Shown: positions 1-64,000 of the stretch, piece by piece
Numbering within the stretch: position 1 is the stretch's first letter
How the letters are laid out: each line of letters starts with the position of its first letter
Assembly (NCBI GenBank): GCA_965649765.1
Contig: OZ287755.1
Location: 44,578,001-44,642,000 of the forward strand
Direction of reading: 5' to 3'
Origin: Bispira polyomma
Lineage: Eukaryota
Length of the DNA: 64,000 nt
Position numbers and translations under genes: made by a program
The notes under the pieces: model-generated
Database searches by the model: none
Seen by the model: only the letters and a program-made list of their open reading frames with translations
Told to the model about the DNA's origin: nothing

Positions 1-195
1 CGATGAGGGTTTGAGTCTTTCAGGAACACAGTTTGGGTGGTAAATTGCAGTTCTCTGGCTGTTGGCAGAGGTATTGGGGAAGACAACGGTGAAGAAACAG
101 GAATATTCCTGAAAAGGCAACAAAAAGTTGGAAATAAGGTTCAAAGAATTTAGGCATAGTTAAAACAATATACAGAACAATATTACCATTTTGTA

Positions 196-418
196 GAGTA
201 CACAGGCGGTCACAATAGTGTCCGGGTCATAATAGTGTCCGTTGCATTTTTAAAGAACTGACTGACAGAAATTAATATCGAAAACACATGCTAATTTATG
301 CTTATGAAATAAATTGCAGAATACTATATTTTATTTTTGAGAAGTCAACATTTTATACTTTGAAATGTATGTCGATCAATATTGTGACCTGGACACTATT
401 GTGACCGTCCGTGTACTG
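196..418. mobile_element. MITE with terminal inverted repeats (Tc1/mariner-pogo-like ends)
   Basis: gagtacacaggcggtcacaatagtgtcc (196-) is the inverted counterpart of ggacactattgtgaccgtccgtgtactg (-418); preceded by TA; no coding capacity. Confidence 0.7.
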
Positions 419-559
419 ATGGAGTAAAGTAAGTACATACTTTACATGTATAGAAGTGGGTTAACATGGAAGAACCATAATGGATAATCAATATGACTTA
501 TGTTCTGTATGTCCAGTCTGACAGTCCAGAAATGTAGTTGTATGGCAGACAGTGTAGTA

Positions 560-2330
560 ATATTAGTTTGACATTAGTCATTTTTACTTTTTCAGCATAA
601 TGGGGTCGTTTTCTTTTTTCCCCGGTTAAACGTTTGTTCGATATGGAATTCCCAAATGAGTGCTTCTGAAATTTTTGTACAAGGGTATGTTTTTGACCCT
701 TCATTTTTTTTGTAACATCTTTGACCACGTACCATTGCCTAAGAAATTATGCTTTGTACTTCAAGAAACTAAGTATTTAGATTGTCATTGTTTTGTTGTA
801 AAGTTGTTTTTTTTGTCCGGGTTTGGATCATTCACAAATCCTCTGAAGTTGTATTTGCTGTGGTGGCATCATGATGAATGAATTTAGGATTTAAATCTTT
901 GTTCATTTGTTGAATATAATGCAGGATGTTTGTGAGTTGAATTACCTTGTAAATAGACGGTCTGGGTTATGGTAAGGTTTCAACCGATTGGCATGACACA
1001 CTAATCAAACTGTAGTAATATTCCGACAGTGAAGCAATCTGTAAGTGTAATTGTGCAACTTTTAAACAATGTAGAATGGTCTTGTCCAAAATTTTGTCAT
1101 CTTAGGCTAAGATTTTTAGCTGACTTCCTGGATGTACTTTTGTGCAATACAACCATAACTTTTGTCCTACCTGAAATGATAAGACAGTCAACACATCATG
1201 TCTTAATGTTTGTGGAACTACAAGCTGTTTTATAACTCTGTCACTATGGTGGGTAGTAAAGATAAAATAACACCTTATTGTCCAACATATAATCAGCCTG
1301 ATTAATCAGGTGATTCAAGTATTATTTTTTTCTTGCTTGTTTGTTATCTTGTGGTAAAGTACCACTTTCTATATATTTTTTTATTTGTGTGTGTAATGAT
1401 AGGAATCTCAGTGAGATGTTTTGTTGGATCCAGCCTTTTATATTCTTCCTCAACATTCATTAAGTTGTTCAGTGTGTTAACTAATGATACTGCCATGATT
1501 GACATTTGCTGTTTTTCCTTCACTGATGCTAGGAGCTGCCCAGTGTAATTCATAGTCTAGTAATTTGTTGTTTTGACAGTGAATTTCGAATGTGCCAGAT
1601 CAACATGAAAATAGCTAATTATTTTTTAATCTTTTTGTGTAATGGGAAAAGTTCTCTCACTAGGAGTAAGTGATCTTCCGCAGTCACCTTCTCGCGGCCC
1701 TGACCCATCTATTTGTCTCAGAGCATAACCTAGACTTTGGTCTGAACTGTCTGTATAGTCTAGAAACTCCTTTTGAAAAATCTGGGTAAATAAGAATGTT
1801 GCTGGAAAGAATGACAGATTTTAATTTTTATAATGCATCTTCACATTTCTCATCTCGTATGAAAGGTTGATCCTTTTTCAACAAAGTATTTATAGAAACT
1901 GCAATATGACCGCGACCCTTAATATAACTTCTCTAGTACTGTTTACGGCCAAGAAATTGCTTCAGTTGTTTTTGGTCTAGTGTATTTCTGAATAGCTTCT
2001 GCTTTCTCCTTACCTTCCGTACTGCAATTCCTTCTTTTGTGAGAATTTTACCCAGGTGTTTAATGGATTTCTGTGTGAAGGTGCATTTGTTGGGATTAAG
2101 TTTGATGTTAGCTTTAAAAAATCTTTCAAAAATAATACCTGGGTGCTTGAGATATGGTTTACAATTTGAGAATATGCCAAAATATCATCAACATAACCTA
2201 ATGCAAACTCAAATGATATACCTAAGAGAACTTGCTCATCACCATGGAGAATGCCATTGGACTGTTCATAAGCCCAAATGGTAACTTTCGAAATTGCCAG
2301 CACCCAGATTCTGTAATGATCTCAGTTTTG
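560..2330 (-). pseudogene. Degraded Ty3/Gypsy pol (RT, RNase H, integrase C-terminus)
   Basis: Minus-strand fragments FALGYVDDILAYS (RT YxDD), DSSDQSLGYALRQ...CGRSLTPSER (RNase H) and RPFYIV...HANRLKPYH (integrase GPY/F region); many stops and frameshifts. Confidence 0.75.
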
Positions 2331-3306
2331 TTTGGGGATGTATAGGATTCTGCCAGTACACAAAAAAACAGTCAAGAGTTCTGAAAATATTGACTGTAGC
2401 ATGTCCCAGTTCATCAACCATTTATTCAAATGTAATTTGAGGGAATGAAATCGGTCGGTTGCCCGATTTAAGAGGCGTGGGTCACAGGCAAATCAAAAGG
2501 AGTTTTTTTTTTCTTGGTTGGCAGGCTCTTATATGCCATGTTGAAGCATTTGTAATATTTGTTTGTCAATTCGACGCTCTGTAGTATCGTCATATTGGGG
2601 GTGTATTTATTAGTGTTCATACAAAGAAGTAGTGACTAACTCTGAAATATCTTTGTTAAAAATGTCAGAAGTTTTGCCTGAAAATCTAACAGCCGATCTT
2701 ACAGCTGATCTTTAGCTCAAGGGTTAAATCAGATTTTTTGTAGTTAAAACCAATGTCCTTGGCAAATTTATGAAATTCCCTTGTGGCTGATTATCTTGGC
2801 TGCTTTGTATTATGATTTTGGTGCTTGTATCATAAGTATCGTCTGTCTTTTATTTCAGTAATTTGTGCATTTTGAGATGTTTCACTTGCTCCACCATTGC
2901 ACTGGCTTTTGGTGTGTTGGTTTGTCTTTTATATTGTTTATACATTTCTGTGAAATTTTACCTACGCTCATAGCATCTGTCTTTCGTGTAAGCCTCTGTG
3001 GTCTTAGGTCTTCTTACAAAATATGTACACTGTTATGAGTTGGCACATGTTCAGTTTCTTTAAATTGAAATATTTTGGAGTGTAGCATTTTACAGTTCAT
3101 AGTTTTGTGTATATGGAGACATGTTTGTGAAAACAATTTTACAGATGACACTACTGACAATTCTTTAAAAAAAGTGTTTAACTATATCGTATGTTTTTGG
3201 CACGCCATATTTTTGTTCTCTGTAATTCACTCTATTTGTGTTGACTGACAATTTATGCTGAGAAAATTAAAAATATTATTCATAAATTGTATTTTTATAA
3301 AATACA

Positions 3307-3471
3307 TACTTACCCAGTGAAACTGTGTGCTTACCGGTAGTTCGCCTGCCGGTGACGACCAATCCCTAAGAGAAAAGGGGTTATTTACCGGTCGCCTCCG
3401 ACGAGAGTCGGTCCGCCGGGGACCGGTACATCACGTGACCCTGCGCGAGAAGCTGCGCAAACGACCATTCT
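3307..3471. repeat. DIRS ITR (3' end of element); the terminal extension 3263-3306 lies outside it
   Basis: Reverse complement of 10113-10277; I see one mismatch (3330). Confidence 0.95.
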
Positions 3472-3559
3472 GATTTACTAGAGCCATTTTTGAACCCATC
3501 TATTGACATAACACTACCCTTGGCGTTAACCGCGGGGCAGGTTGGGTGGTACTCTAACC

Positions 3560-3656
3560 GTTTCACTGGGTAAGTATGTATTTTATAAAAATACAATTTA
3601 TGAATAAAATTTTTAATTTTATTGCAATACAATTACTTACCCAGTGAAACTGTGTG
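3560..3656. repeat. DIRS internal complementary region (ICR)
   Basis: 3560-3620 is complementary to the left terminus 3263-3323 (one mismatch at 3275); 3616-3656 is complementary to the right terminus 10255-10295; the two halves share ATTTT. Confidence 0.95.
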
Positions 3657-4284
3657 CTGAATACCATCACCAAGGAGGTGGGTAAACGCCACAGGGAAGC
3701 TGGTAGAACTCCTTTTCTCTGAAATAAACAAAGTTATTAGTATTGATGGTGGTGATGCTGCCTCTTCTTGTCTGATCCTACAAGGAAAGAAGGAATTAGT
3801 CTAGTGCGTAATAATCACTTACCCTAGCCTGCAGCTCTCTGTAGTTGAGATGACCACCTTTTCATCGAGTACCAGAACTTCCACACATTGTAAGACTTTC
3901 TGACCTAAAAGGGTTAAAATACACGCAATAATTAGATACCGTTCTGGAACTAATATTGACAAGTATATGTATACATTTATATGAGAACAGATCGTAATCA
4001 GTTATCCCCCAGAATTACAGTATTAACATACTTATTTTTTGACAACCATGCTTACATGTGTGTTTTAATCAAAAACAGAATGAGTCAAAATTTTCTCTCA
4101 CCATCGATACAGGTATCCTGCTGGCATGTAGTCCTCCCGATCCGGTAGTAACGGATCCGGTTGACCGGTGGGGCACTGGCAAGTGTCACGATCCGGTCGG
4201 CTCCCCCCCCCCCCTGGTTTTCACAAGAGAGTAGCTGGGTCACAGGCACACACACTGAGGCAAATATCACATGATGAGAGTCGT

Positions 4285-7200
4285 TCAGGAAGGTGAAGAA
4301 TCCACAATCTGTTGAGCAGCTACAACAGGACCTAGGTAGAGGTAGTCTTTGTCCGCCCAGGCCAGGTTTTTTAAATAAAAGTCCGTGAACGTGGAATGCG
4401 ACTTCCAATGGCAGGCTGACATAATTTGATCGACCGAAACGCCACCTTGGAAGGCTTTGGAGGCCGCGAAAGCTCTGACGTCATGAGCTTTGACCTGTAG
4501 AAGGTCGAGAGAGTGATCATCAGCGAGAGAGTAACACAACTTCACTGTTTCTTTAATCCATGATGATATGGTTGACGCCTGTATTTCTTTGCTGTGGCCT
4601 TTCTTAAAAGACACAAACAAGAGCTTTCTACCTTTCCTGATGTCGGATACTTTATCCAAGTAGTATCTCAGGGCTCTGACAGGACATAACGATCTGTCTG
4701 TAATTAGGCTTCTGTCTAACGCTGGAGCGAGAGCAGGGATGATCACCGGTGCGATACACTGTGGTCCGTCCCTAGCGAGTTGATTCTTGGCCAAAAAGGC
4801 CGGGGAGGCTGCTAAAGATATTTTCTCCCAGTGGCCCAGATTCCGCATGTACTCGAATATCCAAGCGTGAATTTCGCTCCGACGTTTTCCTGATGCCAAA
4901 GCAAGTAGGAAGGCTGTCTTGTAAGTAAGATGCTTCAGTTCTGCTTTTCGTAACGGTTCAAAAGGAGGACAAGTAAGCTGATGTAGCACAACCGAGAGAT
5001 TCCACTTTGGTAAGGATCTGGCTGCCTTAGGCCTATCTCGATGAAAACTGGTCAACAACCGAGAGATGTCCTGGTTATGACTAATATTCACTGTGGAACC
5101 GAGGGTATCCGCAATAGCCGTCCTGTAGCCTTCTATGGTAGAAGGTCTTAGGTTCTTGTCCGAGTAGAGGTGCATCAAGAAATCTGCTACTTTATTAACA
5201 GGTGGGCATGTGAAGTCCACCTGCTTTTCCTCACACCATCGTTGAAAAACGGTCCACTTTGACTTGTAGACGGATCTTGTAGAGAGCCTCTGAGGTTGAG
5301 CAATCCTTTCTGCCACTGCAGGGGTGAAGCCTTGCTCTTGTAGTCCGGTACTCCTAGACACCAAGCGTGAAGGTTCCGGATGGAACCGAAGGTTCCATGG
5401 TTGTCTGAGTAAATTGTGGCGTGGAGGTAGCAGTAGAGGAACTCGCAGTGACAAGTCCACGAGATCCCAGAACCAGGGCATTCCCGGCCACCCTGGGGCT
5501 ATGAGAAGTATCCTGCACCTGTGGGTGCGTACTTTGTTGATCACCTTGGTGATCAGAGCTGTCGGGGGATAACAGTAAACGTCCAGGTTGTCCCAAGATA
5601 TGTTGAGAGCATCCACTGCCCAGGCTTGCGGATCCGGGAGTGGAGAGACGTATATCGGTAGTTTGTGATTCAAGTTTGTTGCAAACATGTCCACATGTGG
5701 AGTGTACCACTGGCGGCACAGGGTCTTGAAAATCCGAGGGCAGAGCGACCACTCTGTCTGGATGACTTGGTTCTTTCTGGAGAGAGCGTCGGCGATGACG
5801 TTTCGACATCCGGGAATGTGACGCACTCTGAGAGTCACAGTTAACTTGTGACATAATGTTTGTATTCTCCAGACTAGGGCACACATCTCCATTGAGTGTG
5901 TGCCTCCCTGTTTGTTTATGTAGGCTACCACCGATGAGTTGTCGGTTGACAGAAGGACTCTTTGACCGGTGCACTGAACCTTGAAGGCCTGTAGAGCCAG
6001 ATAGACTGCCTTGAGTTCTAGGACATTTATGTGTAGATCTTGTTCGGACACTGACCATCCGCCTCTGGCTGTGTGACAATCCAAGTGAGCGCCCCAACCT
6101 TCGTTTGAAGCGTCTGTAAAGAGCAAGGTATTGTGCTCGAGAGGATGGAGGGAGTCTCCCACCAACACGTTTCTTGGATCCAACCACCATTCGAGGTGAG
6201 CCTTGAGGAGAGGGTCCACTGGAATGAGCTTGTTTAAGGTTTCTGGGAACCTCCAGTGGTTCTTCAGGTGCCATTGTAGAGGTCGCATTTGAAGGCGACC
6301 CCCAGGTACTTGTTTTTCTGTTGACGCAAGGAGGCCGATAAGGGACATCCAGAGTCGAACCGACACCCGAGAGATGAGGAGTATCCGGTTGATCATATCC
6401 TGTAATTTGCGCAACCGGTCTGGTGTAGGTAGTACCAGTCCCCTCTGTAAGTCGAACTGGTACCCGATGAAGGTAAAGTTCTGTGAGGGGATAAGTTCCG
6501 ACTTCTCGTAATTGATGATCCAACCCAAATCTGTGATGAGGGAGATCACGGTCTCTGTGCTGGTTTGACATTGAGCCGCTGAAGGTGCTCTGATAAGCCA
6601 GTCGTCCAAATACTGATGCATCCGAACTCCCAAAGAGAGGGCCATCAGTTTGACTTCCTTGACTAGTAGAGTGAACTCGTGAGGGGCTGTTGCTAGTCCA
6701 AATGGAAGAGCCCTGAACTGGTAGGACTTGCCTCGGTGATGAAACCTGAGGTATTTTTGAGACCGGGGGTGAATCGGGATGTGTAGATAAGCATCCGTAA
6801 GGTCCAGAGAGGTGACCCATTCCCCCTGTTGTAAAGAGGCCCGGATCGACTCCGGGGTCTCCATGCGGAACTTGTGGACCTCGAGGTATTGATTGAGAGT
6901 ACTGAGGTCTATGACCGGTCTCCACCGGTTGCCCGGTTTGGGAACCAGGAAAAGCCGACTGGTGTATCCCAACGAGTTGGTCTTTTGCACCAGTACGACT
7001 GCTTGTTTTGACAGAAGGTCCACCACACAGTTGTGTAAAGCGTTGTCTTTCTGTCCTCCCGTGTATCCGCTTATGATGTATGGGAACCGGGATAGAGGAG
7101 GCTTTCTCCGGAATGGAAGGGAATATCCTAGCCTTATGATATCCAGTTCTCTTTGAATTATTCCTTTCGATGTCCATTCGGGTACAAAATGAAGCAAACG

Positions 7201-7533
7201 CGCCCCAACCCCTGAGGGCGTCTGCTTCGGTAGAGTCTCATTTCGAGGAGCCACCCCGGCCCCGGGGGAAAGGCTTCTTGAAGCCTCCTCCCGATCCTCT
7301 GTCGGATCCATTGCCACCGCCGCCTCCACGGCCACCTCTATACGCGTTGTTTCCCCGTCCCCGGGAAGAACGACCACGTCCACCTTGGTGATAGGGTGAG
7401 GACCTGTTGCCGCGATACGAACCCTTGGACGAGCTACTTTTGTGTTTGTAGTCCCCTGAGGAACCGCGGCTTGTATGATAACGTTTATCATTTTTAATGG
7501 CCTCCTGTGCCCTGGTGACAACGGCCGGGTCAA
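4285..7533 (-). CDS. DIRS pol (RT, RNase H, DNA adenine methyltransferase-like) read in frame into tyrosine recombinase; true start uncertain
   Basis: RT: WRPVIDL, SLDLTDAY, LPFGL, YLDD. RNase H: FTDAS, INVLELKAV, TDN, ADALSR. MT-like: DMFAT...VDAL...YCYPP...LIAPGW. YR: GKRRSEI, LCPVRAL, HDVR, HWKS, FTDFY. Confidence 0.93.
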   Translation of the reverse strand: MTRPLSPGHRRPLKMINVIIQAAVPQGTTNTKVARPRVRIAATGPHPITKVDVVVLPGDGETTRIEVAVEAAVAMDPTEDREEASRSLSPGAGVAPRNETLPKQTPSGVGARLLHFVPEWTSKGIIQRELDIIRLGYSLPFRRKPPLSRFPYIISGYTGGQKDNALHNCVVDLLSKQAVVLVQKTNSLGYTSRLFLVPKPGNRWRPVIDLSTLNQYLEVHKFRMETPESIRASLQQGEWVTSLDLTDAYLHIPIHPRSQKYLRFHHRGKSYQFRALPFGLATAPHEFTLLVKEVKLMALSLGVRMHQYLDDWLIRAPSAAQCQTSTETVISLITDLGWIINYEKSELIPSQNFTFIGYQFDLQRGLVLPTPDRLRKLQDMINRILLISRVSVRLWMSLIGLLASTEKQVPGGRLQMRPLQWHLKNHWRFPETLNKLIPVDPLLKAHLEWWLDPRNVLVGDSLHPLEHNTLLFTDASNEGWGAHLDCHTARGGWSVSEQDLHINVLELKAVYLALQAFKVQCTGQRVLLSTDNSSVVAYINKQGGTHSMEMCALVWRIQTLCHKLTVTLRVRHIPGCRNVIADALSRKNQVIQTEWSLCPRIFKTLCRQWYTPHVDMFATNLNHKLPIYVSPLPDPQAWAVDALNISWDNLDVYCYPPTALITKVINKVRTHRCRILLIAPGWPGMPWFWDLVDLSLRVPLLLPPRHNLLRQPWNLRFHPEPSRLVSRSTGLQEQGFTPAVAERIAQPQRLSTRSVYKSKWTVFQRWCEEKQVDFTCPPVNKVADFLMHLYSDKNLRPSTIEGYRTAIADTLGSTVNISHNQDISRLLTSFHRDRPKAARSLPKWNLSVVLHQLTCPPFEPLRKAELKHLTYKTAFLLALASGKRRSEIHAWIFEYMRNLGHWEKISLAASPAFLAKNQLARDGPQCIAPVIIPALAPALDRSLITDRSLCPVRALRYYLDKVSDIRKGRKLLFVSFKKGHSKEIQASTISSWIKETVKLCYSLADDHSLDLLQVKAHDVRAFAASKAFQGGVSVDQIMSACHWKSHSTFTDFYLKNLAWADKDYLYLGPVVAAQQIVDSSPS
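5354..7177 (-). CDS. 607-aa ORF fully overlapping pol; probably the N-terminal part of the DIRS YR ORF, detached here by a frameshift
   Basis: Stop-free for 1.8 kb in an alternative frame of pol, as is typical of DIRS1 elements; ends about 20 nt after the inferred frameshift. Confidence 0.7.
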   Translation of the reverse strand: MDIERNNSKRTGYHKARIFPSIPEKASSIPVPIHHKRIHGRTERQRFTQLCGGPSVKTSSRTGAKDQLVGIHQSAFPGSQTGQPVETGHRPQYSQSIPRGPQVPHGDPGVDPGLFTTGGMGHLSGPYGCLSTHPDSPPVSKIPQVSSPRQVLPVQGSSIWTSNSPSRVHSTSQGSQTDGPLFGSSDASVFGRLAYQSTFSGSMSNQHRDRDLPHHRFGLDHQLREVGTYPLTELYLHRVPVRLTEGTGTTYTRPVAQITGYDQPDTPHLSGVGSTLDVPYRPPCVNRKTSTWGSPSNATSTMAPEEPLEVPRNLKQAHSSGPSPQGSPRMVVGSKKRVGGRLPPSSRAQYLALYRRFKRRLGRSLGLSHSQRRMVSVRTRSTHKCPRTQGSLSGSTGLQGSVHRSKSPSVNRQLIGGSLHKQTGRHTLNGDVCPSLENTNIMSQVNCDSQSASHSRMSKRHRRRSLQKEPSHPDRVVALPSDFQDPVPPVVHSTCGHVCNKLESQTTDIRLSTPGSASLGSGCSQHILGQPGRLLLSPDSSDHQGDQQSTHPQVQDTSHSPRVAGNALVLGSRGLVTASSSTATSTPQFTQTTMEPSVPSGTFTLGV

Positions 7534-10051
7534 ATAGGTCAGTTGAATGATACGGAGATGACCTGAGGTCGGACTTCAAGTGACCTGGCACAAAAGGGTG
7601 CAGGTTTGTTAACACCGCATCTCTGCGAAAGAGAATGGTGTTCGCCATCATTGTCATAATGTCTGCGTGAAGATGTCCCACGACACGAGACATGCTGATC
7701 ATGACCCTCTGGGCGACAGCTAAGTTTTCGTCCTTAAGGGTCGGGTCTTGCTCTTGGCGGGCCCTTGTGATGGCTATCTCCGCTGCCCTAGAGAAGTGGG
7801 AGTAATGGTTGAGGGCTGAGAGCCACTCCTTCTGTCTACCCTCCCACTGCCGCATTTGCTTTTGCGAGACGTGACAGACCGGAGCCTGTCGAGGATTGTT
7901 TTGCTCAATGTCCCGGAAATTGGGATTGAGAAGCTGTGGTGTAACCGACCACGCAGCGTCTTGGACAGGATAAAATTTCACGTCCGACCTAGGCATTTTG
8001 AGAATTTCTCCTTGCTGAAGGCGCCTAGACTCTCCACCGGTAGGGTGAGCTGTTGTAGCCAGAGTGAGAGCCTGAAATTTTGAAACCAAGTCTAAAGCCG
8101 GGAGCTTGAGAGATGGGGGCAATACGGAATCTTCTGCTGCAGGCTGGGCCCGAAATAATGAAGTGGAAGATTCCTCTTTAGGAGTTTCTTTCGGTTCTGG
8201 AATATCCAGTATTGTCCTAACCGCCTTCAATGTTTCAACATAGGTAGGGAAGTACGTGTACTCATCCCTAGTGGTGGCGTTATCGTCCTCAGAAAAATTC
8301 CGATGGGAACGCGACGAATCCCGAGAGTGTTGTCCCGGTGTAGGAGAATTCTCTGTCTGTACCATCTCCATAGCCCTTTTCTTGGCAGCGATAAACGCTA
8401 CCGCGTGTTCCTCATTTTCCTCTGAGACCTCGCCTGCCTCACGTTCCGGGTACCGTACAGGAGGAGCCCCTAAAGAAGCTGACGGTTTAGCCTTCTGTTT
8501 AGAGGTAGCCGGTCTAGCCGGGACCCCGTCAGCCGAATCGTTGGAAGAGTCCGAAGTCGAAGCGTTTGGGGTCCTCTTCCTATGGCGACTCTTTTTATCC
8601 CGTTTATGTGTCCTCTTGTGCTCTTTCTTGAGCTTACGCTCGTAACGGGCCAAGGTGTCGGGTGACATGTACTCCATCTCCTGATCAGGTTCAGGGGTGG
8701 TTTTGTCCCAAGACGTCTCCGGTTGAGTATCCCTGGGGGTCTTAGTATGATGTAGTCCATACGACCTATCCGGCTGCTCGAACATCGGCTCCTGATAACC
8801 CCTAGAATGAGGTTGCGGTTGCGAGGCTGTCGCCCCGTAAGGGGGCCGTGGCTGCTGAGCCGGAGTGAGGTTGCTACCAGAGGTGAGTCCGGAGACCGAG
8901 GTACCTTCTCCGGTGACCGGAGGTTCCCTATCACGGGTTTGTTGTTTTAGAGAGGAGAGTTCCTTCATGAGAGTCTGAAGAAGGAGATCAGACTTTGCAG
9001 CCTGTTGTTGAAGCAAATTGTCGGTACGCTGCTGTTGCAGGTCCATCTTGCCATGAAGAGAGCACAGTTCCGTGGTAAATTGATTCCTCAAATTATCCAC
9101 GAGCGCACGTGACTGTGTCATCGGTGTAGCCGGGGGGGGAGGCGGTAAAGGTTGAATACCGGCCATGCCCGGTGCCGGACCTAAGCCTGTCACCCTTTCC
9201 AATGGAATCTGGATATCGACCCTCTGAGGGTAAGGAGGCTGAAAACTACTAGTAGACGCCGTGGACGGGGGTTGCGGTTCAACCGATTCATCCAAGAGGA
9301 CATTAGCGTCAAAGTCCGAAACTTCCATAGCTTCAATACCGGCTCCGGCGTCGGTTAAACCGGTAGAACCACCGGACCGGCTAGGCGAGTCGAGTAGAGT
9401 ATCTTCTGGGGATGCCAGAGGTGCCCGTTTTTTGTCCTGCCTTTGTCGGTAGGTGACTCGCAACTTAATCTTGTTTCTTTGCTCCTCCGTGAACGACGCA
9501 CAAAACTTGCAATCCGACGGATTCTTAGCACACGGGTCCTGTCCTTTACCCACCTGCCTGCAGGTAGGACACCATCCGTGGTCGTCCCACGAAGCAAAGA
9601 AATGACCACAACGGCCCTGTTTTTGCCCCGTTTTCGTACCACTAGCCCTAGGTGGCTTGGGAGGAGGAGTGGCTACACCTATGAGAAGAAGGGCAGCACA
9701 GAGCAAAGAAATGACCACAACCGTCAGTATAGCCAGGGGAGGAAGTGCTAAGGAGGTAGACGGTCCCGTGGGCTGGACTCTACCCTCCACCGTACTGAGA
9801 AAACTCAGCCAGACAACGAGCCAGAGAGCCGAGCTCCTGTGTCTCCCCGAGGGTACAAATACCCCCATAAGATGCAACAGACCCGGGAACCGGGCCGCCA
9901 TCTTATATCCCAGGAAGATAAGGCCAGAGCTGAAAGCTCTGCAAAACCCTATCAACCCTATCCAGGAAGGACTAAGTAAGTCCAACATAATCCACAACCA
10001 AAGAGCTAACTCCATGTTGAAAAAGTTTCTTAAAACCTGTGACAGTTCCAA
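7238..10051 (-). CDS. DIRS ORF1 (gag-like); start codon uncertain
   Basis: Cys/His cluster CGH...HGWCPTC...C...CKFC, coiled-coil segment, RRDAVL...LRSSP...LF motif, RGG-rich C-terminus; located upstream of pol. Confidence 0.88.
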   Translation of the reverse strand: MELSQVLRNFFNMELALWLWIMLDLLSPSWIGLIGFCRAFSSGLIFLGYKMAARFPGLLHLMGVFVPSGRHRSSALWLVVWLSFLSTVEGRVQPTGPSTSLALPPLAILTVVVISLLCAALLLIGVATPPPKPPRASGTKTGQKQGRCGHFFASWDDHGWCPTCRQVGKGQDPCAKNPSDCKFCASFTEEQRNKIKLRVTYRQRQDKKRAPLASPEDTLLDSPSRSGGSTGLTDAGAGIEAMEVSDFDANVLLDESVEPQPPSTASTSSFQPPYPQRVDIQIPLERVTGLGPAPGMAGIQPLPPPPPATPMTQSRALVDNLRNQFTTELCSLHGKMDLQQQRTDNLLQQQAAKSDLLLQTLMKELSSLKQQTRDREPPVTGEGTSVSGLTSGSNLTPAQQPRPPYGATASQPQPHSRGYQEPMFEQPDRSYGLHHTKTPRDTQPETSWDKTTPEPDQEMEYMSPDTLARYERKLKKEHKRTHKRDKKSRHRKRTPNASTSDSSNDSADGVPARPATSKQKAKPSASLGAPPVRYPEREAGEVSEENEEHAVAFIAAKKRAMEMVQTENSPTPGQHSRDSSRSHRNFSEDDNATTRDEYTYFPTYVETLKAVRTILDIPEPKETPKEESSTSLFRAQPAAEDSVLPPSLKLPALDLVSKFQALTLATTAHPTGGESRRLQQGEILKMPRSDVKFYPVQDAAWSVTPQLLNPNFRDIEQNNPRQAPVCHVSQKQMRQWEGRQKEWLSALNHYSHFSRAAEIAITRARQEQDPTLKDENLAVAQRVMISMSRVVGHLHADIMTMMANTILFRRDAVLTNLHPFVPGHLKSDLRSSPYHSTDLFDPAVVTRAQEAIKNDKRYHTSRGSSGDYKHKSSSSKGSYRGNRSSPYHQGGRGRSSRGRGNNAYRGGRGGGGGNGSDRGSGGGFKKPFPRGRGGSSK

Positions 10052-10112
10052 AGAAATTCAATTAACAGTTCGTAATCCGAAACACGATGCTTCAAAAATG
10101 GCGACCAGTAAT

Positions 10113-10277
10113 AGAATGGTCGTTTGCGCAGCTTCTCGCGCAGGGTCACGTGATGTACCGGTCCCCGGCGGACCGACTCTCGTCGGAGGCGACCGGTAAA
10201 TAACCCCTTTTCTCTTAGGGATTGGTCGTCACCGGCAGGCGAACTACCGGTAACCACACAGTTTCACTGGGTAAGTA
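10113..10277. repeat. DIRS ITR (5' end of element)
   Basis: Inverted copy of 3307-3471. Confidence 0.95.
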
Positions 10278-10319
10278 ATTGTATTGCAATAAAATCCAAT
10301 TGTCTATTGTGCTTCTTGT

Positions 10320-11044
10320 TCAGTTTATATCTGAGGACCACACACTTTCTATCTCATTGTTCCTTTTCCTCCATCTGGCTTTCATCAGCAATTCAAAATT
10401 TTTAGGGGTTAGGTCTTCATTTATATAGACATTTCTTACATTATGTTTAAACAGTTTCTTTCTGGCACCGTGGATCTCTCTTTTCTTAGCATAGGAGGTG
10501 AAGATGATCTTTGTGAATTTAGAATTGCCGTTTTTCCCTTTTAGAGGAATAATTTGAAGGATATCTGAGCTCACTATATTCACATTTAACATATCTTTGG
10601 CGAAGATAGAAAATTTGTTAATCATGACATCCCTATTTGAAGGGGTTGGGGGTCTTTGTTCCTCACTGCCATTACCATTTACTGTCTTGGGTGTTGTCGC
10701 AGAATTTGAGTGGTCTTTTACCGTTATCGCGAAGGTTTTTAGCTCAATCCGGATACAATAACATTATTGAGCTTGTCTTTCTGCTCAATGTCTTCTGACG
10801 GTGATGACAAACTTTCGATTTGCTCATCTTTCTCCAGTATTTTTTTCTTCAGATCCTGCACATCTATATTCAAATTAGTTATTTTTTCCTGCGTTTCTTT
10901 ATCTTTTCTACATAAATACACCATCTTTTCACATAGAAAAGACAATGACTTCTTAATTACTAAAATGTTTTTACTGACCTCCTCCTTATCATCATCTTCT
11001 TCTTGGAGCATTTGTACAAATAATTCAGATTTATTGTTTTCCAT
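10320..11044 (-). pseudogene. Degraded non-LTR retrotransposon ORF1 (CR1/L2-like)
   Basis: Coiled-coil segment followed by NNVIVSGL and VYINEDLTPKN...LLMKAR...VWS motifs; frameshifted into two ORFs. Confidence 0.7.
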
Positions 11045-12829
11045 TTTTTCCCCTGTATTATTCGAATTGTTATCTTTGTTTTATTATTGGCCATTTTTTC
11101 GTCTTACATACAGTGCACAAAACCTCATCATCTAGACATATGTCTAATGTTACATGTTTTGATGAATCTGCCTTGCAGTCATAACATTTTCTATTATTGA
11201 TCGGCATTTTTGGTGTTTGTTATTGTTTATATCCTTTCATTTAGCTTCCATGCGCAGTGACCTGCGCTGTGTTTGAAAATTTTTTTTTGCATTCAAATTA
11301 AAACAAAACCTCTCTGGTTTTTATAATAAGGATGTTCACTGATGTTTTAAATATCTTTTGCATAATTTTACTGATTATCACGAACTACATAATTTCTTGA
11401 GATTTATTCTTTTTGAGCAATTTCCAAAAAAAGCTCGTCTTGCACACGCATGCACATATATCTAAGCTGGTGTACTTCTCACTGGCCCAGGTCTGCTTGT
11501 AAATGTAACACTTATGACAGACTTGGGCAACAAACTCTTCTTTACCAAACTAGTAGATTATATAACTAGTTTATTTTATAATAAACCTATGCTGTATTTA
11601 TATATCAGCAAAAGCAATATTGCCTCCTGTTTTGTTTGAATAACTCAGCTAAACTACCAAGAGGTCACGCTGTCCTTGACCTTTTAGACAGTCATTGGAG
11701 GTTATGTGGTTTGGGTTCGCACTAAAAGCCAAACCCTGGTTTCACCACAGATATACCCCTCCTAAAAAGGCCACCGTGACAGCTACTAGACTTTACATTA
11801 CTTTACTTAGAATACTTTTAAAGTTTACAAATTTAGTTTATTTTAGCTAATTTCCTTTTAAAGCGTAAATTTTACTTTTGGCATAAGCATTTTCCTTTAT
11901 TGTTACTGAAATATATTTCAATAAATGTAGATGTCCTTTGCTTTAAATTTTCTAAAGATGTCATTACATAACTTCTTTTACTTTATTCTAGACTGTAAGT
12001 TGCATGTTTTCTACACTTACATGATCTACGCCATGATTGAACTGGTGTAATCCTCACTCATCCTGGTTGCCCAGAATACAGTGCCATACATGTTTACTGA
12101 TTAGATGGCACAGTTTCTTACCCCCCTGAAAATAGCCTTTCTATCTGAGCAAGTATAGCTTTTTTACGCCTTCAATTTTACGCTGCTACCATTCTTGCTA
12201 TTACCTCCACCCCATAGCAGGCATTCTAAGAACAGCAATAGTGTGCTGGTAAGGGTAATTCTTGTACTACCTGATCTACTTCGGGGTGTAGTAGTGCACT
12301 TAGTATTAATCCTGTAAATCAAAACCTCTTGAAACTTTTCTTCTTGGTTCGTGCGCTATAGCAATGTCTATGCACTTTATGTTTTTCGCCCTTCTCCCTT
12401 TATTATATCCGTCATTTCTGCTGAACACATGTCACTTGCGTCTTGCGAGTTATTAAGGTCTTGACAGTTGACAACTATCACATTGGACCACAACTGTTTT
12501 GTGACACAAAGGGTAGGAAGGTCTTGCAATATAGACTTGATGCTTGACAAATGGGGCTTGGGATGTCAGTAGGTCGGTCTAAGTACCCTCGGATATCACC
12601 TGTGTCTCCATAACAGTCACAGGAAGCAAGGGCTCTAGAGTAGTATTCATAAGTGCCGTTGCATTTCGGTGGTGTTGCCTACAGATGGAAGGGTAAAATT
12701 GAGATTCTAGCTGTCCATTAATAAGGCATGGATGACTGTGGAAGACCTGGTTGCAGTACCAGTACGTGCAGCAACTACTGGCTTTGAAGATTTATCACTG
12801 CAAAACAAAATGAATGCGTTGTTTCTTTT

Positions 12830-13215
12830 AAGCATGATCCTGTGTGTGACAGCCAGATGTTCCTCCTTGGGGGTAGGATCAGTGTCCTGATGAGCTTTGG
12901 TAAGAGCCACTTCCGAAGCTCTTGAGAAACGGGAGTAGTGGTTCAAGGTGGCTTGTATCTCCATTTCCACTGGGGTATCTGTTTCTGTGGTACATGACAG
13001 GTGGGTGCCTGTTTGGGGTTATTTTGTTCAATGTCTCTAAAGTTTGAGTTGAGCAGTTGAGGTGTAGCTGACCATGTCGGATCCTGTATAGGATAGAATT
13101 TTACATCAGAGTGGGGTATTCTAATGACTTCCCCTTGCTGAAGTCGTCTTGATTTGCCACCAGAGGGATGAGCAGTAGCGGCAAGAGTAAGGGCCTGGAA
13201 TTTGTTGCCAAGGTA
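12830..13215 (-). pseudogene. Older DIRS gag fragment (same family as 3263-10295)
   Basis: KFQALTLAATAHPSGGKSRRLQQGE...DIEQNNPKQAP closely resembles ORF1 of the intact element. Confidence 0.9.
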
Positions 13216-13216
13216 A

Positions 13217-14877
13217 TTAAGCGTCCCTTGAAAAGGGCGCTTATTTGGTTTCACCCCTGGTTTCCTCACTGCCGCTGCCGCATGGTCTTCCTTGAATATC
13301 TCCTTCAATATTATCTGCGCCAAAATTATTTTTGACAGTTCTCTTAACCCGGAGTGGGAATTTTTTTTCATACTCTTGGCTTTGAACTTTGGCCTACTTA
13401 AATATCAGGTGACCCTGGGGGTGTAAAAGTGCTTGTCACTAGGTTTTCTCAGAAAGTATTCATCATAGCTCAATGAAATTTGGTATGTACCTTGATAAGG
13501 AAATTTTCGGGACGGGAGATGCTGATGAGATTAATCGGATGATAATTGACCGATTGCTAACCGATTGATTTTTATTGAAATGCGAAAAATCGGCACTTTT
13601 TTGCTATCTCAGAAACCATTGGGATTTCGGCTTTTTTTTTGGTATAAGTTGTTCATCTACTTTTTGATTTTATGTATGATGTAAAAATCTCACAGTTCTA
13701 AGTCCAGTACTCAATGAGTACTGAGTACTTCAAATGAGTAGTTTGCTCTATTTTGCTCTATCTTGCACTTTTATCAACTTTTCTTTTGAAGTACTTGTCA
13801 TAGTTCAATGAAATTTAGCATGCACATTGCAAATACCAAAGCATAGATGTCTGTAAATTTTTAGATCAATTTGGTGATAATTGACTGATTGACAGGGTCG
13901 ATCAATCATACAAAATGGGGAAAAAAATGTGTTGAATGGTGCTTTTTTAAGCGTGTGAGGATTTTTTTATTTTTTCATTTTAGACCAATACATGCAGCGC
14001 GTAACTTTTAAAGAATAGCCTGAATTTTTATTTATTTTTTACCCCATCCAAAAATATGCGATCGTTACTGATATAAACCGATTTCAATTTCAAAAATTTC
14101 AAAAATTAAGGTAATTTTTTTTAAACATCCATTATCTCGGAAACGGTGCTAGATAGAGCGATTTCGAGCTCATTTTCGACCCACAGAGTTATTTTTGCTT
14201 ATATGTAAACTTTTAAAAGAATGTTCAATTTTGACGGCCATCTTGAATTTCTGCGTCTTTTTCGAAAATGTCTGTTATCTCGGAAACAGTGCTAGATAGA
14301 GCGATTTGTAGCTAATTTTTGACCCATAGGGTTGATTTTGCGTATATGTAAACTTTCAAAAAAAATTTTAATTTTGGCGGCCATCTTAAATTTCTGCGCC
14401 TTTTTCGAAAATGTCCGTTATCGCGGAAACAGTGCTACATAGAGCGATTTCAAGCTCATTTTCGACCCACTGAGCTGATTTTTTGTTTTAGGTAAACTTT
14501 CAAAAAATTTCACTTTTTGTGGCCATCTTGAATTTCTGCGTATTTTTCGAAAATGTCCGTTATCTCGGAAACTGTGCTAGACAGAGCGATTTCAAGCTCA
14601 TTTTCGACCCACAGGGCTGAGTTCCTTATATGTAAACTTTTGAAGTAATTTTTGATTTGGGCAACCATCTTCAATTTCTGCGTCATTTTGGAAAATGTCT
14701 GTTTTCTCGGAAATGGTGCTGCATAGAGCGATTTTGAGCTTATATTCGACCAAAGGTGCTGATTCTGCTTATATGTCAACTTTTAAACAATATCAAACCT
14801 TGTACACTAAACAATTTCATTATTATTTTAACTTTAGGGACGCTTCGTTTTTGTTATCAAAAACCGTTTTCTAGTTT
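13217..14877 (+). mobile_element. Non-autonomous Helentron-type (HINE/DINE-1-like) element 1
   Basis: 5' aagcgtccct with adjacent inverted agggcgctt; 3' agggacgctt followed by hairpin cgtttttg/caaaaaccg and ctagttt; TT-rich junctions; interrupts the older DIRS copy. Confidence 0.8.
14120..14785. repeat. Tandem array, ~143-bp unit, ~4.5 copies, inside element 1
   Basis: ttatctcggaaac..tgctag recurs at 14132, 14275, 14418, 14560 and 14702. Confidence 0.92.
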
Positions 14878-15300
14878 GAGTGAGGGTGCCTGACTCGGTA
14901 AACAAGCTGCCATCTTATATTTCCAAAAGTTGCTGAGGCAAGAGCTGAAAGCTCTGATACAAACCCTAAAAACTCCATCTGAGAGGAATCACACAGGTCG
15001 AGTAGTATTCATATTAGTAGGGCAAGCTCCATACCAACATTAATCATAAATAAGTCTTTAAGAAAATCCAAATAATAATCGCTAATAATGAGATGTCCAC
15101 AAAATTGCGACCAGTAAAAGAATGGTCAGTGCGCAGCTTCTCACACAGGGTCACATGCTGTCCCGGTCCTAGGAAAGGGCCGAGTGTTGCCGATGGCGAC
15201 CGGTCTGCAACCCCTTTTCTCTTAGAGATTGGTCGTCACCGGCAGGCGAACTACTGGTAAGCACAGTTTCACTGGGTAAGTAATTATATTGCAATAAAAT
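14878..15300 (-). mobile_element. 5' end and ITR of the older DIRS copy
   Basis: Diverged match to 9890-10295, ending gtttcactgggtaagtaattatattgcaataaaat. Confidence 0.9.
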
Positions 15301-17191
15301 AACATAGAATTGCGACTAATGACGTTGGAAAATGCGACACGATGCGACAGCTGATGTGTCTTTGCGGGTACAAACATAAATCAAAGGCGGTTTTAACGTG
15401 AGAGATTTGCCTAAATGATTTGCATTAAAGAAACGGCTTTAACAAGGCAGTCTGTCTAACAACATTTTATACGTATTCTTGCAAGGTTGACGCATACTCA
15501 CACATTGTGACGCATGTAGCCGTCAGGCAACGTGAACTGTCGCAAAGCTCACTCGAAAGTTTATGTTTAAGAACATTTAATTTTGGCAGTTCTTGCGTAT
15601 CCAAATTTCAAACAGTTCGAAATTATTAATTTTTTGCGTGTCATCTCTCACAGGTTATGCATGCTTATGTATATTACGTCAGCAAATACCATGCAAAACC
15701 TACGCAATTTTTTTTTCTAATGACAGCAAACGTGACGGCCAGTGGGACCAGGGCCTAAGTTACTTGTCTATGTAGGCGGACGACACGTTGGTGAAGGTGT
15801 AAAATACCTCCTTCTGCTCCGTTAGTAATGTACCCATGAGTGCCGACCCGTGCCAAGTAACCAAAAGTCGGCCAGTAGTTCAGACGACACCTACCCCACT
15901 GGTTGGGACCTGTGTCTCTAGAAGGGATTTTCCGTGTTAGTAGGCAAGTGTTCAATGTCTTGAATATGGGCCCAGCCCATGAACTACGTAATACTCCTTA
16001 TGGTTTCACGGAAACACCATCCCTTAGAGATGGCTGTCTGGTCCGGGGGTTGGTATCAGCCTCAGAGGCTATATCTTCCTCCTGCCCAGTTGAAATACTG
16101 ATGAATGATTCATGAATATTAATGAATAATCCATCATATTATTAAGAAAAAGATCAATGGATATGCATGGACGTACTTGTCGTGTTAAATGAGAATTTCA
16201 ATGCATTTTTCAAAGAATTTCATAAATATTTTTAAACAAAATCGGCATGATTGTTCTTGAAATATTTTTCAGTTATATGTGCATTAGTTATTTATAATAT
16301 ATGTGCATTGAAGAACATCTCATGAATTGCATGAAATTCTTTGAAATTTCAGTTTGCATGAAAAACCATCGACTTCCTTGAAATTTGCATCTTCAATGAC
16401 AAATTAATTGGCCAATTTAGAAGGACAATTTTAAAAGTGTATTATAAATATTGAAATTTTTCTAAATTTAATAACATTGTGAATGATTCTGTATAAATAA
16501 ATTTAAACCTGAATTTATTTGAAATTTTAACGTAATAACACAATGCTAAAATTATTAAATTAGGTAGGTATCCCTACCTAATTTTTTATAATGACTTTCT
16601 CCTAGCAACGGCCTAGCAACAATTTTGGGACAACGTAATCTCAGAACTTACAAGGACCTCGGCTTTCATATTTGGCATACATGTTAAGTCGGTTTCAAAG
16701 AGGCACCGTTTGTAAATTTGTGTTAATTCAACCAGAATTGAGGGAGAAACAGCCATTTTTTCAGCCATTTAACACACAAAGAGACCGTTTGTAGGCCCAT
16801 CTGTGACTGTGACATCATTCACTTGTCCTGTAGTACTTTGAACTACTTTACATGCCAGTTATGGGGCCTAGCATGATGCAAGATTTGGCCAATGAAAACC
16901 TTGTCTGGGCGTGGCTTAATATAATTTAGGAGTACCAGTCACTATTGATTTTCTGTAACTAGTATTTTGCTTACACAAGCCTGGCCATGACCTTGCTCAT
17001 GTGAACAGTACAGTGGTTTTTAGGAAAACATGTGTTGCAACTTATAGGATTTTTTTTTCTACTAGAACATAGCGTGGTATTATATACAGGATACTTATAT
17101 ATCCCCTCTGTTATCCAAACATGTTGAGTTACATTTTGCAAATATACTATATGACTTATAACAATTAATTTGTTCTGTTCTGTGTGGTCAC

Positions 17192-19736
17192 TTTAAGGTT
17201 ACAGCATGTTTCAGTCATTCCAGATTCTAACTCCAAAACTGCTTCACAACTTTAAGGTTACAGCATGTTTCAATAATTCCGGACTCTCACTCCAAAACTG
17301 CTTGATGGATTTCATTCATATTTGGTACACAGATGTATATGGACCTGAGGAGGAACCCTATTGTATGGTGGCCTTAAACTCCTAAGAGTTAAAATTTTAT
17401 GATGATTTTAAGGTTACAGCATATTTCAATAATTCCGGACTCTCACTCCAAAACTGCTTGATGGATTTCGTTCATATTTGGTACACAGATGTATATGGAC
17501 CTGAGGAGGAACCCTATTGTATGGTGGCCTTAAACTCCTAAGAGTTAAAATTTTATCACAACTTTAAGGTTACAGCATATTTCTGTCATTCCGGACTGTA
17601 ACTCCAAAACTGCTTGATGGATTTCATTCATATTTGGTACACAGATGTATATGAACCTGAGGAGGAACCTTATTGTATGGTGGCCTTAAACTCCTAAGAG
17701 TTAAAATTTTATGATGATTTTAAGGTTACAGCATATTTCCGTCATTCTGGACTCTAACTCCAAAACTGCTTGATGGATTTCATTCATATTTGGTACACAG
17801 ATGTATATGGACCTGAGTAGGAACCTTATTGTATAGTAACCTTAAACTCCTAAGAGTTAAAATTTCATGACGTCTTTAACGTTACAGCATATTTTCGTCA
17901 TTCCGGACTGCAGCTCCAAAATTGCTTGATGGATTTCATTTATATTTGGTACACAGATGTATATGAACCTGAGGAGGAACCTTATTGTATGGTAGCCTTA
18001 AGCTCCTAAGAGTTAAAATTTTATGACAACTTTAAGGTTACAGCATATTTCCGTCATTCTGGACTCTAACTCCAAAACTGCTTGATGGATTTCATTCATA
18101 TTTTGTACACAGATGTATATGGACCTGAGGAGGAACCTTATTGTATGGTGGCCTTAATGGCCTGGTCACACCTACACGTGTTACCGTCCCCCAACGTACC
18201 TAAGCAATATACACTAAAACGTGGTAGTTTCGTGTCAAAGTGACGTCATTTTCATAAAGGGGGAGTCGATTGTGACGTTTTTGTGACATTTCGTGACGAT
18301 GTTAGCACTTATACACACAAAGTGGGGGAAAAAACGGGCCCTTTACTGGTAGGATATCACTACCTACTAGTATGGAGAGCTACTGTACTGCTACTTACTG
18401 GTGCGTTCTGCTTCGTTCTGCTACCTAGTAAAATAATTACAACGAGTGGAGACAATATCACTACTTACTGGGACTTCCTCGCTACCTACTACTACATATA
18501 GCTACTTACTGATACGTCTATGCTACTTTCGGAAACGTTCGGGGACAAACAGAGAAATGGGGAGAAACGGGAGCTGTTTCTGTAGTGTTTCAAACAGTTT
18601 GAAACACTACAGAAAAAAGATGAAACGGAGACTTTTCCGGAACGATATCATCCGTCGTAAAACGTCTCAAAACGTAAAGAAACGATCACAGAAGGGATCC
18701 TCACTTCCTACTACGTTTCAAAACGTTTCCTAAATTCACACAACATGACACAAATGTAGCTCTAGAATGTGTAGGTGTGACCAGGACATAAACTCCTAAG
18801 AGTTAAAATTTTATGACGACTTTAAGGTTACAGCATGTTTCCGTCATTCTGGACTCTAACTCCAAAACTGCTTGATGGATTTCATTCATATTTGGTACAC
18901 AGATGTATATGAACCTGAGAAGAATCCTTATTGTATGGTGGCCTTAAACACCTAAGAGTTAAAATTTCATGACGACTTTAAGGTTACAGTATATTTTAGT
19001 CATTCCGGACTCTTAACTCCAAAACTGCTAGATGGATTTCATTCATAGTTGGTGCACAGATGTATATGAACCTGAGGAGGAACCTTATTGTATGGTGGCG
19101 TTAAACTCCTGAGAGTTAAAATTTCATGACGACTTTAAGGTTACAGCATATTTCTGTCATTCCGGACTGTAACTCCAAAACTGTTAGATGGATTTCATTT
19201 ATATTTGGTACACAGATGTATATGAACCTGAGGAGGAACCTTATTGTATGGTGGCGTTAAACTCCTGAGAGTTAAAATTTTACGACGACTTTAAGGTTAC
19301 AGTATATTTTAGTCATTCCGGACTCTTAACTCCAAACTGCTAGATGGATTTCATTCATAGTTGGTGCACAGATGTATATGAACCTGAGGAGGAACCTTAT
19401 TGTATGGTGGCCTTAAACTCCTAAGAGTTAAAATTTTATGACGACTTTAAGGTTACAGCATGTTTCAATCATTCTGGACTCCCAACTCCAAAACTGCTTG
19501 ATGGATTTCATTCATATTTTGTACACAGATGTATATGTACCTGAGGAGGAACCCTATTGTATGGTGACCTTAAACTCCTAAGAATTAAAATTTTATGATG
19601 ACTTTAAGGTTACAGCATATTTCAGTCATTCCAGACTCTAACTCCAAAACTGCTTGATTGATTTCATTCATATTTGGCACACAGATGTATATGGACGTGA
19701 GGAGGAACCCTGTTGTATGGTGGCCTTAAACTCATA
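17192..19736. repeat. Tandem array, 156-bp unit, ~12 copies, inside element 2
   Basis: tttaaggttacag recurs at 17251, 17407, 17563 ... 19602; interrupted once by a MITE. Confidence 0.95.
18158..18788. mobile_element. PIF/Harbinger-type MITE (631 bp)
   Basis: 20-bp TIR tg(g/t)cctggtcacacctacac; TAA target duplication at 18155-18157 and 18789-18791; neighbouring array units show the empty site gccttaaactcc. Confidence 0.9.
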
Positions 19737-20559
19737 ACAGTATAAGTATTATAATGAGTTTAAAATTATGACCTGTTTGATTACTTCCATACTGTAACAC
19801 AAAACCTTTCTATACACTTTTAAGTTAATATTTGAGGTTAAGAAAATCTGTTCCGTTTCCTTAAAATAAAAGTGATGGTACCACTGCATGCTTGTTTTAT
19901 ACTTCTTTGCGTTTATACAATTTTTTTCTCTCTCCAACTTACCTAAGAGCAGGGGACACAGTAACATTCATCTGATTTCTTGTTTTATTAGACGTTTCGC
20001 CCATGTCTTGTACACACGTTCAGATTGCAAACTGGTACTGTTTATCGCACTGAAGAAGAATATATACTGATAGGTAGCTATACAAAAAATCCATCTTCGT
20101 CGTCTCTTTCTCAGAGCCCTACCTAATTGTGCGACCAATTATTGGTCGCAATTGACATCTTGTTGTGCTAATTACATCAATATGGCTGTATATTTTAATT
20201 ATTAACTGCTAATTACATCAATATGGTTGTATATTTACAATTATTTAATGTAAAATTTTTATGAATAATTTTCTTTACTATTTAAGCTCCCATCAATTTA
20301 CAAATGATTGATGAATCAGTATGGATGTTACTGTCTATTAGATTATTAAATTTACCAATTCAAACAACCTATCCTTATGAAATAAAGAATCACAACGCTT
20401 TATATATTTATTTAAAATCAGATTCTTACACTCACAAAACAGTATTAGTTTACATTTAAAAGAGGCTTTTGATTTTATGAAACAGAATATCCGAAAGTCT
20501 ATATTTTTCAAAAGTTATTGTACTAGGTTTTTTTTCTCTTCGACCCTCAAAACCTTTTG

Positions 20560-20960
20560 AAGGTTATGTGTGTGGCCAATTATCCATTTTCTGTCTCTTG
20601 TATTGTCTTTTTCCAAAATTAGTCTGTGGACAACATCAAACCTGGCACTGTCCAGTGGTGGCCGAGGTTTTTGTCGCCACATTTCACACTTTTTTTGCCA
20701 GTCACAGAAGAGTTGACTAATTCCTCCACACTAAAACAGGCCAGGAGCAAACGTTTGGTTGCTTCATTCAAGTTTCCCTGCATTAACAAGGCTATGTGGC
20801 GCCGCTGTCCCTCTGTCTTCCAATTGTACTTAATGTCCTCAGTCCTAAGACTTTTGGCCAGGGATTCCTCGGTGGGGAGACAATTAAGCACCTCTTTCAA
20901 TGTTTCCTTTTACCTTGACTGTCTTTCTCTTCAGAGACTTGATGTCATCTTTTAAACGTC
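20560..20960 (-). pseudogene. BEN-domain-like coding fragment, copy 1
   Basis: ATKRLLLACFSVEELVNSSVTGKK motif; frameshifted. Confidence 0.65.
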
Positions 20961-21689
20961 TTAAAGACCTGTCATTAAAATACAAAAGAACCAAGTTTAA
21001 AATTCATCATTATTCATCCTGAATATTTAGAATGGTATTTTTATAGCAGTGAACTAATAAAAAAAATTTGTATGGTTTTTTTTGAAAGCAGGTAAAATCC
21101 CAATATCATTTCAAAGATGAGGGACAAAAGTGCAATTTTTGTTCTACATATACATTTTGTATAAAATGTTAGGGATGAGGTCAAATTCATTGGAATGTAT
21201 TTAAATACAAATGATTAATAACATAGACTTGCAATGATGTAGGTAATGTTATGCACAAAGTACTGTTGTGCTGAATATCGAGACCATCTTACAGAAGACA
21301 AGTGTGTAGATTGTGATACTAGAGAATCGGCATTACCATCATGTATTTTGTGTTTAAGTTTCACATGTTCCGATTTACAGGGGAATGACTTGATGTACCT
21401 TTACAATGAAATGATATGATAGAAAACATTTGGATGGTTATTGTCAATGAGTAATTACAAAAAGCATCCTGTAAACTGAAGCATTGAGCATTGACATCCT
21501 TACATAGACGTATAGAAGTGTAACGTATTTCAACTACAAAATTAACCTGCTAGTTTTTGTGCTTGAATTGTGCTAAGTGATTGACTGTTTTTAACTGTCT
21601 TCAATGCATCGCAAATATTCCTTGTTTGGCTGTGTTTGCAATATCAGTTTGCCACTTTGTGTGTACTGGTGGCGGCTAATCCCTATTTC

Positions 21690-21830
21690 CTCCAACCTTT
21701 TATCGGAGGGATCTTTTTTTGGGGGTGTCTTAATCCGCTTATGCCTGCTCTTCTTGTCTGTCTTATATCTCCACTCGTACTGAGCCAGTCTCTCTGGAGA
21801 AATATCTGTGTCGTGGATGTCTGGCTGTGG
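21690..21830 (-). pseudogene. Short DIRS gag-like fragment (partly duplicated at ~22160-22260)
   Basis: SPERLAQYEWRYKTDKKSRHKR resembles ORF1 SPDTLARYERK...RDKKSRHRKR. Confidence 0.5.
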
Positions 21831-22627
21831 TTTCTGTCTAGGATTCACCCTTTGTAAGATTTGATGTGCACCATCATCTGATAACATAATCAGTGTCCCT
21901 AAATTGGCTGGTGCTTGTACTTGTGATGCAACTCCTACTTGTACTTCCCTTCCATCTCAACTTGGGAGTCATGAAATCTGATAGACTGAGACTAGCATCC
22001 CCTGATTTATCCATAGGAACAGGAGTTACAGGTTCTAAGCTGTGTCCATATAGGTATAAAGCATCCGTTTTTGTGCTTAAATTGTGCTGTGTGTAACTGC
22101 ATCGAAGATATTCCTTTGTTCAGCTGTGTTGGCAATATCAATTTCCTACTCTGTGTGTACTGCTGGCGGCTAATCCCTATTTCCTCGAATATTTCATCAG
22201 AGATCTTTTGGGGAGTCTTAATCCGGTTATGCCTGCTCTTGTCTTTCTTATATATTCTCTACAACTGTTAAATTTTTTTTTTTAATAACATAGTGGATGA
22301 TTCTGTATAAATATATTTAAACCTGAATTTGTTAAAATTTTAACGTAATAACACAATGATAAAATTATTGTGCTCACTGCTAATTACATCAATATGGCTG
22401 TATATTTACATTTATTTATTATTAATTATTTTATGAATAATTATCTCCACTATTTAAGCTCCTATCTATTTACAAATGATTGATGAATCAGTATGGATGT
22501 CACTGTCCATTAGATTATTAAATTTACCAATTCAAACAACCTATCTTTATGAAATAAACAATCACAACGCTTTATATATTTATTTAAAATCAGATTCTTA
22601 CACTCACAAAACAGAATTAGTTGACAT

Positions 22628-23170
22628 TTAAAACAGGTTTTTGATTTTATGAAACAGAATGCCCTGTGTGCGGCCAATTATCCATTTTCTGTCTCTTGTA
22701 TTGTCTATTTGCAAAATTAGTCTGTGACAAACATCAAACTTGGCACTGTCCAGTGGTGGCCGAGGATCTTTGTCGCCACATGTCACATTTTTTTTGCCAG
22801 TCACAGAAGAGTTGACTAATTCCTCCACACTAAAACAGGCCAGGAGCAAACGTTTGGTTGCTTCATTCAAGTTTCCCTGCATTAACAAGGCTATGTGGCG
22901 CCGCTGTCCCTCTGTCTTCCAATTGTACTTAATGTCACAGAAGAGTTGACTAATTCCTCCACACTAAAACAGGCCAGGAGAAAACGTTGCTTCATTGAAG
23001 TTTCCTGCATTATTGAGACTATGTGGCAAAGTTCTCCCTCTGTCTTTCCATTGTACTTAATTTCCTCAGTCCTGGGACTTTTGGCCAGGGATTCCTCGGT
23101 GGAGAGACGACGAAGCACCTCTTTCAATGTTTCCTCTACCTTGACTATCTTTCTCTTCAGAGACTTGATA
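22628..23170 (-). pseudogene. BEN-domain-like coding fragment, copy 2 (with internal partial duplication)
   Basis: RLLLACFSVEELVNSSVTGKK...PRPPLD; part of the duplication 16466-16556+20165-21360 vs 22281-23480. Confidence 0.68.
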
Positions 23171-23483
23171 TCATCTTTAAATGTCTTTTAAACAGTCCAG
23201 TTTAAAATTCATCATTTAAGATATTTTATCTTCAGTTTATTATTTATCCTGATTCTTAAGAATACTATTAATTATAGCAATGAATCGATAAAAAAAATAC
23301 GTATGGTTTTTTCGAAAGCAGGGAAAATCCCAATATCATTTTAAGGATGAGGGACAAAATTGCAATTTTTGTTCTGCATATACATTTTGTGTATAAAGTT
23401 AGGGATGGACAGAAGACAAAGTGTGCAGATTGTGATACTAGAGAATCAGCATTACAATCATGTATTTTGTGTTAAAGTTTTGA

Positions 23484-23740
23484 GGGGGCCGCGGTGGCCT
23501 AGTGGTTAGCAAGCATTGCGCTTCACAATCACTGGTCTCTCACCTCTGGGCGGCGTGATTTCGAATCCCGTCGATGCCTATGTGGGAAAGGTGGTAGTTT
23601 CTTACTGTGGGCCGCTGGTTTCTCTGCAGATTCTTGACCGACTGTATGCAGTGTTTCCTCCAGCGTTTCCAACTACCCATCCCAATATAACCTACTAAAA
23701 GGTACTAGAGTGGACGTTAAATATCCAAATTCAAATTCAA
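23484..23740 (+). mobile_element. tRNA-derived SINE
   Basis: A box tggcctagtgg, B box ttcgaatccc, central ggtttctc...tttcctcc, tail (caaatt)n. Confidence 0.85.
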
Positions 23741-36974: not shown

Positions 36975-37875
36975 GACGCAGTCCTGCCGGAACTGAGCTG
37001 GACTCATTTTCCTGGTTAGTATGGGTTGGTTGTCCTTGTTGGCGACGCCTAGCATCGCACTTTGCTTGGGTGTACCCCACCTTTTTACAGAAACTGCATA
37101 TCGGCTTACCGTCAATTGTCCACTGATGCTGGAAAGCCCCTGCAGATTTCTGCGGTCGTGCAACTGCACATTATCCCATAGGCCATCCGATAGCCAATAC
37201 TTCATTAGATTTTTCACGAAGCCCTGCCAGATGTTCAATAATCTCTTTACTTTCTGGATTGAACCTCGACTTAACAAATTCACATCAATAGGTTTGTCAC
37301 GTCTACAGAAACTAAAAGCACAATTTGCCTGTTGCTCTTGACTTCCAATGGCCTGAGCCTGCGCAAATGTCTGAGGTCTATTCCCAATCAGTTTTCGTGC
37401 CATGGAGTCATCTGTGACCCCATCTGTCGAAGTATCTATCAAGCTACCTGCACAAGGGAGTGGCCAAAATTTTGTGCTGGATGGGCATCTTCTGCCAGTG
37501 CTAATATTCGTTCGCTGAAACTTTGTAACACTTTTATTTGTTGGTCCCTCCTGTAGGCTGTCCTTTGTCACTTTAATTTCTTGGTCCCTCCTGTAGCCTG
37601 TCCTTTGTCACTTAATATTTTTGGTCCCCCCTGTAGCCTGTCCTTTGTCTCAGATCAACTGTCCCTCAGCAAAACAGCCGCACCACTTCACTGTCTTTTG
37701 TACTACACACACACCACTTTTAGGTTGTTCCCAGCAAAACCCAGTTCCAAACACCACTGAAATGTCCATTGCAGCACCCACACACAACTGAATTGACCTC
37801 TACAGCTCATATACAGCAACAAGTTTGTGCTCTCAGTTGTTGAACTCTTTTTAAACAGCCACAGCAACAAGGTTG
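36975..37875 (-). pseudogene. LTR-retrotransposon gag-like relic, copy 2 (tandem duplicate)
   Basis: Colinear with 35567-36783. Confidence 0.65.
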
Positions 37876-37929
37876 CATGTTTTCCTTAGGTTTTGGGTTG
37901 TTGACTTATGTGATACATGTCAATGTCCT

Positions 37930-40900
37930 TACACATTGGCTTTCCGGAAAAACATTTTTCTTATTCCAGTCTTTCACCGTAGATTTTAATTTATCTTTAA
38001 TCACACTATCATTCAGATATCTGCTTCAAGGAACCTCACAGGTATAGTGGTAACACTCTCGTCCACCACTTCTGTCTAAGCTTCAAATGTGGCCCTGGTG
38101 TGTATGCGGATATGTTGACAGTAGTCTTACTGAATTCCTTTGGCTTGCAGAGTTAAAAAGAATCCAAAAATATAAATTGAAACTTACCCTTGCTAGAAGT
38201 AGAACAAAACCGACAGTCCCCAGCATTCTGTATCTCACGAGTTAACACTTGAATGAAAGCCTGGGGCTGTGAAATGTGACTTCTGTAGCACAATGTTTTC
38301 GAAACTATTTCTAACACTTGGCTGACTTGGTATAAAGATGGCGGTAGCCGTAATATACCTCCTATATATACTACTTTTCTTCAATAAGACTACCTCCACG
38401 GTAATCTTTAAGGGTATTAGTTATGTCTGCCCACTTTGACATTTTAATTATTCTACGAAAAACCACAGAAAACAAAGCTGATATGGTTGCTGAAGACAGT
38501 AGTGTTACTGAATGCCTTTGGCTTGCAGAGTAAAAAAGAATCCAAAAATAAAAATTTAAACTTACCCTTTCTCAATTGACAGTCACATTTAGAAGTTTTC
38601 ACCTGTGAGATGCAATACTTGAGCTTTATGCAGAGCAAAAATCTCTTAATGATCCATAATACCTCATAGCATGGGTACTATAGAGCAACTTACTCTTTCT
38701 CTATTGACATTTTGAAGTGTTCAAATGTGAGATGCAAAACTTTAAGCTTTAAACAGAGCAAAAATCTCTTAACGATCCATAATAACTCATAATACAGGTA
38801 CTATAGAGCAACTCTATTGTCATATCAAAACAATCATGCATGTCATCTTGCTAAACCTATTTGACACTTGCATTAATTTACTGTCAAAAATTAACTATCA
38901 GGTGTACACTCATTTTAGCTATTATATTATGTTATATACCCGTTGATGATGTTTTGGTGCACTTGATTAGGTCACCCCTGGTTTTTTTTGGCATTGTACC
39001 CGGTTTGGATAACAGGTAATATGTACTACAATAGCAAATATTTTCAGTTACTTACAATATTTCAAAAACCATTGAAGGCATAGGAACTGGCCTCCCTCCT
39101 GATATACAATGTAATAGGACTTACATTTGAGGCTTCAGGAAAATTATAAATATGTGTACTTATTAAGTGTGTTATTGTTGTGATGAATAAAACAGAGGAA
39201 TGCAAATAGTGTCTTTGTTTGAGAATACTAATAATACAAATTTACCCCCTTATTGACAGTGTGTCGCAAAATGTCCATCAACATAAACATTGCTTGACTA
39301 CTTACCCAAAACTTCGTACAATGTAGTCGCATCTTTGAGTTTAAGTTGCTTCTGAATTAAGTTTGTCGAAAAACGTCTACTACTTACCCAAAATGAAGCA
39401 GTCACATCTTTGAGTTTAAGTTGCCTCTAAATTAAGCTTCCTTAGATAAAAATAGACTTGGAAATGGAATAAAGCACAGGAATGTGAATGAAGTATTTGT
39501 TTGAGACTACTATTTATACTAATAATACAAACTTACCCCATTAAAGTTGCTTCAGGACTTGCCAAAGACTTCATATAATGCAGTTGCAATCTTTGAGGAT
39601 AAAAATACACTTGGAAATGGAATATGAACATGTAATCTACCATATGGATCTATTAGATCTATTTTTACAGATAAAAAATCTCTGTTCTTATACATTGACT
39701 TTCTGGAAAAACATTTTTGTTATTCCAGTCCTTACCTTAGATTTTAATTTATCTTTAATCACACTATCATTTATATATCTGCATCCAGGAACCTCACTGG
39801 TGTAGTGGTAAGACTATCGTCTCCCACTTCTGTCATTGTGGCTTTGAATGTTGACCTGAGCGTGTATATGCAAACTTGACAGTAGTTGTACTGAATACCG
39901 TTGGCTTGCAGAGTACAATAAAAACCTAGATTCAAACTTACCCTTTTTTTCTGTCTCCTGAACAGGAGGACGTTCCAATTTTCTCAAAGAAACTCGCATT
40001 CAGACTGCAAGTGCTGCTGCGAGCTTTGCAGGGCGTCCATTTGTCTATTGAGGCTGTGAATATCTGGATCCAAATTATTATTGGCAGTTACCTTAAGCAT
40101 GAGTGGGAATTTATTTGCCTACTTAAAAATCAAGTGAGGGGTGTAAAAGTGCTTGCCCCCTTATTGACAGTCTGTCGCAAAACGCCCATCAACATAAACA
40201 TTGCTTGACTACTTACCGAAAACCTCATACAATGCAGTCACATCTTTGAGTTTAAGTTGCCTCTAAATTAAGCTTCCTGGGATAAAAATAGACTTGGAAA
40301 TGGAATAAAGCACAAGAATGTGAATGAAGTTTTTGTTTGAGAATTCTATTTATACTAATAATACAAACTTACCCCATTAAAGTTGCTTCAGGACTTGCCA
40401 AAGACTTCATAAAATGCAGTTGCAATCTTTGAGTTTAAGTTGCCTCTGAATTAAGCTTCCTGGGATAAAAATACACTTGGAAATGGAATATGAACATGTA
40501 ATCTACCATATGGATCTATTAGATCTATTTTTACAGATAAAAAATCTTTGTTCTTATACATTGGCTTTCTGGAAAAACATTTTTGTTATTCCAGTCCTTC
40601 ACCTTAGATTTTAATTTATCTTTAATCACACTATCATTTATATATCTGCATCCAGGAACCTCACTGGTGTAGTGGTAAGACTATCGTCTCTCACTTCTGT
40701 CGTTGTGGCTTTGAATGTTGACCCTAGCGTGTATATGCAAACTTGACAGTAGTTGTACTGAATGTCGTTGGCTTGCAGAGTACAATAAAAACTTAAATTC
40801 AAACTTACCCTTTTTTTCTGTCTCCTGAACAGGACGTTCCAATTTTCTCAAAGCAACTCGCATTCAGACTGCAAGTGCTGCTGCGAGCTTTGCAGCGCGT

Positions 40901-43900
40901 CCATTTGTCTATTGAGGCTGTGATTATCTGGATCCAAATTATTATTGGCAGTTATCTTAAGCAGGAGTGGGAATTTATTTGCCAACTTAAAAATCAAGTG
41001 AGGGGTGCCAAAGACTTCATATAATGCAGTTGCAATCTTTGAATTCAAGTTGCCTCTGAATTAAGCTTCCTGGGATAAAAATACATTTGAAATGGAATAT
41101 AAACATGTAATCTACCATATGGATCTATTAGATCTATTTTTACAGATAAAAAATCTCTGTTCTTATACATTGGCTTTCCGGGAAAAACATTTTTCCTATT
41201 CTAGTCTTTTACCCTACATTTTAATTTATCTTTAATCACACTATCATTTATATATCTACATCCAGGAACCTCACTGGTGTAGTGGTAAGACTATCGTCTC
41301 CCACTTCTGTCATTGTGGCTTTGAATGTTGACCCTAGTGTGTATATGCAAACTTGACAGTAGTTGTACTGAATACCGTTGGCTTGCAGAGTACAATAAAA
41401 ACCTAGATTCAAACTTACCCTTTTTTTCTGTCTCCTGAACAGGAGGACGTTCCAATTTTCTTAAAGCAACTCGCATTCAGACTGCAAGTGCTGCTGCGAG
41501 CTTTGCAGGGCGTCCATTTGTCTATTGAGGCTGTGAATATCTGGATCCAAATGATTATTGGCAGTTATCTTAAGCATGAGTGGGAATTTATTTGCCAACT
41601 TAAAAATCAAGTGAGGGGTGCCAAAGACTTCATGTAATGCAGTTGCAATCTTTGAGTTTAAGTTGCCTCTGAATTAAGCTTCCTGGGATAAAAATACATT
41701 TGAAATGGAATATAAACATGTAATCTACCATATGGATCTATTTGATCTATTTTTACAGATAAAAAATCTCTGTTCTTATACATTGGCTTTCTGGAACAAC
41801 ATTTTTCTTAATCACGTCTTTCACCGTCTATTTTAATTTATCTTTAATCACACTATCATTTATATATCTGCATCCAGGAACCTCACTGGTGTAGTGGTAA
41901 GACTATCGTCTCTCACTTCTGTCATTGTGGCTTTGAATGTTGACCCTAGCGTGTATATGCAAACTTAACAGTAGTTGTACTGAATGCTGTTGGCTTGCAC
42001 AGTACAATAAAAACCTAAATTCAAACTTACCCTTTTTTTCTGTCTCGTGAACAGGAGGACGTTCCAATTTTAAGACTGGGATCTTAATAACAGTGTGTCA
42101 TAAAAAAGTCCATCAACGTAAATATTTCTTGTCAACTTACCCAAGACTGCCACAGCATTCTGTATCTCACTAGTTACCACTTGAATCACAGCCTTGGGCT
42201 GTAAAATGTGACTTCTGTGGCACAAAGTTTCCGAAACAATTTGCAGCACTAGGCTGACTTAGTATGACAATGGACGTAGCTGTTATGTACCTCCTATGTA
42301 TACTACCTTTTTTCAATAAGACCACCCCCACGGTAATCTTTGAGAATATTAGTTGGGTCTGCCCACTTTGAAATTTTCATTATTCTGCTGAAAAATCACA
42401 AGAAACAATGCTGATACCATTGCTAAAGACAGTAGTCTTACTGAATGCCTTTGGCTTGCAGAGTAAAAAGAATCCAAAAATAGAAATTTATACTTACCCT
42501 TTCTTAATTGACATTCACATTCAGAAGTGTTCACCTGTGAGATGCAAAACTTTGAGCTTTATGCAGAGCAAAAATCATTTAACGATCCATAATGACTCAT
42601 AATACTTGTACTATACAGCAACTTTGTCGTATTAAAACAATCATGCATGTCTTGTTAAACTTATTTGACACTTGCAATAATTTACTGTCAAAAATTAACT
42701 ATCAGGTATAGACTCATTTTAGCTGTTATATTATATGAGTAATCTACTGATTTATGGTGTTCTGGTGCACTTGATAAGGCCACCCCTGAGTATTGTTCAT
42801 CTGTGGCATTGTTCCTGGTTTAGGTAACAGGTTTTATGTACTTTAACAGCAAATATTTTAAGTTACCTACATTATTTTGAAAACCATTAAAGGCATAGGA
42901 ACTGCCCTCCCTCCTGATATACAAAGTGATAGGACTTGCATTTGAGGCTTAGGGAAAATTATAAATATGTGTACTTATTAAGTATGTTATTATTGTGATA
43001 AATAAAACAGAGGAATGTAAATAGTGTCTTTGTTTAAGAATACTAATAATACAAATTTACCCCCTTATTGACAGTGTGTCGCAAAATGTCCATCAACATA
43101 AACATTGCTTGACAACTTACCCAAAACTTCGTACAATGCAGTCGCATCTTTGAGTTTAAGTTGCTTCTGAATTAAGTTTCCTGGGATAAAAATACACTTG
43201 GAAATGGAATATGACCATGTAATCTAACATATGGATCTATTAGATCTATTTTTACAAATAAAAAAATCTCTTTATACATTGGCTTTCCGGGGAAAACATT
43301 TTTCCTATTCTAGTCTTTTACCCTAAATTTGAATTTATCTTTAATCACACTATCATTTTTATATCTGCATCCAGGAACCTCACTGGTGTAGTAGTGACAC
43401 CTCGTCTGCCACTTCTGTCGTTGTGGCTTTGAATGTCGGCCCTGGTGTGTATAAGGATATGTTGACAGTGGTAATTGAAATGAACCCTACAATGATCTTA
43501 AAAAATTTGAACATGTTATGCAGTCAGTATCAATGACCAAACCAAATCAACCATAAACATTTTCAGAGGCACATACTGTAAGGTAAGTAAACAATACAGA
43601 AGTATGTTGTCTACTCACAGGCCACACGTATCACTTGCTAGAAGTAGAACTTAACCAACAGTCCACATCATTCTGTATCTCACTAGTTAACACATGAATG
43701 ACTACCCCACAGTAATCTTTAAGGGTATTAGTTATGTCTGCCCTCTTTGACATTTCAATTATTCTGCCGAAAAAACCACAACAAACAATGCTGATATGAT
43801 TGCTGAAGACAGTAGTCTTACTGAATGCCTTTAAATTGCAGAGTAAAAATCTAAAATAGAGATTTAAACTTAACCTTTCTCAATTTACAGTCACATTCAG

Positions 43901-44330
43901 AAGTGCTGACCTGTGAGATGCAAAACTTTGAGCTTTATGCAGAGGTCCTCCGTGGCCGAGTGGTTAGCAAGTTTGGCATCTAATCACAGGCTGTCACCTC
44001 TGTGTGGGTTCGCCTCCCACAAGTGACAAATGCTGTGGGCCTGTCCCAATATGACCCTGGCTGTTGAACGGGTCGTAAAACCCTAAACTTTGAGCTTTAT
44101 GCAGAGCAAAATCTTTTAATGATCCATTATAACTCGGTATTATACGGGTACTATAGATCAACTTACCCTTTCTCATTTGACAGTCACATTCAGAAATGCT
44201 GACTTGTGAGATGCAAAACTTTGAGCTTTATGCAAAGCAAAAATCTTTTAACGATCCATAATAATAATACGGGTACTGTAGATCAACTTGTTGTATTAAA
44301 ACAATCATACATGTAATCTTGCTAAACTTA
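37930..44330. repeat. Complex nested tandem/segmental duplication (core units ~610 and ~870 bp)
   Basis: atttatctttaatcacactatca recurs near 37990, 39745, 40615, 41225, 41835 and 43335; block 38190-39500 recurs at 42150-43200 and 43640-44330. Confidence 0.85.
43945..44092 (+). mobile_element. Short tRNA-derived SINE with target duplication
   Basis: A box tggccgagtgg, B-box-like ggttcgcctccc; direct repeat aaactttgagctttatgcagag at 43923-43944 and 44085-44106. Confidence 0.88.
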
Positions 44331-46576
44331 ATTGAGATCCTCAGTGGGCGAGTGGTTAGCAAGTTTGGCATCTAATTACAGGCTGTCACAGGTGACAAAT
44401 GCAATTCAAAACTTGAATAGTTTGTCACAAAGTAATTAAAACACCTATACAACGATTCTTGCATTGTGACGTCACACAATTTTAAATCTATGGTGGAACG
44501 CCACATTGTAAACAAATATTAGAGAGACAGCCTTCTATCGTGACACTTTACATGTATTGATTCAGCATATATCAACACATTATGTACACTACAAATTCAA
44601 ATGTGGCTTAAAGTTAACCTGATCTCCTGTATGATGTGTGCTGTAGCATGACCTTGCTTAAAATGATTTGGATTAAATCATGCACTTGATAACCTTGGTT
44701 AGGTATAGGCTAAGCTTGGTGGAAAGTATTCCCTGGATTGGAGAAAATAGTACATTGTAAATGAGGTTTTGTGTACAAAATGGGTTTGTCCTAATTCCAC
44801 TTTTACTCTGAGTGAGTGTCTCTTATTACCATTTGATTGTATACCAAGGCTAATGAGGATTTAGTGGGGTGGGTGTCATATAGTTCACCTTGACCTGAAG
44901 GTTTTGTTACAAGGTTACCTAGGAATTCAAGTCTATAGAGGTATGGAGTGACATGGGGTTCCCAGGAGGTCTAAAATATAAATATATATTGATTTTTGAA
45001 AACGTGGCCATGACCTTGGGTGACCCTTGAATTATTCCTGAATGTTGAGGCCTTGTGGAGCATTTGTTCTTAGTTTATGCTGCCAGTTGCGCTGTATGGT
45101 TCTCCTGATGTTCAGGGCTTAAAGGATGGGCATGTATAAAATCAACAATGTATTTTGATAACTTCCGGTCCATTGTGATCTGGGAGATTGTAGTTTTGGC
45201 CAACGGTATCCTTAGTATTTTTGCAAGTGATGTTTTAGAAATGACTTTGAAATCTATCCATTAGCCTTCTTTTTTTATCTATATATTGTAATTTATAGGT
45301 TTTACATGTGATGCAGTAAATTAGGTTACCACTTTTGCAATCAATTCTAATTTTACTGGAGTAATCACGCCATGAAGGTACTAGTGATTTTGCTTGATTT
45401 GTTGAGGTTTGGACAATATCTGCAGGTGTTGGTGGTCCAGGGGTTTTGATGTGCTATAGGACAAGTATGTGTTGGTCTGGGTTTTGGTGGGTATCAAGTG
45501 CGAGCATTGGCCAATATGTCTTTTAGGTTTTGCATCACCTATAGTCATAAGTGATCTCATCATGTAGGTGTTTGGTGTTATTTGATCTGGTCAAGAAATC
45601 CCAATTTTCGGTAATTGTTCTTTTTTGGGTTTACCCCAGTCAGGTTGGTGTGTGGTAATTAGATATAGGTTTGTATCTGTTGTTGTATTTACCTTAGGAG
45701 TTGGTGTTAACAGAAGGTCTCGTTCCTTTCTTCTAGCCTGAATCCAGGCTTGCTCTATGAGTTCAATCGGGTAGCCTCTTCTGAGGAAGTGATTGGCTAA
45801 AATGAGGTTGTAGTAACAGATAATTCATCCGTGCATCATTTCGAATTACTGCCAACCGCAGCACTAGCTCCTCTCTTCCTACACTCAGGACTTCTGCTAC
45901 TAGAGTGTGGCTTTATATTTTGGATAAGGACCTCGGTGTCAATGACAATGTGAGGCTTATCTACTGACTGCTACTGAGTTACATTTGTAGTGGAGCTCTC
46001 AATGGTGTTTAATCTCTCAGCAAAAGATCTCATCTGACTTAAGATAGCTGCCAAAGATTGCTGAATTTTTAGGTCAGCGCTTAAAACTATTTTGTTTGCT
46101 AGTCAAAGATTCGTCTTCATCCAAAAACAAGTCATCGAACTTGTCTTTTTCAGGCACTTTCCTAACAGCAGTAAGAGACTTGCAGGCACCACAGTCTATT
46201 TTGAGTGAGCAAGGATCATCTCCCTTACTTGATTCTATTTATGACAGAATTTGTGGTTGTCAAAACCAGACATCAAGTGTCCAAAAAACAACGATATTTT
46301 TCAAAATTTTGGTAAATTCATTACTGACATCATTAGTTTCTAAAGAAGACATGATATTGTTTTGAAAACTGAAGTAAAAAATAAAATCCTGCAAAAAAAA
46401 CAACAAATATCTTCAAAATATGGACCTCACTGTTGATGGCCAACAAAATAATGAACTAAACAAGTGATCATGTGACCCTTTTGGCGGGAGGGTGGACTAC
46501 TGTATATACCCATTGGCTGGTTGAGGTAGTGATATACCTTAAAATTTGCATGTCTGCGTTGGCCAATGGGTTGGAT

Positions 46577-46692
46577 AGGCATTTAATCACAGGCTGTCAC
46601 CTCTGTGTGGGTTCGCCTGCCACGAGTGACAAATGCTGTGGGCCTGTCCCAATATGACCCTGGGTGTTAAACGGGACGTAAAACCCTAAACT
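46577..46692 (+). mobile_element. 5'-truncated copy of the same SINE
   Basis: Matches 43975-44090; 18-bp direct repeat ttggccaatgggttggat at 46559-46576 and 46693-46710. Confidence 0.88.
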
Positions 46693-48299
46693 TTGGCCAA
46701 TGGGTTGGATGGCTCCAACATACAGCTATATTAGAAAACGATAGTAGTATTTCGTTATAATAATTTAAATAAAAAATTAAATTTTCAAGTTTGTTGTAAT
46801 TGTCTATGGATGAACAAATAGTCTCACCCTTAGAAATTGACTATAAGGTAGACTGGTTTTGCAGTGTTTAGGATGAGAACATGTACAGAAAGTAGTTCTG
46901 TGAGTCAGTTGGTTTACTGTTTAAGTCCACATCTAGGGAGCCTTGGGTGTTTAGGCTGACAGTGGTGTCTAAATAATTCACTGATATTTGCGATATTTCT
47001 CAGATGAATTTTATAGTTTGATGGCAGGAATTAAGATGTAAAATAAAATCATCCAGGTTTTGTCTACCATCTATCCAGATCATGAAGCTATCATCTATGA
47101 ACCTCAGCCAGATTAGTGGTTGGTTTGGATATGTGTATATGTTACACCCAATTGGTGAAATTGCCCATTTCATAAAATGGGCAACAAAATTGCCCATTTC
47201 GTGAAATGAGCAATGTTATGTACGAAAAAATATTTTTTATACACAGATCTTCAAAATATTTCGATAGAGGAAATTTCACAATTTACAAATGTGTAATAAT
47301 TTATTATCTAACAATTTATACTTGACATTTAATAATCAAAATTGCCCATGAAGTTGTTGGCATGTGAGGGGGCTACCTTGGTTCCCATGGCAGTACCTCC
47401 TATTTGTAGGTAGTGCTGTCTATTGAATTCAAAATTGTTTTTAGTTAGGACTAGTTCAAGTAGTTGGACTAGAAACTGGTTGGAGAGATGTTGTGCCCCT
47501 GATCTATATTTGGCAAATGTTTTTGCCGCTGCTCGGATACCCTCCTTTTTGGGGATGTTGGTGTATAGAGCATTGACATCCAGAGTTACTAGATAGTCTG
47601 GCTAGAGATCATGTATTAGAAAACGAAATGACTAGGGAAATTCTTGAGGACAGCATTTTCTATCATTTTACTTCACAAAATCAAACTTTTTTTTTTGCAA
47701 TAACCTTTCTTTGGTGCTCAGCACGTGGCAGTCGATCTTATATTTTTAATCCTTATCTTATTCCGTTTGAAATCAAGATATACAGTTTGATCTACTCAAA
47801 GTACTGATGGATTCCCTATATAGGAGGTCTGGTTATAGAATGATTTATATATGTGCCAAACACTAGGTTTGGGGATATATATAACATACATGTAGATATT
47901 TCTTTTTTAAATAAAAATTTGTAAGGAATTTAAAATTTGCCACAATCTGAAATTCGCCACTAAAAAAATGTTGTGTTTTGGTTACACCTAAACAACTTTC
48001 TGCTTGTCTGTTAAATACTAAATGCACCTTCTAATCCATGCACTCCAAGGAAGCCTGTGCATCTTCAACTGCATGCACTTTAATCAAATGCATCATAAAG
48101 CCATTCGTACCAACTCAAATGCATCTCAAAGTTATACACAACCAAATAAATGTACAAGACCAATCAACCGATTCTGTACACTATTTACATGGAGGACGTC
48201 TGATCATCTACAAAAACAAAAGAAAGACAACCATAAGTCATGTGAAAAAAAAAAAATTACTTGAAATTTGTTATATAATTAGCCTATTTGACTTTTCTT

Positions 48300-48800
48300 A
48301 ACAATTTCAATGCGGAATTGTCATCTGATTTCTGCGGACTTTTATACAATTTTCTGACCATAAGATCTTCCTCTGTATCACTAGGATCCATTGAAACTTG
48401 CTGCAAGTCCTTAATAACCCTTTCTTCGTTTATGCTGTACAGAATCTTTCAATCGAATTATGGTTTCTCTCAAGGTCTTCTGTCAAGATCTTCATCTAAA
48501 TTCTGTCTGATGCTAAGTAGCTGATTCTGTGCAATTCCTGGTGGATATTTTTGTCAAACTTAGTTGTGAACCTGTTGATTTCTGCAAAGTTGGTTTGTGT
48601 TGCCGTAGGCAAATCTCCGAAAAACTCCATTGCCTTACCTTGCAATAAAACAATCACTGGATCTTCTCTCCATCTGTCCACTTGTACTGAATGGCTAACA
48701 ATTCAAGCTGCTGTAAAAAAGCTTTCCAAGCTACTCCCTCAAAGCTGGATACCTTTGGCCATGGCATTCCTACTTCCCTTCTCGGTGGAAGTGGTGCGAA
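48300..48800 (-). pseudogene. Retrotransposon gag-like fragment nested in the Penelope-like relic
   Basis: LLQGKAMEFFGDLP...NFAEI..FTTKFD. Confidence 0.45.
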
Positions 48801-51410
48801 TGCACCTGTTGGTTATGTGTTTTGGTCGGGTCATGGTCTAATGTTTTGTAGAACAGTTGGTCGTGGAGTAGGTTTTTTTGTTATTTTTATGTAGTCTGTG
48901 GTGTTAATCACCACTACAGCTGAACCCTTGTGGGCGGATTTTATGGTGACATGTTTATTATCTGGGAGTTGTTTTGAGGCATTTATCCCTGACCTTGTAA
49001 GATTGTTAGTTTTGGGGGTTTTTTTTGGTAGGTTTGAGGTATCTACTTTATTTAATAGAAAAAATCTTTTTAGTGTGGGGAGACTGGTGGGGTCCCAAGT
49101 TGTCCTGCATTTGAATTTGTAGTGTTCAAATGCCACTAAAGAATTTAAAACATGGTCGTGGGTAGCCGGGTCAGTATTATGGTTTTCGGTACCTGAAATA
49201 GGTTGGTCCGTGCCATCCATTTCTGAGTAAAAGAAATGGCACCTTCTTAGATCCCTGTGAAATTTGTCAAGATCTACCAGATTTCGCCCTGGGGAAGGGC
49301 AGGAGTTTAGACCTTTTACTAATAGAGATTGTGCATGTAGACTTAGAGTGTAATCAAAGAAATTTACAACACTTACTGGTTCAGAAGAATCCATAGATCG
49401 TGGTTCAAGTTCATTGTTATTGTGTACATTGCGATGTACAGGAACGTTGATCAATTGGTAACACCCTTTTGATAGTTGGTTTTTAATGATACCACAGCAA
49501 TAAAACAAAAAAAATTTAATGCGGTTCCTAAATATACATTAAGATTTGATATTGGTGAACAATTTACTAGTGTTTATTGTCTTAAGGCCTGGATTATGGC
49601 CATTTCTTTCTGGGTTAGCTGCAGTTGGGGCCTTAGTTGCCCCCTGCCTCGATTGGCAGGTGAACAGGACCTGGTGGTTGCCTGGGGTGCCCGTGGGACC
49701 TGGATTAGTTCTTTCTCGGACACCCTTAGAAGTTTGGGTTGACAGGAACCAATTTTATGCCACAATGGTTGTAGTGGTAGGGTTTTGTTTTGACTTTGTA
49801 AGCCTTTTTGAAAGAGTTTGTCCCATCTGGTCCCTGTCTTGCTGAATTAAACTGGCCGAATGCTCTAAAGCTACTTTTGACCCGGACTTATCGTACCATA
49901 GATATTTTCAACAGTCATCATGAGGGCATTGCCCTTAGCGGTTTTTTTACAATATTTATTGTGCAATTCCTTGGCCATAGCCTCCAGAAAAAATTTGCCT
50001 ATGTCTTTGATTTTTGTTACAACGGGGGGAAGGCTCTCAGGTACTAGCAAATGTTGTGGGACTGCCCATACACCAAGGGCGTAGAATATCATCTTGAGCT
50101 TATTTCTTGAGATACTAGCCCCTAATTTTTGCTTTCTTAGCCGAAGAGATGACAGAACGGGTCTGGCGCCACAGATCCAATGCCTCTGACTTCACAATAA
50201 TGGTGTTGGTGTTCCGGAAAGATACAGATTTGTTTTTGTTTAGTAGGGAGGCAAAGTAAACTTGTTGCTGTTTGGCTTTAAATTTGTACGATAGGGATAT
50301 TGGAGCGAGTAAATAAATAGAGTTTTCACTGCTGGACGATTCTCCCATATGGATTTTATCTACAGAGTTATCAGAAACTGTACAGTACTCTACTTTAAAA
50401 AAACATACATATTATTTTGAGTGATTTACTTTTTTGAATATCTTTCCTCATGTTATAAAAACGAAAAATACAAAAAACGTTTGCAGGAAAGTAAATAAAA
50501 TGGTTTTCTGAAATGATCTGTGTGTGTTTAATCAAAAACCGAAATCATTCAAAATGACACTGAAGTATTCCTTTTTCTAGTGATGTATAATATTTTAATA
50601 TTGTTTTCTTTTTGTGTGTGAATTGTGTCACGTTTGTGAAGCATGTCTATATTAACCATTTTAGTTACAATTTTACACACATAAGCATCATATGTCCAAA
50701 TATACCCATTAAAATGACACGTAAAATATATAAATTAGCATATAATTAAAATATACGTCTTTTTTATTATTTTTACTCATGCAAAGGTAAAAATATTAGT
50801 CATAAACCAAGTCTAAGGTACAAAAAAGTAGTTGTACAGTTTGTTAGAAGGTTAAACACACATAACGTGATTATTCGGCAATCAGTTGATGTGATTCATT
50901 GATAGCCCCTTAAATATTGGTTAACTCAGTTAAATGCAAAATTGATGTATATAGAGTGCCTCATAAGCTCAACTACTGGGCTGGCTGTCTTTTTTTAATG
51001 TTTTCATTTTATGTAAATAACACTGTAATTACAGGTGGCACTATAATCAATTACTTTCTCTCTCTTCTCTCACCCCCCAGTATCACTTGCTTAATACAAT
51101 ATATGGAAAACCTCTTCCAAACACCAACAAGTTCAGAGCCATCTCGACATGCCAAACTTCATTGACTTTTCATTCTCAACTCACTACCTCAACCCCTCCA
51201 CCATATTCAGTACTTTCTGAGACCACAATACCTTATTCCTTTCACTAGACAAAAGTAAAACACACTAACTAATGCCTCCAAACACATTGTTGCAAAGATA
51301 CAACTACCACATCTACACTGCTTCTATTAAACACAAACCAAACCTGGCAAAAACTATGTCATCTGCCGAAGCGGCTTCATGGGCCACTCTAATCTTGTTG
51401 TTCTTTTCAG

Positions 51411-51494
51411 GCACGCGTGCATGCAGCTTTAGCAAAGCCAGTTTATCATAGATGTATAGAAGTCAGTAAAGTTATTGAAGAACTTTCAACAAAG
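51411..51494 (+). CDS. SMPD4: Sphingomyelin phosphodiesterase 4 homolog, first visible coding exon (start-codon exon not identified)
   Basis: ttcttttcag|...|gtaaga; ARVHAALAKPVYHRCIEVSKVIEELSTK resembles the vertebrate SMPD4 N-terminus (KP..QC..LVKVIEDFPAK, from memory). Confidence 0.82.
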
Positions 51495-51935
51495 GTAAGA
51501 ACATGGCAAACATCTGGATGATTAACCAAAGTATATAACGTCTTGCTGAATTTATTGAAAAAATATCAAGTATCAAGTTTTTGTCTTTACTTAAGATTAT
51601 TAACTGGTAAAGATTTATATTTATGTGTTTGCTTATCTGATGCTACTTTATTTCTTCAGTGGAACCCTGTTATATCGAATCGTAAGTGACCATAAAAAGT
51701 TGTTCTGCTTAAAAGAAATTCCACTTAACAGGGTAAATTTTGGTTAGAAATATAGCGATGGGACCCTACAATAACTAATGCTCAACATGTAATTCCACTT
51801 ATCACGGTTCTACATGAAGGGATTTAACTGTACTTGAGTATATCTATCCCCGATATTACTTGTCTCGGCCAACTTCCATTCCACAGGTTGACGATCCTAG
51901 TGTTATAGTAGATTCATTAGTGTTATATTTTGTAG

Positions 51936-52031
51936 GAACTCCACCCAGTGTTGCCGCTGATCGTAGAGAATCTATTTGGGTTTAACAACCAGGCAGGCTG
52001 GGGACTGGGTACAATACGGGCACAGTATCAG
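51936..52031 (+). CDS. SMPD4: SMPD4 homolog exon
   Basis: tttgtag|...|gtgagt; ELHPVLPLIVENLFGFNNQAGWGL; phase 0/0. Confidence 0.87.
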
Positions 52032-53029
52032 GTGAGTACATCTCTGTGTGTTGTATATGTGGATATTATAGCAAAAGATTATAGTTGAATTTTTGGCTGG
52101 GTTTTACATTGCTTTCAACAGCTTGGGTTACATTGCAACGGACAGATTTAAGTGTGGAAGAAACGAGTGCTGAAGAATTGTAAAACACTGACCTATGCAA
52201 GTTCCTGACAGACTTTTCCACTTGAATGAACAAACAGGATTCAAACCCACATTGATGAGAGGCCAGTGATTTGTAAAGCTAGCAAAAGAGAGGGCATTAT
52301 GTGGAAGACACATGTGTTTGTGGAATTTTTTCTATTTTTTAGAGGCTTAAGATAAAAAAAATACACAGCAAGATCATATTGAGATATGTACTTGACTAGA
52401 TATTTGCCATAGAAGTCTTAACTCTGAAGTTTTCAGTTGACCAGCTTAACTTTAAGGTTTTGCGTTATGACCTTTTTAAGTTAAAAGATGAATTGTTGAC
52501 ACCTCTTTATACCAAATTACCAAGCCAGACACTGTGTGTGCAAGGTATGTAATTGAGTCTGTGTGTCTATCTGATTGTCTTTGTATCTTTGTCAGTGTGT
52601 CCCTATCTGTATCTCTGGTGTAAAGCTAGTCCCTTTTTTCTACATTCCACATTGTCAGGTATTGTAGGTTGGTGGTATACACTGTGTCAGCACTGGTTTC
52701 ATCCACTGCTCAATCTGGTCCTCATGATCTAAGCTGTTGAGAAAAATTACGTTAAAACCCCAATTTTATCTACATTCTACAATTTTCATGGCATCTGGGC
52801 TAGTATGCTCGCACGTATACTGAGCTTGTACTCAACTCAATCCTGGATTCTCTGTATCTCTGTATACAGTAAACATATCTAAAATCTGACTTCATTTTTG
52901 AATTCAGTGTTGAAAGCTCTATTAAAATGAATGGTCACAAGTATAGGTTATTTCCAAGTACAATGATTTCCACATGGCCTCTATTTGAGTTGGGTATGAG
53001 TTTCAGCTGAGTATACATTTCAGAATACA

Positions 53030-53957
53030 GGCACTGGAGGTTAATAGATCCCGGTTGGACTAGGGGCTGTGTCTTTATCCCTCTGTCTGGGTGTGTTAAA
53101 CTAGTTCCTCTGTTCTACTTGCCAGGATTTCTATGACATGAGTTTACTAGATCCAAATGTGACTCTACTCTGGGCTGTGTCTTTGTTTCTGTGTGTGTTC
53201 CTGGGGAAATACATAAAAAGATTTTTAGTATCACTCTCACCTGGAAATATAAACGGATCATAATAATAATAATAAACTGCTAGACCCAGCTGTGTATGTA
53301 AGTGTAATGTGTGTGTAAGTTATATAAGTCCCCTTTATTCTACATTCCAGGATTTCCATGATATCAGGAGGTTACTGGGTCCAGGTTAGATTTGGGGCTG
53401 TGTGTCTCTGTATGTCTGTCTGTATGTGTATGTCTGTCTGTACGCTAACAAATTTAGATTAGATTAGATGTAGGTGTCTGTTGCAGTGTATGTATGTCAC
53501 TATTTTATAAGTCCCCTGTATTCTACATTTCAGGATTTCTGTGAAATCCGTAAGGTTACTAGATCGCAGTGGGACTCTACTCAGGCTGTTGCTGTGTATG
53601 TATCTGTCCTATAAGTCCCCTTTATTCTACTGGATAGTCCTCCAGGATTTCTGTGACATCCGTAAGGTTACCAGATCCATGTGGGTCTCTACTGGGCGGC
53701 TGTGTGTATGTCTGTATATGTTACAGTAAATATGTGAAATCAGTAAATATGCGTATTTACTGATTTTACATATTTACTGTAACATATATAAGTCCCTATG
53801 TTCTAACTTACAATTCCCCTTTATTCTACTTTCCAGGATTTCTGTGACATCCGGAGGTTCCCAGATCCAATGTTGGACTCTATTGGCGGCTGTGTGTATG
53901 CCTGTATATAAGTTCCTATGTTCTAACTTACAAGTCCCCTTTTATTCTATTTACCAG
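53030..53957 (+). repeat. Degenerate tandem copies of the acceptor and 5' half of SMPD4 exon 53958-54071
   Basis: cag|gatttc.gtgacatcc...tagatcc...ggctgt with the AG ending at 53125, 53350, 53533, 53645 and 53836. Confidence 0.88.
53715..53788. repeat. Near-perfect 74-bp palindrome (probably a collapsed TA-flanked MITE)
   Basis: tatatgttacagtaaatatgtgaaatcagtaaata / tatttactgattttacatatttactgtaacatata. Confidence 0.85.
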
Positions 53958-54071
53958 GATTTCCGTGACATCCGGAGGTTACTAGATCCAGGTGGGACTT
54001 TACTGGCGGCTGTGGACAAGCTATCCACTGATCCTTACCTCAGATATGAGTTCCCTGTGGCTTGTCTACCT
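53958..54071 (+). CDS. SMPD4: SMPD4 homolog exon
   Basis: ttaccag|...|gtaagt; DFRDIRRLLDPGGTLLAAVDKLSTDPYLRYEFPVACLP (LDPGG...FPV..LP); phase 0/0. Confidence 0.9.
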
Positions 54072-54889
54072 GTAAGTTCACTCAGTATGAAGGCTGAAAC
54101 TCTTGTGAGAATGTTACTAGAATTTACTGCAGGTTTAACTTAGCATATCAATTTAGTTTCATTGCAATTTTCTTTTAATTCTTGTGTGGAAAACCTGATA
54201 GTAATATAATATATGGCGACATTTTGTAGTCCAGCTAATAAGCAATGGCATTATAGAGTTATCAACAGGAGCTCTATATTTAATTTATGGGCAATATTTT
54301 GACAAGAAAGTAGTTCATAAACATACAACCACTATTATCTGAGTGTTGGGAGAGCAAGATTTAGTGTGGATAACAGAAGGTTTATAAAATAGAAGAGGTA
54401 TTTTAATATAAAAGAATGGGAAAATAATAATTTGGGTGAGTGGAAATAAGTTGAATATTCAGATAATAGAAGTTTTGGACAATGGAGGTTATACTCTAGT
54501 TATATACAATGGTACAATACCAGGTACTAGTTACTGACTTAATGTGGGGTACATGTTATGAGGTACCACATACTAATTGCAGTGTGATATTTGTTATAAA
54601 ATACCTGGAAATTTGGGAAAGTCGAAATTTGTTCATAAAATCGAATTTTCAGATGATAGAAATTGGAATAATAATAAAGGGTTTGTTCGACTGTGTGTTT
54701 TTAGTTTAGTTGGCCCTGCAGAAAGTCCCTGAAGAGAGTAGTGTATACTGTACAATAGAACCCTTGTTAAGATTAATCTGAAGGGACCATGCAAATGTCT
54801 TCTACTTAACAGACGTTCTACTTAACACGCTAATTTTTTATTAGAAATATAGCCATTGGACCTTAAAATATTGTCTGTATATTTTTTAG

Positions 54890-54992
54890 TTGCCCACACA
54901 GAAGCTGTTCGAGGAGGGCAGTGTACCTGTATTTTACAGTGATAAGCTTCAGCTCAACCAGACAGGCAGACCCCATGGCTTTCTGTCACTGA
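54890..54992 (+). CDS. SMPD4: SMPD4 homolog exon
   Basis: ttttttag|...|gtatcctt; LPTQKLFEEGSVPVFYSDKLQLNQTGRPHGFLSL; phase 0/1. Confidence 0.85.
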
Positions 54993-55853
54993 GTATCCTT
55001 TGTGGGTGTATTGTGTATTAGGTCTGTAAAAAGTACTAGAGTACTCGTTAAAGAATGGAGTAATGAACTATTTTAGTCTATTTGGAGAACAAAATTAGGA
55101 AAACAGTATGCTTTTCTTCTCAGATGTCAGCAGTGTTGCAAATATTGTCATAAAATTTCAAATGAGTCCTTGTTTATAACTGTTAAAAGAAAATCATTCA
55201 AATTCTGTCTATTTTGATGCTTAAAAGAGTACTCTTTAAAGGGTAGATTATTCGGGTAAAAAAATTTACTACTCTTTAACGCCCTATTGTGTATATCAGC
55301 ATGGTCACTGCTACAGTCAAACCGGTCTCCATTTCAATTATTGATTTGCGTTTTAATGAAAAATGCACTGCCACCATGTCAGTTGATTAAACGTTGGCTT
55401 TTCCTCTGTCCAGGTGACAGCACTTTCACCTATTTTTCTTTGGTTGATTAATTAATTGATTGGGGTTAAACTTCAATTGCAAAACATTATATAGGTGATA
55501 TCATGACGAGCAGTTTTACTGGTGGGGGAGAGTAGTGCATACTAAGTTGGTGAAAATTTAGTCATTGACAATTTATTGGTTGAGGAAACCACTGCTATTT
55601 GTACTGGATTTAACTTTGGTTGTAATATTATTTTGGGTTAACAAAACCCTCAGCTACTGCCCTTTTCTGATTTTGTGCAACGTAAAACTGCATGATGTGA
55701 TATAACAAAAAATAATGTGTTGAAAGTTATTGGTATACCCATAGTAAACTAAACAACAATGAAAATTGAGTGTATAAAATTACTAGAGGTTTGGATATAA
55801 TAAAAGGACAATCTACAGTACATGTCTTTTATTTCCTTAACTTGAGCCTCCAG
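54993..55853 (+). other. U12-type (minor spliceosome) GT-AG intron
   Basis: 5' GTATCCTTT; branch point TTCCTTAAC at 55833-55841, 12 nt before the exon; joined exons give L-N-A-F-E-Y-Y in frame. Confidence 0.92.
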
Positions 55854-55915
55854 ATGCATTTGAATATTACTTCTTTCACTTCTGCTACTTTTTGGTTGGT
55901 CCAGCGTTATCTAGG
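55854..55915 (+). CDS. SMPD4: SMPD4 homolog exon
   Basis: ctccag|...|gtgagt; (N)AFEYYFFHFCYFLV, compare the conserved NPFEYY; phase 1/0. Confidence 0.9.
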
Positions 55916-56463
55916 GTGAGTAATCCTTTAGAATCTGTTTACAGTAAAGGAATTGGCTGCATCTCTAAAGACACTATCAATTAAAACTTCACAAATGTAA
56001 ACCGCCAAGATGCCACAGTGCCTAAGAAAGGAAAAAAAGGATCCACCCTTCTGGGTTGTGCCATGAATGGTATGCCATCCGTCTCATATCTGTGTAAATC
56101 GGTTCAGTAGTTTTGTCTAACTCTCGTGACAAACTTTACACTTCAACCAATAAACACAGGCACAAACAATCACATCCTTGCCGCATGTAATATGTGTACA
56201 CAGTAGCCATGTTAAAATTGGTAGTAATATAGTTCTGACTAGCAAAAAATCTGTGCAAGAGGCACAGTTTTGCAGAGGTGGGGGTGGAGCTGACATTGTG
56301 TACACATAAAGGATGACGATGGCTGTGATGAAGTTGTATGTGACATTTAACACAATAGCAGAAGTTGCAGATGTTGTCTATATTATTAAATGTGATAGCC
56401 TTTTTTCCAGGAATCAAATAGTTCCAAATCTATTCCAGCCAGTGTTTTTTTCCCCCCTTTTAG

Positions 56464-56633
56464 ACCTCCGGTTGGACCAACCCTTCAGAATCTCTCTACC
56501 CAGTGCTACTAGAAGACTACTTGAAGTACTTCCTTCCTCTAAACGGTCAACCAGGTCCACCCGCGTTTGCAGCACAAAATCAGGGTGTGAAGACTCCGAT
56601 CTCACATTATCACTCACCATTACATGCACACAG
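56464..56633 (+). CDS. SMPD4: SMPD4 homolog exon
   Basis: ccccttttag|...|gtgagg; SLYPVLLEDYLKYFLP; phase 0/2. Confidence 0.87.
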
Positions 56634-56651
56634 GTGAGGATATATATGTTA

Positions 56652-57413
56652 CAGTTAATCTGTGTTATGAGGGATTTCATAAAATCCCTAGAAATTTCAG
56701 GGATTTCATGAAATTTCTGTTTCAGTCAGTGATTTCTCGAAATCCCTAAAATTTCCAGGTAGTTCGCGAAATCATTAAAATTTAAGCCAGGGATTTCATG
56801 AAATCCCTAGATGTGCTATAAAATATTATTATAGGCCCCCCCGGAGCCAGGTGGAGCCACTTTTAGTACCTCAAGGGAAAATTCAAAAATCAGTTATCAG
56901 CCTCTGATGAGATAATCCAATAAGATTTTCGAAATATGTACAAAGATACAAAGGTATATATAAGGCTTATTGTTGGAGAAGACAAATACACCTCTTTCTC
57001 ACACACATCATATCTTTCTTAATTGTACTATAAAATATATCAAGTGAAGTATTATGCAAAAAAAACAACCTTAATAGCTCAATACAATTTATTTTCATTT
57101 AGCTCAATACAATTTATTTTCATTTATTCAAACATCATTATTATAACATCAGTACTTATTTTTAAAATAATAAAGTACATACAACAAATGATACAAACAT
57201 ACAACTTTATAAAACTGTACTTGTGAAATGATTTATTATTGATAGAAATAATACATTACATTAAGTGTAAAAATGTACATTAAATTTCAGTGATTTCGCG
57301 AATTCCCTGGAAATTTTAGGGATTTCACGAAATCACTGACTGAAACAGAGATTTCATAAAATTCCTGAAATTTCTAGGGATTTCATGAAATCCCTGATTA
57401 CACAGATTCACTG
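56652..57413. mobile_element. Foldback/MITE element with ~130-bp TIRs and TA flanks
   Basis: TA|cagttaatctgtg...aaattta vs taaatttc...cacagattcactg|TA; arms built from gggatttcatgaaatccc motifs. Confidence 0.88.
56896..56970 (+). ncRNA. Candidate type I hammerhead ribozyme
   Basis: Stem I atcagcct/aggcttat; CTGATGA 56904-56910; stem II gataatc/gattttc; GAAA 56931-56934; stem III atatgtac/gtatatat; cleavage triplet AUA ending at 56962. Confidence 0.72.
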
Positions 57414-57559
57414 TAATATATACAGTGTATCCCGGTAGTAAGATAGAGAACCTCTATAGACCTGTTGGGAGAACACAAAATCTGTATGAGGGGCCACGGT
57501 GGTGGCCTAGTGGTTAGAAACGTTAGCTTCACAATCAGTGACCTATCATTAAAGTCGTT

Positions 57560-57935
57560 GATATAACAATGTTCTTGGTGTTAAGGCTTCTGAGACAAGG
57601 ATATAACAATGTTCTTGGTGCTAAGGCAACTGTTTTTTGAGACCAGGACATAACATTTTTAGTAGTAAGGCAAAACTCTTCTGAGACCAGGATATAATAA
57701 TGTTCTCAGTGCTAAGGCAAAACTTTTCTGAGACCAGGATATAACAATGTTCTTAGTGGCAAGAAAACAGTTTTCTAAGACCAGGATATAACAATGTTTT
57801 TTGTCGTAAAGCAAAAGTTTTCTGAGACAAAGATATTACAATGTTCTTGGTCGTAAACCTACAGTTTGTGAGACAAGGATGTTACAATGTTCTTATTGGT
57901 AAAGCAACAGTTTTCTGAGACAAGGATATAACAAT
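57560..57935. repeat. Intronic minisatellite, ~47-bp unit, ~8 copies
   Basis: ggatataacaatg at ~57599, 57646, 57690, 57737, 57784, 57831, 57877 and 57924. Confidence 0.9.
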
Positions 57936-57958
57936 GGTATTTTTTTTGTATTTTCCAG

Positions 57959-58133
57959 ACAATCTCCCAACACCTCAGGTCGTGCCTCTACTCCTGGCAG
58001 ATCTCCCTTTAGTGGTTTACTGCGAGTACAGAGAAATGCCTCCAGTAGTCAGATCAGCAGTGGCGCCACCTCACCTAGTAGTGTAGTGGACACTAGTGAC
58101 CAGGGAGGCTGGAGGTCTTGTGTCTTCTTACAG
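57959..58133 (+). CDS. SMPD4: SMPD4 homolog exon
   Basis: ttttccag|...|gtaaga; Ser/Pro-rich, ends WRSCVFLQ (compare WRSETLLQ); phase 2/0. Confidence 0.87.
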
Positions 58134-58145
58134 GTAAGAGAGGTG

Positions 58146-58510
58146 GGGGGCCTCATGTTTAGAAGCGTTAGCTTCATCACTGGTGTAATGTAGTGGACTT
58201 CAGTCCAATAATAGTTTACCGTTATTGTATGGGCTTAAAGTCCAAGGCCCTCTAGCTCAGACAAACGCAGTGACAATATGCTGGATGTATTGATTTTTTT
58301 TACTGTTCTTATAAAGCACACATGTTTGGTCTTCTATTCACATCTACAGTGTACATATATTACCTGTATATATTAAACTGGTCTCTCACCAATGTGGGTT
58401 AAATCCAGTGCTTCAGCAATGGTTTTGTCAAATCTTAAATCTGGCCATGGTGATATGACCTAAGCTATTGAAACTTGAAAGCAATGTGAAACCCAACTAA
58501 ATTCAAATTC
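58146..58510 (+). mobile_element. Degenerate tRNA-derived SINE with an internal insertion
   Basis: Head resembles 23484 and 57490; tail aaattcaaattc; flanked by an imperfect direct repeat. Confidence 0.55.
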
Positions 58511-58853
58511 TTACAGGTGAGGTGATAAATAAGACTTTAAAAAAAACAATTTTAATAAGTTGTTTAGTAGGGATGGTGGCATTTTTTGTCACTCGCCCAA
58601 ACCTAACTTTACTTGTCCGAAACTCCACAAAAGATCAAATGTTATATCTTTTGTATGTGGAAGCACATGTTGGTTTTGGAAACTAATGGTATTGATTTTA
58701 TTTCCAGTGCTAATAGAACTAATTTAATTATGCCTCTTACTTGACCATTCTTTATTCATCAGTAATATCTTATTTAATATCTGACACAATCAAGTAAGGC
58801 CTCAGTGGTGTAGACGTAAAGTTGCTTATTTTGTGTCCTATATTTATTTTCAG

Positions 58854-58922
58854 ATTCTGGTTGAATTCTGGTTAAATCATGTTGAAACTAGCCAAGACTG
58901 GTTCTCTTTACAGGCACAAAAT
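58854..58922 (+). CDS. SMPD4: SMPD4 homolog exon
   Basis: attttcag|...|gtaagt; ILVEFWLNHVETSQDWFSLQAQN (compare VFVEMWLHH); phase 0/0. Confidence 0.87.
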
Positions 58923-60192
58923 GTAAGTGTAAGTTTAATGTGGGTTTATCATAGAATGTATTAACTCAACGTTATTAATGTAACAATTATTTACACTTGA
59001 AAAATGCCAAAAAAATTGGAATTTTTGAAATAGAAATGTTAGGTAATATATTTAAATACACATTTTGGTGGGAGAGAAGTTGCTCTCAAATGTTTTAATT
59101 GCTATGATATAAAAGATGTACACAACCTTTTCAGCAGACTGGTAGGTGGTACCACCTTCATATTATTATGAAATAATTGTTTACTTAAATCACAAACTTG
59201 ATTATATAAATAAGTTATAATCAAATTCATTTACGTTTGTTATCTGAACAGCTAGGGAGAGGAGATATCTATTAGATAACAAGAGTGTGACATCTTTATA
59301 ACAAAATACTATAAGCGGTATTCACAAAAAGGGCTTAAGCTAAGTTTTTGTCTTCTAATTAGTGTACTTTTGTACTAGATTTTAGACAAGGTCAAATAAA
59401 TACATGACATTGTGGAAAATCTAAACCAACTCTATAAATACTGTGACAAATCTTTGGGATTGTGACAAATCAATGTTTAAACCCCTGGCCGTATTCACTA
59501 ACAGACTAAGTCAAATCTTAGGCTTAAATGTAGCACAAAGTATACTAATTTAAGCATCGGACTTGGCGAAGTCCCTCAGTGAATGCGGGCCCTGGTCACT
59601 TAATAAGGCTGTTGGAATTCTGCCAAGTGTGAGAAATGATTCTCTTTAAGGAGTATGTTCATGCAAGCTGCCACAAAGGGTGAGGAATCATTTTCGTAAC
59701 TAGTACAAAAATACAGTTCCTCAATTAAAGACTTGACGCTATCAGTAATATTTAATCTGTGATCAGTCATTAACAACATCGAAAACAAATCGAAATGTTC
59801 GATATGAAACCAGATCAGGCAGTTGTTTAAGCAAATTAATCATACCATGTTGTGGACATATTTATTAGGGTGAGTATTCACAAAAGGTCTTTGTCATAAC
59901 TTTGTGTTAGGCTTAACATATTTGCTTATTAACAGGACTAAGACCATAATCTTGACATTTTTGGCCAAAATCCAAATCTTTTGTGGCCAGTAATAATTAA
60001 GCGCCTCGTAAGGGCGCTTGTTTGTATATAGGAGAAAATTTATGCGTTTTTGGTCATGAGACTTCTCTGATTGGTCGAAATGTGATGACACCATATTGAA
60101 AAATTTTCCCTTGTATTGTATACAGGAGAAGATTCACGCAGAAGGGGCCGCCTTTTCTATTGGCTTCCTTTCAATTGCAAAGCAGTACTCTA

Positions 60193-60420
60193 GTTGGCTG
60201 TTTTGGTATTTTGTAGCCAGTAATAATTGGCTGTTTTGGTATTTTGTAGCCAGTAATAAGTAGTTGTTTTGGTATTTTGTGGCCAGTATTAACTGGCTGG
60301 TTGGGTATTTTGTAGCCAGTAATAATTGTTTTTTTTATGGTATTTTGTGGCCAGTAATAGCTTGCTGTTTTGGGTATTTTGTGGCCAGTAATAGCTGGTT
60401 GTTTTGGTATTTTGTTGTTA
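60193..60420. repeat. Intronic minisatellite, ~33-bp unit, ~7 copies
   Basis: gttttggtattttgt(a/g)gccagtaata repeated. Confidence 0.9.
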
Positions 60421-60427
60421 GTTTCAG

Positions 60428-60511
60428 AGAGAAAAGAGTGGTCTGTACCGAGTACACAACACTCACAACCAACACCATCCCATGTCTGATCCTTACCGGT
60501 ATATCATGTTT
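60428..60511 (+). CDS. SMPD4: Candidate symmetric (possibly alternative) SMPD4 exon
   Basis: gtttcag|...|gtaagt; 84 nt, open, phase 0/0 (REKSGLYRVHNTHNQHHPMSDPYRYIMF); no recognisable motif. Confidence 0.5.
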
Positions 60512-61607
60512 GTAAGTCACTGCCTGCATGTTACATCTTCACTGTCGCTAGTGCTCTCGGGAATTACTGAAACAGCCCAACTCCAGTTTTACCATATCCC
60601 CATGAGTAAAACCTCGGAAGTTAAATGTGAACAACCATGAAAACATGGCTCCGTTCTTTTAATTATATGTGCAATAAACTAGTAATATAAATCCATTTTG
60701 GTTAGGTTTAAGAATTCACTGCACAAGATGCGGCCATATTTGACAGTAGTTCTCCCTACTATCACTGTATATAAGCCAATTCAGCATTTCAAGTGCAAAT
60801 GTCCAACTCGGGATAAGTAATAGCATGTGTGAGTGGTAACTACAGAGTATGTCCAAATCTCGCAAATTTTGGGCAACTTCCTTCCACTTCAGATTTCAAA
60901 ATAAATTTAAACATTTACTATGAAGTACTTAATATATAGGCAATCTTGGTATCTACAGTTTTGGTGAGCGCTTCTTGATCACAAGTTAATTTTTTACAAT
61001 AATCGAATGTTACAACAATTAATTTACCAAAATTGGAATACGTGATCCGGTTTTAGTTAACTTTCAGTCGTTTGTTTATCCTGAACCTAAGCACACACAC
61101 AGCTATTTACACATGCGCACTAAAAATTCTGCATTGGCCTATTATAAGGGTTTAACGTTATATATATTCATACACCAAATCCAATATGGCCGTGCCCTGT
61201 TCATTGAATACTGTAGAAATTATCCCCTAATTTAAAAAATATATATATAAATTAGTATACACCATGATAAAAGTTGACTTTGTTTAAATTAAAATATAGC
61301 AAAAATGAAAATAGTTTGACAAGACTTTGCATCTAGGGAGAAATATGTGATTATAAATTAAACACAAGCTGTTAAAATTATTTCAGGGAGTGATTCTTGA
61401 GTTGGCCAGTTATGGACCGAGCACTAGTGGTCGGATTTGACCATTATATGTATAACCTTTGACCTCTTTAGGCTACTGCTATATATATATAATTTTATAT
61501 ACATTGTATAACTCAAACCTTTCACTAATAAACTCTCCTATGTTCACATTATTCTTGTGTATTTTTCTGTGGCGATTGTTGTAGTACATGTTATACACCA
61601 TTCTATG

Positions 61608-61823
61608 GGGCCGTATTCACTAAAAGTCTAAAGACTTATTCTCAAACTTAAGATTTTGTTCTTTCATGTGGTTCAAAAAGATTTTGGTCTTTGTCCTAGT
61701 GACAATAAGAAAAGATGTTTGGTTAGTGTTAATTTTGCTCTTAACACTAAAACTAACAATGGACAGTGTTAACTATTTTAGACATAACTCTTAAGACTAA
61801 GGTCAATTGTGAATATGACCCCT
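61608..61823. mobile_element. MITE with ggccgtattcac-type TIRs (relative at ~59487-59593)
   Basis: ggggccgtattcac ... gtgaatatgacccc. Confidence 0.6.
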
Positions 61824-61867
61824 GTACAGTAGAACATCTATTATCTGAACATCTTGAGGGAGTATAA

Positions 61868-62165
61868 TTAAATGTCCCTTAAAAAGGGCACTTAATTGGT
61901 TTTACCCCTAGTTTTCTCGCTGCCACCACCATGTGTGCCGCGCCGCATGGTCTTCCGTGAATATCTCCTTTAATGTTATCTGCATCAAAATTATTCTTGG
62001 CAGTTATCTTAACCAGGAATGGGAAAAAAAATTTAAATTCTTGGATTTGAACTTTGGCCTACTTGTATGTCAAGTGAATCCTGGGGGTATAAAAGTGCTT
62101 GTCACTAGGTTTTCTGAGAAAGTATTTGTCATAGCTCAATGAAATTTGGCATGTACCTTGGTAAG
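61868..62165 (+). mobile_element. 5' fragment of the Helentron-type element 1 family
   Basis: Colinear with 13217-13500. Confidence 0.8.
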
Positions 62166-62656
62166 TCAATATTCTGGTTTGATTTAGATAATGAAATGTT
62201 CATAACATACAGTTACCAGGGGCGTAGCCAGCGTTAACGCCAATACGCCCAAATGTACCAATTTAATGACAGGAAAAAAAGTTTAAAATTTATTTTTTTA
62301 ATAACATGAATCTATGTTAGTACTAAACCAAACAGAATAAAAAAAAAATTAATGATAGACCTGTCTTCCACGTCTATTAGGCCTCTATTGGCTGGATGTT
62401 AATATTGAATGTTGTTACCGAAATGTTTGAAAATCAATTGAAATTTCAGTGATAACATGTGACACGTTAACTAAAAAGATTGTAGTCTATTCTAGACTGA
62501 AATGTTTGGATATTAGATGTTATACTGCAGGCATTCTTGGTCAGTTACTTGTATAAACTCAAAAGGAATATAATCCATATATGCAGAACCTGAATGTGTT
62601 TTCTAATGTGGCTATTGTTCTGTAAGTGCACCATTTGTCTGTGTTAGTCTGTAGAC

Positions 62657-62828
62657 AGTAGACTCTCTATAAGTAGAACCAGTAGAAGTCGAATTTAGGT
62701 GTAAGTGGAACCAGTTTTGAGGTCCCAACTTCAGAAATGCTGTATTTTTGTAGGTATAATCGGAAGTTAGCCATAACTAGAACCAAATCCTGTGGATATT
62801 GGTGGTTCTAGTTATACAGAGTCTACTA
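62657..62828. mobile_element. pogo/Tc1-like MITE (similar elements at ~51657-51830 and ~63786-63943)
   Basis: cagtagactctctataagtagaacc ... ggttctagttatacagagtctacta. Confidence 0.65.
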
Positions 62829-64000
62829 TATATTGTACAGGTACTTTCATGTGTAAAAGTTTGTTAGGTACTTACTGTACCCCAGTGGTTTACTGTGCTT
62901 AGGCACTGGTTCCTCAACAGTTGAATCTACTTATCTTGACATGAGCCCAAGCCGTTGAAAGCGATGTAAAGCCTTACAAAATTTAAAGTATTCTTGTTTT
63001 TCCGTTTTTGCCGGCAGAATTTGAATTAAGGGTCTAACAATATATCCCAATATGTTTTGGCAATGCAGTCAAACCCCTTTAAATTTATTGTTTGTGATAT
63101 ACTTATACATAATATATCACATCATATATATCTGTCAACAGGACAGATCTACTAGATATTTTACAGTATAAAGTGATATGGTGGTCTGTGGATTAATTGA
63201 GAAAAATGGATTATATTGATTAGTTCACTAAATGATATTGCTTAGTTTAGAAGTTCATAACATATAACAGCAATATTATGTGTGTAACTTGTAAACTGTG
63301 CCAGTAGTTTGTTGGTTTTTGTCTTCCTTTTGTGATTTCTCCCTTATTATTCAATGTTATCAAGACTTGCAATTATGCCTTCTTTTCTTGCATGTTCACT
63401 ATTGATTAATACTATAATACTTAATCCATCTATTTGTAAAATATATGTCGGTACATGTATATAATCTATTCCTTAGTCCAAAAATATTTGTATGGTGAAG
63501 TGATAGTTCTAAATCAGCTGACATTTTCAAGGGAATGAAGAAAAAAATTTTATAATAGGTTACAGATAGCTGGAGTCAATAAAACACACACCACAGACTA
63601 CTTAAATAAAGGCCTTTCGTGTAATTGTTTTAATGGGGAAGTCTGCTGTACTAAACAATTGCTGACAGACATAGTTCTCGGAGTAATAAATGCTGCCTGC
63701 TGCTTTGTTGACAACATGGGAGGGTGGAAAGGGTTGAAGAAAGGGAATGTAAAGCTCTGGATGTATCTTATGATATTGACGTGTACAGTAGAAATTATAT
63801 TATCCGAATATTAAAGTTCATGAACAAACTTTTTTACTCTCCTAAATTTGCATTTTCCTATTGCGCCTCTTCTATTTGATAAGACATTTATTATGCGAGA
63901 GAAAAAAATCTCCCAACATGTTTTGGATAATAGAGGTTCTACTGTAGTTGCTGTTTGAGAAATTAAATTAATTATTAAAATCATGTTCGTACATATAAAT

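Follow-up and report, generated by a model that had tools for sequence, protein, structure and literature searches.

The window, a 64,000-nucleotide stretch of the Bispira polyomma genome (assembly GCA_965649765.1, contig OZ287755.1, positions 44,578,001 to 44,642,000), holds a full-length copy of a DIRS1-like retrotransposon. In this copy the pol region, with its reverse transcriptase (RT), RNase H (RH) and methyltransferase-like (MT) domains, runs in a single open frame into the tyrosine recombinase (YR), and the two are joined where the copy is 14 nt shorter than its siblings. The features of the element are collected in Table 1.

Table 1. Features of the DIRS1-like copy and of the frames around the pol–YR junction (positions in the window).
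Feature	Position	Strand	Basis or remark
DIRS1-like retrotransposon copy, full length (~7.03 kb)	3263..10294	-	alignable span against 20 siblings; flanks unrelated
Left inverted terminal repeat (ITR)	10113..10292	-	180 nt, 96% complementary to 3292-3471
Right ITR	3292..3471	-	8 mismatches against left ITR
Right extension (rE), beyond right ITR	3263..3291	-	complementary to ICR only: arms 3263-3335 / 3548-3620
Internal complementary region (ICR)	3548..3656	-	pairs with both ends: 3548-3620 to 3263-3335, 3603-3656 to 10255-10308
gag-like ORF1, 939 codons, TGA end	7238..10057	-	gag identity by position
Fused RT-RNaseH-MT(truncated)-YR frame, 1096 codons	4285..7575	-	open frame and Pfam matches
Reverse transcriptase core (YLDD)	6454..6945	-	PF00078 (RVT_1), aa 211-374, E 8e-21
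RNase H, Pfam-matched part	5908..6135	-	PF17917, aa 481-556, E 3e-4, under curated cut-off
Adenine-methyltransferase-like domain, ending before its last predicted strand	5377..5769	-	sibling-domain model and fold matches
Junction, 14 nt fewer than siblings, 2-nt microhomology	5374..5378	-	locus alignments
Orphaned pol tail, LHAWCLG at 5352-5372, out of the RT frame	5187..5375	-	frame reading
Overlapping YR-frame ORF, 627 codons long (988 in siblings), severed from the recombinase domain	5354..7237	-	
Tyrosine recombinase region with R, HxxR and Y motifs	4285..5373	-	PF00589 (Phage_integrase), aa 966-1069, E 1e-4, and PF02899, aa 797-825, both under cut-off

The element shows the ITRs, the ICR pairing with both ends and the right extension of DIRS1-like elements. 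It further has a pol with RT, RNase H and MT domains, the last truncated in the window copy, and a 3′ recombinase recognized by its motifs together with a sub-threshold PF00589 match (E 1e-4). A YR ORF separate from pol, likewise expected of this group, is present in the family and is broken in the window copy by the deletion. The split direct repeats of Ngaro and PAT elements are absent, the direct repeats found being short and derived from the ITRs and the ICR. ORF1 would be gag judging by its position, and a Pfam search with it gave no match. The termini as printed are T-rich, and no target-site duplication was noticed. ITRs, ICR, right extension and gag are also described in PMC3266345 and PMC9210276, as are an RT-RH-MT pol, a 3′ YR in a long overlapping frame and T-rich termini. 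Whereas DIRS1-like elements keep pol and YR apart, the window copy alone has them joined by a deletion, and at ~7.0 kb its family is longer than the 3974–6283 bp given for elements in PMC3266345. The element is a new member of the known DIRS1-like superfamily, and the copy belongs to a large, young family. In other respects this copy is in good shape, with gag and the fused frame open and ITRs and ICR present.

Around the junction, our analysis bore out the frame reading of the original prediction. Pol does run straight into YR: the 1096-codon frame, which carries the RT, RNase H and recombinase matches, reads ...WNLRFHPEPSRLVSRSTGLQEQGF... over the junction, and its translation spanning the site is FHPEPSRLVSRSTGLQEQGF. 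The adjacent frame has NLHAWCLG at 5352-5375 and continues to a stop at 5187, and the overlapping ORF of 607 codons from its first ATG (627 stop to stop, the first Met in a sibling being codon 21) ends at a stop at 5354-5356, about 20 nt beyond the junction. A single 3n+2 deletion with a short microhomology (2 nt exact) explains all three of these frame oddities. Of the two one-step shifts that had been proposed, this one stood, as a deletion of 14 nt, and the 1-nt insertion fell, with all 29 other fetched loci carrying 14 extra bases at ~5376. LHAW, which had been taken for the normal end of pol, is not its end, for pol in the siblings goes 57 residues further, to 800 codons.

We then asked how widely the short form occurs. 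A 301-nt junction query returned 301 candidates, and among the best 40, which were scored, the 39 besides the window span 315 nt. The exact 25-nt junction matches once in the 1.035-Gb assembly, as does a 22-nt junction with up to two mismatches. A gapped anchor pattern gave 126 matches: the 100 listed comprise 98 of the long form, one that is two bases longer and the window itself, and the other 26 are covered by the exact and two-mismatch junction searches. The 14 nt are present in all 20 full-length siblings. A query with a gag stretch yielded 12 relatives at at least 92% before a drop to 84% (best 40 of 149 candidates scored), and all 12 belong to the 20 full copies fetched and have the long form. 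In a tree of 21 copies, the window copy forms a leaf, with L037 and L032 as neighbors at a distance of 1.1%. Given the single junction match, the long-form relatives and the leaf position in the tree, the deletion is derived and private in the assembly. Thus, the family-wide junction comparison, by which a propagated new DIRS architecture was to be told from a private mutation, came out on the side of the latter, with one junction in the assembly.

Errors in long reads are mostly 1–2-nt indels in homopolymers. An error of assembly or polishing at a locus that is truly of the long form would account for a junction that is unique in the assembly. We looked at contigs from four sequencing runs over 5300-5450 (36, 15, 10 and 0 records). 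Three contigs of run X1 have the long form and none of 24 of the 61 pieces bridges the junction, though contigs cannot demonstrate absence of the short form, and at fixed letters these runs do not agree with the window. Against an error, the loss is a clean 14 nt with a microhomology and no homopolymer, it resembles the private deletions of 5–43 nt in the siblings, and the surrounding 301 nt have no mismatches to the nearest sibling. Among the window copy and 19 siblings we counted 24 distinct deletions of at least 5 nt, some of them alignment variants of one clade difference, and 9 have a microhomology of at least 2 nt. Since a loss of 14 nt is unlike the typical homopolymer errors, an artifact is the less fitting account, and we regard it as improbable. 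The deletion is hence treated below as a real one.

The deletion removes the LHAWxL motif from the MT domain. With the RH-MT stretch of a sibling as query, 13,442 cluster representatives were recovered at E ≤ 0.001, the best 150 of which were examined. Among the homologues aligned at each position, L740 is conserved in 101/103, H741 in 98/104, W743 in 92/100 and L745 in 87/90, so that L-H-x-W-x-L equals the DxFA and YxxPP motifs in conservation. A second, diverged family in the genome retains FLNLHVWHL despite synonymous changes and yet differs in its YR frame, which argues that the constraint acts on the pol protein. In a structural model of the sibling MT domain built from 106 sequences (pLDDT 92.7), the motif forms the last strand (residues 138-144); an earlier model from 32 similar sequences reached a pLDDT of 46 and was set aside. 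The sibling model (L038:5224-5697) matches PCIF1/CAPAM at E 6.5e-6 (6irx: Z 11.3, rmsd 3.4, 148 aligned) and T4 Dam (1q0s: Z 8.4, rmsd 3.0, 110 aligned), and both alignments extend through the LHAWxL strand. The sibling domain thus shares the fold of these N6-adenine methyltransferases; unlike them, the fused protein is without the last predicted strand. In the DIRS methyltransferase, LHAWxL likely serves as a structural strand and does more than mark the end of an ORF. It may correspond to core strand seven of the class I fold. Its loss would be expected to unfold or destabilize the domain. The claim that all catalytic motifs remain is thus right for the motifs it named and fails for the MT domain, whose conserved strand is gone, so that not every domain of the fused protein is complete. 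Loss of the MT need not be fatal, since heterologous tests of the DIRS MT were negative in bioRxiv 10.64898/2026.05.21.726589.

Several smaller observations touch this domain. In structure it matches the RNA cap adenosine methyltransferase PCIF1 best and T4 Dam less well, a likeness of fold that gives no substrate. Pfam alone leaves the MT uncalled, returning just PCIF1_WW at E 0.1–0.2, and in the Atlas Dam is annotated in 12% of the members of one cluster. A splice acceptor at the site was considered and rejected: the AG that follows LHAW is absent at the same place in the second family (3 of the 29 printed loci, with 30 scanned), where the motif is kept with synonymous changes. This rejection covers the junction site only.

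The siblings show the layout from which the window copy departed. Their gag ends in a TGA, after which the YR frame runs in the same phase for 988 codons, overlapped by a pol of at most 800 codons. The second family has the same layout, with pol (774 codons) and YR (985 codons) in separate frames. The common phase of gag and the long YR frame, with a single TGA between them (window 7238-7240), recurs in 21/21 aligned copies and in the second family, and YR could be expressed via read-through or from its own ATG. Fixed differences between two subfamilies are mostly synonymous in gag (36 nonsynonymous to 141 synonymous) and YR (3:16), which indicates that purifying selection has acted on this lineage in the two-frame state. 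The overlap frame (window 5354-7237) differs between the subfamilies by 51 nonsynonymous and 6 synonymous changes and is still open, as if retained for translation rather than for its sequence.

The window copy itself has 26 private substitutions, of which those in gag, pol and YR together divide into 11 nonsynonymous and 11 synonymous changes. The nonsynonymous share is below the neutral 73.5% (p = 0.016) and no different from that of 12 siblings (163:116, p = 0.50). Because the ratio matches that of the siblings, the private substitutions show no decay. Part of the length of the terminal branches was likely accumulated in active parents outside the sample, and for this reason the test is uninformative on the window copy.

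Since pol and YR overlap in different frames over ~2.06 kb, an indel there needs only the right phase to fuse them, and 6 independent indels of the fusing phase were found within the overlap among 19 siblings. With a target of 100–200 nt (from the MT core to the start of YR), 126–301 copies and 20–40% of these otherwise open, we expect 0.4–3.7 near-complete fusions per genome, a rough figure, as the 20 copies were those that scored highest and 301 counts candidates. An open fused frame is thus not beyond chance, at about one per genome. Other fusions are indeed present. In L125 (G000:C4:18570300-18578900), a deletion across the end of gag has made a gag-pol frame of 1488 codons, another chance fusion. 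Two further copies, L036 and L041 (G000:C13), have an RT-YR frame of 1144 codons. Their loci are separated by 1.2 Mb and have unrelated flanks; the copies differ by 0.47% and have 9 exclusive substitutions in common along their length. Between RT and RNase H, both carry an insert of 130 nt (~4677-4806 of each locus) with a 13-nt target duplication; it reads open and brings RT into the YR frame, so that RH and MT fall out of frame. In a DIRS context this insert was seen only in these two copies among the best 40 scored matches. The insert represents one end of a high-copy repeat, likely a truncated LINE, that varies at its other end.

By the account in PMC7192593, the RT of DIRS-1 works in trans, and such action likely explains the L036/L041 pair. 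Two independent insertions thus have in common an RT-YR fusion with RH and MT out of frame and, with an RT that acts in trans, a common junction is no proof of a working fusion. The original prediction had held that a junction found in several independent insertions would show a transposing fusion; the L036/L041 pair, although its fusion is not equivalent to that of the window, makes this a weaker test than claimed. The same pair, a frame-broken family copy at two sites, opens another origin for the window deletion: inheritance from an unsampled parent moved in trans, with copies in other individuals and a fusion that does not function. The selected-looking substitutions on the branch to the window copy agree with this account. 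However, the junction occurs once in the assembly, and a haploid assembly would often reveal a second copy of a mobile parent. We consider this origin the least probable of those weighed here, and a deletion arisen in this copy is preferred.

Fusions of pol and YR are also found in protein databases. An MT-YR query, which itself favors chimeras, matched 1683 proteins, and 116 of the best 120 switch from the pol to the YR frame. Their switch points range from pol residue 648 to 797 and fall in 39 three-residue bins; 57 of the 116 stay colinear to within 6 residues, and just 2 are missing 15 or more. Such scattered and mostly colinear switches suggest plain frameshifts in assemblies, whether errors or mutations. 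The chimeras are ENA records, mostly in single-member clusters. With a search unbiased toward YR, 18 of the best 150 MT homologues had a YR part, and all 7 chimeras looked up among the MT homologues were singletons, two of them gene models of Mytilus edulis. Database chimeras were accordingly rejected as support for a natural fused family, given their scattered switch points and the singletons. The main loose end in favor of a propagated fusion is one cluster in which 6 of 7 members (P0101, P0150-P0154) switch at about pol residue 781, a common switch seen in proteins, with its DNA context unread.

Comparison with known systems bears on whether the fused frame could work. Long pol/YR overlaps occur in half of the 28 elements treated in PMC3266345. 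According to PMC3783388 and PMC6681497, YR may share the RT-RH frame in Ngaro elements and two Bodo saltans TATE copies have a single ORF, so that both are like the window copy in having RT and YR in one reading frame. In contrast to it, Ngaro and TATE have split direct repeats and no MT, and the window join is a lesion of a single copy rather than a family trait. In Ty3/Gypsy and the DAM-carrying LTR elements, RT, RNase H, a DAM-like domain and the integrating enzyme may share a polyprotein, to go by bioRxiv 10.64898/2026.05.21.726589; unlike the window element with its tyrosine recombinase, these have a DDE integrase and LTRs. The same text places DAM and the DIRS tyrosine integrase typically on separate ORFs. 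No DIRS1-like family with one RT-RH-MT-YR ORF was found in the openly accessible papers searched.

These precedents for an in-frame YR (PMC3783388, PMC6681497), the intact termini, the presence of every named catalytic motif in one open frame and the synonymous bias of the branch substitutions would suit a functional single-ORF variant, in which an RT-RH-MT-YR polyprotein works like the pol-integrase of LTR elements and founds a rare lineage. On the other side stand the absence of a second copy from the assembly, the loss of the conserved last MT strand and the same synonymous bias in the unfused siblings. A Pfam search of the fused frame likewise revealed no protease domain that could cut a polyprotein, in a group that PMC3783388 describes as without one, and database chimeras switch anywhere between pol residues 648 and 797. 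We thus view a working variant as very unlikely. A broader form of the idea is equally doubtful, namely that the overlap layout constantly yields pol–YR fusions and that the one in the window, or that of L036/L041, is a working polyprotein able to found a single-ORF lineage. If true, this would suggest how some Ngaro and TATE elements came by their in-frame layouts.

The 14-nt deletion, found in this copy only, is instead very probably a private, unselected mutation in a damaged copy without descendants; the fusion is likely an ordinary private deletion and not a new design. It moves the pol frame into the overlapping recombinase frame, and would have arisen at or after the insertion of the copy, by slippage or end-joining at the 2-nt microhomology. 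The MT domain would be destabilized. With the long overlap frame severed, and with it the usual access to YR, YR could be made only as the tail of pol, and any movement of this copy would presumably rely on proteins supplied by its siblings.

As it stands, one damaged DIRS1-like copy is of little consequence. It does caution that RT-MT-YR fusions in databases warrant no claim of a DIRS architecture without several copies with a common junction, and even common junctions can spread in trans. Were a fused lineage active, its YR would need no separate route of expression, which would bear on the origin of single-ORF YR retrotransposons.

Two other sites in the window, both on the reverse strand, carry ORFs. 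Beside the element, at 10320-11080, lie two adjoining ORFs with no significant Pfam match; the first is coiled-coil-like, and the second has a motif reminiscent of LINE ORF1 proteins. Farther off, at 35500-37607, two similar ORFs of 216 and 235 codons lie 1.4 kb apart and probably go back to a decayed element that was duplicated locally.

What the first reader, a model, noticed from the sequence alone, without database searches (positions are those of the whole stretch)
56896..56970. Complete type I hammerhead ribozyme fold in sense orientation inside an SMPD4 intron, carried between the arms of a foldback element
Seen in sequence: every core element is in the right order. Stem I pairs 7/8, then CUGAUGA, stem II closed by the conserved G-C pair (6/7), GAAA, an 8-bp stem III (one G-U) and an NUH site (AUA, cut after 56962). 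It is on the transcribed strand of SMPD4 and sits between ~130-bp inverted arms (56652-57413) that could fold the pre-mRNA around it. Established: type I hammerheads travel with Penelope-like elements and retrozymes, and intronic hammerheads exist in animals; association with a TA-flanked TIR element is not the usual context. Inference: either a retroelement fragment inserted into the MITE, or a TIR element family that disperses a self-cleaving RNA into introns.
Basis: partly seen in the sequence, partly recalled or inferred. Interest (0 to 1): 0.8.

Follow-up and report, generated by a model that had tools for sequence, protein, structure and literature searches.

The report
Penelope-element hammerhead ribozyme in an intron
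The self-cutting RNA motif in this SMPD4 intron is a genuine, conserved hammerhead, but it is the tail of a common Penelope-like jumping gene that landed inside an older transposon, so it is a known kind of passenger and not a new ribozyme carrier.

Summary
The motif is at 56896-56970 (+) exactly as described. It has a full hammerhead core, three helices and cleavage after A56962.

It is not chance. A random-sequence model expects 0.1 or fewer such motifs per genome. A covariance model built only from hammerheads of Penelope-like elements (PLEs) in another organism hits it at 63.7 bits (E about 2e-12).

It does not belong to the foldback element. Bases 56827-57023 are a nested, front-truncated insertion flanked by a 15-bp target duplication. 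Other copies of the foldback family have the empty site.

The inserted family has about 160 near-identical copies. It forms tandem and head-to-head arrays, has variable front truncation, and in its long form carries a zinc-finger ORF about 700 nt upstream of the hammerhead.

Homologous zinc-finger ORFs sit just downstream of RT/GIY-YIG genes, both in this genome and in another organism. There the same hammerhead follows and is the only conserved non-coding DNA. It shows compensatory changes in stems II and III.

No Rfam hammerhead model reaches its threshold. Cleavage itself is untested, and in its local context the active fold is a minor conformer.

SMPD4 runs on the + strand, so the copy is intronic and in sense.

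The scan had already noted terminal hammerheads of PLEs elsewhere in this genome.

Verdict: a new member of a known kind, of modest interest.

The parts
56827..57023 (+). Nested, front-truncated 197-bp copy of the 3' end of a non-autonomous Penelope-like family ('family B'). 56827-56832 (TATTAT) is filler at the 5' junction.
   Evidence: matches unit positions about 1516-1702 of a 1702-bp unit at 96-97% identity; the site is empty in other copies of the host element.
56812..56826 (.). Left copy of the target-site duplication
   Evidence: repeat D7; alignment with empty sites
57024..57038 (.). Right copy of the target-site duplication. Its first 6 bases also match the element's own 3' end (microhomology).
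56896..56903 (+). Hammerhead stem I, 5' strand. The four bases next to the core (GCCU) are invariant in all homologues.
56904..56910 (+). Core CUGAUGA (C3-A9)
   Evidence: Identical in all 10 aligned homologues.
56911..56930 (+). Stem II hairpin: 7 positions, closed by G10.1-C11.1, U.U at the third position, 6-nt loop
   Evidence: Four of the 7 pairs show changes on both sides across homologues.
56931..56933 (+). Core G12-A13-A14
56934..56961 (+). Stem III hairpin: 8 bp starting with A15.1-U16.1, 12-nt loop
   Evidence: 92.5% of cells paired, and 3 pairs changed on both sides.
56962..56962 (+). H17 (A). The predicted cut is between 56962 and 56963.
   Evidence: Position in the motif. A in all homologues. 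Cleavage not tested.
56963..56970 (+). Stem I, 3' strand. T56967 is a minority variant that closes the otherwise conserved A.A.
56643..56785 (.). Left arm of the older foldback/MITE element ('family A'). The TA-flanked terminus is at about 56652.
   Evidence: I1; at least 96 matches in the genome at 85-91% identity.
57280..57422 (.). Right arm of the foldback element
57030..57279 (.). Interior of the foldback element, shared with other family A copies. In those copies it directly follows 56826.

Best explanation
Window 56896-56970 is a copy of the hammerhead ribozyme that sits near the 3' end of a clade of Penelope-like retroelements (PLEs).

Shown here:
1. A young, non-autonomous PLE derivative (family B) inserted a front-truncated 197-bp 3' fragment into a pre-existing foldback MITE in an SMPD4 intron, in sense orientation. 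Family B has a 1.7-kb unit, about 160 copies, tandem and head-to-head arrays, and no RT or endonuclease of its own.
2. The insertion made a 15-bp target duplication, as target-primed reverse transcription does.
3. The hammerhead is the one conserved island of non-coding DNA across otherwise diverged elements. Its core is invariant and stems II and III show compensatory changes.

Inferred:
- In PLE transcripts the motif cuts between A17 and A1.1, about 57-67 nt before the element's 3' end. This would help process read-through or multimeric transcripts of the tandem (pseudo-LTR) arrangement, as proposed for PLE hammerheads in general.
- In this solo intronic copy the same cut could sever the SMPD4 pre-mRNA.
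- Competing local hairpins make the active fold rare, so the copy is most likely a nearly inert passenger.
For: Motif and chance:
- Complete motif. The minimum-energy fold of the isolated RNA is the hammerhead.
- Chance expectation is 0.1 or fewer per genome.

Nested insertion:
- Target duplication and empty sites.

Family B anatomy:
- 1702-bp unit, tandem and inverted arrays, 5' truncation points spread from unit position 56 to 1529, variable 3' ends.
- No ORF with RT or endonuclease.
- 159 genomic matches to the 31-nt core plus stem II, against 0 for the reversed control.

Link to PLEs:
- The long form has an intact 279-aa C2H2 ORF about 700 nt upstream of the hammerhead.
- Homologues of that ORF (53-57% identity) lie about 400 bp downstream of GIY-YIG hits on the same strand in at least 14 elements of this genome.
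- At C2:19475493 to 19477788 the order GIY-YIG, zinc-finger ORF, hammerhead is seen directly.
- In another organism's assembly, seven of eight loci carrying homologous zinc-finger ORFs have the hammerhead downstream on the same strand. Four of them (L064, L066, L069, L070) also have RT and/or GIY-YIG upstream.

Conservation and structure:
- The hammerhead and the start of the zinc-finger ORF are the only DNA similarities between these elements.
- Pair counts: 83% of cells paired against 75% in shuffles (0 of 500 reach the observed value). 8 pairs changed on both sides. Slid controls give 27-46% paired.
- A model trained without family B hits the window at 63.7 bits, E 2.3e-12, over its full length.
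- 398 further motifs of the same architecture occur in this genome, 0 in the control.

Literature:
- PLE hammerheads, their position near the 3' end in pseudo-LTRs, and tandem/inverted/truncated insertions are described in PMC4209133 and PMC8557442.
Against: - No Rfam hammerhead model reports it, even at E<=10. Only a sub-threshold RAGATH-1-hammerhead alignment (18 bits) was found for one homologue.
- The helices are AU-rich, and the folding energy is not better than shuffles.
- With 15-200 nt of natural flank, the hammerhead fold lies 1.7-6 kcal/mol above the optimum (estimated occupancy 3e-5 to 7e-3). A 7-bp hairpin sequesters CUGAUGA, and loop 2 pairs with downstream sequence.
- Within family B the copies are too alike to show selection.
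- No family B copy was seen next to RT or GIY-YIG.
- Genomic copy ends do not coincide with the predicted cut.
- No RNA data could be obtained.
- RNAalifold on its own recovers stem III and part of stem I, but not stem II.
Confidence: 0.85

Rival explanations
1. The motif is conserved in these retroelements for a role other than self-cleavage. For example, it could be a 3'-terminal RNA structure recognised by the element's reverse transcriptase when copying starts, with the hammerhead core kept as a fold rather than as a catalyst.
For: It lies 57-67 nt from the 3' end, where target-primed reverse transcription begins. Genomic copy ends never map to the cut site. Published metazoan PLE hammerheads cleave poorly in vitro (PMC4209133). 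The active fold is a minor conformer in context.
Against: All 13 catalytic core positions, G10.1-C11.1, A15.1-U16.1 and a non-G at position 17 are invariant across diverged copies, while helix sequences change with compensation. A purely structural role would not need that.
Confidence: 0.1
2. It is a chance hammerhead look-alike in AT-rich transposon DNA, amplified only because the repeat spread.
For: No Rfam hit. Non-significant folding energy. Near-identity of the family B copies says nothing about selection.
Against: Chance expectation is 0.1 or fewer per genome. The same motif is kept at the same position in elements whose proteins are only 34-57% identical and whose other non-coding DNA is unalignable. 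There are compensatory changes. An independent model gives E 2e-12.
Confidence: 0.03
3. The TA-flanked foldback (TIR) family carries and disperses the ribozyme into introns.
For: In this window the motif lies between the arms.
Against: Other family copies have the uninterrupted site. The motif-bearing segment is flanked by its own target duplication. The roughly 160 copies of the motif family occur without the arms.
Confidence: 0.02

Closest known systems
Hammerhead ribozymes of Penelope-like elements (Cervera & De la Pena 2014, PMC4209133; Craig et al. 2021, PMC8557442)
   Same: - Type I topology.
- Located near the 3' end, in the pseudo-LTR, of elements with RT and GIY-YIG.
- Long helix II (6-7 bp) and short helix I (4-5 bp).
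- Conserved G10.1-C11.1.
- Host elements show 5' truncation and partial tandem and inverted arrays.
- High copy number, with near-identical motifs in a recently active family (as in D. virilis).
   Different: - Published metazoan PLE motifs are 'minimal': helix III is absent, or 1-2 bp and palindromic, and they are thought to act as dimers. They also have an extra base between A9 and G10.1.
- Here helix III is 8-10 bp with a 6-12-nt loop and there is no extra base. That is closer to the large-helix-III variants reported for fungal and protist PLEs.
- The host clade also carries a zinc-finger ORF between the endonuclease and the ribozyme.
Metazoan non-LTR retrozymes (PMC7229834; bioRxiv 10.64898/2026.07.22.740005)
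   Same: Non-autonomous, AT-rich, tandemly arrayed repeats, each with a type I hammerhead. Target duplications are longer than 4 bp. They are proposed to derive from PLE pseudo-LTRs.
   Different: - The unit is 1.7 kb (2.4 kb with the ORF), against 51-972 bp in the published families.
- The long form keeps an intact protein-coding ORF.
- Circular RNA was not examined.
Conserved intronic hammerheads of amniotes (HH9 in RECK, HH10 in CTCL; Rfam RF02275, RF02277)
   Same: A type I hammerhead in sense orientation inside an intron of a protein-coding gene, with presumed retroelement ancestry.
   Different: Those are single-copy and conserved at orthologous sites across classes. This one is one of about 160 young copies (about 2% from its family consensus). 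There is no evidence of domestication and no match to those models.

Membership tests
Hammerhead ribozyme, type I | Conserved core C3 U4 G5 A6 N7 G8 A9, G12 A13 A14, and a non-G at position 17 | tested here: met
   Invariant in 10 aligned homologues. 34 of 36 family copies are intact; the other two carry a G12-to-A CpG decay.
Hammerhead ribozyme, type I | G10.1-C11.1 and A15.1-U16.1 closing pairs, with three helices and stem I open | tested here: met
   The covariation count supports stems II and III. The stem I pairs next to the core never vary.
Hammerhead ribozyme, type I | Match to curated covariance models (Rfam RF00163, RF02275, RF02277, RF00008, RF02276) at the gathering score | tested here: not met
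   No hammerhead model is listed at E<=10 on the window or on L064. The whole-genome RF00163 look was uninformative (73 of 99183 candidates scored). L069 aligns to RF03152 in the correct register at 18.4 bits, against a threshold of 56.3.
Hammerhead ribozyme, type I | Tertiary contact between helix I (loop or bulge) and loop 2 | tested here: inconclusive
   A.A at stem I position 5 is kept in 9 of 10 sequences, and an internal loop follows 4 bp. A loop 2 to downstream pairing was not above chance.
Hammerhead ribozyme, type I | Site-specific self-cleavage | not testable with these tools
Penelope-like element hammerhead | Lies in the 3'-terminal / pseudo-LTR region of an element encoding RT and GIY-YIG | tested here: met
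   Met for homologues: L064, L066, L069 and L070, the last with a second copy upstream. Also met at G000 C2:19475493 to 19477788. Family B itself has no RT or endonuclease and is read as a non-autonomous derivative.
Penelope-like element hammerhead | Host element shows 5' truncation, partial tandems and inverted head-to-head copies | tested here: met
Penelope-like element hammerhead | Metazoan 'minimal' architecture: helix III absent or 1-2 bp and palindromic, with an extra base between A9 and G10.1 | tested here: not met
   Helix III is 8-10 bp, and G10.1 follows A9 directly.
Model of the clade's own hammerheads (R1, built from another organism's PLE loci only) | Significant full-length match | tested here: met
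   63.7 bits, E 2.3e-12, model positions 1-81 of 81. The next hits in the window have E above 1.
Non-LTR retrozyme | Short tandem repeats, each with a type I hammerhead, expressed as circular RNA | tested here: inconclusive
   Tandem units exist but are 1.7 kb long. RNA could not be examined.
   Empty sites in L035, L037, L044 and L053.

The most novel reading that the evidence does not exclude
The zinc-finger-carrying PLE clade has swapped the usual dimer-dependent minimal hammerhead for a monomeric form with a stable 8-10-bp helix III. This form is missed by the Rfam type I model and is present in more than 550 copies here. It cleaves efficiently on its own, so sense-oriented intronic copies such as this one measurably cut host pre-mRNAs, here SMPD4.
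Probability: 0.2. Interest if true: 0.5.

Novelty: new member of a known kind. Interest (0 to 1): 0.3.

Why it matters
The result settles what the motif is. Hammerheads at the ends of Penelope-like elements have been known since 2014, and this is one more family of them, not a new vehicle for ribozymes.

Three points have some value for specialists:
- This clade's hammerhead has a long helix III and escapes the Rfam type I model, so surveys based on that model would under-count it.
- The comparative set assembled here (two genomes, several subfamilies, compensatory changes) gives a ready covariance model and clear constructs for cleavage assays.
- A young sense-strand copy about 260 nt downstream of a candidate SMPD4 exon (the apparent splice donor lies near 56634) is a natural test of whether such ribozymes disturb host splicing.

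Tried and rejected
- **Rfam scans** of the window, the family unit and L064 gave no hammerhead hit. The whole-genome RF00163 search scored too few candidates to mean anything.
- **Selection test within family B:** the copies are about 1% from their consensus, so an intact core is uninformative.
- **Genome letters:** The hammerhead strings printed by the pattern searches were compared by eye only and were not re-typed into any tool.
- **Other look-ups:** the exact-protein look-up of the zinc-finger ORF found nothing. The pattern scan of metagenome contigs gave 0 matches.
- **Pseudoknot between loop 2 and the sequence 5-18 nt past stem I:** not above shuffles in 6 of 8 sequences, so rejected.
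- **Cleavage site as a defined copy end:** inner ends of the inverted arms scatter (unit positions 214, 924, 1210, 1303, 1476, 1566, 1587, 1589, 1612, 1645), and 3' ends lie at about 1702 or inside the next unit. Not supported.
- **Adjacency of family B to GIY-YIG:** none among the listed places, but both lists are partial.
- **RNAalifold consensus:** recovers stem III and part of stem I only.
- **miRNA-type Rfam hits on the foldback arms** (37 bits or less, far below threshold) are read as generic hairpin matches.

Full report
**1. The observation.**

- Stem I: 56896-56903 with 56963-56970, 7 of 8 pairs.
- Core: CUGAUGA at 56904-56910.
- Stem II: 7 positions closed by G-C, with one U.U and a 6-nt loop.
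- GAA, then an 8-bp stem III starting with A-U (one G.U, 12-nt loop).
- AUA, with the cut predicted after A56962.

The isolated 75 nt fold into this junction as the minimum-energy structure. The energy (-11.5 kcal/mol) is ordinary for the composition (z -1.1). The 143-nt inverted arms at 56643-56785 and 57280-57422 are 90% complementary.

**2. Is it more than chance?**

I simulated 3 million sequence contexts around CUGAUGA with the window's dinucleotide make-up. None met a descriptor as good as the observed motif. A medium descriptor is expected about 0.1 times, and a very loose one 1-3 times, per 1-Gb genome. In the 64-kb window, and in 286 kb of other real DNA from this genome, a very relaxed descriptor found nothing but copies of this same repeat. 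Chance is therefore unlikely, even allowing for the size of the scan.

**3. What carries it.**

The segment 56833-57029 belongs to a young, high-copy repeat (96-97% identity). The arms, and the interior at 57030-57262, belong to a different and older family (85-94% identity).

In other copies of that older foldback family, base 56826 is followed directly by base 57039. In the window, the sequence TGT[G/A]CTATAAAATAT is present on both sides, at 56812-56826 and 57024-57038. So 56827-57023 is a nested insertion with a 15-bp target duplication. The foldback family does not carry the ribozyme.

**4. The inserted family (family B).**

- Its unit is 1702 bp.
- Copies are truncated at many different 5' points. 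They end at a slightly variable 3' terminus, or run on into the start of the next unit.
- They form head-to-tail and head-to-head arrays.
- The hammerhead core starts at unit position 1587. The cut site is 57-67 nt from the 3' end.
- No RT or endonuclease is encoded.
- The genome holds 159 matches to the 31-nt core plus stem II, at least 100 of them exact, against 0 for the reversed control.

These traits are the published hallmarks of Penelope-like elements: variable 5' truncation, a long target duplication with 3' microhomology, and partial tandems plus inverted copies. Those elements carry hammerheads near their 3' ends (PMC8557442; PMC4209133).

**5. The link to real Penelope-like elements.**

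This genome has many GIY-YIG hits inside open frames of 800-840 codons, often in inverted pairs.

A longer form of family B carries an intact 279-codon C2H2 zinc-finger ORF about 700 nt upstream of the hammerhead. Earlier notes of this scan (s1-581971 and others) described PLEs here with a zinc-finger gene between the endonuclease and a terminal hammerhead. I took that as a lead and tested it by coordinates:
- Homologues of the ORF (53-57% identity) lie about 400 bp downstream of GIY-YIG hits on the same strand in at least 14 places.
- At C2:19475493-19477842 the order GIY-YIG, zinc-finger ORF, hammerhead is seen directly.

**6. Homologues in another organism.**

A profile search with the ORF found 28 relatives. 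I fetched loci for nine ORF relatives: eight from that search and P0001 from the earlier word-index search. Eight of the nine lay on large contigs of a single public assembly that is not this genome. The ninth was found only on 1.3-kb contigs too short to reach the hammerhead region.
- Seven of those eight loci have a hammerhead of the same architecture downstream of the ORF on the same strand.
- In L064, L066, L069 and L070, RT and/or GIY-YIG lies upstream.
- L070 has a second copy 6.2 kb upstream, the pseudo-LTR arrangement.

BLAST, which knows nothing of the motif, finds only two DNA similarities between family B and these elements: the hammerhead (71 nt, 75-80%) and the first 50-80 nt of the ORF. 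Between the most diverged subfamilies, the hammerhead is the only similarity in the 3' region.

**7. Structure support.**

I aligned ten sequences and anchored the helices only on the invariant core strings.
- Stem II shows A-U/C-G, A-U/U-A, U-A/G-C and C-G/A-U exchanges.
- Stem III shows A-U/U-A and U-A/G-C/C-G exchanges.

The pair-count tool gives these results:

| Measure | Named structure | Control |
|---|---|---|
| Cells paired | 83.3% | 75.3% in shuffles (0 of 500 reach the observed value) |
| Covariation score | 0.200 | 0.077 in shuffles |
| Pairs changed on both sides | 8 | shuffle mean 4.8 (5 of 500 reach 8) |
| Cells paired, partners slid 1-3 columns | n/a | 27-46% |

Caveats apply. 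The sequences are related, and the structure was first read from one of them. RNAalifold alone recovers only stem III and part of stem I.

Two non-canonical features recur:
- An A.A at stem I position 5 (9 of 10 sequences; the window copy alone has A-U).
- A mismatch at the third position of stem II in several families.

As an independent membership test, I built a covariance model from the eight foreign sequences only. It hits the window at 56892-56974 with 63.7 bits, E about 2e-12, over its full length. Nothing else in the window scores below E = 1.

A pattern that excludes family B finds 398 further motifs of this architecture in the genome and none in the reversed control.

**8. What remains open.**

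- No Rfam hammerhead model reports the window motif. The best result for any homologue is a sub-threshold RAGATH-1-hammerhead alignment in the right register (18.4 bits).
- The helices are AU-rich.
- With natural flanks the hammerhead fold is 1.7-6 kcal/mol above the optimum. The family-specific hairpin UUAUCAG/CUGAUGA sequesters the core, and loop 2 can pair downstream. Secondary-structure energies ignore tertiary contacts and co-transcriptional order, so this only argues against fast cleavage.
- Copy ends do not map to the cut site.
- RNA evidence could not be obtained.
- Published metazoan PLE hammerheads cleave poorly in vitro. The long helix III here resembles the monomer-active fungal variants.

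**9. Host context.**

Pfam mit_SMPDase matches are collinear on the + strand. There is a weak match at window 56461-56601, and strong matches start 2.7 kb past the window's end. The copy is therefore intronic and in sense.

It differs from its family consensus at about 4 of 197 positions, so it is young. Nothing suggests domestication.

My reading is that this is a passenger copy that at most cuts a small fraction of SMPD4 pre-mRNA. The foldback arms could bring its flanks together in RNA, but that is incidental.

**10. Verdict.**

- The motif is a new member of the known class of PLE hammerheads, with a long-helix-III architecture that the literature read here does not describe for animal PLEs.
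- Interest is modest.

Noticed in passing
G000 genome-wide (places listed): At least 398 further hammerhead motifs of the same architecture, in several sequence families, against none in the reversed-pattern control. Examples are stem II GAACACCC.../...GGAGUUC, GAAUACCC..., GACAACUC... and GAACAGCC.... Some lie in 5.6-kb tandem arrays (C1:51313136, 51318775, 51324416). Many copies show CpG decay of C11.1-G12.
   Followed up: partly
L012:2303-3139 (-), L028:2-835, L017:20-844; places: The long form of the family carries an intact 279-codon ORF with two C2H2 fingers. It is open in at least 18 copies at 89-100% identity. Diverged homologues follow the GIY-YIG gene of autonomous Penelope-like elements here and in another organism. 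The scan has noted this gene before (s1-581971, s1-585849).
   Followed up: partly
window 56600-56652: A good 5' splice-site string (CAG|GTGAGG at 56634/56635) lies only about 17 nt before the terminus of the foldback element. If the exon call is right, the transposon sits almost on the splice donor. The Pfam match for this exon is weak (E 0.49, with one stop inside).
   Followed up: no
window 57075-57124: A perfect 25-bp tandem duplication inside the foldback element's interior.
   Followed up: no
window 57560-57700: About four tandem copies of a unit of about 44 bp just downstream of the foldback element (repeat families D3-D5).
   Followed up: no
window 4288-10057 (-): Very long open frames (1096, 939 and 627 codons) on the minus strand near the start of the window. 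They were not identified.
   Followed up: no
alignment A4, columns 8/76 and 22/37: Two non-canonical juxtapositions recur across diverged hammerheads. One is A.A at stem I position 5 (the window copy alone has A-U). The other is a mismatch (U.U, A.A or C.A) at the third position of stem II. They may be tertiary-contact sites.
   Followed up: partly
L018:1-1647 (+): A LINE-type reverse transcriptase ORF (RVT_1, E 2e-23) into which a family B copy has inserted. It is unrelated to the finding.
   Followed up: no
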